Positions 1 through 64,000 of a stretch of 64,000 bases of DNA are shown here, in pieces. The notes beneath the pieces were generated by a model. The model was given only the letters and a program-made list of their open reading frames with translations, was not told the origin of the DNA and made no database searches. The position numbers were made by a program, and so were the translations under genes. Within the stretch, counting starts at the first letter, position 1, and each line of letters opens with the position of its first letter. This DNA comes from Peribolospora baueri (taxonomy: Eukaryota), in assembly GCA_029717555.1 (NCBI GenBank), contig JAMDHS010000027.1:62001-126000 (forward strand). The letters are read 5' to 3'.

Positions 1-691
1 CGCGGTGGCGGCGGCGGCAGTGACGGCGACGGGGATGCGGACGAGCGTTTCTGGCATCGAGCCTTCGGGGTTTTCGACGGCTGGAGGAGAGAGAGGGATA
101 CGATAGACAGGACGGGACGCGCGGGGTTAGGAAGCAATAGTCAGCCCGTCGCGTCGCGCTGGGTTGGAAGAAGCGGCGACGACGACGGTCTCGGCCGCTC
201 AAGCCGGATTACGGGAACTTACTCTGCGCTATTCGCATGGCGCGAAAGATGCCCTGCCAGCTCGCGAGGACGGAGGCGACGGCTGATAAGGAGGAGAGAG
301 GGAAACGGAGGGTTAGTCAGTCAGTCAGTCACTCAGTCGATCATTGGTCGGCCGAGTCGAGGTGGAAGATTTCGATTCAAGAGACCAGCTACGAGTAGTA
401 CGAGGTCGGGCGGGCCTCGCCAAACGCCTCTGCCACTTTGCTTAAAGCCAGCGAAGGACCGATCGACCGACCGGACAACTCACCTTGGCCGCCGTCGGCC
501 AAAACGTCCATTTCGTCGCCCAACCGCTCGACCTTGCTTACGAGCTGAGCGCTGGCCTCCTTGAGCGCCAAAAGCCCCTCCAGCTCCCGTTGCTTCTCTT
601 GAATCCGACTGGACGCCGAGGTGTGCGAGGCGCCCGCGCCTGCGAAACCGCCTACCGAGCTGTACGTCGATGGGCGAGGAAACTGGGACAT
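1..691 (-). CDS. DAD2: DASH/Dam1 kinetochore complex subunit Dad2, 3' end beyond the window; exons 691-484, 282-223, 80-<1
   Basis: Spliced translation MSQF...RIQEKQRELEGLLALKEASAQL...MDVLADGGQ|AVASVLASWQGIFRAMRIAQ|TVENPEGSMPETLVRIPV. The LADG-x-AVASVLA-x-W and PETLVRIP motifs are typical of Dad2. Donors are GTGAGT and GTAAGT with CAG acceptors. Confidence 0.85.
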
Positions 692-1077
692 GGTCTCGAT
701 GGTGAGGCGACGACCGGGCGACGACGACTGATGATGGCCGACGCGTCGTCCACCTCATCCGCGCGACGCGAGGCTGCCGCAGCAAGGACGAGAGCTCGCT
801 CCTGCCCAGCGCCGATCACGATGCTCATTCCCAAGATGACGACGGCGCCTTCGAATTGCAATCGGTCCCCGTCGGCGACGGTCGCACACTACATGAGTAC
901 AAACAGACAACAGACAGACTGGCAGCTAGAGTACATCGTGGCTTAACAACGGCCGAGGCAAGAAAAGACGAGCGACGGCGCGGAAAGAGAAAGTATAAGA
1001 TATAAAAAAAACACATGTGCCGGGCTGCACTGCTAATGGGCACCTCCATCCGGCCACATTGCCAACCTATCATATCA

Positions 1078-4000
1078 TTACCGTCGCCCCCACCCTCCTC
1101 TCCCTCTCATCCACTCTCCCCTGCCACTCCGGCCCATCCAACCGCCGCCTCGTCCTGGAGGTGGAGGCGCGCTAAGACGGTCGCTTCCTCCGCTCCCGAC
1201 GTCCCTGGGATCCCGACCCATGTTGGCAGGCCCTTTCGGGACGCCTGCGAAATCGCTGATAGAAGGTCCGCCCGTGCCTGCGCTGCCGCCGCTAATGGCC
1301 CCACCGCTCGCTCCGGCATCACCGCTTGCCCTCCTGAGCCCGCCGGGAGGACCTCCTGACGCTCCCACAGACCCTCCTCGGCCGCCTCCCAAAGGAGGCC
1401 TACCTCGAAAACCACCGCCCAATCCTCCGCGCGGACTGAATCCAGGACGAAAGCCGGTGTTGGCAGGATTCTGAAGAGCCCGAGGCGCCCGCGGAGGGTT
1501 GAAGGATCCAAAGCCCCCAGCCCCGGGCGCCGGGCCCGCCGTCGTTGACCCCAGACCACTCGAGCCTCCGCCACCAGCGCCGGCACTGGCGGGACTGGGA
1601 GAACCCCCTGTGTCCGACCCACCACTCCCGATCCCACGTCCGCCGCTGCTGCCGAGAGGCGCAAACCCAGAAGGTCCAGACCGGCCCACGGTTGCGAATC
1701 CACCTCGGCCGAAGCCGCTGCCTCCGTGCCCCCTGCCGTGCGAAGGTTGTGAAGGTGGACCCGGCAGCGGGGCGAGGTGAGGCGGGAGATCTTTTTCCAA
1801 AGGATCGCCCACTGGCTTGCCGACAGGTGGCCTAACGGCCGACTGAGGCGGGAGCGGAGCACGCGCGGGAATCGACGGTGGGCTGCGGCGCGGTGAAGGC
1901 GATAGAGAAGATTGGGTCGATGTTGACATGGACGTAGAGGTGTAAACCGAAGATAGCCCGGCAGGCCCACGTGGTGGGTTGATGGCGGCGGCCTCGACTT
2001 TGTGGACCGATTCCCGTCTTGCGACGGGTCGGACATCGATCGGGGCGATTGATGAGGTGGGAAGATGAGCGTCCTGGGTTGCACTCCTGAAATCCGTCGG
2101 TGCAGCAAAGTAGGAGCTCGGCGTCGGTTGTGAGTGAGGTATGTCCGTTGGCGACCTCGGCACCGGAACCGTTGAGGTCTCTGGAGCCGACGGAGGCAAT
2201 TCCTTCGTCCCCGGAGCAGGTGCGCGTAATGCCGGAGCTTCCGGTGATGGCGACCGGGCGATCGTAAGTGTATCCGAGGTACCAAATGTGACCACTGGGA
2301 AGTAGTCGGTCGAGGGCGGGGCTGTTGAGCGAGACTCGGAGGGGACTTCCGATGCAGGGTCGGCTTTGGACGTATGAGCGGAAAGATGTCCCTCTTGAGT
2401 AACAGGAGTATCAGCAGGTGTCGGCGTTCCGCTTGTGCTCATTTTCGGAGGCTCTTCCGTCATTTCTGGCGTTGGCATGGTTGCCAACTGCGAGACAGAC
2501 AATGAAGCAGGTGTGAGGGGCGTCATGGGCGTCTCGCTAGTCGTTGAGGACCGCCGTTCCGCCAAGCGTTTCTTGTAATCGGCCAATGAGAGTCGTGCCC
2601 GTGGCTCCGGCCTCGGCGGAGGGGGTGGGGTTGGCTCCTTTCGCGTTTCCCTTCGCGCTTCCGCAGATCCAAAACCGGTTCGGACCCCCAGCTGAGCGTC
2701 GTCGGTCTCCATCTTGACGTTATTCGATTCGTTTTCCTTCCGAGCATTGGGCGTCTTCTCTTCCGCAAGTTCACCCTTCCCATCGCTGGAAGACGGTCTT
2801 GAGCTGTCAGCCTTTGACGTGCGGGCCAGTGTCTGCTGCTGGGGCGACGTTTTATGCCCTTTGAGCAGGAGTGAAGCCCCCTGCTGAGGCTTCGAGGTCG
2901 TGTTCTTGGCGGCAGAAGGTTGATGCTCTTCGGTAGAGGAGACTGGGGAGAGTGAAGAAGCTCGTGATGCGACATCGCTGCCTTCCTCATCGTCCTTCTC
3001 GCCATGGCCCTCCGGAGAAGGCACGGACGACAACGGGGAGCTCGGCTCGACTGCCTGGCTTGTCTCCACCTTTCCTTGACTAACACCGCGTCCACTCGAC
3101 TTGGCTTCGGCGAAATTGCCCTTTTTCTTTACCGCAGCGGGCACTCGTACCTCGTCCGTCTCCTCGGCTCCAAGCCTGGCGATCTTGTTCGCCCGTCCAT
3201 TCGTCCCGCCGACCACGCTTCGTCGGCGCTTCCTCGAAGGCGAAATGTCGACAGCGATGGTGTCCTCATCGAAACTGTGCTCCGCAGGAGGAGAGGGCGA
3301 CTCTGGGGCGCGCAATGCTGACCGTCCACGTCGCGTCAACCCGGTCTGTCGACCACGACGTCGGGCGGGCTCTTCATCCTCCTCCGACTCTGACTTATCC
3401 TCGTCAGAATCAATGATTCGTCGGACGACCTTGGTCCGCTTCTTGTTTGCCTTGGTGGGACTCTTGGTCAGGGGTCGGGCCATATCATTACGCTCTGAAT
3501 CGGACTCTTCCTCTCCGCTGAAATGTGTCAGAGGCGCAGTGAGGGTGCTGGCATCAGAGTCTCCTTCCTCCTCTGCTTGTGGAGCCGTGTGGACAGAGCT
3601 ACGCCCCGCGTCAAAGTCATCACCACGGCCTCTCAGCTGGTCAGCCGTTGTCATCTCTGGCACAAGTCCATCATCGACGCCAGCAACACAAGTTGATACT
3701 TCGGTTGCCACTTTCATCTCCGCCGGCGATTTGATCGATTCCCCAGCCGAGGCAATGGCCGCAGCTTCGTCGGCGTCCGATTTTGCTGCCTGAGATGAGC
3801 CATGCGAATCCGGCGAATGGCGGTCTTCTTCGTCCTCAGAGCGTTCCGACTGGGATGCTTCGCTTGACGAATCGGACCCACTCTCGCTTGCCGAAGCCAT
3901 TTCATCGTCAAGAAGGCCCTCGTCGTCCGGGATGGGTTCTGGTTGACCAAGCACCTCTTCCTCCGACCTCCTCTCATCGACGCGCACCGCTGCCCTCGTC

Positions 4001-6333
4001 CAGCCCCTCTTGGCACCTACAAGCGGTCCCAACTCCGGCCGCTTGGGTCTTCGCCCGCCCCGTCCGCTGCCGGGCATGAACACGTTGTACATGGGCGACC
4101 CTTGAGCGACCCGGTGCATCTGCGCGACGGCGCAGTGCTGTTTCTTCTCGCAGGCACAAAGGCATAGGCCCAGAAGCGTCGAGCAAACGGCGGACATGGC
4201 GGTCGAGAAGGGGAGGCCGCGATAAGGTCGGTCAGAGGATGGGTCGATCAAGCCGAAGCGAGACGACTTGAGGTCCCCGGAGTGATGGGTATCGGAGGAG
4301 CCGTGTTCCAAACGATCGCCGCCCACGTCTCGATTACTCTGCAGGAGAGGGTTTTCGAGCAGGTCGAGGAGGAAATGCACAACGTGTCCATCGTCCCATT
4401 CCCATCCCAGCACGATCTCCTCCCGCCGAGGGATATCTCGCAGCGCGAAGATACCAAAGAGCAACTCCGGTGGACTAGTTCCACGAGCAGAAGTGTCGAA
4501 GGACGCACCATGCTCGGATTCTGAAGCGAAGGTGGTGGCGGCCGGAGAACCGGGACCGGAACCGGGCTGAGGTGTCTGAACTTTACTAGAAACGGCGTCG
4601 TAAGTGGAAAAGGCTCCTCGACCGGTGCGTGTGAAGAGAATGGGACGCAAGACGGCGTTTGGGTGGCAACCGAAGCGTGCGAACCGTGACTCAGCACCAA
4701 ACCTGCGCGCGTCGATGGCCATGTTGAGGGGCGGAGGGAAGATGTGAGTGTGAGGTTTCGACGCGCCAAGTCGCCGGTACTGGTTGATAGGGTCGGCGCG
4801 GTACTTGTTGGCGTCCAGCAACTCGCCCTTGTATTCGGCAATGAATGAGCCCGCGGGAATGGAGTGCTCGGAAGCGAAAAGGCCATACGTGGCGGGCCGC
4901 GGGTAGACGCGGGTGGCAGGTAGACGATGGCCGTGGGAAGCCGTTGCGCCGGGAGTAGCAACTGAGGGAAACGTCGTTGTGGAGAGCATTGCCGACGTGT
5001 CTGGGATCTGCTTGACCACCGTCTTGGCAGCCAATTCCGTGAGAGAGGGACCTTCGAGTTCAATGGGCCAGCACTCGTTCCCGGTCACCGTCAGGCCATA
5101 CGCGTCCAATCCGGAAGAGGGCGAGGCTCGCTTGGTCGCGTCAGAACGTACGGAGGAAGCAGGGCTCGCTCGACCGTTGCCTGCTTTGCCGGTCGGCTCT
5201 GACTCCATCGCTTTCCCCGTGCTTGGGCTGATGTGATCTCTCCTCGCCCAAAAATTCATCCCAGATGCCTTCGCCCGCCTGGCCTCCGCCCTATCCTCCC
5301 ACTCGAGCATGCACACCGTCATGGCACCCAAGATGGATCGGTCCACCACCACGTTCTTCGAGATCGGCGTGAATTCAACGTTCCAAGCCTCAGTCCTCTC
5401 CAACGCCTCGAGTACTTCGTCCATCGGGTCCTCCGTCCGCTCGCTTCTTGGCGTAGGAGTAGTCAGTAGTCGAGTCGAGGCGACAACTCCAGCTGGGGGA
5501 TCTGGCCCGTTGCTGGCGCTGCCAGTGAAACGGCGGGCAGGTTTGGCGACACTCGACTTTCGACGGGATTTTGCGTCACGAGCCCCCGTCGATGTGGGGA
5601 GTTCGGGGACGGCGAAGCCGGTGTTCGAGAGATCGATGGGGTGACTCGGTTTCCTGCCCTTCGCCTTACCAAATGCATCGGAATGAACCAGACCAGCATC
5701 CCTCGCAGCAGTGGCGGCGGCTACAAGATGTCGCTTGCTCAGCAACTTCCGCGCCTCTGCTTCGCGGCGTTTGAGTTGGTGTTCGACGGCATATTTCACG
5801 TCGACCGGCCTGGGATCGCACAGTTCGCAAAGCCACTCCTCAGGAACAGAGTTGGAGGACATGCCGAAGCAGGCGCAGTGCTGCCAGACGAAACATCGTT
5901 CGCATTGGATGGTGAAACCGTCGTCGTCGTCGATGGAGCATATGCACCTGGATCACACGCGAGGTAGAAATGAACATAAAGCTCCTTTGACTATTTCCTC
6001 CTATGGATTTACCACTCACCTTATGACGCCCTCATCCTCATCCACCTTTGCCGACGACATTCCATGCACAGGAACAGGCGCGGTGATCGATGGACTCGCA
6101 GCGGTGGCGGCCTTGCTCCCGTCCGTCCCCGATGTCGGCCCGGCGGGTAGGGAAGGTGACGAGGTTGAAGAGCGGGCTGGTGGCGGGGACGTGTGAGGGG
6201 TTGGTTGAGACGATGAGGCAGGCGCGGGCGCGAGGTGGACTGGTGAGTCGGTTGATGAAACCACGGCCGCCGCGGCCGCCGCCGTGGCAGAGAGCATGGC
6301 GAGGGCCTCTGCCGCCGAAGTGGACGAATCCAT
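1078..6333 (-). CDS. SET3: Set3/Set4-like PHD finger + SET domain chromatin protein; exons 6333-6020, 5947-1078
   Basis: Removing intron 6019-5948 gives a PHD finger ([31 protein letters not shown]...WLCELCDPR). SET-like segment YGLFA...FIAEYKGEL...[21 protein letters not shown]...[21 protein letters not shown]. Long low-complexity C-terminus with [10 protein letters not shown] and a Gly/Arg tail. Confidence 0.85.
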
Positions 6334-6525
6334 GGCGGACGCTTGAGGGTGAATGCGCGCCTCGGGCCCGGACGCCGGAAGTGAGGATGATGTCGACGGT
6401 CGACGGCGAAAGTCCCAGGGCCATACGCTCGATGTGTGGTGGTGTGAAGCAGAAGACGAGACTACATGCACCAACGAGGCGATCCACAACCCGACCTTGA
6501 AGGTCACCTGGTCAGGGAGACGCGA

Positions 6526-6558
6526 GTAGGGTTAGGGTTTTTTAACCCTACTAACCCC
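6526..6558. promoter_or_regulatory. Inverted telomere-like (TTAGGG/telo-box) motif in the divergent SET3/BRR2 promoter
   Basis: GTAGGGTTAGGGTTTTTTAACCCTACTAACCCC lies in the 318-bp gap between two head-to-head ATGs. GTAGGGTTA (6526-6534) is the reverse complement of TAACCCTAC (6543-6551). Function is inferred. Confidence 0.45.
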
Positions 6559-6651
6559 GGAAGTTGTGTGATCTCCAGTCGATCGCCACTGGTCCATGCT
6601 TCTGCTGTCACCTCTTCGCCACCGCGACCGACCGCCGAGGACTTTTTCATC

Positions 6652-9600
6652 ATGGGTCCCAAAAAACCTGACCTCTCCGGGTACCAGTACTCGGCGTTGC
6701 ACTCCCTTGTTATCAACACAGGTGCGTTTGCGAAGGTCTTTGACCTGGAGACTGTTTACGCGCACGAACGAACGCGTGAGGTAACTAACCCCTTCGCGAC
6801 CTCCGTGTCCAACAATTTCTCCAGATCGCACCAATCTTCCGCGCGTGGCCAATGAACCAACGGGCGAGCCGGAAACACTGGTGGGGCGGATTGACCCCAA
6901 AGCGATGGGATCGCGGGTGAGGCGGGAAACCATCAAGGATCTGGACAAGAAGAAGAAGAAGGCGGAGCGGGCCGACGCGGACGAGAGCGACCGTGCGTTG
7001 CGGCGGCGCGGTGCGGACCTGGGTCGGACCATGGGAGGGTACACCGACATCCTCCAGGCTACCGCGGACCTTGAAGGGTTGCGATATCGTCCTCGAACAG
7101 CGGAGACGCGACAGGTTTACGAGCTTATGCTCAGCTCCGTTCATCAAGCGCTCGGCGATCAAGCACAAGACGTTGTGCGCAGTGCTACCGACACCATCCT
7201 TGAAGTCCTCAAGACGGATACGCTCAAGGATTTTGACAAAAAGAACGAGATCGAGGATATTGTCGGCTCGCTTTCCTCCGAATCATTCGGACAGCTTCTC
7301 GCGCTGAGCAAGAAGATCACTGACTACGAAGAAGAGGGTGAAGGCGCAGAGAAGGATCCGGACGCGGAGAGGAAAGAGGGGGACTTAGATCAGGAGGGAG
7401 GCGTGGCGGTCATGTTTGAGGACGAGGAAGAGGAGGAGGAAAGCGATGGCGAGGAATATGTCATTCGGGATGAGAGTGACGAGGAGGATGAAGAAGGTGG
7501 CCGAGGCACGCGGGAAGGCGAGGAGGACGTGCCAGAGGAGCAAGACGTTGAAAGAGACGAGCTGGTTATAGGTACCGGCGCTCCGTCTGCCGCCGCACAG
7601 GGCGTTGCCAAGGACGGCCGGCTCTCGGCCCACGAGATTGACCCGTTCTGGCTTCAGCGGAACATTTCGCAGCACTATCCTGACGCCCATGAGGCATCCG
7701 CAAAGACGACGGAGGCTATGGCCATTCTCTCCTCTGAGTCCAACACTCGTGACGTTGAGAACGCGCTCATGGAGCTGACTGATTACGACAAATTCAATCT
7801 CGTCCAGCTGCTCTTGCGCAACCGCGAGCTCATTGTTTGGTGTACGCGTCTCGGTCGCGCGGACGCTGATTCGAGAGTGGATATTGAGGTGACGATGAGG
7901 GAGAAGGGAGTGGGGTGGATCTTGAAGGAGCTACAGGGCCGAGCACCCGGAGATGCCCCTGCCGGCGGCGCATCCAAGAAAGGACCAGTGTTAGGTGAGG
8001 ACGCGATGGATGTGGACCAGGCGAAGGAGCGGGCTCGGAAACTCGCTTCGCGCGCCACCGTCGCGCCGGGGACGACGGTGCAGCCGAAGCGAACGGTCGA
8101 TCTGGACAGCATGGCGTTTAGCCAGGGCGGCCATTTAATGAGCAATTCCAAGGTCAAGCTGCCGGAGGGTAGCTTCAAGAGGAGCATGAAAGGCTACGAG
8201 GAGATTCACGTACCCAACCCCCAACCGCCGAAGACCGAGGACAAGTTGATTCCCATCTCCGAGCTGCCTTTCTGGGCCCAAAAGGCCTTCGGAACGGCAC
8301 CTTCGCTCAACCGCATCCAGTCTCGCGTCTATCCTGTCGCTTTTGGAAAGGACGTGCCTATCCTCCTCTGCGCACCGACCGGCGCTGGAAAGACGAATGT
8401 GGCGATGCTCACCATTCTCAACGAGATGGGCAAGTACCGGGACGAGCAGACGGGCGAGATGGACGTGAGCGCTTTCAAGATCGTCTACATTGCCCCCATG
8501 AAGGCTCTCGTGGCTGAGCAGGCGGCCAACTTCAGAGCTAGGCTGGAGCCCTACGGCATCACTGTCAATGAGCTCACTGGTGACAGCCAGCTCACAAAGC
8601 AACAGATTGCCGAGACACAGATGTAGGTGCTCTTCGCAGACACCCATGCCATTCTCGCCTAGCTTTGTCGAGCGATCATACTCACGTTTGCCTGGTCGTC
8701 GTATTTGTTCAGCATCGTCACCACACCGGAAAAGTGGGACGTCATTTCTCGCAAGTCGACCGATACGTCGTACACCAACCTCGTCCGATTGATCATTATC
8801 GATGAGATCCACCTCCTCCACGACGACCGCGGACCCGTGCTCGAGTCCATCGTTGCGCGCACAATCCGACGGATGGAGCAGATGGGCGACTATGTTCGTC
8901 TTGTCGGTCTCTCAGCCACTCTTCCCAACTACCAAGACGTGGCTACCTTCCTCCGGGTCAATCCCAAGGAGGGACTGTTTTACTTCGATGGAAGCTTCAG
9001 GCCTTGCCCGCTTCGTCAAACCTTCATCGGTGTCACGGAGAAGAAAGCATTCAAGAGGTATCAGGTCATGAACGATGTAGCCTATGAGAAAACGGTCGAA
9101 CAGGTGGAAAAGGGAGATGCGGTTATCACTTTCGTTCACTCGCGGAAGGAGACTGCCAAAACTGGTGAGTTGCCAATGGCTACGACTAACGGTCAATGGG
9201 GTTATTTTAAGTAATTTTTTCGGTCGATGGTCTGCTTTTTTTACAGCCAAGCACATCAAGGACAAGGCGATGGAGAAGGAAACTTTGACGAGTTTTCTTC
9301 CACAATCTGGCGCTTCAAGGGAGATCCTCGCCGAGGAAGCTGAGCGCGCTACAGACCCTAACCTCAAAGAACTTCTGCCGTTCGGTATTGGAATACACCA
9401 CGCCGGCTTGAATCGTGCCGATAGGAGCGTGGTTGAGGCGCTGTAAGTCCTGTTTTGGGCCATAAGCCATTAGCTTTGGGCGTGAGTAAGGCTCACACCT
9501 GCCTTCGTCCCTCGTTTGCTGCCTCCACCAGGTTCGGTGACGGACATCTTCGCTTGATTGTGGCCACCGCCACGCTCGCTTGGGGAGTCAACTTGCCTGC

Positions 9601-12600
9601 ACATTGTGTCATTAGTGAGTTCTCCTGACGTTACCCTTTGCCACTGCATTGTGCTATCAATGCTGATGTGCCTGTTTTGCTTGTGACACGAACCTACGCC
9701 GTCTTGAAGTCAAGGGCACGCAGATTTACAATCCTGAGAAGGGGCGCTGGATGGAATTGAGCCCTCAAGATGTGCTGCAGATGCTTGGTCGTGCGGGTCG
9801 GCCTCAGTACGACACGTTTGGCGAGGGCGTTATCATCACGAACCATACCGAGCTGCAGTACTACCTCAGCCTCATGAACCAGCAGCTGCCCATCGAGAGC
9901 CAGTTTATCTCCAAGTTGGCCGATAACCTCAATGCCGAGATCGTTCAAGGCACAATCAGGAATCGCGATGAGGCTGTCCAGTGGCTCGGATATACGTGAG
10001 TGCATTGATTACTAGAATTGCCTCTGCCGAATCACGCTCACAGCTTCTTGCGTTTTTCACGCTCGCAGGTATCTGTTCGTCCGTATGCTCCGCTCGCCCT
10101 CCCTTTACGGCGTCGGTACCGACTACCAAGAGGATGACCCTCTCCTCGAACAATTCCGCTCCGATGCCGTCCATACCGCAGCGGTGTTACTGGAAAAGAC
10201 GCAGTTGATCAAATACCAGCGTCAGTTGGGTCTGTTCCAGAGCACTGAACTCGGCCGCATCGCTTCGCATTACTACATCGCCCATACATCGATGGCGACG
10301 TATAACAAGCACCTCAAACCCTACCTCAGCCTTGTCGAGCTGTTTAGGGTGTTTGCGCTAAGCGACGAATGTAAGTTTGATGAATACAGTGTGCGTTTTG
10401 TTGGTGTGAACATTCTGCTAATTTATATCGTCTTACTTTTCCTGATTTCCCTTCTAGTTAAATATCAAACCGTACGAGCAGATGAGAAGAACGAACTGCA
10501 GCGTCTTCTCGAGCGCGTGCCCGTCCCTGTGCGCGAGTCATCAGAGGAGCCTATCGCCAAGGTTAACGTCCTGCTACAGACGTATATCAGCAATCTCAAA
10601 CTGGAAGGTTTCGCTCTTGCAGCTGATATGGGTGAGTGATTTGCTCGTCACTGCTTTAGAGGCGCGAACTTAGTTACTCAATTATTCCGTGCCTGCTCGC
10701 TTTTCACAGTGTACATCACGCAAAGCGCCGGTAGATTGCTTCGGTAAGTGCTTGTTCCCGTTCAGCCCATTTATTGTTTGGCATCTCGATGTGCAGAGCC
10801 GCTCTGACCGAATTTGCCGCCCTGCAGCGCTTTGTTTGAGATGGCCGTCAAGCGCGGTTATGCCCGGCTCGCACGATTGACGCTCAGCTTGTGCCAATCT
10901 GTGGAGCGAAGGCAGTGGAGCGTGAGTAGCAGTGGCTGTCACCTGTCGATCGATGTTTGTGGCTTAACGTATGGCTCTCTATTTTGGGTATTCACAGACT
11001 ATGACGCCACTGCGACAGTTCCGTCTGCCGCAGGATCTGATCCGAAGGTGAGCTTTTTTTTCCCTGTCAACCATTCAGGTTCCAGAGCTGATTGGGATTC
11101 TTCACTCTTATCACTCTTATCACATTCATCATAAAGGCTGGAGCGGAAAGAGTTCCCCTTCAACCGCCTCCTCGATCTTGCGCCTAACGAGCTCGGCGAA
11201 CTGGTTGGTGTACCGAAGGCCGGACGGTTATTGCATGAGACCTTGCACAAATTCCCCAAGGTATGCTTTGCATTTCAATGTCGTTCTGCTTCGGGTAAGC
11301 GAGCAAGCGCTAATGCTTTGGATGTGATGACAGCTTGAGCTTCAAGCGTTCGTCCAGCCCCTGACGCCTAGCCTGCTCAAAGTCGGTGAGTATGTGGCGC
11401 TCAGACTACGTGCGTCACAGGGCCTTTGCTGAGAAGTGCAATTGCCGATTCCCTTACCTTCAGATGTGACCATCACGCCGGACTTCCAGTGGGACGAAAA
11501 GTGAGCGTGCCCATATCTCGGGCTATTTATCAGGAGGATATAAGACTGATATATTGTCTGGCTTTCCGACATCCAGAGTGCATGGTACTGCGCAAATGTT
11601 CCACCTGTTTGTCGAGGACCCCGACGGCGAGCAACTTCTATTCGCCGACACGTTTGTGCTGAGACAGCAGTTCAGCGAGGACGAGCACACTATGAGTTTC
11701 ACCGTGCCACTGACCGACCCGCAGCCGCCGGCCTACTACATCTCCATCCTTTCGGTTAGTCTGTCTTGTATTGTCTTTGGGACCGGGCTTTTGTTTACTC
11801 CGACACCCCTTACTTTCTTCACGCAGGACCGTTTCTTGTCTAGCGAGACGAGATTGCCCGTTAGCTTCATGAACCTCATCGTGCCCGCCAAGTTCCCGCC
11901 CCCGACGAAGCTGCTCGATCTTCAGCCCCTGCCCGTGCAGAGCTTGGCCAATAAGGAGTTCGAAGCCCTATACAAGGATCTTACGTCGTTCAATAAGATC
12001 CAGACACAGGTGGTGAGTTTTCGTTAGCCGATGGGCTTTCTATTTTGATGCACCCTGACCGTATCGCCCCTGTCCTGTTCTCAGTTCCATGCTCTTTACC
12101 AAGGAGACGACAACGTCCTTGTGGCGGCACCGTCTGGCAGCGGCAAAATGGTTGCGGCCGAATTCGCGCTTCTGCGTCTTTGGGGTTCCAAGAAGCCTGG
12201 GCGGTCGGTCCTTATCGTTCCTTACCTATCCATGGTCAGCCAGCGCGTGGCCGAGTGGCGTCAAAAGTTCGGACAGGTCCGGGGTGGCAAGACGATCAGC
12301 GGTCTGACCGGCGACACTAGCGCAGACCTGCGATTACTCGAAGAGAGCGATGTGGTCGTGGCGACGCCCGAACAATGGGACGTGCTATCACGCCGATGGA
12401 AGCAGCGCAAGAACGTCCGCGAGGTTTCGCTCTATATCTTCGATGAGGTGCAGCAACTCGGTGACAGTGGTTCGCTGGGAGCCACGTACGAGATGATCGT
12501 GTCTCGTGCGCGATATGTCGTCGCCCAGAGCAAATTCCCGACTCGTATCGTCGCTTTGAGCGTATCCCTGGCCAACGGCGTGCAGCTCGGCGAGTGGATT

Positions 12601-14902
12601 GGAGCGTCACAGCAGACGACATTCAACTTCGAGCCCAGCGCGCGACCGATCCCAATGGAAGTCCACCTCCAGACGTTCTCCATCCCCCACTTCCCCTCGC
12701 TCATGCTCGCAATGGCGAAGCCGACGTACCTCGCCATCGTCGAGCATGCCTCCACGGAGCCGGTGATCGCCTTTGTGCCATCGCGTAAGCAGGCCAAGCT
12801 CACTGCAAACGACTTGCTTTCTTACGTCCTTGCGGACGAGAGCGAGGACCGGTTCTTGAACATCGAAAAGGAGGACCTCCAGCCTCATCTCGACTACCTC
12901 GAGGACAAAGACCTTGCCGAGACTTTACAGTGCGGTATCGCCTATTACCACGAAGCCCTCAGTCGGCAGGACAGGCGCATCGTTGAGCGGCTCTTCCAAT
13001 CGGGTGCGATCCAGGTTCTTGTTGCGTCCAAGGACACGGCTTGGAGCATGCCCATGACGGCGCACATGGTTATCATCATGGGCGTCCAGAGCTATGAAGG
13101 CAAGGAACATCGCTACGTCGATTATCCTATCGCCGACGTATTGCGTATGGTCGGAAGGAGCCTTCAACCTGGAGAGGATGGCAACAGCCGAGCGGTGCTC
13201 ATGACGCAAGCGACCAGGAAGGACTTCTACAAGAAGTTCCTTAGCGAGGGCTTGCCGCTTGAAAGCCACTTGCCGCACTATCTTTATGACCACTTCAACG
13301 CCGAGTGAGTTACACTTCTTGACCGACGAGTGTAATTGTTTGCTTACTTCCACTCACGTCCTCTTTACAGGATCGTGTCGCGCATCATCGAGAACAAGCA
13401 AGATGCGGTTGACCTGCTCACTTGGACGTATATGTGTAAGTGCTCGAGTCTGCTACGGTTTGTTGCTTTGGCCCCAGCTTTAACAGCAGATTTTCTCCTT
13501 TGGTCAACAGACCGCAGAATGACGAGCAACCCTCAGTTCTATAACATCAATGGAACGACCCACCGTCATCTGTCTGACGCTCTGTCTGAGCTCGTCGAGA
13601 ACACGCTCAACGACCTGACGAACGCCAAGATGATTTCGATCGAGGACGAGATGGACACTACTCCGCTCAATCTGGGAATGATCGCCGCTTACTACAACAT
13701 CAGCTACGTCACCATCGATGTGTTCAACATGTCGCTAAAGGAGCGGACGAAGATGAAGGGTCTGCTCGAGATTGTGAGCTCCGCAGCCGAATTTGAGGAC
13801 ATGCCCATCCGACGCCACGAGGACAGCCTCCTGCGGCGAATCTACGACCGCGTACCTGTCAAGCTCGACAAGGCCGACTTCAACAGCCCGTACTTCAAAG
13901 TGTTTATATTGCTGCAAGCACACTTCAGTCGCCTCGCATTGCCGGCGGACTTGGCCATCGACCAAGAGGATGTCTTGAGGAAGGTTCTCAATCTGCTGAG
14001 CGCGAGCGTGGACGTGATGAGTTCCAATGCACAACTCAACGCAATCACCGCAATGGAGCTGAGCCAGATGGCGGTGCAGGGTGTGTGGGAGCGCGACAGC
14101 CCGCTTAAACAGATTCCTCATTTCGACAAGGAGCTTATTTCAAAGGCACAAGAGAAGGGTGTGGAGAGCGTGTTCGATTTCATGGTGAGTTGGTGTTTGG
14201 GTGAGAGGCGAGGGGGAATTGCTGGACTTTTAGAGAGACTGATGTGGATTGTCCTTGTTTCTCACAGGAACTCGAGGATGACGACCGAAATCATGTGCTG
14301 GCAGGTCTGACGCAGCGCCAAGTGCGTGACGTGGCGACGTTTGTCAATGCCTTCCCGTCCATCGAGGTATCGCACGAGCTCGAGGAACCTGAAGAGGGCG
14401 AGGGCTACGCGTCTGGGACGCCGATCACGTTGAACGTGACGTTGTCGAAGGAGGACGAAGACGAGGAGGAGGAGAGTCAGGACGATGGAATGGCCATCGC
14501 TCCGCTTTACCCAGGCAAGAAAATGGTCACCTGGTGGCTTGTCATAGGCGACCCGGCCACAAAGCAGCTCCTTGGCATCAAGAAGGTGACCGTAAAACGC
14601 AAGATCGAAACGCGGCTCGACTTCACGCTGCCCAAGGTGGGCGAGTACGCTCTCAAGCTCAGCCTCATCTGCGACAGCTACATTGGCGCCGACCAAGAGT
14701 TCGACTTGCCCGTTTCTGTGAGTCGCCAGTTTCTGTTCTCTATGCGTCGTCTCGTCTCCTTCAGTTGCATCGACGTCGCCCATGCTTACATGGTCACCTT
14801 TGTCTCCTGTCGCCCGCACAGGTCACCGTTGAAGGCGAGGAGTCTTCAGACGAAGAGTCGTCGGAAGATGAGGAGGATACGGAGATGAAAGACGCAGAGT
14901 GA
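6652..14902 (+). CDS. BRR2: U5 snRNP 200-kDa RNA helicase Brr2 (two helicase/Sec63 cassettes), about 20 introns
   Basis: N-terminal EPTGEPETL...GRIDPKAMG, Walker [13 protein letters not shown] box, [25 protein letters not shown], second cassette [12 protein letters not shown], Sec63 domains and C-terminal [10 protein letters not shown]. All junctions reconstruct in frame with GT-AG. Confidence 0.97.
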
Positions 14903-15690
14903 CGACTGGTTTCGGTTTGGTTGTGTACGATAGATGACGTCTCGTCAAATGATCCGAACAAGAACGTAATGTTCCATATGGACGCTCAATTTCCCCCATG
15001 ATGGGCCAAGAGTCGACGTCAGGCGTGCAAAAGTTCCGTATCTATGCCATGCAGGGAGCAGCTGCCGCCTTCGTTCGGGATGGATCTCCCAGAGACTTGG
15101 CATGTCTAGTTAGCTCCAGCCCGGCGAAGCGGATGTCTGTACGTACGCTGTGAACGTTGAGATTTAAGGATCGCTCCTCGCGCTGCGCGCTATGTATGTA
15201 CCAAGCCACCAGTGCTGCATGCAGCCCGTAAAACACCGAAGCCCCGGATATGCCTTGTCTCAAACCCTAGTACGAAGCGCGTATCCAACCTAGTTGTCCC
15301 TTCGTCTTTCGTCGTCGTGGCGTAATGACTTATAGACGAAAACGTGTAAGGAACGAGGCGGTAAGCCGGCTCGGCGTTGTCGCGTCTTGGGCGGCGAAGC
15401 ACGTGGCTTAGCCGACGATGGACGCGACGTGTCTCTGCGAGGTGGATGGTCGTGAAGTAGAACGAGGCTGGGACTCGTTGGGCTAGACCTTGTCGGACGA
15501 ATGAGATTGCGTCTCCCGGTATTGTAGACACGTACATGGTCTGACAGCCGAGCCGAGTCTGAGTGTTTGCTTAGTGAGGCGAGGGGACCGACATGATTTA
15601 GAGACCCGAGGCGACTCTGCGACAGAGCAGATCTGCTCGCCGCCGTCGTGCAAGGTCATCTCTAGCCACAGCGAATCCAAGTTGGCGGAT

Positions 15691-17886
15691 ATGGTGAGCG
15701 AAGCGCGCTCAGAGGAGTATCGGGCTGACTGCCTCGGTCGCTGACCTTCTTTTGCTTGTTTCGCCTCCACCCTACGTTCACCTATAGTTGCGTTCCTTCG
15801 GCTTCGCCGTCGCCCTGCTGACTCTCGTCCTCGTCTGTTCGCCGGCTTGGGCCGATTGGAGGACCTACTTGTCTCGGCCAGACCTTAACCCTCCAAGCTT
15901 CAACATCGCCATTCCCGCCACAGCTCAAGTTGCCCCAGGCTACCTGTTCGCCGCCCCTTTCGCTGGCAATCCGGAGCACGGCATGGACCTCTTCAACCCG
16001 CGCCCTACATCTTCACTAACGGCGGCGACCTCGTCTGGACCGGATTTGCTCAGTACTTTTCCATCTGGGCCGTCAATTTTCAAGCGAGCCAGTATGACGG
16101 CAAGCCTGTCGTCTTCGCTTTCCAAGGCAAGCAGTGAGTCGCACACGAAGAGGGGACACGAAGAGGGGAACTGTAACGGCGCTGCCAATGGTGGCCAACC
16201 TCGCGGCTGAAAAATATCTGTCTTCTCCCTGCGCATGGCTTCTCCGCTGTTCTTAGCAATGCTCCTCACGGCCACGGCCACGGCCACATCAAGGTCCTCG
16301 ACGACTTGTACCGTCCTGTCGCGGAGGTTAGAGCCGGCCACCACCGCCGTCATCTAACGATGCCTGCACGTCTGCTTTCTTGATTTGCAGTCATTGACAA
16401 ACACGAAGGTCAAATCATCGACGGAGAGACCGCGCTCTATCAAATCTACCATCCGGTGCCGCGCGATTTGAGCGCTTACGGGGGTGACGATCAGCATCAG
16501 TGGATTGTAGATTCCCAATTTCAAGGCGAGCCGTTGTTGTCTTTCTTCATCGACGTGAGCACATCGCAATTCGGGACTAAACGCGCCCGTCTTCTGTCTA
16601 CCTTTTGGCACGCGTTGGTCGCGCCAGAGCTCGACATCAAGACCGGCAACGTTATCTTTGAGTGGAACTCGCTGGATCACGTCCCGCCGTGTCGTGCGTT
16701 CTCCGCCGTACGAGTGTAGATATTGAATGGTCACATTGAGAGCGCCTCTCGTCCTTCCATTCGTCCTTGTTACAGATTCCAATCTTTCCCTGACCAGCGG
16801 CCAAGCTGGAAACGGATTTGGCTCGCCCGAAGCTTGGGGCGAGTGATTCTTTCTAAAATTGCTGATGTTCTTCATCCATGTGCGGTTTTGCTCATCGTCG
16901 TGACTTTTTCCTCCGGCCGCGCCCCCATCTCCTCGCAGACTACTTCCACATCAACTCGGTTGACAAGGACAGCCAGGGCTCGTACCTGCTCTCAGCGTGT
17001 GACGTGAACAGCGTGTACAAGATCAACGGCACGACCAGTGAGATCATTTGGCGCTTGGGCGGTCGCAACGATCACACGGATTTCAAGCCCCTCGACGAGG
17101 AGGCGCACTTTAGTTTCCAGCACCACGCTCGATTCCATGGCATCGACAAGAAAGGACGGGAGATCATTTCGCTGTACGACAACAGTGCACACGGAACTGA
17201 GACGGACGATGGACGTGAGGTGAGCGAGAACGTCGTCCCTGCCTTCCCAGGCGCGTTTGCTTTTTGCGCAAATGCTGACCCGTCGGCGCCCTCGGCGACC
17301 CGCGCTTAGGTCCACGACGCCCCGACCTCTTCCGGCAAGATACTTGCCCTCTCCACGTCGGGCCCTCGGTCTACGAGGACCGTCGAGACGGTCCAGGCTC
17401 TTTATCCTCCCGATGATCTCCTCTCAAAGTCGCAGGGTTCGACGCAGGTCTTGCCGAACGGCAACGTCCTCGTCAATTGGGGCTCCGAAGGTGCCGTGAC
17501 CGAGTTTACTCCAGACGCCAAACCGATCTTCCACGCCTACTTCGATTCGGGAAAGATAGGCGAAGGCGTGCAAAACTACCGTGCAACCCGATGGCACTTG
17601 CTTCCTCCTGGAACGGCGATGGACCTGGCGCTTCCACGGTGCGCGAAGCCGCGGGGGTCCACTCGAGCTTCTGGGCGAGGCGGCTCGGACCGGCTTCGAG
17701 ACCCGTCTGGAGCTGGCGGGAGAAGCGGACGAATGGACCGAGGTGGCGGCGAAAGGGGTGGATGAGCACGGCGCGGTAATCGGGGAGAGCAGGAGGGAGA
17801 GAGTTGAGACGGACCATCCCAGACCTCCGAACGAGGAGATACCGGAGGCCACTCCCCCTTGGCGTTCATCGTGCAGCCCGCGCTGA
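15691..17886 (+). pseudogene. Secreted arylsulfotransferase (ASST-family) gene with frameshifts and deletions
   Basis: ATG at 15691, then intron 15694-15787 and a signal peptide. ASST motifs SRPDL-x-PP, GHGHGH, DKHE, FEWNSLDHV, YFHINSVDKD, FQHHAR, SQGSTQVLPNGNVLVNWG, QNYRA. Frame breaks at about 15977-15982 and 17586-17625, plus a degenerate 42-nt intron at 16349-16390. Confidence 0.75.
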
Positions 17887-18424
17887 AAAGCTATGGGAGG
17901 TGGCGCTGAGCGCAGAGAGCGTTCAAAAGCATGTGTACACTGTGACTATCTAGACCTGCATAGGACACCGCGAGCGCCGCTGTATGGTAGCTAGGTAGTC
18001 AACGAGCGCTGAATGGCGAAGTGTGCGAGAGGCAAAGATGGAATGGCGTCTCGCACGCTAATGGTGTCGCGTGGCTCGGTGATGGTGCGATACGCGTTAC
18101 ACGTTGCGTGCGCCAGCTCGTGCAATCGAACGGCTCTTCACCCAATCACGTCTTCCCCGGCTGGACGGTTTGGCACACCACCCATTGTCAGTTGTTCCTC
18201 ATGCTCTTCCTGGCGTGCGTGTAATCACCGGCACTGCAGTGATTCACCGTTTCGTCCGTCCCTGATCTTCGCAAGCCCTTGCAGTCAAGAAGCATCCACT
18301 CCCAGGCTACCGATAGACATTTTTCTTAGTGTCTTTCTTTTTCTCTCGTTCTGTTTTGTTTGGAATCGGTCAACTTCTTGCTCTCCCTCTCTACTTCTCT
18401 CCCACCAAGCCCAAGACGGACCGA

Positions 18425-20878
18425 ATGGCGGCCCGACCGGAAACCTCTCCTTCCGACCATGAGGGACAATGGCCAGCCGCTCATGACCCTTCTGTCGGAG
18501 AGGATACGCCTTTGCTGCAAAGTTCCGTCTTGAGCCCACCGACGAACTCGAACGGATGTGCATATGTAGAAGACGAGGATTGGACACCGCCGAAAGGCTT
18601 GAGATGGATTCAGGCAGGCGAGCGTCCCTTCCTTGGGTGTAAGGACCATGGGCGTGAAGACAGCGCAATGGTGACTTACGAACGTTTTTATCCTTATGAC
18701 CGCCACTTCTCTCGCCTATAGTAACATGGGCCAACGTATTCCTTACTGGCTTTGATACCACCGTCGCGGCGTCTACGTACGCCGTGATCGGCTCTGACTT
18801 TGCTTCTTCGAACAATGCTGCGTGGATCTCGACCAGGTGAGCAAATGGGCTCGTTTCGCCCTTGTAGAATAAAGCATCAGGTTCTGTTCCTTCAGACTGC
18901 TTCGTCACTGAGCAAGATGATATGAACGGCTCCTTCTCTGAGTCTCTAACTTTCTCGTTCTGGACGCTCCCGCTTCAACCAGTTACCTCATTACCGCTAC
19001 CGCATGCCAGCCTCTCTATGGGCGCTTTTCAGATATTCTCGGTCGTCGGTTCTGCTTTCTCGTTGCAACCGGTATTTTTTCCGTCGGCACTCTTTTTTGC
19101 GGTATGGCTCCAAGCATGCTCACGCTTAACCTGGCAAGAGCGCTGGCAGGCGTGGGCGGAGGAGGTCTGATGACAATGGGTACTGTCGACATTTGCTTTA
19201 TTTCTAATTCGGTCATTTCTCCAGTTTTTGTTCACTGTGAGGCCAGCAAAGCTAAGCCGCGCGGCTTGCCGTTCTTTTTCCTTTTGACTTTTAGCCACAG
19301 TCATCCTTTCCGACAACGTCCCGTTCAAAAGGCGAGGTATCTATCAAGGTACGCTCACTGACTTGCGGTCTTGGAAGTCACTGGTGTTGAACGACGACGT
19401 TACTTTCCTGGGTTCTACTTGACAGCTGCGAACAACCTCATGTATGGCGTAGGCGGAGCGTGTGGTGCTTCTCTCGGAGGCGTGATTGCCGACAGTCTAG
19501 GATGGCGCTACGCCTTCTTCCTCCAGATTCCCATTTGCACCGCCGCGATGCTCGCCGGCGCTCTTCTCATTGTCAGTCCGGACCACTCCACCCACTTGGG
19601 CCAAGTCAGACACATCGACGTGCTGGGTTCTCTCACCCTTGTATGTGGTCTCACGACCCTGCTTGCGGCGGCTAATATGGGAGGCAACGAAGTACCTTGG
19701 AGCTCCCCGGTCATTGCCGTGCTCTTCCTGTCCAGCGCCGTTCTTCTCGCGGCTTTTCTGATGGTAGAGAAGCATGCGGCCGCGCCCATTATGCCGCTCC
19801 GGATGTTGAAGGCGGTCTCGACCATTTTGACCAACTTTTTCTCTGGAATGAGCGTGTACACCGTGCGTGTCATTATCCGCCTTATCATCCTTTGCATGAC
19901 TGCCGACGTTGTATTGACCGTCTCCCTTTGTCTTGCTTCAGTTCCTCTTTATGGTTCCTCTTTACTTCCAAGGTTCGTGCTCGGTCGGCTTGAGTATGGC
20001 TGGTGTCTGAACTGACCGTCGCCTTTTATCGTTGTCATCACAGCCGTGCGCTCCGAATCCGCTTCCCTTGCTGGCTCCCGTCTCATCGTACCCGCCCTCG
20101 GTTTCCCCTTAGGAGCAATTATTGCCGGCTATGTCATGTCCTACTATGGCCAGCTCAACCGACTGGTTCAGCTCGGGTGTGCCATCCTCTTCGTCGGCAG
20201 CTGTCTCCCGATCGGCTTCAGCACGGCCGGCGACGACCCGGGTTGGAAGTACTTTTGGTATCTGGTGCCGACCAACATCGGCCAGGGATTTGTCAACCCC
20301 AGCAGTCTCTTTACGATGCTGGCTGCCTTCGACCATACAGGTGAGGTTCAACTCACACCTCGGCCTTTTCTTTTTCAATGTAGGTAGGCCGCTTGACGCT
20401 CTAACCGGCGCCGTCTCCTTTCAATGCCTCTCTCAGACCAGGCCGTCGCTACCTCGACCGTATATCTTTTCCGGGCGATAGGTCACGTCGGCGGCGTCTC
20501 AATATCCTCCGCAGTGCTGCAAAACGTTTTGACTTTCCAGCTCCCGAAGGCTTTGGCTGGCTTGCCAGAAGCGGACGAGGTGACTACTACGGCCGGCGAG
20601 ACTCATGTGACGAACGATCCTTTCAGCGTGCGGACGGTTCATACTTCATCTCTTTCTGCTGTGTTCATCAGGTCATCGACAGAATTCGTCATTCTGTCGA
20701 AGCCATCGACTCGGTACCGTTGTCATATCAGCATCTCGTCAAAGAGGTCTACGCGAACGGTCTCCGAGCCACATTTGTCGTTTCTGCCATCTTCGCCCTG
20801 GTAGCTCTCATCAGTAGCTTCTGGGCCGAAGGAGGAAGTTTGCGTAGATCTAAAGACCATGTGGTCGAGGCAAACTGA
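18425..20878 (+). CDS. MFS drug:H+ antiporter / vacuolar basic amino acid transporter (VBA-like, DHA2 14-TMS type), 8 introns
   Basis: EDTPLL N-terminal dileucine-type sorting motif; NVFLTGFDTTVAASTY; WISTSYL...QPLYGRFSDILGRR (motif A); ARALAGVGGGG; RRGIYQ; LGWRYAFFLQIP; DQAVATSTVYLFRAIG. TGA ends at 20878. Confidence 0.9.
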
Positions 20879-21606
20879 TGCGTTTTCGCAACAGAGATAG
20901 AGGAAGGGGCGCCAACAGGACCGGGGAGACCTAGAAACACGATGTAACACCACTCGCTCGCGGCTCTAATGTCAGCGGACTAATAGAGCAAGATGTGCTG
21001 GATCGCTATATCGAAGGCGGTGGCGATCCCGGCATCGGTGTGCTGCTCTCTACCAGCATTGGCGTGAGCGTGTCGTTGGAGGTGACGAAGATGGCGCCGA
21101 CGAACGCACCGACAAGGGAGTTGTTGTGGCCATACTGGCCATTAAGTTTCCTGTTGCTCGAGCAGCTTGAAGTTGATGACACGAGGGCCGATGTACGATT
21201 CGCAAGAGACAGCTTGAGCACCTACCTGAAGGGACGCGTCCAGCCGCCGCAGTTGAGGCTGGAGCGGCCTAAAGTTCGTCCACTGTCATGTGTGACCTCG
21301 TATCAACGCTGGAGAGCGTCGTTTAGCGGTCAGGGAGCGAGCGGAGTGTTCGTTTCTGCTTGCATTCCTCCACGAAACCTATCCTCGTCGTTGAGAACGA
21401 TGACACTGAAACTTGGCGGCGAAGATTTGGCGCTGGTCGACGCCTGTTCGACTCGGAGAAATCTAATCTTCTTCGGGATCAACCAACGCGAGTTTGCCGC
21501 AGCTTAGCATATTCTTGTTTGCGGCAGGTCATCCTTGTTCTCGTTGCAGTCTTAAAGAGAGGCTGTATCAAGGTTGGGATTGGCTGGCTGGGCGCCTACT
21601 GATAAC

Positions 21607-24600
21607 ATGGGGTCTGCAGGTGAGTGGGTGGACGGGCACGGCTCAACGAGAGCATGGGGAGGGCGCGTGAAGACGTCATGCAGTGCGACGGTTTACACTC
21701 ACGCTGCGATGCTCTTGAATCTGTCTTTCCTCAGCAGGCGAAGCTCTCGTCCTAGTCCTCTACACGGGGGGGACAATCGGCATGATGCACTCCTCAGGAG
21801 GTTACGTCCCCTATCCCACCTTTATCACTCAGGCGCTCCGCACCCAGAGCCGTTTTCATGACCCTCTAGCCGACTCGATCTTCTCTCACTCTAGCTCCGT
21901 CGAGCGGTATCGTGTTTGGAGCGAGAGCAGAAGCCCAAGCGGAAGTACGACCCCTGCTGATGGTGGCGGTGGCGAGGCTGCGGCCGGGAAGAAGGCTTTG
22001 CCAAGGTTGAATTTCTCCAAGCTCTCCACATCCTCGTCCTCTTCGCCGCCCCATGGGCCTACCGCTACGCCATCGGCGCACTCGTCCTCTATTTCAGGCA
22101 GCGTTGGCGAGGAAAAAGCGTCTCGACCACAGTCGTCTGGCTCTTACTCCCACCTTTATCAGGAGCCTTTTGGGCCTACCGTGACGGTCCGCTCCTCCGC
22201 GCCGAAAGGGACGAGCACGGCGACCGCCTCCAGCTTTAAAGAGGTAGACGAGGGACGAACGCTGGAGCTCGAGTTGCTCACGCTGATCACACCGGCTATC
22301 AATGGACGGCGCGTGCGCTATGCTGTTCTGGAGTATGATCCCCTGCTAGACTCTAGCGAGATGGGGCTTGATGGTAGGTTTACCTTGGCGCTCTTCAGCT
22401 TCGGTGGAACGTACATGGTTTAGGAGTAAAATTGATTCTCTTTTCCTTTTCGTACCGGCCTTCGTGATCTGCTCTTTGTCGACCATTTCTCAGAGTGGAG
22501 CCGAATAGCCGAGGATATTGCCCTTAACTACCGTTCTTTCGACTCGTTCATCGTCTTACACGGAACCGACACCATGGCGAGTCCCCCATACGTGCTTCTT
22601 CTGCCCCGAACCGACCTGCGTCTGCGAACGTTTTGCTAAAGCCAGGACCCGGTCATGAATCCGAATTTCATACCATCTCATTCCAATTTTCGATCTTTCC
22701 AGGCATACACTTCGTCGGCCTTGTCCTTCATGCTCGAACACTTGGGAAAGACGGTCATCTTGACCGGCGCGCAGATTCCCCTTTCCGAGGTAAGTGAGCG
22801 GCCCTGCTACCTTCATCCGCTTGAATCCTACCGTTTGCTTGCACGAATAACGTCCAAGTGGCGCTGACTGCGCAGGCATCCTCCCCTTTCTAGCTGAGGA
22901 ACGATGCAGTGGAGAACCTTCTCGGCGCACTGACTATTGCAGGCTCGTACATCATCCCCGAGGTCACCCTTTATTTTAATCATTGTCTGTTCCGAGGTAA
23001 CCGGGTGAGGACCCAGTCTCTACGCACTGTCGTCGCCGAACAGCAGAGCAATGATAATCCATTTGCCGCTCACATATGTTCCCTCCATCCGTCTCGGCGG
23101 CGCTCCCTGTGGTAGGTCTCGAAAACATCCAACAACTCTTTCGACGCTTTTACGACGCCCAGTGAGTTTGAATCTGTACCACCGATACACCTGTACCGCT
23201 TGACTGTCCTGATCGGTCGACGCCGTCCAATCCCTCTCTTGTAACAGACATGCCAACGCCGCTAGTCCGAGTGGGCATCGACATCGACGTCAACTGGAGC
23301 CTCATACGGAGGTCCAAGGAGCTCAAGGCATTTAGGACGCATACACGAATGTGCGCAAACGTGGGTTAGTATGACGCAGAGGCGACGTCAAGCGAACGGG
23401 TCGGGTCTCGTTTGGAGAACCGTTTGCGCCGTCTTGGCTCGTGAACCTTTCAAGGAGCGAACGGCTAACGTCTGTCCTTTTCGCGTATTCGTGCCTTGTT
23501 TCCGCTGGCGACATTTATTTGTTCCGACCGCTTGCTTGCCCTGATTTGTTTGTTTTCCTTTAAATGGTCGCTGTCTTGCTCGTCCCGATGCTCCATTCCG
23601 CTGCGGCCTTCACGTCATCACAGCGGCGCTCCGTCTCTTTCCCGGCCTGTCCTCCTCCACGGTTCGCTCCTTTCTTGCCCCACCCCTCCAAGGCCTCATT
23701 CTCGAGTCCTTTGGCGCAGGCAACGCTCCCTCCCGTCCGGATCTCCTCGAGGTTTTTAGAGAAGCAAGCGAGCGGGGCGTCGTCATCGTCAACATCAGCC
23801 AGTGTCAGAGAGGAGAGGTCAAGGACATCTACGAGAGTGGAAGGAAGCTGAAAGGCGTCGGCGTGGTGGCGGGAGCGGACATGACTCCAGAGGTGAGCTC
23901 TGGCTCCACACACTTGGAAATTCTGAGGCGACCATCGTTTATACGACATACGAGACTGACGTTGGCGTGCTCCTTTGCCCGTAATTGTCGCAGTGTGCAC
24001 TCACAAAGCTTGCCTACCTCCTTGGAAAACCCGAGCTGGATCCTTCGGCGGTGCGCGACCTGATGGGCGCGTCGCTACGAGGCGAGCTGACACCAACCGG
24101 TACGATTGCACTTCTTCCTCTCTCCTCAACACTCGCACCCACGTCAGAGGCAGCCAGCGCGAATGACCTCGTCACCAAAGTCCTTCGGTCGGCAGGTGTG
24201 ACCCCGGCGCCCAGCCTTGTCGTTTCCTCCGCCTCCCCCTCTTCCGTCGCTGCGGAATCGACAAAATCGGTCACAGCCGCCATTGCAGATAGCGCGGAAG
24301 CGGTCGCAGCAGCCGCGTGGGAGCCTAGTCGAGCCGAACTTATAGCCGCCGAACGTACCTTGCTGCCCTATCTGATCTACCTCTCCGCAAGCAGAAACGA
24401 TGTGCAAATGCTTCGTACGCATGTCGACGCTCTTCGCTCTTCCGCCTTCGATTCCGCCTCCGTCGCTAGGCCAATATTACATGATACGTCTTCGCCATCC
24501 ACGCAGTCTGGAGCCATGGCCCTTCCCACTGTGGACCTTCTTGATGCCATGTTCCCTCTCCACGCAGCGGCGCGATTTGGCCACGTAGAAGCGACGCAGA

Positions 24601-24788
24601 CTCTCCTCAGTGCAGGGTCCAGTGTTCACCGTCGAGACGCGCTGGGCCACTCGCCCATGTACGTCGCTGCGAGGCACGGCCATTCAGGAGTGGTGAAGCT
24701 CTTGAGAGAGGCTGGCGGACATCTGCGCGATGACGAGGTGGACCTCGCTCGCTGGTCTCTCGGGAGGGAGTCAACTGGTGTAGAGTAG
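21607..24788 (+). CDS. Type I L-asparaginase with C-terminal ankyrin repeats (60-kDa lysophospholipase/ASPG-like)
   Basis: Exon 1 is 21607-21619. Motifs VLYTGGTIGM, LLDSSEM, HGTDTM|AYTSSALSF, ILTGAQIP, LFRGNR, ESFGAGN, GADMTPECALTKL, SLRGELT, and ankyrin repeats PLHAAARFGH and SPMYVAARHGH. Confidence 0.92.
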
Positions 24789-24891
24789 GTAAATATGACT
24801 AGACTGAAGACATTTCACTTTGATCGCGTCGGGATAGAGAAGGCTGGAATACGACGTATTCAACGACGGTGCCCCCCCGATGCCGAGCAAA

Positions 24892-27800
24892 TCAGTACGC
24901 GGGATACTTTCGATGAGCGAATTGGTCCTGTGGGTGCAATGTCGTCGTTGAAGAAATGGGAAGGGAAGCTCCACCGTGAGCCCTCGCATCAACATCAGCT
25001 TCTCGAGAACAGCTACTTGCCCATCTAATGGACTCACCCACGGTTTATCCGAGTTTGTGTATTTCTCCACCGGCCTCCTCCAAGTGGCCATTTCACTCGC
25101 CTCTCGCTTCGCCGCTTGCTCGTCCGCCGAAAGTGGCAGGACGACTCCGAGCTCCCAGTTGCTACAGCTGATACTTGGCGAGTCGGCGGTGCCGGTCAAT
25201 CTGCCCCTGGGGAAGAGGCAGTTTGTAGTGAAGAAAAAAAAATACGCGGAGTAAAGTGACTGAGGTCAGATCTACTTCTTCACAGGAAGACAAAATTGAA
25301 CGCTCACCAGGCGGCAGCTGTCAAATTATGACTGCCAACGTAGAGCCATCCTAGAGGGATACATTTTGGGGCCGATCTTTGGCCTTTCGTCTCTGCTGTC
25401 GCAAGAGCCGGCCCAACATCCTCATCCGTCTCGCTGTCGTCGTCCAATACCACCGCCTCCGTCGCATGATCTTTGCCGGCCACCGATCCCGGCGTCTCAG
25501 CCCCCAAGCGTGGGTGCAGCTGGGCGAGGATCATCTTGAGGAAACAAATGGTCGCGAACGACGGATAAAGGTCAACTTCCGCTCTCTCCTTGCCCAGAAT
25601 AAGGCGCAGAAGATAATGTCAATGACGAAAAAAAGCCAACCAAGACGCACTTTGACGTGCATGAGCACATTTCCCCTCTTACTTTTAGGGCAATACCAAA
25701 GATGTTTCGGGAAGCTTTGACGGGGAAGGGAAGCAAGAGACAAAAGTATGGTAGCAATGAGCGAACAAGGCCAGTGCGCCATGGTGAAGGAGAGTGAACG
25801 AGGGATGGGCTGGGTACACACTCCGGTTTCTGAAAATTGGAGTTGCTGGCTGCTCGAAATAATCGCATAGAGGAAAAAGGAAAGATCGAAAAGGAACGCC
25901 CACGCGCGAAGGAACCGACGATCAATAAAGCGAGACCATGAGAATCGAAGCGGGATCACCTGTCCCGCGTACAGCGCAAGAGACTGATTGCACAAAGCGG
26001 ACGCAGGCAACGAGACGATCGGCTCGGCCCTCAGCAGTACGTCCAAGACTCACCAAAGAAGGTGCCGCCGCCACCGGGACCGAGAATACTCTCCTCGATG
26101 ACGAACTTCTTCGTAGGGAAGAGAATCTTCACGTTCGGCCATCCCTTCAATTCCTTCGTGGACTCGTCCATCGTCAGGCTCTCCGAAGATCCCGTTTGTC
26201 CTTTTGCACCGCTGCCGCCGCGAAAATGGGTTAATAGAAATGCTTGCCCGCCCCTCTTGCTCAAGGCGATGTTTCGGAGAAGAGAGTTCTTGTGGTCAAA
26301 CCACTGAGAGAGAGGAATCCCGGTGGCCGCGGCGTGGATAAGGGCCAAGAAAGCTGCGTCCGCATTGCCTGTCGACGAACCCTATGAAGGGAGACGAACG
26401 GATGGGCGGAACGAGGTGAACAGGGGCCTAGCGCGTGCGTGCGGGCGCCGAGGGAGAACGCGCCGATGAAGGAGCGAGCGCTTTTGAGCGACGGCAACCC
26501 ACCTGGCATTCTAGCGAGACCCGACCATTCAACTCCTCTTCACCGCACCATCCAATCTGCCTGACGACAAATCCCAACCTCCCAGCACCGACCTCACAAA
26601 CCTCGCGCTCTCCCTTTCTCTGCCCAGGCAGACTCGCCACAATCGTCGCCTTTGCCTTGGAGAAATCGTATCCGCGGGAGAGAATGGGGAGGGCTGGGTG
26701 GGACGCGGGCAGAGAGAGCGAACGAAGGACGGCGAGAAGTTGGTTTTGAAAGTCCGTACGCGGGCGAGGTGGAGATGAAGGAGTGGGGGGGGAAAGGGCG
26801 GGGAAATCTTGAATGAATACGCACTGGTCCATGAGATAGAGAAAATGGAAGGGGTGCGGCCAAGAGAAGAAGAAAAGAATGTAGAATGAGCGAGGACAAC
26901 GAAGGGCCGTTGGCGACGGGGGAGAAGACTGACGTTCTCGATTTCGTCCCAGTCGTACGGTACGAAGTTTCCGGTCATGATGGCGACGCGGAGGTAATCG
27001 GGGTGGAAGAGCTGTCGGAAGAGACCGCCAAGAAGTGCTGATTGGTATGGCGGGCCATCAAGAGCGCAGAAGGGGAGGGAGCTCACTAGCATAAACTTCA
27101 TATGCATCACTCCATAACTCCTCTGTCCGCCAGGTTTGCGCGGAACGACGATCCCCCATCCTGGGAATTCTTCACTCTGGAAGAAGCCTGGCTCAGAGTC
27201 TTTGGGAGGATCGACGATCATGGTGACGGTGGTATGGGAGGGAAAGTGAGAGCGGACGAAGGCTGCGTCGGTGCAGAACGAGGATACGACCGCTGATAGG
27301 AGGTCTGAAGTCTGTGAAGGCGAGTGCGGGGTGAGAGGAGATGAGGCGGAAATGCGGACGACGACGACGACGACTAGTGGGAGGGGAAGGAAAGGAGAAA
27401 GAGGACACACATCGCCGATGATGTCTTTGAACTTGACGTTCTCCTCGCTCGAACTGGGCACCAGACTGCTGTAGCTCGACTGTTTCGTCGATGGTCGGCA
27501 AGAGAGAGAGAGAGAAACGAGTGGGAGAAGGCAGTCAACGGCCATTCACAACAGTCGGAAGCCGAACGAAGCAAGGGAACGCACCTTGAGCGCGCCTTCC
27601 CAATACCTCACGTCTTCCATCCTCGCCTTACCTTTTCCTTTGGCACCAGAAGCCGCCGAAGCGCCCATGACCGACGATGAGGACGGCGCGGAAGGCCCTA
27701 CGGACGGGAGGCGCCTGTCAGGATAGATCCGTCTCTGCCTCTTGCTCGCCGCCGTCGCGCCTGTTGTCTTCGCAGCGTCCGTCGCCGATGAAGAAGCCAA

Positions 27801-28262
27801 ACCTGGATCGCCGTCGCCGTCGTGCGAGTCGGTGACGCCTCGCTTCCGGGCTAGTCGCTCCAACCGAGCGGCCTCCAAAGCAGCTCGCTCCTGAAGAAAA
27901 CTCTGCGCTCCTCCTTCTCCTCCTCCTCCACTTCCCACCTTTCCCGACGCTTCGGTGTCGCTTTCTGAAGTCATCGCATTCTGGATAGAGGCCGGGGCCG
28001 GGAGCGGTGTAGAGCGGGAGGCAAGGGCGGAAGAAAGGGGCGACGGACGGGGTTGGGAGGGCTTACTGGCAAGAGGGCGGGGAGAAGCGGACGGCGTGCG
28101 AGAGAGCACGTCGGCGCGAGTAGGCTTATTGAGTCGACGACGTCCAGCTTTCTCCCCATCGTCCTCGTCCTTCTCGATCGCCTCGGCATGGCTCGACGGA
28201 GACTCGTCGTCGGTTCGATCAGAGTCGTCGTCGGATATCGCAATCACCTCTGGTGGTGGCAT
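24892..28262 (-). CDS. TDP1: Tyrosyl-DNA phosphodiesterase 1 (PLD superfamily)
   Basis: Two HxK motifs (GVMHMKFML, VLMHVKMIL), LRVAIMTGN...DWDEIEN, ECQGSS, GWLYVGSHNLTAAAWG, SNWELGVVLP. N-terminal VIAISDDD. Includes a 28-nt exon at 25849-25822; last exon 24927-24892. Confidence 0.92.
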
Positions 28263-28673
28263 GCCGTAAAGCGGGCTATGGGTGCGCTCAAAAGTTCGAT
28301 CTAATGTAGTCCGAATGGGCAGGCCCCGCGACCAAGTGATGGCTGGTCGAGGAAAACGGTGAAGTGATGATGTGCACGCATACATAGGAATGGGGACCGC
28401 GGCCACTTGTCGTTCTAGGATCACGACTCGAGCTACTGAGACCGTCGCGGGGTGGTTGCCGCAGCAGGTCCACGATGCTCTCTCTCTCCCAGGAAAGGCC
28501 GAAGGGGAGTGACGAGCCTTGTTTTGTCTGCGTCGCGTGCTGTGTACATACATGCGATGTAGAGGAGGCATGGTATAGTCGCAGAAAAAGCAAGGCGTCT
28601 GGCTACAATAAAGAGCGCGGCCACACCGGTCATCTGAGGAGAACGTCCCCCTCCCTCCGTTGGACCCTCCACT

Positions 28674-30399
28674 TCACTCCCAATCGCTATCCTCCTCCTC
28701 CACCTCTGCCGTCGCCTCCTTCAACGCCATCCTTTCCTTCTCCTTCTCCTTGTCCGACGCTTGTCCCGCGCTACCTGTCCTGCTAGCGTCTCCACTCCTC
28801 GCGCCCACCACGTCGTAGCTCTCCGACGAATTCCGGCTGGACGCCGAGGGAGAGGTCACGCCTGCGCCCGCGCTAGCGTCGGCGAGCGTTTTAGACGGGG
28901 ACGTAGAGGCGGCCAGATCGACCGGACGGGAGGGGGGGCTGTCCTCGAGAGCGGGAGGAGGAGGCTTGGAGATGGAAAAGTTGCGAGGATGGCGCCCGGG
29001 CCTCGCAGCAGGTTTGGCGGGCTCCGCCGTCGGAGCGACGCTTGCGCCCTCGCCGTCGTCATCTGACCAGTCAAAGTCATCATCGAACGAGTGTTTTTGC
29101 GACGCTGCGGAAGGGGACGTACAAAGAGGAAGAGAGAACGCGTGAGCGAATCGGCGCGCGTTTGCCCGGACGGGCGACCGTCCCGATGTACACACCTTCG
29201 AGAATCTGTTTTCGCCTGGCTTCAGCCTCAGTCGCGGCAGCGGACGCCCTGTCCGACGCGGCCACGGACACCTGGCTCGGATCGGGGCAAGACTCGGTAG
29301 GCGTCGAAGTGGCACGATAGTCGTCGGGCGCCTCTTGCTCACTCTTGTCCAACGCATCGAAGAGCACTTCCTTCTCCTTTCCCTTCTCGCTCTCCCCACC
29401 GTCATCGCGAGCAGCTGGCTGTCGTCCCGTGTGCTCTTCAGGCGGCACGAGACGAAAGAAACCTTGCTCTCCGTGCTCCTTCCACAGAGCGTCGATCTCC
29501 TCACCCCGAGCCTTGACCCATTCCTCGCTCACGTGCAAATACTGTTCGGCGAGATGCCGACTCTCCTGGACATCAAGATGAGGAATGTGGCTCTGGATGT
29601 TGGCGGCAATCGTCGCCAATAGCTGTTGCGGCTTAGGCCTTTCCTTTTCGTCCCCTGAACCTTCCGTCGTCGTGAGCGTTGCGAGAGAGGAGGACAACGT
29701 ACGCTGGAGCTGTTGCACGTTTGCGTTCGACGACAGCTGGTTTGAGATGCGAGCGAAGAAGGACGTAGTCTGGGAGGCAGTTGAGTCCGACCGGCCGGGG
29801 GCGCTAGACTCGGCCGCTACGGAGCCCGTGGCCACATCGACGCCCGTCGTTTCCGACGCCGAAGGGACGTCCGTCTCCGCGTCAGACGCCGTCGGCCCTG
29901 CTTCCGCCGATCGAGAGACCTGGGCAATCTCTTCCTGTTTCCGATTCAGCCGCTCCATCTCCGCCTTGGCCCTTCCCACAAGCGCCTCGACCTGTGGTCC
30001 GGCCTGATTTTGGGCTGCAGCGGCCTGTTTTTGTGCGTACTCGAGAGCGGCTTGGGACTGGTGATGGGAGAGTGAGAAGGGAGGAGCGAGGGGTCGTGAG
30101 AAAACGCGTGACGGTCCGAGTCTCGCTCGCTCGCGGATGACAAGAAGCTCTGCGATATCACAGCGCGATGAAGATGACCGTAGAGCGCAACGGGCTGAGC
30201 CGGCGTCCGAATGAAGAGCAATGCGGGCGGTGCGCACCTGTTTCCGAAAGCCTCCCCAGAGAGAGGACAAGCCCTGCTTCAACTGACGCATCTCCTCGTC
30301 CAGTTCCATGCGAGAGCTCGTAAGCGCCTCGGAGCGGCTCTGCTGACGCTGAGCGTCGTCATTGTCGGCGATGGCCTCGGTGAATGCGTAAATGTCCAT
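28674..30399 (-). CDS. Dos2/BSD-family-like protein; exons 30399-30238, 30057-29196, 29104-28674
   Basis: MDIY start, LSSLWGGFRKQ|SQAALE, EAEARRKQILE|ASQK...DDDFDWSDDD, SSESYDVV and terminal EEEDSDWE resemble fungal Dos2-type proteins as I recall them. The BSD core FW-x-RYF was not found. The gene model is more certain than the family call. Confidence 0.6.
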
Positions 30400-31669
30400 G
30401 GTGAGCCAGACGGTTACCTCGAACGCTGAGGAGGAGAGGGGGATCGACGACGGCGGCCGCTATCTAATGATCGGTCCGTCGCGTGCCTGCTGCGGCTACG
30501 GGTGTCAGAACCGCTCGCCCCTTTTTAACCGCGTACTTCGTCCCTACGTGCGGCTGGCCACGACGAACGAACGATGGACCAGTATCGGCCGGACATGAGC
30601 GAGGAGGTGCATCGATGGAAGAGGCTCCTCGTCGAGACGGGCAGGTGGAAGCGACCAGAACGGGGTGAGGGTGGCGGAGGTGTAACAGTAGATCGCCCTG
30701 ACAGCACTATGACCGGCGCAACGCGGCAGAGGCCGTATTTCTGATATGGTACATCCTCGACCGTTCCAACACCGCTTCGGCCTTGCATAGGTTGGGCGGC
30801 TCGACTGGAGTGACTGACCATGCACAACTTGGACCTCGGAGCTTGCAGGTTGCGCACGCAACCGAAGCGCCAGCACTGATAACGCCGTCCAAGTCACCAG
30901 CGTCTACTAAAGTCAGGAAGCAGGCAGGTCCAATAAATATGTTCTGGGTTCTGGGACTCCTACATTCAAATGATAGTGTCGCTGAAGGCACCGCCTGAAT
31001 CGCGCGCTTCAACTTGCTCGTCGACTTCCGAACAAATGGCGGATCCGACCGAGCCGCCCTCTACCTTCGCTACCGGCCGCCAAGCCGAGCGTTTTCCTCT
31101 CCTCCATCTCCTCCGTCACTTCTCTACTCTTTCCTTTCCCCTCCCTCCCCGTCGTGCCTCCTCCGGGACGCGGACCCGGTCCTCCGCTCCCCCTTGGACC
31201 AGGGCGTGGTCGTTTGACAACTGATTGTGGAAATGGCCGATTTTTGATTCTTCTTGCCATTTCAAGTCGTTGTGGAGGCTTTGGAGGACTGGTAGGACGT
31301 CATCCTGCGCATGACGGAGAGCCTGGCCGATAATGACGAAGGCGACGACGGCTTGAAGAGGATCGCTAAGATCGACGTGTTGTCACCTAGCTGACCTTCT
31401 CCAAGGAAGTCGAACGGCAGGGGAACGGCAGGGGAACGGCAGCCGAACGGATCTGATGGATAAACGAAAACAACAGGACGACGTATCGGATCGGCGCTCG
31501 TATCTCATAACGACGCTTCTTTTCACTTACGATGCCATTGTCTGGAGAAGACAAAAATGCGCATCTTTGCGTCCTCAACCGCGAACCCGACAATGGCAAA
31601 GTTGACGCAGCCTGCTCTCTGATGCGAGAGAAGAGCTGTTGCTGCTAACGTTATTGCGCCTTTACGGGG

Positions 31670-32957
31670 TCATGCGTTTGACGGACCAGGGCGTCGAGCG
31701 CTGTCGAGCGAGCCTCTTTTCGACTCGCCAATGCCTGCCGCGAACACCCAGCTTCTGTCAGACGATGGCGTCAGTGGTGTCACGTAGAGAGGAAGCGCGG
31801 GTCCGGAGGAGAACCAGGATGCTGCCGAGCTAAGGAGATCAGCAGGTCGAATAGGGGCCGATTCTTCAAATTCCTTCACGACGAGCAGGTTGTCTGGCCG
31901 GATTGATCCGATGTCGACGGCCTCTGTGGTTGCCTAGGCCGGTACGGGCATGTGCAAGGTCTGCTCAGGCCTTGCCAATGTCGAGGAGGAACCTAATAAG
32001 CATCCAGTGATGGCCAGTGAACGGAAGAGGCACCAACTTACCTCCAATCCAGGTAGGGACGTGTACCGCCTGCTGCCATGTAGCTCATTTAATGTGGCAA
32101 TGTACCGGAGGTTATCTTGTCGATAATCTTGAAAATGTGAACCCAGATGGACCTCGGTGATTGAATAATTAAATCACCCGGCGGATCCCTCCGGTCTGCT
32201 CTAGGGTCGTCTCGGGCGAGTGATCCTGCGTCCGCATTGAAATGATTGCGTTGCCGTTGTGTTTCAAGGCTAGCTCTCAAGTCATTGGCATGACGCCCCT
32301 AGACCGTGAGAGAATGGGCGACCAAGACAGAAGTAATAAGTAATGGGCACTGACGAGTCAGAGAAAGCATGAGATGGATAGCGAACACTGCATACATCGA
32401 ATATGTCTAGGCGTATTTTGCGGTTGATATCCACGAGCTTCCTGGCCAGGCCGTACATCGATGTCGGAGGATGTATGCCGTTGATGTCGAACTCATTTGG
32501 CGACATCTCAACGACATTCCTCGCGTTGATCCAGGCATTATAATCGTTCCGTTCAGATGCGGCCCTGTGAGTGCGAGAAAAAAAAAGCATGCGCAGGGAA
32601 GTAGTCCCAGGCGAGAGTGGGAGGGAAAGGATGACAATAGAGCTGAACAGCCCAGGGAGCGGTTCACTTGGTTGCCTTGAGGAACGAATTCACCGAGTGG
32701 GACGAGGTAGGTCGGGTTAAAATAAGCGCGAAAGATCAGAAGAGTCGGTGAGAAGCGGAGGAACGAAAAGAGAGAAAGATTTAGGCAAACTGGTGAGAAG
32801 AGGGAAGAAATGATCTCGCCGGCCCACATTCGTCAGACCATTTTATAGGACCATCGATGTGCTCGACCGCCCGGTCGACACAACAAAACAACTGGGCAAG
32901 CTTGCTGGTCGTTCGGGCCTTGATTATAGACCTTATTTTGTCCACCGTCATCGGCAT
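31670..32957 (-). pseudogene. Candidate lineage-specific multi-exon gene or gene relic, product unknown; putative exons 32957-32839, 32564-32396, 32298-32089(or 32042), 31933-31670
   Basis: Phase-compatible GT-AG junctions join MPMTVDKIRSII...GPIKW|AASERNDYNAWINARNVVEMSP...DIFD|GRHANDLRASLE...PH*. A downstream GTAAGT donor at 32041 and a further exon need a frameshift near 32095. No recognisable domain. Confidence 0.3.
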
Positions 32958-34462
32958 CACGTCGTTTTCGACTTGCGAGAGAATGAACGAGGCTCGGTGC
33001 CTGATCGGGAGGGAGTGAAGGATGGAATGGCAGGCAGATGTCGACGTCGTGGGTAGCAGAGGAAGGAGGCCGGGTCGAATGAAAGCGCTTCGGTTTTATT
33101 CGTCTGCGCTGGTCCGAGTGCAATTGTAAGTGTCCACCGTTCGCACTCGCGACTGCGTACCAAGACGAGACAAAGATCTGTCTGAGACGGTCTTTATCGT
33201 CTTTGCTTCTGCGTGCCTTTATCGGTAGGGTCTGTCATTTAGCGGACTGCGGCGGAGTGTAGATAAGACGGCGAAGGCGCAAAGGGGGGTCGACACTGTA
33301 TTCGATTCGAACATGGAGCATGCCCTTCGAGCTTGCGTTTCGTCCTGTCGTCCTGATCCCCTCTCGTCCGGCCCGTTGTCGTCCTTCGCCCCCGCCGCTC
33401 CTCGGGCAATCGCTCGACATGCCAACTACGTAGAGCGCATTCTAACTTTATCTACGCCCGACGGGATCAGACGACGTCGTATGGCACGAGTCCTTCCAGA
33501 CCAGACTACCGCCGTCCGCTCGCCAACGTCATCAGCCGAAGACAGTCGAGTCGACCGAAAAGCGGCGCGCACACGCACCGGCCGATCGGGTTCGCGCTTT
33601 GCTTCCTTCCTTCTATGCGGGTCCACATGCCCGTCTTTCTTTTCTTCTGCGACGTCGGAGAGAGAGAGACCTGGGTTGCACCGCCACTCGACCCTCGCTG
33701 GATACGATCCTCTCCTCCGCTCTTGTCTCACCACAGCGCCTCCTTCCCGCATCCCGTAAGCAGGCTGCAGCATCATCGTCTTCTCGTGTCCATCCAGTCA
33801 GTACCCACTCGCTTCTGATTTCCCTTTCTCCTAACCCTCATCACGGCCACCGTTATTTCGAAACAGCCGACACATGGCGGCTGGGGTTGGGATTAAAAGA
33901 AAGAGAAGAGCCGAGGCGAGGCGAGGGAGGGGCGCGCAAGATGGTGTATGCGTGTATTGTATGTAACTCTACTGTACGGGCAGCGCCCGGCTCCGCGTAG
34001 CTAGCTAGTGGACCGAGGGCATCGAAAGGGATGGTTAGTAGGGATGACGAGGAACTGGTTGGGTGGCAGCCGAAGGGGCGAATTTGCCGCGATACGCATA
34101 CACGCGGCGGTTGGCTCGATATCGAGTGGGAGGGAGGGAGGGAGGGGGACGGAGAGGAGAGGAGAGGAGAGGAGAGGAGAGGATGGTTCCGTGAACGGGA
34201 GGAAGGAAGGCAGCGGGGAGCGGAAAGGAAATAAAAAGTGGAGGTGGCTGCGATGGAGACGGCGAGGATGCCGCATCGATGACGATGACGACGACCCCGA
34301 GCGAGCGAGCGAGCGAGGCGGCCAAGGCGACCGAGAACGGCGAGCGCGAAGCAAAGCGAAAGCAAACGCCGTCGATTCGTCGAGTCGGAGTCGAGTCGGC
34401 TGTCCCGTCAGCCGTCGGTACCTTCCTTGTACACGCCCGCCCTCGGCTCCGACAGACCATCC

Positions 34463-34720
34463 ACTCCACAGGGACATTCTGACCGGCCTGGATGCCTCAG
34501 CAACCTGGGCAATTCACTGCGAACACGCTTCGAGCGCCTCAGCAACCTCGGCGATTCGCTGCAAACGCGCTTCGAGCGCCTCGGGGACATGGACGACCTC
34601 GACGCTTCCATCTCGAATCTAAAGCAAGCGGTAGACCTCACTCCCCATGGACATTCTGAGCGGCCTGGGCACCTCAACAACCTCGGCAATTCGCTGCGAA
34701 TGCGCTTCGGTCGCCTCGGG
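34463..34720 (+). pseudogene. Isolated fragment of TPR-like repeats of the fungal TPR-CHAT protein type
   Basis: Translates TPQGHSDRPGCLSNLGNSLRTRFERL-SNLGDSLQTRFERLGDMDDLDASISNLKQAVDLTPHGHSERPGHLNNLGNSLRMRFGRLG, the characteristic repeat found N-terminal to CHAT domains. No upstream in-frame ATG and no CHAT domain nearby. Confidence 0.8.
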
Positions 34721-37700
34721 CTCGACACGTCATGCGAAAGGTCTACAACGGCTCGAGCCGAGCACCGTCTCATTGTGGGTCACACTACCCGCAATACCAA
34801 CTTTATTCGCCTACTTCGCAGCAGAATCTGACTCCCACTCCCCTCGCCCTCCCTGATGGACGACTTCTTCTGTTCATCATTTCAGCTCAACCTCCACAAG
34901 CTGCAATACCGAAACGATGAGCCAGTCTGCGTCCTCTGACACCTCTTCGCAGTTGGCCGGGCTCGCCGCTGTTTGTGCACAAGTCGCAGTCAAGCTTTGT
35001 CACTAGAGCTAATATTTTAAGACGAGCCCAGTCCAGCACGGACGGAGCGATACTCAACAGTCTAAATCCGTCAAAGTTATCGCAGAGCCTCTGCGCGAGA
35101 AGCTGTACTCAGAAGAGAATACACGCTGTGACGCGTTGGCGCCAACTCCCTTTGTCCTCTTCCTTGTATCTACGTTCCTTTGTGATCGTCCCTTGTTCTA
35201 TGATGCCTTGTTCTAGTATTGGGACAAACGTTCACCAATTCCTCACGGTAGGCTTCATGTATATAAGGAGCTCTACTATGGAACTGAAGAGGATGGGGCA
35301 AGGATGTTTCCCCGTCCTTTCAACATCCCAAGTGCAGCTTCGCATCCTATATCCACGTCCGTCCATTCTTTCCATATTCGCTCGGTTGGTATCCATCGCA
35401 TCGCAAGCCAAGGCGAGCGGAGCGCTCTTGCTCGCCATAGCCGCCCGCGAGGGGTTTATGCGGTGGAGAATGTAAGTATGTACGAGACACTGCTCTGCGG
35501 GCTCGAACTGGAATCTGGATAGAGAACGTGGGCGATACAGAGGAAAGGAGAGGAGGGGACGAAGAGAAGAGGGCGTAGGCAGACACTCGAGCGTCTGTCT
35601 GTCTGTCACGCCGGTGCGAGTCTCGGGAGACGACACCAAGGTCGAGGAAGAAGAGCAAATAAAAACAAAAGCACAAGCCGGCGCGGGGCGGGGCGGCGGG
35701 CTAGGGCGGCCGTTGGCCCGGAGCCTGGCTGACGCTTGTCGGCTCTGCTCTTGGGTGAACGTGGCCTGGCTTCGCTTCAATTCGCATCCATCTGCCCCGG
35801 ACGGGACCGGACGGCGGGATGAAGGGAAGGAGATAAGTCTCCGCCCGACGGCGGATCGTTGGAAAGATGGGGGGTGAATGCGTGACGTTCGTTTCGTCCG
35901 CGGTTCAAGGCCCAACCAAGCCTAGCCTACGCGACGCTCCTCTCCTCATTTCCAGTGCTCGCACCGCAACGCAGCGGCAACGACGCGACCCGACCTCGCT
36001 CCATCCACCCCGGAGTGAGATCAGGCGGCGAGATGAAGTGGGCGCGTGGGCGGACGCGCGGTCTGTGCATGCGGCACGCACGTTCGTGGGCAACGACGAC
36101 CACGACCGCCGTGGACGGGAGGACGGACGACGACGATGGGCGGTGCTGCAGTCTTGGAGACTGAAACGGGCCAAAATACGGTGCGGCGTAGTAGTACGAT
36201 AGGCCCAGACGCGCGCATGGATGGACCAGAGCATGTTGGACGAGGACGAGGACGACGATCACTCTTCTTGCATCTGTCTGTCTACATACGGTATAGGTAC
36301 AGCGCCCGTTCCAGAGCGGCGAAAGAGCGGGCCGGCGACGGCGGCAAGGACAGCGAGGACAGCTGCGACGGTGCGAAGCTAACTAGCGAGATGGTCGCAA
36401 TGATTGTCGCTAATGGGGTGGCACGCAGCAGCAGCAGCAGCAGCAGCCGCAGCAGCAGCCCCTGGAGTGCGCGGTCGCCGAACTTGGAGCGACTGCGACA
36501 GACTAGACAGACACGTGTTGGTCCGAGCTCGCTTTGCAAACGCCGCTGCAGGGCTCGGTGGCGCGGAAGGAGACGGTGGCGCGGAAGGAGATGGGCGACG
36601 GCACAGGGCAGGAAAAGGTCGACAAGGTGGCAGGACAGGCGAGAAGAGAGTTCGTTAGCGTCGGGCCGCCGTGACGGGTCCGCTAACCAAGATCCTACGG
36701 GGCCGCGGTCGCCTTGCATACATGCAATGGTGGTAGTGGTGGTAGTACATAGTACAGTTACTGTAGTAGCAAACGGGGACGCGACAAGGCGTGGCAATGC
36801 GTTCATGCGGATGGACGTACGCGGACTAAGAGGCTAGCCCAAAATAAGTCGAGTGGCTTGGTCGATGTGAACTTTGCTGCTGCTGGTGCCAGCGAGCGGA
36901 CCCGTCGGCGCCTTCGCTTCGCTTCGGTGGGTGTGCCTCGGCCCCGCGGCCGTGTCTGTGTCTCGCCTGCGAGCGCGCATGAGATGGAGGACTGCTCGCC
37001 GTCGCTCGTCGTTGGTGCGACCGGGCCGGCTCGAGCTGGAGCTGGAGCTGGCGTTGGCGTTGGATCGCGCCTCGCTCGCTCGCTCGCTCTTCTTCCTCTC
37101 ATTATGTGTCGTCGTCGTCCATTTAGACGCGCTCGCGCTTTGCCGCCGCCCGTATACGCGCTCGCTCGCGCGCGACCCTGAACAAGTAAAGTAACCGCCG
37201 ACGCGCTCGATCGTCGTCGTCTTAGTCGGTCGCCGCCCTCGCCTCCCTTGCACAGCATCGCCCCGCCGCCCCACCTCGCTTTCCCCGAACACTCGTGGGT
37301 CGCACTCGACTCGGCGCCGCCGCGCCTCGGCAGCCGCTGTTCCTGTCACCGGACGGCTTGTCGCGAGGCAGACTAGCACGAGACGCGACACGACGGCGGA
37401 CTCGGTCCAGTTTATCGCTGCACGGTCCGTCATGCCCTCCGTCGCCGTCTCGCTCGTCCCATCTCGTCCCGGACGGCTTGCCTCGCTCGGCCCGAGACGG
37501 ACGTGGCGGCGCTCGCCCGCTCGTCGCTTGGTGGGACGGACGGACGTCGGTCCAGTCCGACTGGCGATGACCGACTGGCGGGGCGATGTGGGGTACACCG
37601 GACGGACGGACGGACGGACGACGGACTGGCCGGCGGCCTGGCCTGGCCTGGTCTGTGGCCTTGCCTCGCCTGTCTGGCCGACCCTGCTTGACTCGACGGC

Positions 37701-37985
37701 CGGCTAGCGCCGCGTCACCGCGTCAACGCCTTGCCATCGTCCTCTTAACTGTCTCCACCTCACGCACAGCCTTCTCTTCCTCTCCACCACCCCCCCTCCG
37801 ACCTCCCCCTCCCTCCCCTCCCCTCCCCTCCCCTCTCCCTCCTCTTCCTTCTTCTTCTCCTTCTCCCCCTTTTCTTTTTCTTTCCTCCCCCTCTCGCGCC
37901 AGCGACGCCCGCTCCTGCCCGCTCCTCTTTCTTCTCCTTCCCCTTTTCCACACCGCCCTTTCCTGCGCATCCTCCTCTGTCTAGG

Positions 37986-38032
37986 GTGAGTGAGTGAGTG
38001 AGTGAGTGAGTGAGTGAGTGAGTGAGTGAGTG
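37986..38032 (+). repeat. (GTGA)n tetranucleotide microsatellite, about 11.75 units
   Basis: Read directly: GTGAGTGAGTGA...GTG, following a long pyrimidine tract. Confidence 0.95.
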
Positions 38033-38906
38033 TCGCCGTTTCTTCGTCTCCGTCTCCGTCCACGTCGCCTTACTCGGCCGGCGGATCGCCCTGGGCCATG
38101 CAAGCAATGCACCCGCCGATGTCGTGTGCGAGGTACTGCGGGCGATGCTACCCGAAGCCAGCGTCGCGGAAGGGCGGAGAGCGAGCGAGCGAGCGAGCGA
38201 GCGAGAGACAGAGAGACAGACGGACAGAGCGAGCTCGCCCGGCGTTGGGCTACTCGGGCGTGGCTTGGCTTGGCCGATGACGACGACGACGAGGAGGACG
38301 CCGAGGACGGTGATAACGGAAACGGACGGACGGATGACGACGGATAGTGATGCTGACCGACGTCCATCTTTCCCCACCGTCGACCAGCCTCGTACGCTTG
38401 AGCGCCAGCTCGTGTTCAGGTCTCCTCTCGCCCTCGCACTCGCCCTCGCCCTCCCCTCTCCGGCCGCCTTGAGCTTGACCGTCTCGCTCGGCGCCCGCCC
38501 TCCTCCCACCGCCCCCTCCCAGCACCACCACCCACACCCCTCACCTCCCACACACGTCCTCGGCCGTTCGCTCGCTTCGCCTCACCTCGCCAGGCCAAGC
38601 TGATCGCTGGACGTCGACCCCCACCCCCCCTCGCACTCGGACGGTCTCGCTCGCAGTGTCGCGTCCCTCTCTCTCCTTCTGTAATACTCGAACGGTACAC
38701 CTGCCGGGTTCCTTTTCGCCATCCTAGCTCGCCCCTCATCGACTCACATCAAAGAACAGCCGATAGCCCCGCCCCGTCTAAGGCCCGCTTTTATTCGAGA
38801 GCCAACGATCGCACCTATACAATCTATCCCAGCTATCGCCTCGAGGCGCCCTCCGTTCGGCGCGCCCAGCGCATCTGTCGACCATTCGCCTTCTCTTGCG
38901 CTCACC

Positions 38907-40953
38907 ATGACTTCCGTCGCCGTTTCCACTCCCGCATCCTTCACCCCCGCCTCTGCGTTCGAGTATAAGACGCCGGACCCGCGCATTTGCGACCCGTCCG
39001 ACGACCCTTTCTTCGGTCTCCGTGCCAACTTTGACGTATCCGACCTCAACCTCCTCGTCCACGCCGCTCCCATCGGCCTCTCTGCAGGCGGTGTCGGCCT
39101 GTCTGATTCCACCCCCTGTTCTGCTGCTGACGCCTGGCTTCCCACGCCTGTCGCCCTGGACCTTGTTCTCGGCCCAAACCCCTCTGGCGACGCGCTCATC
39201 GCTACCACCTTTAAACCCACCCTCGACGCTGTCGGCCCCGCCAGCCCGGCGAGCGACAGCGGCGCCTCCCAGTCTTTCGACGTCTCCAGAGAGGTCTCCG
39301 TCGCCGCCTCCTCTGCCCTCGCCATGTCTCCCGAGACCCCCTTGCGCAAGAGCCCCCGCAAGGTGCTCCGCTTCACTCCTTTCGCTGAGGACGCCCTTCT
39401 CACGCTCAAGGGCTTAGACCGCGACTTTCCCGACGACGCTCCTGGCGAGCCCAACGCCAAGTCGTCTGCCGGACGCAACCAGTCCGGCGTAGGCCCCGTA
39501 CGGACGAGGTCCGCGGCGGCGGCCGCTGCCGACGGCGGCAACGGTGGCACCAGCGGAGCCTCCGCTCCGTCTGGCCACCAGGCACGCACTCGCCCGTCTG
39601 GCTCGAGCAGGCCCAGCAGCGGTAACACCTCGGGTACCGGCGGCGGCTCTGGCTCTGGCTCCGGCTCCCGCTCTGGAGGCTCTGCCGGCGGGAGCGGCGA
39701 CGACGATCGTGACCGCGACGACAAGGACAAGCAGAGGCCCGAGAGGAGGAGCAATAACGCCGAGAAGAGGGCCAACCACAACGCGGTCGAGAGGGCCAGG
39801 AGGGAGAGTCTCAACACTCGGTTCCATGTTCGTGTCGTCCCGGCTCCATTGTCGTCTTTCCTTCGACCTTCACGCTTAACGCTCGCCGTCTCCTTTTCTG
39901 CACCCACAGGCTCTCGCTAAAGCTCTCCCCGGCCTGCATGACATCCGACGCCCCTCCAAGTCGGTCATCGTCAACAAGTCGCTCGAATTCATCAGGGCCG
40001 CCTATGCCCGCGACGTCGCTCACAACGTGCTCCAAAACGCCTTACGCCGCGAGTTCGACGACATGATTGCCGAGGTCAACATGTACCGCCGTGAGCGTGG
40101 CGCCGACGCCTACGACCGCCGTATCCGCCTCCCCGACGAGGCTGGCGGCGAGGGCACCATCCCACCCTGGGTGCCTGAACCGCCCGCCGGCTTCGACCCC
40201 ACCTCGGTCTTCGTCTCCGGCGGGCCCATGCCGTCGGCCATGTTCGGCGGCGTCGACCCCTTTGGCGCCGGCCGCTCCCCAACCGGCGCCGGCCACCCCG
40301 GCTTTTTCGACTTTGGCGCCGTCGATCAGGACGACGCGGACGATGCCGACGACAGCTTCGAAATGGACTCGGAAGTGCCCGGGACGAGCGCTCAGCGGGC
40401 GATCGTTCACGGCCTCCCTGGCAACCTGTCCGCCTTTCCCACCTCTTCCATTGTCTCGGGCCTAGGCCTCTCCGCCCAAGGCCACCAGCAGCAGCAGCAG
40501 CATCAGCATCAGCAACACCAGCAGCAGCACCAGCATCATCACGCCAGCCTGCTCTCCGCGGCAAACCCGTTCGCGTCGCCTCAGTCTCTGCAGACGCCTC
40601 TGCAGACACCTCTCATGACCGGTACGCCCATCCTCGGCGCACATGGCCACCTCTCCGTCTCGTCGAGCCCGGGCGCCGGGAGCGGTCAGTACGCACTCTC
40701 GTCGAGCCCGGCGCCGATCGACCCGCTCCAACAGACGCAGACGCCGATGCCCTCTTCCGTCGGCTCGGCCAGTGTGATGTATCCGCACTACCTGCCCGTG
40801 TCGCCGCACGGCGCCTATAGCGTTGCCGCCCACCATCACCAGCAGCAGCAGCAGGTCCAACAACGACCAACGAGCTCGCGGCAGTCGAGTCAGCAGAACG
40901 TCAGCTTCACTTACCAGGACCTGCTCGACGCCGGCCTCGGAGGTGGCGTTTAA
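38907..40953 (+). CDS. bHLH transcription factor; exons 38907-39827, 39910-40953
   Basis: Splicing yields KRANHNAVERARRESLNTRFH|ALAKALPGLHDIRRPSKSVIVNKSLEFIR, with the H-E-R basic residues of E-box binders. Followed by a helical segment and a Q/H-rich C-terminus. Confidence 0.9.
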
Positions 40954-42094
40954 TCCTAAAACGTCTGTCCACCAGTGCCCTCCCCCTTCGTCCTATACCC
41001 TCGGCCCTTTTTTTTTTTTTTTTTTTGTCTTTCTCACCCATCCGGTTCCTGGGCGCTCTTTGAAGAAGACATCTTCCCTCGCATACCTCGTCGTTCTCTC
41101 TCACCGTCCGATTCCCATCCTATTACCATTTCCTTGTATTCCAATCACCCCGACCCGCTCTCGCTCACGACATCGTGTGGATACCCTACCTACACCCCCC
41201 GCTGAAAGCGTCGTTCCGCCTTTGTCCTCACTTTGGTCTTCCTTCGTGTCTTCTTTTTGCCTTCTGTGGATGTCTTTTGGCCTCTGAAAGGCTCTTTTCC
41301 CGTTTCTCTTCCCAGCCCGGCCTTTTATGATTTTCCTTTCATTTGGTCTTTTTTTTTTTTCCATTTCCGCCCCTTCGTCTCCTCCGTCTCCTCCCTCTTT
41401 TCTGTCTCGCTAGGCTGGCCCATGCTCCCGCGCTCAAGTTCAAGTCGATGATGGCTGTCGTCTCTGTATCTCTCTCATCTCTCTCTTTTCCCTCCGCCTT
41501 TTCCTTGCGCCCAGTCCGGCCGTGCCCTCCCTGCCCTTGCCGTGTAGTTCGTTCGCTTATCGTCTGCTCGTCCAAGGGCGCTGAAAGGAATCCATCGAAT
41601 CGAATCGAAGCTACGGCGGCGATGTCCGGCTTGTCCAGTTTGTCCGAAGCGTCCCAATGATCCGTCGTTCGTCCGTCCATTGTGTGATCTGCGATCAACT
41701 GAGAGGAGCCGAAGGAAGGGAAGGTGCCGGGCAGCTAGCTTGCTTTCACTTTCTTCCTTCTTTCCCTTCTTTCTCCCCGCTCGCTCCCACGTCAGCTGCT
41801 AGACTGACTGACCTCGACGAACGAACGAACGAACGAACGCTGGACAGCTCGATCGATGCTCTTCCCCTCCTCCGCTCGTCTCACACGCCCTTCCTTCGCC
41901 CGTGTCTTCTTCCCCTCGCGTGTCACTTCCCCGTACACCACCGCCTCCATCCACAATCTTGTCCTCCGTCGCCCCACCACCACTACCACTACCACTACCG
42001 CCACCGCCGACTTCGCCCGCTCCACCGACACAGCAAAGGTGCGCTCGCTCGCTCCCTTGACTCGTCTTTGTCTTTGACCGGGAACCGCCGTCGG

Positions 42095-45000
42095 ATGCCG
42101 CATGTCGCGCGTCCCTTGCCTTGCTTGTCCTGGACATTGCTCATCGCCGCCCTCGTCGCCCTCTTCGCCTTCCTCGCCTCCCATCCTCCTTCCCTCGTCA
42201 CTCAGCTCCGTCCCCTTTCTCATCTAGGGACACGCTCGACGACCACCGCACGCCGCTTCTCCTCCCTCGCCGCCATGTCCGCCCCCGCCCCCGCCCCCAC
42301 GTCTTCCCACGTTCCCGCAGATGCAAGTTCAGATGGAAAGGACGACCCCTTCCGCCTTCCAAAGCATGTCAGGCCGGTACACTATGATTTGACGGTCAAG
42401 ACGGATTTGGAGAACCTTAAGTATGATGGGTTTGTTGAGATTGAGTGAGTGGGCGAGCGTCTTTCCTCGGTCTCCGCACCGTCTCATGCCGCCCGCACCG
42501 TCTCACGCCGCCGTGCATCGATCGTGTGTGTCGTCGTCGTGGTCGCCGGTCGCCGCTTCGTTCAGCATCGACATCCTCCAGCCCACCTCGACGATCGTCC
42601 TCAACGCCGCATCGCCGCTCCGCGTGACGGCCGCAAGGGTGTCCAGCACGGCGCTCAAGACGGACCAGACGATGAACGTCGAGGTCGTGTCAGATAAACA
42701 GCGCGAGCGCGTCACTCTGTCTTTACCCCCTGGTACGCTCCTTCACCCTGGCTCCAAGGCCAAGGTGTGGGCGTCGTACGAGGCCGAGCTGACCAAGGAT
42801 ATCATGGGTGAGTGATGAGTGGGCGCACAGGACTGGACGGCCGGGCAGGGTGTTGGGTGTAAGAGAGCGCGGCGCCAGCCTTTATTCTTCTCCTTTCCCC
42901 CGCGCCCCTTCCGCAGGCTATTACCGGTCGACGTGGGAGCACGAGAGCAAGAAAGGGTGGATGGCCATCACCCAGTTCGAGCCCACCGCTGCCCGGCGCG
43001 CGTTCCCTTGCTGGGACGAGCCGGAGCTCAAGGCCACCTTTGAGATTACCATGATACACAAGAAGGTCAGTCCCCCCGCATTCTTCCCGCCCCGTCAGCG
43101 CCCACGTTGAAGCTCCATCCTCTTCCCTCCTTCCCCTTTTTTCAGGACACCGTGGCCCTGTCCAACACGCCCGCTGTATCCTCAGCCCCACTGTCCACCG
43201 CTCAAGGTCAGAGCTTGCTCAAGACCGAGGGCAAGACCGAGGGCAAGACCGAGAAGGGCACCGCAGAGGACTCGGATTGGGTCGTGACAAAGTATGAGCG
43301 TACGCCCAAGATGAGCACCTACCTTGTTGCTTATGCCAATGGTAAGTTTGCTATGAATGAAGGACTGGTGGGGTGGCCTGGGACGCTGATTCGCTTTCTC
43401 CCTTTGCCCTCCTCCTTCTCCCCTCAGGCCCGTTCAAGCATCTCGAAAGCTCGTTTACCAGCCCGCTCACCGGCAAGCAGGTGCCGATTCGCTTTTACGG
43501 TGAGTCCACCCCCCTTTTCCTCGTCGTCGCCCGTTCCGCACTCATCCCCGTCCGGCCCGCTCGCAGCCACGCCCGAGTACATCCACCAGGGCCACTTCGC
43601 CCTCGAGGTTACTGCAAAGATCATGCCGGTGCTCGAAAAGATCTTTGACATTCCTTACCCGCTCGCCAAGCTCGATACGCTCGTCGCGTCCGACTTTGAC
43701 GCCGGCGCGATGGAGAACTGGGGCCTCATCACTGGTCGAGCCTCCATCTACCTCTACGACCCTGAAAAGTCCGGCTTGGCGGCCAAGAAAGCGACCGCTG
43801 GCGTGCAGTCTCACGAGTGCAGCCACATGTGGTTCGGTGAGTGCTTTTTTTGTCATTCGGCACCGGCCCCGCCTGACGTGCCGCGCTGTCCTTTCTTGAA
43901 AAAAAAAAAAAGGCAATATCGTCACCATGAATTGGTGGGAGCAGTTGTGGCTCAACGAAAGGTGAGACGACGCGGTCCGATCGTCGTCTTTGCCGTCGTT
44001 GCTCACGAATCTGCGTTCCCGCCCTTCTCCAGCTTTGCCACTCTCATGGGCGAGGTGATCGTACTGGACCGGATCTTCCCCGAGTGGAAGTCTTCGTCCG
44101 AGTTTATCGTTCACCACCTCGACCGCGCCCTCGACCTTGACTCGAAGCGGAGCAGTCACCCTATCGAGGTGCCTCTTGAGGGCGAGAACGTTGAGGATGC
44201 TATCAACCAGGTCTTTGACGCCATCAGCTACAGTCTGTAATCCTCCTCTCTCCTCTTTCTGTCGCGAACTACGTGAGCTGACGACCGCGCACATCTCGCA
44301 TGCAGGCAAGGGCGCGTCGGTGCTGCGCATGCTCAGCAACCAGCTCGGCCAGGAGACCTTCCTGAAGGGCGTCAGCATCTACCTCAAGAAGCACCTCTAC
44401 GGTAACGCCGTGTCCACCGATCTCTGGAACGGCATCTCCGAGGCGAGCGGGCTCGACGTTGCCAAGATTATGAAGAACTGGACGCTCAAGGTGAGTTCCC
44501 CCTGGCGCGACCCTAACCATCGATGGGAAATCTCATCAGCCCTCCGTCTCCTTTGATCGCAGGTTGGTTTCCCCGTCGTGACGGTCACGGAGGAGGAGGA
44601 CGGCCTTCGCATCCGTCAGAATCGGTTCCTTAGCACCGGCGATCTCAGGCCGGAAGAGAATACCACGCTCTGGTACGTCCCTCTCGAGCTCAAGACCGTT
44701 GGGCCCAACGGCCCGGTCGTCCAACACGATGCCGTCCTGGACGAGGAGCGGGAAAAGTTCCTGCCGCTCCCCAACGCCAAGCAGGCCACCTTTAAGCTCA
44801 ACGCGGAGACGACGGGCGTGTATCGCGTGGCCTACACGCCCGAGCGCCTCTCCAAGCTGGGCGAAGAGGCGGCCAAGCCGGACTCTGCGTTCACCGTCGA
44901 CGACCGTCTCGGCCTCGTCTCCGATGCCGTGACGCTCGCCCAGAGCGGCTACTCCAAGACTAGCGGCGCGCTCAACCTGATCGACAAGCTCAAGGGCGAC

Positions 45001-45950
45001 GACGCCTATTTGGTGAAGAGCGCCATCAGCGGTCACATGGCCTCGCTCGTCAGCGTCTGGTGGGAGCAGCCCGACCAAGGTGAGTGACCCCGCCGTTTCG
45101 AGCCCAAGCCGAACGATTCGATCGATCGATCGATCGGAGCTGTCTACTGAAAACGCTTTCGAACCGTAGTGCGATCCTCCATCAACGCCTTCCGCCGGGA
45201 CATCTTCGGACCGCTCGCTGAAAAGCTCGGCTTCGAGGTCGGAAAGGACGACGACGCAGAGCTCCGTCAGCTTCGCTCCGCTACCATCGCCGCCGCAGCC
45301 GCCGCGGGCCACGAGCCGTGAGTAAGGAACCTGAACGTGGTCGTTGGGCCTCTTTCTCCGGCGACGCTTTAGGCCGCCGCGTCACTCACGTCGGCTTCCC
45401 TCCTGTCCTTCGGTCACACAGGACCCTTCGCGAGATTCAGAGGCGGTTCAAGTTGTTTATGGAAGGCGACCAGTCGGCGGTGCCGGGTGACCTTCTCAGG
45501 TGCGTCCCACGTCCTCCTCCCGCCTTCTGTCTGTCCGCCCGTCCGTCCGTCCGTCTTTTAATCCCGGTCGCTGAGATTTGTCGGGACCCTTCTCCAGGAC
45601 CATCTTTGTCGAGTCTGCCAAGCACGGCGGCGAGAAGGAGTACGACTTCCTCCTCTCCGTGATCGGCAAGCCTGCGACGCAACAGCAGAAGGTCCTTGCC
45701 ATGCTGGCGCTCGGATGGACGCAGGATGAGGCGCTCATTGGTGGGTACGAGCGAGGGAAATGAAGCCAGTCGTCTTGTCCCCCCCTTCCCCCGCCCGGCC
45801 TGCTGACCGAATCGAGTCGTGTCGTGCATGCGTATGGGACGTTTGGACAGAGCGGACGCTCAAGTACACCTTCAGCGACGAGGTCAAGGAGCAAGACTTG
45901 ATGTACTTCTTCGCCTCGCTCGCCGCCAAGTGAGCACGCTGGACGTTGTG

Positions 45951-45981
<31 letters not shown>

Positions 45982-46121
45982 GCCGTCACAGCGATCAATC
46001 CCACAGCTCGCTCGTCTCGTCCCCCATCCCCTCCCCGTCTTCCCATAGTCATGCCTCAGCTCTCCCAAGCATATTGCATCAACTGAAGAACTTTTCAACC
46101 AGCAAGTCTGTTCGCTCTTAA
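42095..46121 (+). CDS. APE2: M1 family zinc aminopeptidase (Ape2/puromycin-sensitive type), apparently 3'-truncated
   Basis: RLPKHVRPVHYDL, TQFEPTAARRAFPCWDEP, GAMENWG, HECSHMWFG...WLNE (HExxH-18x-E), FDAISYSKG, and the ERAP1_C region. Similarity stops after QDLMYFFASLAA|NHAS at about 46058, followed by a short unrelated tail and TAA. Confidence 0.9.
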
Positions 46122-47110
46122 GAGCAATGGGAAGCCTTATGGCTCTTGCAATCTTCACAACAACAGGCCTCAGAAGTTCCTTTCTCTTCCAACACATGAT
46201 CTGGACGCATGCAACAGCTCTGAAGAGTCAACAGAAGATGGCTGGTTCGACAAGCACTCAATTCACCGGCCTGAAATGGTAGATGAAGTTGAGAAAGAGT
46301 TGGGAGAAGGAGATAGTGAATATGAAGCGGGAGACGCTGTCTCAGTAGAGGAAAATGGGAAAGAAAACAAAGCGCAGCACAAAAAGTGAGGGACTTCGCG
46401 CTTTGGCTGGTAGCACAAGCAGACAACCAAGACGAACGCTTTGTGGGAGGGGATGTGTTTGGCTCCATCAAGGCAGGCTTGGAATCAATGGAGAAAACGG
46501 AGAAAGAAAGAGCGCTGCATCTTCCTCCTACCTCTTCACGGTAGAGCACGCTTTTTCATGATCCCAGTCTCTAGCCAAAAAAATGATCATTAATGTAAAA
46601 AAAAAAAATACGCCGGCAATGGTGAGGCTTGTGAATGCACTTCATGAGGAAGAGGATTCAACAAAAAAGGCTTAAAATGGACTGATGCAAACTGAGATAA
46701 AAAGATTGAGATACAGAGGTTGAGAAAAAGTGGTTGAAATGAAGAGGTTGAGATGAAGATGTTGAGATGGGACTTAATGTGAGGTGAGGATGGGACGTAG
46801 TGATGTGCACGAACCAAATGATCAGCTGCGGCCTGTATCCCTGGATTCGTGCTCTTTTATGTGATTGCGCTACGGCGTTTTTTGGTTGCCCTGTAACACA
46901 GGGTGTGCGGACAGGAGTGCACGTGAGACAGGGCACGGCCCTCCCGTCCCTGGACCAAGCGAGACCGCCTCCCGCACCAGAACGGTTCAAGGTTGGAGAG
47001 CTACGGCAGAACTACGTCTTCCTGTTCCCCCTTTCCTATGCGTAAATAATGGCTTGCCAAGCTTTCCAAAGAAGCCAAGCTTGCCCTCCTCCGTCAACGC
47101 CAGGCCGTTG
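46058..47110. mobile_element. AT-richer, CpG-depleted foreign-looking segment (degenerate TE or repeat relic, or an assembly junction); boundaries approximate
   Basis: Abrupt compositional change where aminopeptidase similarity ends. No CpG between about 46616 and 46795, with many TG/CA dinucleotides, in an otherwise CpG-rich window. No transposase or RT motif recognised. Confidence 0.4.
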
Positions 47111-47421
47111 GCAGTCACGCTCGGCTAATTCGGGACGGTGATCGCTGCTGCGGCGTATCGCGGATGGACACCGGCCGGGAGAAGGGTTGAGGCGGACGAG
47201 TGCGGGGGGTGAACCGAAGGTGAATGCTTGCCGGGTTCACTTTCACCCCGAACGAACGGAAATCGGATGGCCAAAGTCGTCCCCCGATTCTCTCTGGCCG
47301 GTTCATCTCCCTCACGTCCTCCGATTCTCTCCAGCCGATCCATCTCCCTCCACCCGCACCACCACACCCTTTCCTCCCACTTCCACCCCAGTCAGCCTCT
47401 CTTGCTCCACGGCACAGCACC

Positions 47422-49479
47422 ATGTCCTTCCGCGCCTCTCCCGTCGTCCGCTCTGGACTTCAGAATATCCTCAAGAAGCGGCCTGATGATGTCGTCTTCG
47501 TCACCGCCCTTCGCACGCCTATCGCAAGAATAAAGAAGGGTTTCAAGGATGTGTGAGTTCACTCAGCGGCGCACCCGGCAATTGGGTTGCGAAGAATGTT
47601 AAGGAGATCTGGGATAAGTGACGTATTTCGCATTTCTGACCGTTGCAAAACGATCTTGAATTTTTATTGTTTTCTGTTTGTGCATTCGACAGGGTGAGTG
47701 GCTTTCTTATTTAGAGCTCGCGCTCGCCGGCTTCGCATTCTGGAAGGCCGCGTTTCTGAACGTCCCCATGCTTCACTTATCCTTGTCTTCCTACGTATCA
47801 GTACCCAGAGGAGCTTCTTGTGCACGTCTTGCGTGAGACGAGGCTTCGCCTCGAGTCCCAAGGCGTGAACCCTCAACTGATCGAGGACATTGCTACCGGT
47901 ACGGTGCTAATGGAGCTCGGCGGCGCAAAGTCCGGCAGGATGGCCGCTCTGCACGCCGGCATGCCCATCACTTCTGCATACCGCTCTGTAAACCGCCAAT
48001 GCAGCTCAAGCTTGCAGACCATCACCGACATTGCACAGAGCATCATATCCGGTTCGATTGACGTTGGCGTGGCTGCTGGCGTGGAGAGCATGACCCGAAA
48101 CTACGGCGTGAGTGGTCCTAACCTCCCCTCTTTCTTTCAATTCTCTCATCCCTTCGAAGCAAAACTAGTGATTTGATTTTTTCCGTCATGGCTAACTGTT
48201 TGTGTTTCGTCTACCCCTCCTAAATGGCTCCTCAGACGCGTGCCATTCCTGTAGACCTGTCGCCTACTCTGAAGAACAGCCCGAATGAGCACGCTCGCGA
48301 CTGCATCCTTCCCATGGGCATCACGAGCGAGGCTGTGGCTGAGAAGTGAGCTTTTCCTTTCCATCCTTTCAGAAAAATGGTGGTGATCTCCCGCACGCAA
48401 CTCGAATGCGTTTTGCCTTCACATCGCGCCTCTTTGAAGGACAAAGAGCTGACGTGCTCGTTTCTTTTCGTCCATTTCGTCCCCTGTCGCCAAAAGATAT
48501 GATGTAGGCCGCGAGCGCCAGGACGAGTTTGCGCTGCAGTCGCACCTCAAGGCTTCAGCGGCACAAAAAGACGGCCGATTGGCCTCGGAGATCGTACCGA
48601 TCAAAGTACGGCACATCGCCGAGGACGGCACGGAAAGCGAAAAGCTGGTTGAGCTTGACGAAGGCATTCGACACACCATTTCGCTCGAGAAGCTCTCTCA
48701 GCTCAAGCCGGTCTTTAAGGAGACCGGTGCGAGCACCGCAGGCAACTCGAGCCAGGTCAGCGACGGTGCTGTCGCTCTTACAATGGCCAGGAGGAGCGTT
48801 GCGGAGAGAGAAGGCATGCAGATCCTTGGCAAGTGGGTCGGTGCCGTTACGGTTGGCGTCGAGCCCAAGTTGATGGGTGAGTCTTTTCACGTCCTCAGTG
48901 TTGGCGTGCTGACGCAATCGGCAAGTGAGAGAGCATTGTCTAAAGACATGTACTTGACATCCCATTTTAGGCATCGGCCCCGCCTATGCGACCCCGAAGT
49001 TGCTCCAGCGCTACCAGCTCGGAGTGAAGGACGTGGACTTTTACGAGTTGAATGAAGGTACGTATCCTTTCTTTTGATGGCAAGCTTTGTACGCGAACCG
49101 CCGTACGCGCTCGACTTATCTTTGTTCTCCCTCTTCCTTAGCCTTTGCGAGCCAGTCGCTAATGACGATTGACCATGTCGGTCTTCCGATGGATAGGGTC
49201 AATCCGAAAGGCGGAGCCATTGCGCTTGGGTAAGTGTTCCTTCGTGCCTCGTCGCTGCAACCAGTCTCCCTCCAGACTCTAATAAAGCTTTTTTTTTCTG
49301 TGTACCCCCCCGTCGTCCCCTTTTCTCTTTTCCTTAGACATCCTCTTGGCGCGACCGGCGGTCGTCTTGTCACGTCGCTCCTTACCGAGCTCCGCCGTAC
49401 CGGCAAGGACGTCGGCGTCGCGACTCTTTGCTGTGGAACCGGGTACGGCAAAGCGTCTCTCGTCGTCGCCGAGCTCTAA
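47422..49479 (+). CDS. 3-ketoacyl-CoA thiolase, probably mitochondrial (MthA-like), with a probable 1-nt exon at 47693
   Basis: DDVVFVTALRTPI, FKD(V)YPEELL, catalytic NRQCSS, GVESMT, STAGNSSQVSDG, NEAFASQ, GGAIALGHPLGATG and LCCGTG. Arg/Ser-rich N-terminus MSFRASPVVRSG; no PTS1 or PTS2. Confidence 0.93.
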
Positions 49480-50103
49480 GGAACTCGAGTCGTCCGAGGC
49501 CGGACCACGGTGGAGTTTTGGTTCAGCATTCCCAGAGGTGCCAGCCTCCCAACCTTTTTTTTTATTGTCGTTGGGAAGCCGTTCGTTTTGCGCTTATCGA
49601 AGAGAACAATGTGGGCTTGGCCGGGTTTGCTTTTGTATCTTGCCGTGGGTTTCGGTGGAATTGACTTCCAGAGGTACAAGTACAAGTGCTCCCCCCATTC
49701 TTAACTCTATCCGACACAATAACGACCCCATGGGGACGTGTGCGGCACCATTTAGACTCCAAGGATCGAACAAAGACGAGAGCGAGAGGGAAAAATCCAA
49801 GGAAAGATGGAGCACACGGAAATCGTGAAGAAATGGCGGTGCGGACCCGCTTATAACATATCGTCCCTTTTTTTGGAGTCGTAGTGTAGTGTCCGAGCGG
49901 CCAGAGCTTGTAATAGGCTGTTCATACCAGATGGATGGATCGGCAGAGACGGTCTGAGACGACGAGCTGTGTCCAGTCATATCTGCAAGACGGGGAGGGA
50001 AGCGTGCGTGTATACTCTTTTTTTTTCTTCTTTACGAAACGCCACGGACAGGGGAGCCGTCGATTGCTCGCAGGTTGTCCATCAGCAGGGTTAGGATTCC
50101 CAT

Positions 50104-51461
50104 TCAACCATCCTTGTCAGACATGGCTTCCGAGTCGTAGCCATCGTCGTCCTCCGCCTCGCCCTCGCCCTCGCCCTCGCCTTCGCCTTCGCCTCCGCCT
50201 CGGCCTTCGTCGTGAGTTGCGTCGGACGCCTTTACAAATGTCCTCCACCATCGGCCAAGGAACTTTTTGACGTCCGAGCCGAGGCCAAGGTACTCGGCGT
50301 TGCTCACCAGGCCTATCCATCGCGCTTGCCCTTGCGCAAGAGAGCATTCTAAGACGCTGAGGTCGCCGAAGTAGAGGTACTGGAGGATAAAGATGAACGA
50401 GGCAGGGTCGGGGAGAGGGAGGAGAACGACTGGCCTGTCTGTTGGAGAGGAAAGGAGTCGAGGTGCCTCGGCCGGCGTAATCGACTTTCGGTGCGCGAGT
50501 GGGAGTCGGCTGGGCCAGGGTGGTGTCGGGCTGCCTGGAAGAGACATCGGTAACGAAGGTAACGAGGTCGACGTCGTTGGGGCGGCGCTCAAGGAATCCA
50601 GGGTGCCCGAACTGCAGAGTAAGTCTCGCTAAAGACGCGATCACAGCCCCGGATCGCAAGGCAATAACAAGGAACAAGGATCAGTCGGCTGTCTGTCTTG
50701 AAGTAAACCTCCGTTTGGTGTGGCGCAGAGAGAAGGTGGAGATGGGCCGAGTACGTTTTACTTACCAGCAATACGCTCTGTATAACGAGATAGTCCTTGT
50801 GCAACTGGAAGGTTAAGCTGTTACTGGAAGTTGAACTCGACTTGTCGTCCAAGTCTGACGACGGAAAGTGCGCTGATGATCGGCTCTCGAGACGTAGCGA
50901 AGGCGTCATGGCTGGAAACCGGAGGTCATCCGTTGGTGGGGACATGCTCGGCGGACTTGAGCCTGGAAAGAAATTCATGGCGTGGTGTGGGCTCGCCCCA
51001 AACGCTCGGATGTCGGGCGATCCGGAGGATCTTCGGAAAAGGCTACTGTCGTCGACGGGAACGATGACGGTACAGTCCGACGTCTCGTCTCGGCCCCAGA
51101 AATAGCCCGCGAGCGCATTGAGACTGTCAATGACGTACGGCAGCGGTACGCTCTCGAGGTTGTCTGGGTCGAGCTGTACCTCCAGCGACAAGGTTGGGGA
51201 CGGTGATGGCGGTCCCAACGACGACGGAGAGGACGATGGTTTTCGAGCCGCGCTGGATCGAGGCTTGTCCCAGTCCATCATCATTTGCGCGGCCGTACCG
51301 GTACCTGTGCTTGGTGCGCTCGCCGGCTTTGGAGCCGGGGCCAGCACGGAGAAGCTGACGTTCCCTTGCGGCACGGTTGGCAGCGTGTTGGTGATGACTC
51401 TCAAGGCGTCGGCTCGAGAAAGAGTGTGCCAGAGCTCAGATCCGGGGGCGGCGGCGACCAT
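50104..51461 (-). CDS. BTB/POZ-like domain protein of unknown function; exons 51461-50766, 50628-50104
   Basis: TSDCTVIV...FQLHKDYLVIQSVLL|RDLL...LPLPDPASFIFILQYLYFGD...LVSNAEYLGL matches a BTB-fold pattern with large insertions. GTAAGT donor and TAG acceptor are in phase. Confidence 0.65.
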
Positions 51462-54230
51462 CTTACTGCTCCTGCTGCTGAGTGGCGAGTGAAGAGGTGC
51501 AAAAGTTCAACAAAACGAAAGCATGTAGTGTGTCGAGAGAGGGAGAAGGAACAAGAAATCCTCGCGCGAACGTCGCACGAAGTCGATCTCCTTATATTCT
51601 CCAATTTGGATGAGGAAGAAACGGGGTATCGGGCTCACCATGCGGCCGTTCGAGAGAGCCCTCGTCACTATCGCTAGCTCCTCGGTGACAAACAATACGG
51701 AATTCGATTCGGAGGCGGTCAGCAGCAGCGGGCGCTCGACCAGCGGGTCATCTACTCCCAAGCCGCCCTCGCCCGCGAAGACCGGTGTTCTCTCTTTGAA
51801 AAGGTAAGCTGCGTGCTGTGCATGGTCTCCTCGACCCTTGGCGGCTAGGGGGAAGGAAAGAGCCGTCCATCTGCAAGATCTCGCGTCGGTTAAACCTTCT
51901 CACTCAACCTCTGCCCTCCCCACTCTTCGCCCCCCGCGGTACAATAGCCTGCCTTGGCCATGGCGTCCCGGCTCGGTTGGCCATACTTAGGTTGCACATT
52001 GTCCGTGCGGTTGTCAGTTTTCCGCACCATGTCTTCTCATTCTTTCGTCCTATGGATGGCGGCTGTTTCGGCGTACCCTCGGCCCGACCCGTCGCACACC
52101 CGGCAAAGGATCGATTTCGAGAACGATCATGACAGGGCCAACACGTGGGTCGCGACGGTTGAACGGAGGCTGACTCCGCCCAGTCAACTTGATGCAGCGT
52201 GGATGACCTTGAGGGATGATGTGGACGATGTTGAGGTCGTACGGCAGAGAGGCTAAGAACAAATGGAGATGCCCGAGGGGCAAAGAGGCGACGTGGCGCC
52301 GACCCTGCTGCGTGGGCCTGTCGACCGAGGAAACGTGAGACAAAAAGGGTCATAAATCATACACCCAAGGAAACGTTTGGCCACCGTGGAATAAGCGACG
52401 GCGGATGAGCCTGAATGCGAGCAGAACCAAAAAGAAAATTTGTGACAGGGCAAGCGATAAGGAGGCAGGAGGGCCGTGCCCAAGGTGCGCGATCCGGCAC
52501 ATGCGGAGCAGGCCGAACAATGGGAGGCGGTGGCGAAGGACATCGCAAACCGACAATAACTGCGCCGCCATTTGGGCGAACTGAATCGAGCCCTTGCATC
52601 GGACCGCATGAGTATGTCCAGGCAACCAGCCAGCAATATGTCCATATCGATCATACATGAGTAGGCACCCGTATGAAAACCTGATCGAAAAGAGACATGC
52701 TGCTCTGGACGGCGCCAGCGCTCCCGTCTTGCACGTGCGAAGAGTGCGCGACGGAGCGCCCACGCCACGGGCCACACGCTGTGCGAGAAGATGAGCGATG
52801 GGACCAGAGGGGCGCAGACAATAGAGGGAGGTGGCCACCGGCAATAACGGCGGTGGCCGAGTGTTGGTTGGCTGACGCTCGAGCGCTGTACCGCTCCACG
52901 CAAGGAAAGGATACTCGGGCGATCAGTGGCGGAGAACAATTGTGCGCAACCCTGCTGCGGCAAGTCGTCGAGATGAGATGAGATGAGATTCGAACTCCGA
53001 GATTGCTCGGAGATTGTGGAAGCGAGCGAGGGCTTGCCTCCGTTCCAGTCACTCGAGCCCCGATGCTTGCAGCCCTCGCTGCAGGGAAGAGGGTCCCGTT
53101 CGGGCGGGGAGAGCGGATGGAGCGGATGGACGCCCACTCGCCACTAGAAGTGGACTAGCGACGCCGTTTATCATCTCTCCATCGCGGCTGTGGTCGTTAT
53201 GCAACCCCTTCCGTCGTCGCAGCAAGTTCACACAGTCGCCAGAAAGCGTTTTCTGTCGGAGCGCATGACACTCGAAATCATTTCACAAGCGTCCATGCAA
53301 GTCTGACGCCAATTGCTGAACCTTGTCTCTGCACACATGGGGCCAGCACGCCCCGTGACCCGCTGGGCCGTGGCCGCGCGCGTCGCAATTGTTGTCAGTG
53401 GTTATGGAGATGAGCTTGTCGACCCGGTCCTTACCTGACTTACTTGACCTCCTTCCGCCTCCGTCTATGTAAAGCCTTCGACTGTGTGTCTCAACAAATG
53501 CGCCCGTCCATATTGGCCGCTTTGTCTCGTCAAATCGCCACATCGTCCACCGACCGATCGACCGACCGGCTGCTTTTCGACACGACTGCCCAATGTGCCG
53601 GACCGTCATGGCGACTATGAGGCGATGGCAAGGAGCTCGAGTGACGATGGCCAGCCGCCACCCCGATCCATGGCCTCAAAGGGTCGTCAAAGGCGAGAGG
53701 AGCGTGCTATTGTCATAATCGAATTAGAAGCGACGTGCCCGTCATTATCAGCAAGCCACGACGGGTTGACTGAAGCAAACTACAGAGAAAAAGGTTTGGG
53801 AGAGAGAGGTCTCAATTGTACGTACGCGCCAGGTGAAGACACAGAGGCGCCATGTGTAAAAGGTGGCAACGAGAACTTCCAACACACCTTCGCTCAGTGG
53901 ATCTCGCTCCACCCATTCCGATCTTTTTTTCTTCTGCTCGCATCTTCACGAAGCCCCTCCCAAAAAGAAGCGTCCCAAGAACTGCCACTGAACCTCCTGT
54001 CGCATTCACAGCCATCGGTATATCACCACGGAGAGAAACATCCCGTCGCCCTTCTCCTACTCGGTCGACGGCGAACATACTCGCAAGCGTCTCGGAATAT
54101 ACAATGCTCCATCGGGTAGCACACGTCCACGCACACGCACCGCCCTCTTCGCACATACACGTCATATGCTCATGCCAGCTCTGCGCCACGCAGGAGGTCG
54201 TAAGCAACAATGGCCTCCTTCCCGAAAAAC

Positions 54231-57101
54231 TCAAGCAGTCGGCTGGACGGTAAGGGCAGCCATGTCCGGCAGATCTTCTATGCGCTCGATGAGCTGCAAA
54301 ATGCGCAGGAAGAACACAGACAGACGTAATCAGCTTTGTTTTTATCGCAAAGCGCGCATGACCACCTAATCATTCCATCTCGTCAAAGCGAGATCGTGTT
54401 GCTCACCTTGGTGACTTTGCCGACTGCGATCGTCTTTCCCTCGTCTCGAAGGGTGAAACGACCAAGCTGTGGAGCAAGCATGCGAATATAAGTAAGTAAG
54501 CGAGCGAGCGACACGATCGTTTGATGGTTCGATAGGCAAGTCTGTGGACGAGCAAGGTCAAACGCCGCTCACCTGAGGGTAGTCGGAGAACTTTTCGATG
54601 CAAATCGGAGCCGTCGTTTCGATGAGCGCGACGACCTTTTGACCTGTATAGGGCAGCACGGATACGGAGACCAACGACCTAGTCAATAAAGTTCCGTGAA
54701 CGCGGAATTACGCGAGTACAACTACGAGTGTCGAAGATGGCCCGCACCCTTTTTCGCGAACTGCGGCGGTCGCTTCGACTTCCTTCCCGTCTTCCTGTCG
54801 AAGTAGTGGAGAAGGGACTGGTGTGATCGTATCGACGATGTCGCACAGAAGATGCGAAGGACGAAAATCGAGTGAGCGAAAACTATCCATCCAAGGTCGA
54901 CGGAGGAAAAGGGGAAAGGAAGAGAGGTCCCTCACGTTGATCGTGATCTCCTCAGCGAGAGTGTGAATGTGCATAACGGCGCTATAACCTGCGGTGATGA
55001 TGTTCTTACTCTCGAGGATGGCCAGCTGGGCCTCAAACTGGGTGACGGCGTGCACGGGCTGGCGCACATCGGTGAGCACGAAACCGACCGAGACATCCTC
55101 GTCGTCGACGCCCTTCAACCGGATGCGCACGTTGTCGCCGCAGATGGCCGCAGGGACTTCGTCTTCCATTTCGTTCATGATAGCAGTGGCTTCCACGTTG
55201 ACCTGCGAGGACGAAGAATGAAGGACGAACGCGGCGTGAGCAATGGCCCGAACGCAGGAGAACATACACGAGCCCGCCAAGCAGGAGAAATCAGTCACCT
55301 TGTTGGGCATCAACAACAGCTGGTCGCCTCTCTTGATCTTGCCCGCCTCCAGCTTCCCTACGACGATCGTGCCCATCTCCTTGTACTTCTCCGAAATGGG
55401 CATCTTCATCGGCGCATGGAGCTTGCGGTCCTGCATGGGCAGGTCGTCGAGATACTCGAGCAACGAGGCGCCGCTGAAGGGGAATCGAAAGATGCAGTCA
55501 GGTACGTGGCCGGGTCAGGCGCGATTAATTTAGGGCTAGGGATTATGAAGCCCGCTCACGCAGGAAAGCCTACTCACTTCCACCAGGGGGCCACGTCCTT
55601 GGACACGCGGTCCTTGAGGTTTTGACCCGCATACGCTGAGACGGGAATGAAATGCAGGTCCGTCTTCGGATTGAAGCCGGAGGCGCGCAGGAACGGCGTG
55701 AGCTTGGACTCTATCTCATCATACCTTATCGAAATAGAACGGGAAGGTTGAGAAGTTAGCTTTGGAAGAGAGGACTCGATCGAAGGAGACAAATGGAGAA
55801 GACAACAACCTACCTCTCCTTGCTCCACTCCACGGTGGGGTCGTCCATCTTGTTGATGACCACAATAACCTTCTGCACGCCGGCAGTCTTGACCAGCATG
55901 GCGTGCTCACGAGTCTGACCGCCCTTCTCGAAACCGGTCTCAAACTCGCCTCTGCGCGCCGAAATAACCTTAATCACGACGAGTGTCCGTTCACCATCAG
56001 CGAGAAGCTGGCCGGGACCAGGCGAAGCAAAAAGGAGACTAAAGAATCGTCACTCACGAGGATGGCGATATCCGCCTGAGCGGCACCGCTGATCATGCTG
56101 GGGACGAAGTTCTTGTGACCAGGAGCATCGAGAATGGTGTATCGCCTCTTTCCGGTCTCGAAATAAGCCCTGCCAACTTCCACAGTCTTTCCCTTGGCGC
56201 GTTCTTGGGGGGTCGAGTCAAGGGCCCAGGAGAGGTACCACGACTCTCGACCGGCCTCCTTGGCCTCCTTCTCGTACTTCTCCATCGTACGCTTGTCCAC
56301 CATGCCGCAGAGATAGAGGATGTTGCCGCCCATCGTAGACTTGCCGGCGTCGACGTGGCCGATGAACACGACGTTCAAGTGCGTTTTGACTGCGTATGGA
56401 GAGTGAAACAAGGTATGACGCATGTGTATCCTTTTCAACAATGACAAGCTCGTTCTCGGCAAAATGAACGACTTACGCTCCTCTCCGAGATCGCCGTACA
56501 GGTCTTTCAGAGTCTCCTCATCCGCCACCTCCTTGGTCTGTTCCAGCACCGTGTCCTGGTTGTTCGCCGAAACTTCTGACACTCTCGTTGGCGGCTTGGT
56601 GGCACTGTCACTGGCGCTCTTGGAGACTGGTTCGCGATCCTGAGAGGCGGCGCGGGGAGGCGTTGATGAAGCGCTCTTGGCCCCGCCACCGATGGAGATA
56701 GACACGGGAGCGCGATTCTGAGCCGCCGCCCCAGCGGGGGGAGGCGTTGACGAAGAGCTCTGAGAATCGCCGATGGAAAGGGAAACGGGAGCGCGGTTCT
56801 GGGCGGCCGCTCCAGCGGGGGCAGGCGGTACGGGTGAAGGGCTCTGATAACCGCCGATGGAAAGGGAAACGGGAGCGCGGTTCTGGGCGGCCGCTCCAGC
56901 GGGAGCAGGTGGTACGGGTGAAGGGCTCTGATAACCGCCGATGGAAAGGGAAACGGGAGCACGGTTCTGAGCCGCCGCTCCGGCCGGAGGAGGTGGAGTA
57001 GGCGTGGGTGAAGGACCTTGGCTGGGTGGTCCACCTGGGCCGCCGAAGTTGAAGGCCCGTGCGTTCGGGTTGAAGGAGAAAGGGCGTGCGTTCGGGTTCA
57101 T
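54231..57101 (-). CDS. SUP35: Translation termination factor eRF3 (Sup35)
   Basis: NVVFIGHVDAGKSTMGG, RESWYLSWALD, LDAPGHK, NKMDD, PQLGRFTLRDEGKTIAVGKVTK. Last exon 54293-54231. N-terminal PAM2-like MNPNARPF and NPNARAF. Confidence 0.97.
56645..56990 (-). repeat. Coding tandem repeat in the eRF3 N-domain: four units with periods of 84, 84 and 81 bp
   Basis: The plus-strand anchor ATGGA recurs at 56692, 56773, 56857 and 56941. Peptide unit AGAAAQNRAPVSLSIGGYQSPSPVPPAP. Confidence 0.95.
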
Positions 57102-57299
57102 GGCGGACTGCTGCCGACGGAAGGCAAGAGAGGGAAGGAAGTAGGGCGATCAAGGTTTCCCAAGTTTTTGTGGAGCACCGAATGCCTCTCTGAACAGGCG
57201 ATGGAGGGATGGAGAAGTGGGAAGTGCTGGAGGTGATCTTCGCCTCGCAAGTCGACCTGACGATAGGCGAAAAGGTTCGAGCGCCCTTCGACTGCGGGT

Positions 57300-57307
57300 T
57301 CACGTGA
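57300..57307. promoter_or_regulatory. Palindromic E-box TCACGTGA in the SUP35/GLC8 divergent promoter
   Basis: Exact palindrome between two head-to-head genes. It matches the bHLH (Cbf1-type) consensus but could occur by chance. Confidence 0.3.
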
Positions 57308-57578
57308 TGTGACTGCGGCCACCGCCGCCTACGTCCAACCAGTGTTCGGACTGCGGCAGGTGACGTCGGCTTGTGACCGGGCGTGTGATCAGACGGGGCG
57401 GGGATTGCAATGCAGCAAGCAAGGACGACCAACGTCCATCCGTCGTCGCTCGTCTTCCATTGCCTTTCACGCTCACCACTCTCCGCCCTTCCACCCGTGA
57501 CGTCCGCCTCAGCCCCGTTGTCGCTCCTCCTCGCTTTACATCCTTGTCAACAGCCCCTCCGCGCTTCACTCGTCCAAC

Positions 57579-58979
57579 ATGGCGGAGACCACACAGCCCC
57601 GGCCCCCGGTACCCTCCAGCCAAGCGCCCAAGCCCAAAGGTATCCTCAAGAACCCCAAGCCCGGCCCAGAGGGTCATCAACATGGTGATAGACCCACTCA
57701 GTGAGTGGTTGCGTAACACGTAATAATATGTTGTAGTTGGTGGGGGAATCTGTGTTATGCGTTCTTTCGATTAGAGCGACATTGGCTAGAGGTGGAGGAT
57801 ACGGTTTCTCAGTGGACCACCCGGGCCTTGCTGACCTTCTCGTCAACTCCACTCTCGCCCTCTTCAGTCTTGCATGGGACGAATCGAACCTGACGTTGCA
57901 CGAGATCGAACGCGAAATGGAAGGAGCGAGGATGAAGATTGACGAGCCCAAGACGCCGTTCGTAAAGTACAACGCCGAGACGGATGAGGTGGATGGAGGT
58001 GAGTGGTTGACAGCAAGAGGGGATCAGCGCTCGCTATAAAATGTTCTTTTTGACTGAAAGAAAGTTTCTCACCTGGGTCCTTGTCTGTGCTCTCTTTCAC
58101 TCTTCTCCTCATACCAGGCATCCCCGACTTCAATCTCTCCGGAGGCGGCAGCGGCTCGTCCCCCTCCTCCCGCTCCTCCTCCTTCTCCCTTGGTTCCCCA
58201 TCCTCCCCTACGGGCCCCACCTCCCCTACTTTGCGCACGGCGACGAAGAAGACGACGCAGGAGAACACGCGCGCCAACGCCGCCCTCGGTCGCACCGCTC
58301 CCCTCTCCACTTCTTCATCCGGAGGATTCAACCAAACGGAGTCAGACTTCTCTTCCCTCAGCTCCCCTCCATCGTCCACGGCACCTGCGAGCGCGGACGT
58401 TCCCGCCAGCTCGACGTCCGCCCACAGCACCGCTAGCAGTCGGAGTGCTAGCTTCAGCTTGCCAGATTGGAAGGACGGTAGGGACGCTGTGCGCAATGCT
58501 GTTGGTTCGATGGGAGCGGACGAAGTGGAGGAGGAGGAGGATGAGGAGAGTGAGTGACCATTCTCGGTGTCGTTTGTTGTCTTATTTGTCATCGAAGAGA
58601 AGGGAAGCGCGTCCCTGCATACTGAGGCGTCACCCTTTGCTCTTTCTTTCCCGTTCTCTCGCTCACAGCCAAAGCCAAGCATGCCGCCTTTGCAGCTAAG
58701 CGCAACCAACATTACGGCAACGAAGGCGAAGCAATGCGTCTGGCGCAGCAGCTCATGGCTCAGGAGGACGATGATGACGAAGAGGACGAGACCGCTCCCG
58801 CCGACGATGGACGGCGTCCGAGGACGACGGCAGATGACGGGGAGGTGGTCGTCGGTTCTGTGGACGACGAGGAGGACGAGGAAGATGACGAGGACTCGAA
58901 TATGCACGACGAGAGAGAAAGGAGGATACCGCCTGTGCCGCCCATTCCTGATGGTCTCAACGGCGTAACTAGGGGATGA
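57579..58979 (+). CDS. GLC8: Protein phosphatase 1 inhibitor-2 (Glc8/IPP-2), 3 introns
   Basis: KGILKN (SILK motif), HLAWDESNL, MKIDEPKTPF and FAAKRNQHYGNE, joined in frame across three GT-AG introns. Confidence 0.92.
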
Positions 58980-59726
58980 GGCGTAGGTAGAGGATCGGTT
59001 GGTCGATGAGACGACGAGGTGGGAAGGAACGAACGGGACGAGCAGCAGACACTCACCCTCGAAGCTTACGTCCAAGGAGCGCCTTTTCATGTCACCGTCC
59101 CTCACTCTCCTCCACCGGCGTTCGCCTGCAGGCCCAAGGGCGTCGATGCACGCCATCCAGCGTGCGCTTTCCGTCGATTCATCAGGCTTTTCGCCCATCT
59201 GCTCGCTCGAGACTCTGACTCTACCTCCCACCTTCCGCCGCATGGTCCTTCCCCTTCCTTTCCAGTCGTTCCCTTCCTCTCGCCGTTTGTCCTATAGTCT
59301 CTGTCCGGCCCTGTCTCGCGCCGTCCGTCCATTCGTTCATCCGTTCGAACGGAGGCTGATTCAAACGAACAGTTGTCACATCGCTCGTGCCGTATGGTAC
59401 GCACGCAACCCCTTAGAGACAAGCAAGCGATGGGTCTAAAAGCCTTCCCTTTCTTCTTCCTCTTCTTCTGCTTCGTCACCTTCATCGTCGTCGTCGCATC
59501 CAGCGGGTCCGGTCGGTTTGTGAACGCAAGGAACGCACGGCTCCTTTCTCTTCGCGCCCGCCGGTCGGTCGGGGTCGGCGACGGACCTCTCCCTACTACC
59601 TTAAGCGGTCTCTCCGCGCTGGGACGACAGACGGAGGGTGATAAGAGGAGGAGATATCGGATGCCTAGAGTCGAGGCCGGCGCACCGGCGCGCTGGTCTG
59701 AGAGAACGAAACGCGGCAGGAGGCGA

Positions 59727-62565
59727 TCAGAGCAAGCCGCGCAAAACGAGCAATAACCGCTCGCACAGACACAACACCACCTCTTCCTCCCTCTCCTCTT
59801 CTCCTTCCTTTTCCTCTTTCTTTGTCGACTCTCCCTTCAGAGCCGAAGAGGATGGCGGGGACGAACTCGAAGGGATCCGAACGATTCCGAAACCCATCAT
59901 GAACCCCGGTCCCTCCTCCCCTCCTCCGCCTCCGCCGTCGCCCCCAGAGAGCCTGACGACCCTCTGCTTTGCGTAAACGTCCTTGGCGCGCTCGGGAGCG
60001 TAGTAGACGAACAAATTCCCCGCTCCGCTCCCCATCATCCCTGCCGCTGGCGCTCTCGAGCGAGCGGAAGAAGAGGATGCGGAAGAGGAAAAGTGCGAGG
60101 CGGGCGCAAGGGGACTTTCGAATGCGAAAACGACCCCGCCTCCTCCTCCGCCTTCCCCACCCCCAGGGGTCGTCCCGGGCGTAGGCCGCGATCGGGTTAC
60201 AGTCGGGGGGATGTGATGAAGGACGTGGTGAGCGTCTTTCTTGGAAGCGAGGACGAACGCGAGCGCCGGGAAAGTGGAAATGTGCGTCCATTCGTCGTCC
60301 TCCATGTCTTTTTCTGTTCTTTCCCCTCGCCCATCGTCCACGAGCCCGTTTGTAGAGGCGGAGAAGGACGAGGAAGGAGGGGGTCGGAAGACGAGGCCGT
60401 CGATGTCGGATTTGATCACTGCGGGGTCACCTTGCGAAAGGCTGGATGGGCAGGAGGACGACGACGGTTTGTGGTCGGAGAAGGAGGAGGGGGATGAAGA
60501 AGGGACATCGAGGGAGACGGGAAAGGGCCAGGCCAAGACGGTGGAAGGCCGAGCGGAGGGAGCGGGGCTCGTCGTCAGGCGCACCGCCCGCCCACGAGAA
60601 CTGGAGGAAGAAACGTCGTGGTCAGGTTCAGGCCCAGGCTCGACCCACGTCCACCGCGTGTCCTTGCCGACGCTCCCGTCCGCCTCTTCGTCGCCTTCTC
60701 CGAACAAGCCCGCAGACCCGGCCGCCGACCCCGCGCCGGCCGCCATTCCCATCCCCACACCCGGTCCCCGACCAGAAGCATAGGCCGCCTCCTCATGCCT
60801 CCTCACGACCTCCTCCGCATCCAACTCATCCTCCCGGTCGATCTCCACGGTGTACTTGTCCAGGGAAGCGGCGATGGAGCGCAGGTATTCCGACGAAAGC
60901 GTCTCGTGCACTTCCGGCGGTTCGTCTTCGTCCGAGCGTAGGTTGCTCGTGGGGGTGAGAGAAAAGAGGTGAGGCCAGCGTGTGCCCTCGTTCGCCTTGG
61001 CGAGGTGGATCGTCAGCAGGCCCTTCGCTTTGGTCTCCCCGCCTCGCTCTTCCTCTCCTTCCTCCATGCCTTGCTCCTGGCCTTGCTGCCCCTCTTCCTC
61101 GCCAACCTTGGGAGAGGGGGGCCTCTCCCACTCCCATGTGCTCGCCTCCGCGTCAATCTCGTCCCACGTCCTCCTCTCTACGCCCCTCCCCAAAGAGTCT
61201 CCGTCTCTGCGCCGGAAATACGCGGCGAGCCCGGATTTTCGCGTCCACTGCTCCACCGCCTCGTCCCGGAAGACGAGGGAAAGGCCGGTGCTGGTAAAGC
61301 GTGCATCGATGGAGCGTTTGGGCGTGGTCGAGGGCAGAGGGATGGAGAGGGAGACGGTATCATGCGACTGGGTCCACGAGAAGGGGGAGGGCGCTGGCTG
61401 GCCTGAGGCTGAAGACGTCGAAAGAGCAGCCGCCGCCTCCGTTGTCGTCGTCGCCTCCGCTTTCTTCCCGTCAGGATGCGCTTCTGCTGGAGACGGGCGG
61501 GAAGACCCGGCTCCGGGGTCACGAACGGCGGTGGACGGACTATTTCCGCCAAGGACGTGGAACGTGTTTGGGGCACCCAGGAGGTGTCTCCCTGACAGCG
61601 GGTCAAGATGGACGTACGATGGCAGCTCGTCGCCGCGGAGCCTCCATACCGTCTCAAGTGGGGTGTGGGCGACCTGCTCCCCAGTGGGCGGGGACGCTTG
61701 GCGTGGACGAGCTTCTTGAGCGGCGGAAAGAGGGATGCGGACGAGATAAAGATCGAACACCGTCCGAACGGGGGCCCGGAGGTGACTTTTGGGGAGGTGA
61801 GGTCGCTCTTGCTCTGTGAGTCGTATCGCGGACGAGAGGAGGGCGAGCGCATGGGGTTCCGTCGGGTGGGGCTTCACGGCGTGAACCTTGGTGGGACGGA
61901 GAGCGGAGGTGGACGGGTCGGCGTCCGTGTCCATCGCATCGCCTTGACCGTCACGCACTGCAGGATAGTGCTCAAGATGCTCAAAGACGGTGAGCACGTC
62001 GGCGCGCCATGGGCGGTGCTCTGAGTGGACGTCGGGGGCGAGAGAGAGGAGGTAGAGTCGTCCGGTGCCGTCCGAGACGAGCCACAAGCGGGGGTCGATG
62101 GCATGCGCGGAGGGTGGCTCGGAGCTTGTGTCGGACGAAAACGACGAAATGGGGGAGGGGAGGGTGAGGAGCGTGGTCAAGGAGGGAGTGGTAGAACGCT
62201 GGTGAGGGGAGAGGGATGAGCAGCGTCAGGAACGGTCGGGTCGCTCAGGCGGAAGGGCCTCTGTGTGGCCTCGGCGAGGGAATGCGCACCCCTGTAAAGT
62301 AGACGAGCACGACGTTGAGCTCTTGGTCGACGTACATCGCCTGCCCGGGCGCGCCAACGCCGAGATGGTTGTGTAGCAGGGTGCTCTGCACCTGCTTGAA
62401 GCCGATGGTCTGTGCGGTGCGGCCGAATGCGAGGCCAGGAGGGGGGAGCGGGTGGGCAGCGACGACATGGTCCTGGTCAAGCGCGGCGTCGAGCCTGTAC
62501 GCCTCGAAGTGCGGATTGAGGAGCGTACGATTGCGCCGCATCGGGTCGACGTGAGCGGCCGCCAT
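59727..62565 (-). CDS. NUDCD1: NudC domain-containing protein 1 (CS domain co-chaperone); exons 62565-62290, 62198-59727
   Basis: LLNPHFEAYRL, LHNHL, LVSDGTGRL, CS domain PFSWTQSHDTVSL...LTIHLAK...RWPHLF, and WTHISTFPALAFVLASKKD. Confidence 0.85.
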
Positions 62566-63363
62566 GATGGATAGAGGGAGGTGAGTGGAAGCTTGGTCAC
62601 GCACACACGCACGAACCGCACGAACGTCGCTCGCTCGGACGCTCCCTTGCTCGCGCGCACGTGATCGGATCGCCGTTGCGCCTGCCGCAGTCGGCGACAT
62701 TCATCGATCACCGGCGGCCCATTTGTCTTCACGTGGCGCGCGGGCTGCTGACAAACCGGGCGGGTAGATTGAAATGGTGGTTTGAATTGGCGAATAGAGG
62801 GATTGAAAAGGGAGGTTAAGATTATGTCATGGTTGAAACGGTCTGACGCCGTCCGGCTCGCCTCCTTCGCTCCTCTCCTCCTGGCGGTGACCGGACGGTG
62901 ACGACCGTCGTCTCTTTCCTCTCTCCTCTTCTCGACGCTCACATCTCGTCCCCCTCCTACTCCCTTCCTCCTCCTCCTCCTCCTTCTCGCCTCTCGGACC
63001 GCCGCCACGCTCCTTCCATCTCACTCGTCGCCCACACGCAGCCCGTCCTCGCCGCCTTCGCTGCGCCGAACCACACGCCGTCTTCGACCGCATCTTGCGT
63101 GCATCGCTGCCGCCTCCTCCATCCATCCATCCCATCCCCCTCCCTCCAGCCCATCGTCCGTCTTCCTTCCTCCGCCCCCCATATTCACTACCATCGGATC
63201 GCCCACGGAAAGACAGAAGAGAAAGCTCACGAGCGCCCGCCCCATCGTCCACGCCAGCAACCACCCTGCCATCCGCCGGGGCAACTACCCTGTCCCAGCC
63301 TGGCCGTAGGACACCCTTCGCTTGCGGATACAGACCTGCTCGCTGCCGGGGCCCCTCCGAGAG

Positions 63364-64000
63364 ATGCCCGATCATCTCCCCCTGCCCCGCCAGCTCTCTC
63401 GTATCGTCTCCCCCTCGCCTCCTCTCTCCCACTCTCGGTCCGCCGTCGACCACCACCTTCACCCCTCAGACGCCTCCGCTTCTTCTTCCCTCTCTGCCGC
63501 CGGCCCCGCCGTTAGTGGATCTGCCGCAGGACCCTCCAGTTCCGCCTCTCATCTGCCCCCAGGCATGTCCGCTCCCGGTGCAAGCGCTTCTGCCGGCCCC
63601 GGAGATCAGAGAAGTCCGAGATACCCCGGGCCGGGAATGGCGTATCCCAGTGTGCCTTACGGTGAGCTCTCGCCCTCTTTCGTCTTCGATCATTCCACCC
63701 ATCCTTCGCCTCTGCCCCATTGCCTCTCCCGTTTCAGAGGGTTTTTTTTCTTCTTTCGTGAATGTTCGTTCAATGGTAGAGCAACGCCTAGCCGTTCACC
63801 ATGTCCGCCCGCCAGTGACTGGAGGGGGATCATGGCTGGGGCGTTCTACGGCGTGCCGGGCAGCGGACAAGCTCGTCCGACGGTATTGATTGGTCGTTGT
63901 TCATACCGACTGCCTAGACGAATACCCTCTCACACCTCTTCTTTTTCTTTTTCCTTCTCGCGCGATCCTTTGTTTACGTCACGGGATGCGACCTCGGCTC
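63364..64000 (+). CDS. Probable 5' part of a gene continuing beyond the window; first exon about 63364-63661, product unknown
   Basis: ATG at 63364 after a pyrimidine-rich leader; Ser/Pro/Ala-rich frame MPDHLPLPRQLSRIVSPSPP...MAYPSVPY followed by a G|GTGAGC donor. Divergent from NUDCD1. Confidence 0.4.
   Translation, partial: MPDHLPLPRQLSRIVSPSPPLSHSRSAVDHHLHPSDASASSSLSAAGPAVSGSAAGPSSSASHLPPGMSAPGASASAGPGDQRSPRYPGPGMAYPSVPYGELSPSFVFDHSTHPSPLPHCLSRFRGFFFFFRECSFNGRATPSRSPCPPASDWRGIMAGAFYGVPGSGQARPTVLIGRCSYRLPRRIPSHTSSFSFSFSRDPLFTSRDATSA

Follow-up and report, generated by a model that had tools for sequence, protein, structure and literature searches.

A predicted thiolase gene and its first introns

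The window, which is the whole stretch of 64,000 nucleotides that was analysed, carries on its forward strand a gene for a predicted thiolase. The junction between the first coding exon of this gene and the exon that begins at 47802 is the subject of the present work. The features of the gene are as follows.

47422-49479, + strand: thiolase gene, with the ATG at 47422 and the stop codon at 49477-49479
47422-47552, + strand: coding part of exon 1 (MSFRAS...KKGFKD, plus GT as the first two bases of a split Val codon), ending AAG GAT GT, with a gapless N-terminus against Ustilaginomycotina thiolases such as P0003
47551-47556, + strand: alternative weak donor GTGTGA, which with the acceptor at 47801 would give KD-YPEELL and a 251-nt intron
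47553-47692, + strand: intron A, 140 nt, phase 2, with donor TGT/GTGAGT, CTGAC, a T-rich tract, and acceptor CAG/G
47693, + strand: proposed single-nucleotide exon G, which completes the Val codon GT+G in third position, proposed from the frame and the KD-x-YPEELL spacing
47694-47801, + strand: intron B, 108 nt, lying in phase 0 between the codons for Val and Tyr, with donor AGG/GTGAGT, CTTAT, a pyrimidine-rich tail, and acceptor CAG/TAC
47802-48107, + strand: exon YPEELLVHV...MTRNYG, part of Thiolase_N and including the NRQCSSS active-site region (Pfam PF00108, E = 2e-22)
48108-49479, + strand: rest of the thiolase gene, with five further introns and the exons between them (homology-guided model)
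48108-48235, 48346-48496, 48877-48970, 49058-49141, and 49230-49337, + strand: the later thiolase introns (homology-guided model)

The homology-guided model that includes the G at 47693 has seven introns and a CDS of 1245 nt, which encodes a protein of 414 aa. When aligned with P0003, the model is identical in 301 of 415 columns, and the alignment is gapless at the N-terminus. Pfam searches with the exon translations return PF00108 (Thiolase_N) at E = 2e-22 and 4.9e-29 and PF02803 (Thiolase_C) at E = 3.2e-12. The NRQCSSS, GHPLGATG, and LCCGTGYG segments are each present and align with P0003; we take NRQC to be the motif of the catalytic Cys, and GHPLG and CxG to be the C-terminal thiolase motifs. 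The best relatives of P0003 among solved structures are the peroxisomal thiolases 2c7y, 2wu9, 2iik, and 1afw, and the solved plant peroxisomal thiolases align with P0003 without a gap at the junction (FKDTYPDDLL versus fkdaypeell). Comparison with homologues reveals no other frame defect in the remaining 1.2 kb of coding sequence in the model. The gene is predicted to encode an intact peroxisomal-type 3-ketoacyl-CoA thiolase (acetyl-CoA C-acyltransferase), and the predicted coding sequence bears no sign of pseudogene decay.

Two GTGAGT donors, at 47553-47558 and 47694-47699, and two CAG trinucleotides, ending at 47692 and 47801, lie downstream of exon 1, and TAC CCA GAG GAG begins at 47802, immediately after intron B. 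One G separates the upstream AG from the downstream GT, and each of these dinucleotides belongs to a full intron. Joining GT, G, and TAC yields GAT GTG TAC, which encodes Asp-Val-Tyr and gives KD-V-YPEELL. An earlier sequence-only reading of this DNA had proposed this layout, and the positions that it assigned to the end of exon 1, the donors, the CAGs, the single G, and the TAC are all borne out. It had also placed a branch-like TTCTGAC 140 nt past the first donor, which has to be corrected; the motif lies at 47634-47640, ahead of the T-rich tract, and starts 81 nt past the donor, while 140 nt is the length of the whole of intron A.

Reading frame and splice signals at the junction

Single introns were enumerated from 17 GT and 14 AG dinucleotides around the junction. 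Thirteen of these combinations are in frame and open, and both FKD and YPEELL are kept only when the GTGTGA donor at 47551 is paired with the acceptor at 47801, with the loss of one residue; the sequence-only reading had likewise found this to be the one in-frame alternative and had called its donor the weaker one. For the donor at 47553, no lone AG preserves the frame. Its direct splicing to 47801, in which the G is skipped, had been said to shift the frame, and it does so, with stop codons soon past the junction. Enumeration was then extended to two introns separated by a middle exon of 1-40 nt, and 37 such arrangements are in frame. KD-x-YPEELL with a single residue x is produced by just one of them, 47553-47692 / G / 47694-47801, which is also the only one of the 37 with two GTGAGT donors. 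A 4-nt exon, TGAC, followed by the donor GTATTT was rejected, as it gives KDVDYPEELL with one residue in excess and has a poor donor; the remaining micro-exon solutions in the in-frame set were rejected because they destroy the motif.

Splice signals were scored against 18 reference introns from the window, 13 from a neighboring M1 aminopeptidase gene and five from the thiolase gene. The aminopeptidase introns were taken from spliced protein-to-DNA alignments in which every intron carried a flat penalty and donors were not modeled; an intron was kept only if at least three of four reference proteins agreed on it. These proteins are ∼31-76% identical to the gene per tblastn segment, and the reference set, at 18 introns, is small. 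With the donor position weight matrix, the site at 47694 scores 12.7 bits, a value equaled or exceeded by 0.11% of GTs on the + strand, and the site at 47553 scores 7.9 bits, inside the leave-one-out range of the 18 reference donors (2.1-13.3). The acceptor at 47692 scores 5.2 bits, close to the reference median. The acceptor at 47801 scores −1.4 bits, which is low yet within the reference range, and half of all AGs do as well. Every model of the junction requires this last acceptor. The distance from CTGAC to the 3′ end is 53 nt in intron A and 40, 44, 58, and 55 nt in thiolase introns 3, 4, 5, and 7, respectively, and that from CTTAT to the 3′ end is 22 nt in intron B versus 23 nt in thiolase intron 6. 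Reference introns are 67-151 nt long (median 92 nt, n = 18), and introns A (140 nt) and B (108 nt) both fall inside this range.

The same measurements bear on a simpler arrangement, in which one 251-nt intron would run from 47551 to 47801 to give KD-YPEELL, and the internal CAG-G-GTGAGT would be coincidental. This is the sole canonical single-intron solution in frame with both flanking motifs, and a thiolase shorter by one residue might still function. The GTGTGA donor has a G at +5, and the 18 reference donors include exactly one with T at +4 (GTCTGT) and one with A at +6 (GTGAGA), as in GTGTGA. Against this, the donor scores only 0.8 bits, under all 18 references, and 21.6% of + strand GTs match or beat it; a much stronger donor is found 2 nt downstream. 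GTGTGA is unenriched in the window (26 occurrences versus 27.3 expected) whereas GTGAGT is enriched (60 versus 31.7 expected; a single (GTGA)n microsatellite accounts for 11 of these), and a 251-nt intron would exceed the longest of the 18 reference introns by 100 nt. The internal signals also weigh against it. The combination AGNGTGAGT occurs six times in the window, counting both strands, versus 2.03 expected from shuffles, and the latter value corresponds by simple arithmetic to ∼0.004 expected occurrences in 250 nt of a single strand. Inside the 18 reference introns, no donor-like GT follows an AG-N. Since AGNGTGAGT is this rare per 250 nt and AG-N before a donor-like GT is absent from the interior of the 18 reference introns, it is unlikely that what appears to be a complete second set of signals arose by accident in the sole register that repairs the frame. 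We consider a single 251-nt intron to be very improbable.

Spacing between Asp and Tyr in relatives

With the translation of the exon starting at 47802 as the query, 121 proteins were recovered at E ≤ 1e-10, and the best 120 were analysed. The top matches share 78-81% identity with the query and are acetyl-CoA C-acyltransferases from Ustilaginomycotina (Pseudozyma flocculosa, Violaceomyces, Sporisorium, Thecaphora, and Tilletiaria). They place the window in a basidiomycete related to this group, of which the protein database contains no close representative. Each of these best 120 of 121 homologues was aligned to both candidate N-termini. A single residue lies between the D and Y columns in 118 of the 120, and no homologue among them has zero residues at this place, which agrees with the KD-x-YPEELL spacing that the sequence-only reading had given for fungal thiolases and again disfavors the product of a 251-nt intron. 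Within the same set of the best 120 of 121, the protein made with the one-nucleotide exon outscores the protein that is one residue shorter in 118 of 119 alignments. One homologue, P0021, has residue x plus an in-frame insert of 22 residues, and another, P0120, leaves the D-Y junction uncovered.

The identity of residue x is less favorable. Among the 118 homologues (from the best 120 of 121), x is Ala in 68, Met in 22, Ser in 17, Thr in 10, and Gln in one, and it is Val in none. The absence of Val is a point against the one-nucleotide exon, though the replacement of Ala, Thr, or Met by Val is conservative.

Further comparison, independent of annotation, was made with 21 metagenome loci that encode distant relatives (44-71% identity) and are intron-free at this place. 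The codon after KD or RD is contiguous in the genomic DNA at 17 of the 21. K/R-D-x-YPEE is uninterrupted at seven loci, KD-M-Y/H is uninterrupted ahead of a more distal downstream intron at ten, and the search pattern matched nothing at the other four; a direct D-Y reading occurs at none of the 21. Judged against such relatives, which lack an intron there, the G is needed both for the frame and for the conserved spacing.

The insert in P0021 lies exactly between x and Y, begins with Val (codon GTN), and ends with Gln. It seems to represent a phase-0 intron of 66 nt that has been retained, placed where intron B lies. This observation lends some weight to a different explanation of the locus, namely, that 1 nt has been deleted in the assembly or the strain, so that the true sequence would be GAT GTG/GTGAGT followed by a single intron of ∼248 nt with KDVYPEELL as the product, or that a recent frameshift has turned the gene into a pseudogene. 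An extra G before 47553 would indeed create an ordinary phase-0 intron where P0021 appears to have one. However, the intact frame over the rest of the 1.2 kb coding sequence suggests a low local error rate, and the site is not a homopolymer. A deletion would also leave the internal signals (the 12.7-bit donor, the 5.2-bit acceptor, the CTGAC, and the T-tract) and the atypical length of 248 nt as coincidences. We judge a deletion to be slightly less credible than the 251-nt intron discussed above.

All of the sequence and comparative tests that were run favor the one-nucleotide exon first suggested by the sequence-only reading, which we hold to be the likely structure. On this evidence, the G at 47693 is probably a constitutive exon of one nucleotide, in a thiolase gene that is intact, and we expect with good confidence that it is kept in the mature mRNA.

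Proposed splicing, origin, and relation to known systems

The pre-mRNA would contain two complete and ordinary U2-type introns, A and B, with a single base between them, and the removal of both would join GT, G, and TAC and thereby restore the family-wide KD-x-YPEELL. The acceptor of intron A (CAG/G) and the donor of intron B (AGG/GTGAGT) would share bases. Because these two sites overlap, they could hardly be occupied together, and the introns are most likely removed sequentially, by intron definition, in keeping with the ordered or recursive removal that the sequence-only reading had suggested; fungal introns of such size are recognized across the intron. If intron A were removed first, exon 1 plus the G would be placed before an intact GTGAGT, and if intron B were removed first, the acceptor of intron A would be followed by G-TAC. 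Either order would lead to the same product.

The overlap raises the further possibility that the G is only partially included, and that skipping it by splicing from 47553 to 47801 would act as a throttle on thiolase output at the level of splicing. Competition between the acceptor of intron A and the donor of intron B would allow for this, and a message that lacks the G would meet early stop codons. A search of 47300-47950 against Rfam returned no match at E ≤ 1, and the predicted fold of 47540-47815 is unexceptional (z = −0.16, with 84 of 200 shuffles folding at least as well). A hosted non-coding RNA and a structure that hides or presents the splice sites were both rejected on these grounds, and since neither a conserved element nor a stable RNA fold turned up there, a throttle is also disfavored. 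Furthermore, published one-nucleotide exons are described as constitutive (Arabidopsis APC11, PMC4674806) or as accurately spliced in several growth conditions (Fusarium CYP621A, PMC12940212). Of the alternatives that we weighed, partial inclusion appears the least probable.

We also considered how two abutting introns could have arisen. A tandem duplication that gave rise to introns A and B was rejected; measured with 200 shuffles, their similarity (global p = 0.05, local p = 0.02) does not exceed that of several unrelated intron pairs from this gene, among them 1-3, 2-6, and 2-7, and the sole block that they share surrounds the branch-like motif and matches at 13 of 15 bases. An introner-like or otherwise repeated element was rejected as well. 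When intron A, intron B, and A+G+B were compared with the window by blastn, no other copies were found, and the non-self matches consist of one 14-nt match at E = 0.019 and others of 10-15 nt at E ∼0.05-6; blastn of the same three queries against the 21 metagenome loci gave no match. A tentative scenario, which we consider possible but rather unlikely, is that intron B is an old phase-0 intron, seemingly common to the distant relative P0021, and that intron A was gained later, 1 nt upstream. The locus would then be a living intermediate of intron sliding by one nucleotide. If so, the loss of intron B would leave a phase-2 intron, the loss of intron A would leave a phase-0 intron, and this sliding route would be unlike the stwintron route proposed for Pezizomycotina. 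Given the overlap of the acceptor of intron A with the donor of intron B, the locus would also offer a compact natural substrate to show in what order the spliceosome has to remove two introns that abut.

The zero-nucleotide recursive sites of Drosophila and vertebrates, or ratchet points (AG/GTRAGT), have a 3′ site that abuts a 5′ site, and the intron is removed stepwise. At ratchet points no base is retained, the first ligation, to the upstream exon, recreates the 5′ site, and the introns are giant. The thiolase locus is similar in that AG nearly adjoins GT, and different in that its introns are short (140 and 108 nt). We reject its assignment as a ratchet point, given that the G separates the AG (47691-47692) from the GTGAGT (47694) and the donor is pre-formed.

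The stwintrons of Pezizomycotina, which are discussed together with a model of 1-nt intron shift, consist of two U2 introns in contact that are spliced consecutively (PMC5587772). As in that model, the loss of either intron from the thiolase locus would leave introns whose positions differ by 1 nt; in contrast to a stwintron, in which an internal intron splits the donor, branch site, or acceptor of an external one (PMC5587772), the signals of each thiolase intron are intact and an exon base stands between them. Assignment of the locus as a stwintron was rejected, as we found no G or A that adjoins an internal GT...AG and thereby rebuilds a plausible external splice site. The sole nested reading uses a weak external donor, GTGGTG, and gives the product that is one residue shorter.

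One-base exons flanked by separate introns are closer to the arrangement proposed here. Reporter constructs together with base substitutions established a constitutive one-base exon in Arabidopsis APC11, and the authors of that work argue for intron definition and the consecutive removal of introns (PMC4674806), the same mechanism that we propose for the thiolase. In both genes, one base that is essential for the frame stands between AG and GT. The APC11 case differs from ours in that it comes from a plant, the base is an A, and the first flanking intron, at 332 nt, is much longer (PMC4674806).

The Fusarium CYP621A P450 genes provide the nearest match to the layout at the thiolase locus. Their one-base exon, which is reported from 24 genes with 18 public RNA reads, is termed the first fungal case in that account (PMC12940212). 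It too takes the form AG/G/GT, with a G that completes a codon in a conserved motif, in an interval about twice the usual intron length, and it too was deduced from a mismatch of phase together with intron-less relatives (PMC12940212). The differences are that Fusarium belongs to the Ascomycota, that the gene encodes a P450, and that the G occupies the middle position of a Gly codon there (PMC12940212) and the third position of a Val codon here. The Fusarium layout is also kept across 24 genes and backed by reads (PMC12940212), whereas the thiolase exon is a single locus known from its DNA. The Fusarium exon is described as having been missed by public gene models (PMC12940212), and for the thiolase, standard gene predictors are unable to place a 1-nt exon and would give either a frameshift or a thiolase that lacks the residue.

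The long-read annotation of Coprinopsis cinerea lists 13 one-nucleotide exons in 13 genes, and it is noted there that the omission of micro-exons often creates premature stop codons (PMC12230235). This fungus is a basidiomycete, but it belongs to the Agaricomycetes, and its exons come from full-length transcripts (PMC12230235) rather than from genomic reading as ours does. The sequence-only reading had described such exons as very rarely reported, a statement that the Fusarium (PMC12940212) and Coprinopsis (PMC12230235) accounts make outdated. A literature search that combined thiolase and micro-exon terms produced no report joining the two among its leading matches.

One-base exons, the AG/G/GT form, and the likely mechanism are thus already in print, and the thiolase locus opens no new category. 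What it would add to the list of one-base exons is a core enzyme of β-oxidation, apparently from a lineage near Ustilaginomycotina, and this supports the view that fungi have more of these exons than have been counted, and that the exons are not real exceptions. Its main value lies in annotation and as a substrate for the study of sequential splicing, for which its overlapping 3′ and 5′ splice sites provide a small and tractable test case of forced sequential removal.

Genes and repeats flanking the thiolase gene

Three features of the neighbourhood are given here in window coordinates.

42329-45930, + strand: M1-family aminopeptidase gene, AAP1/aminopeptidase 2-like (Pfam Peptidase_M1 and ERAP1_C)
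50140-50270, within long overlapping ORFs on both strands: low-complexity repeat, translated as runs of PS, RL or EG according to frame
54708-57149, - strand: ORFs encoding GTPase domains of the EF-Tu type (GTP_EFTU, domain 2, eEF1A-C-like)

The aminopeptidase gene closely precedes the thiolase gene and is interrupted by 13 or more short introns, each 67-121 nt long; its exon structure at the N- and C-terminal ends varied among the four reference proteins. Downstream of the thiolase gene lie the repeat and its enclosing ORFs, and a Pfam search of the neighbouring minus-strand ORFs returned no match. The ORFs at 54708-57149 probably represent an eRF3/HBS1-like translation GTPase gene.

Count of the donor hexamer

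37986-38031, + strand: (GTGA)n microsatellite

The window count of GTGAGT, the donor hexamer of both introns flanking G47693, is inflated because 11 overlapping matches fall within this microsatellite.

Homologues with unrelated tails

Among the thiolase homologues, P0008, P0010, P0013, P0015, and P0017 run for ∼310 residues from Met, across the KD-x-Y junction, and then break directly after "...VMG" into unrelated tails. These proteins look like ORF calls across unspliced genomic DNA. If so, their species would lack an intron at the KD-x-Y junction but would share one at the site of the thiolase intron 48877-48970.
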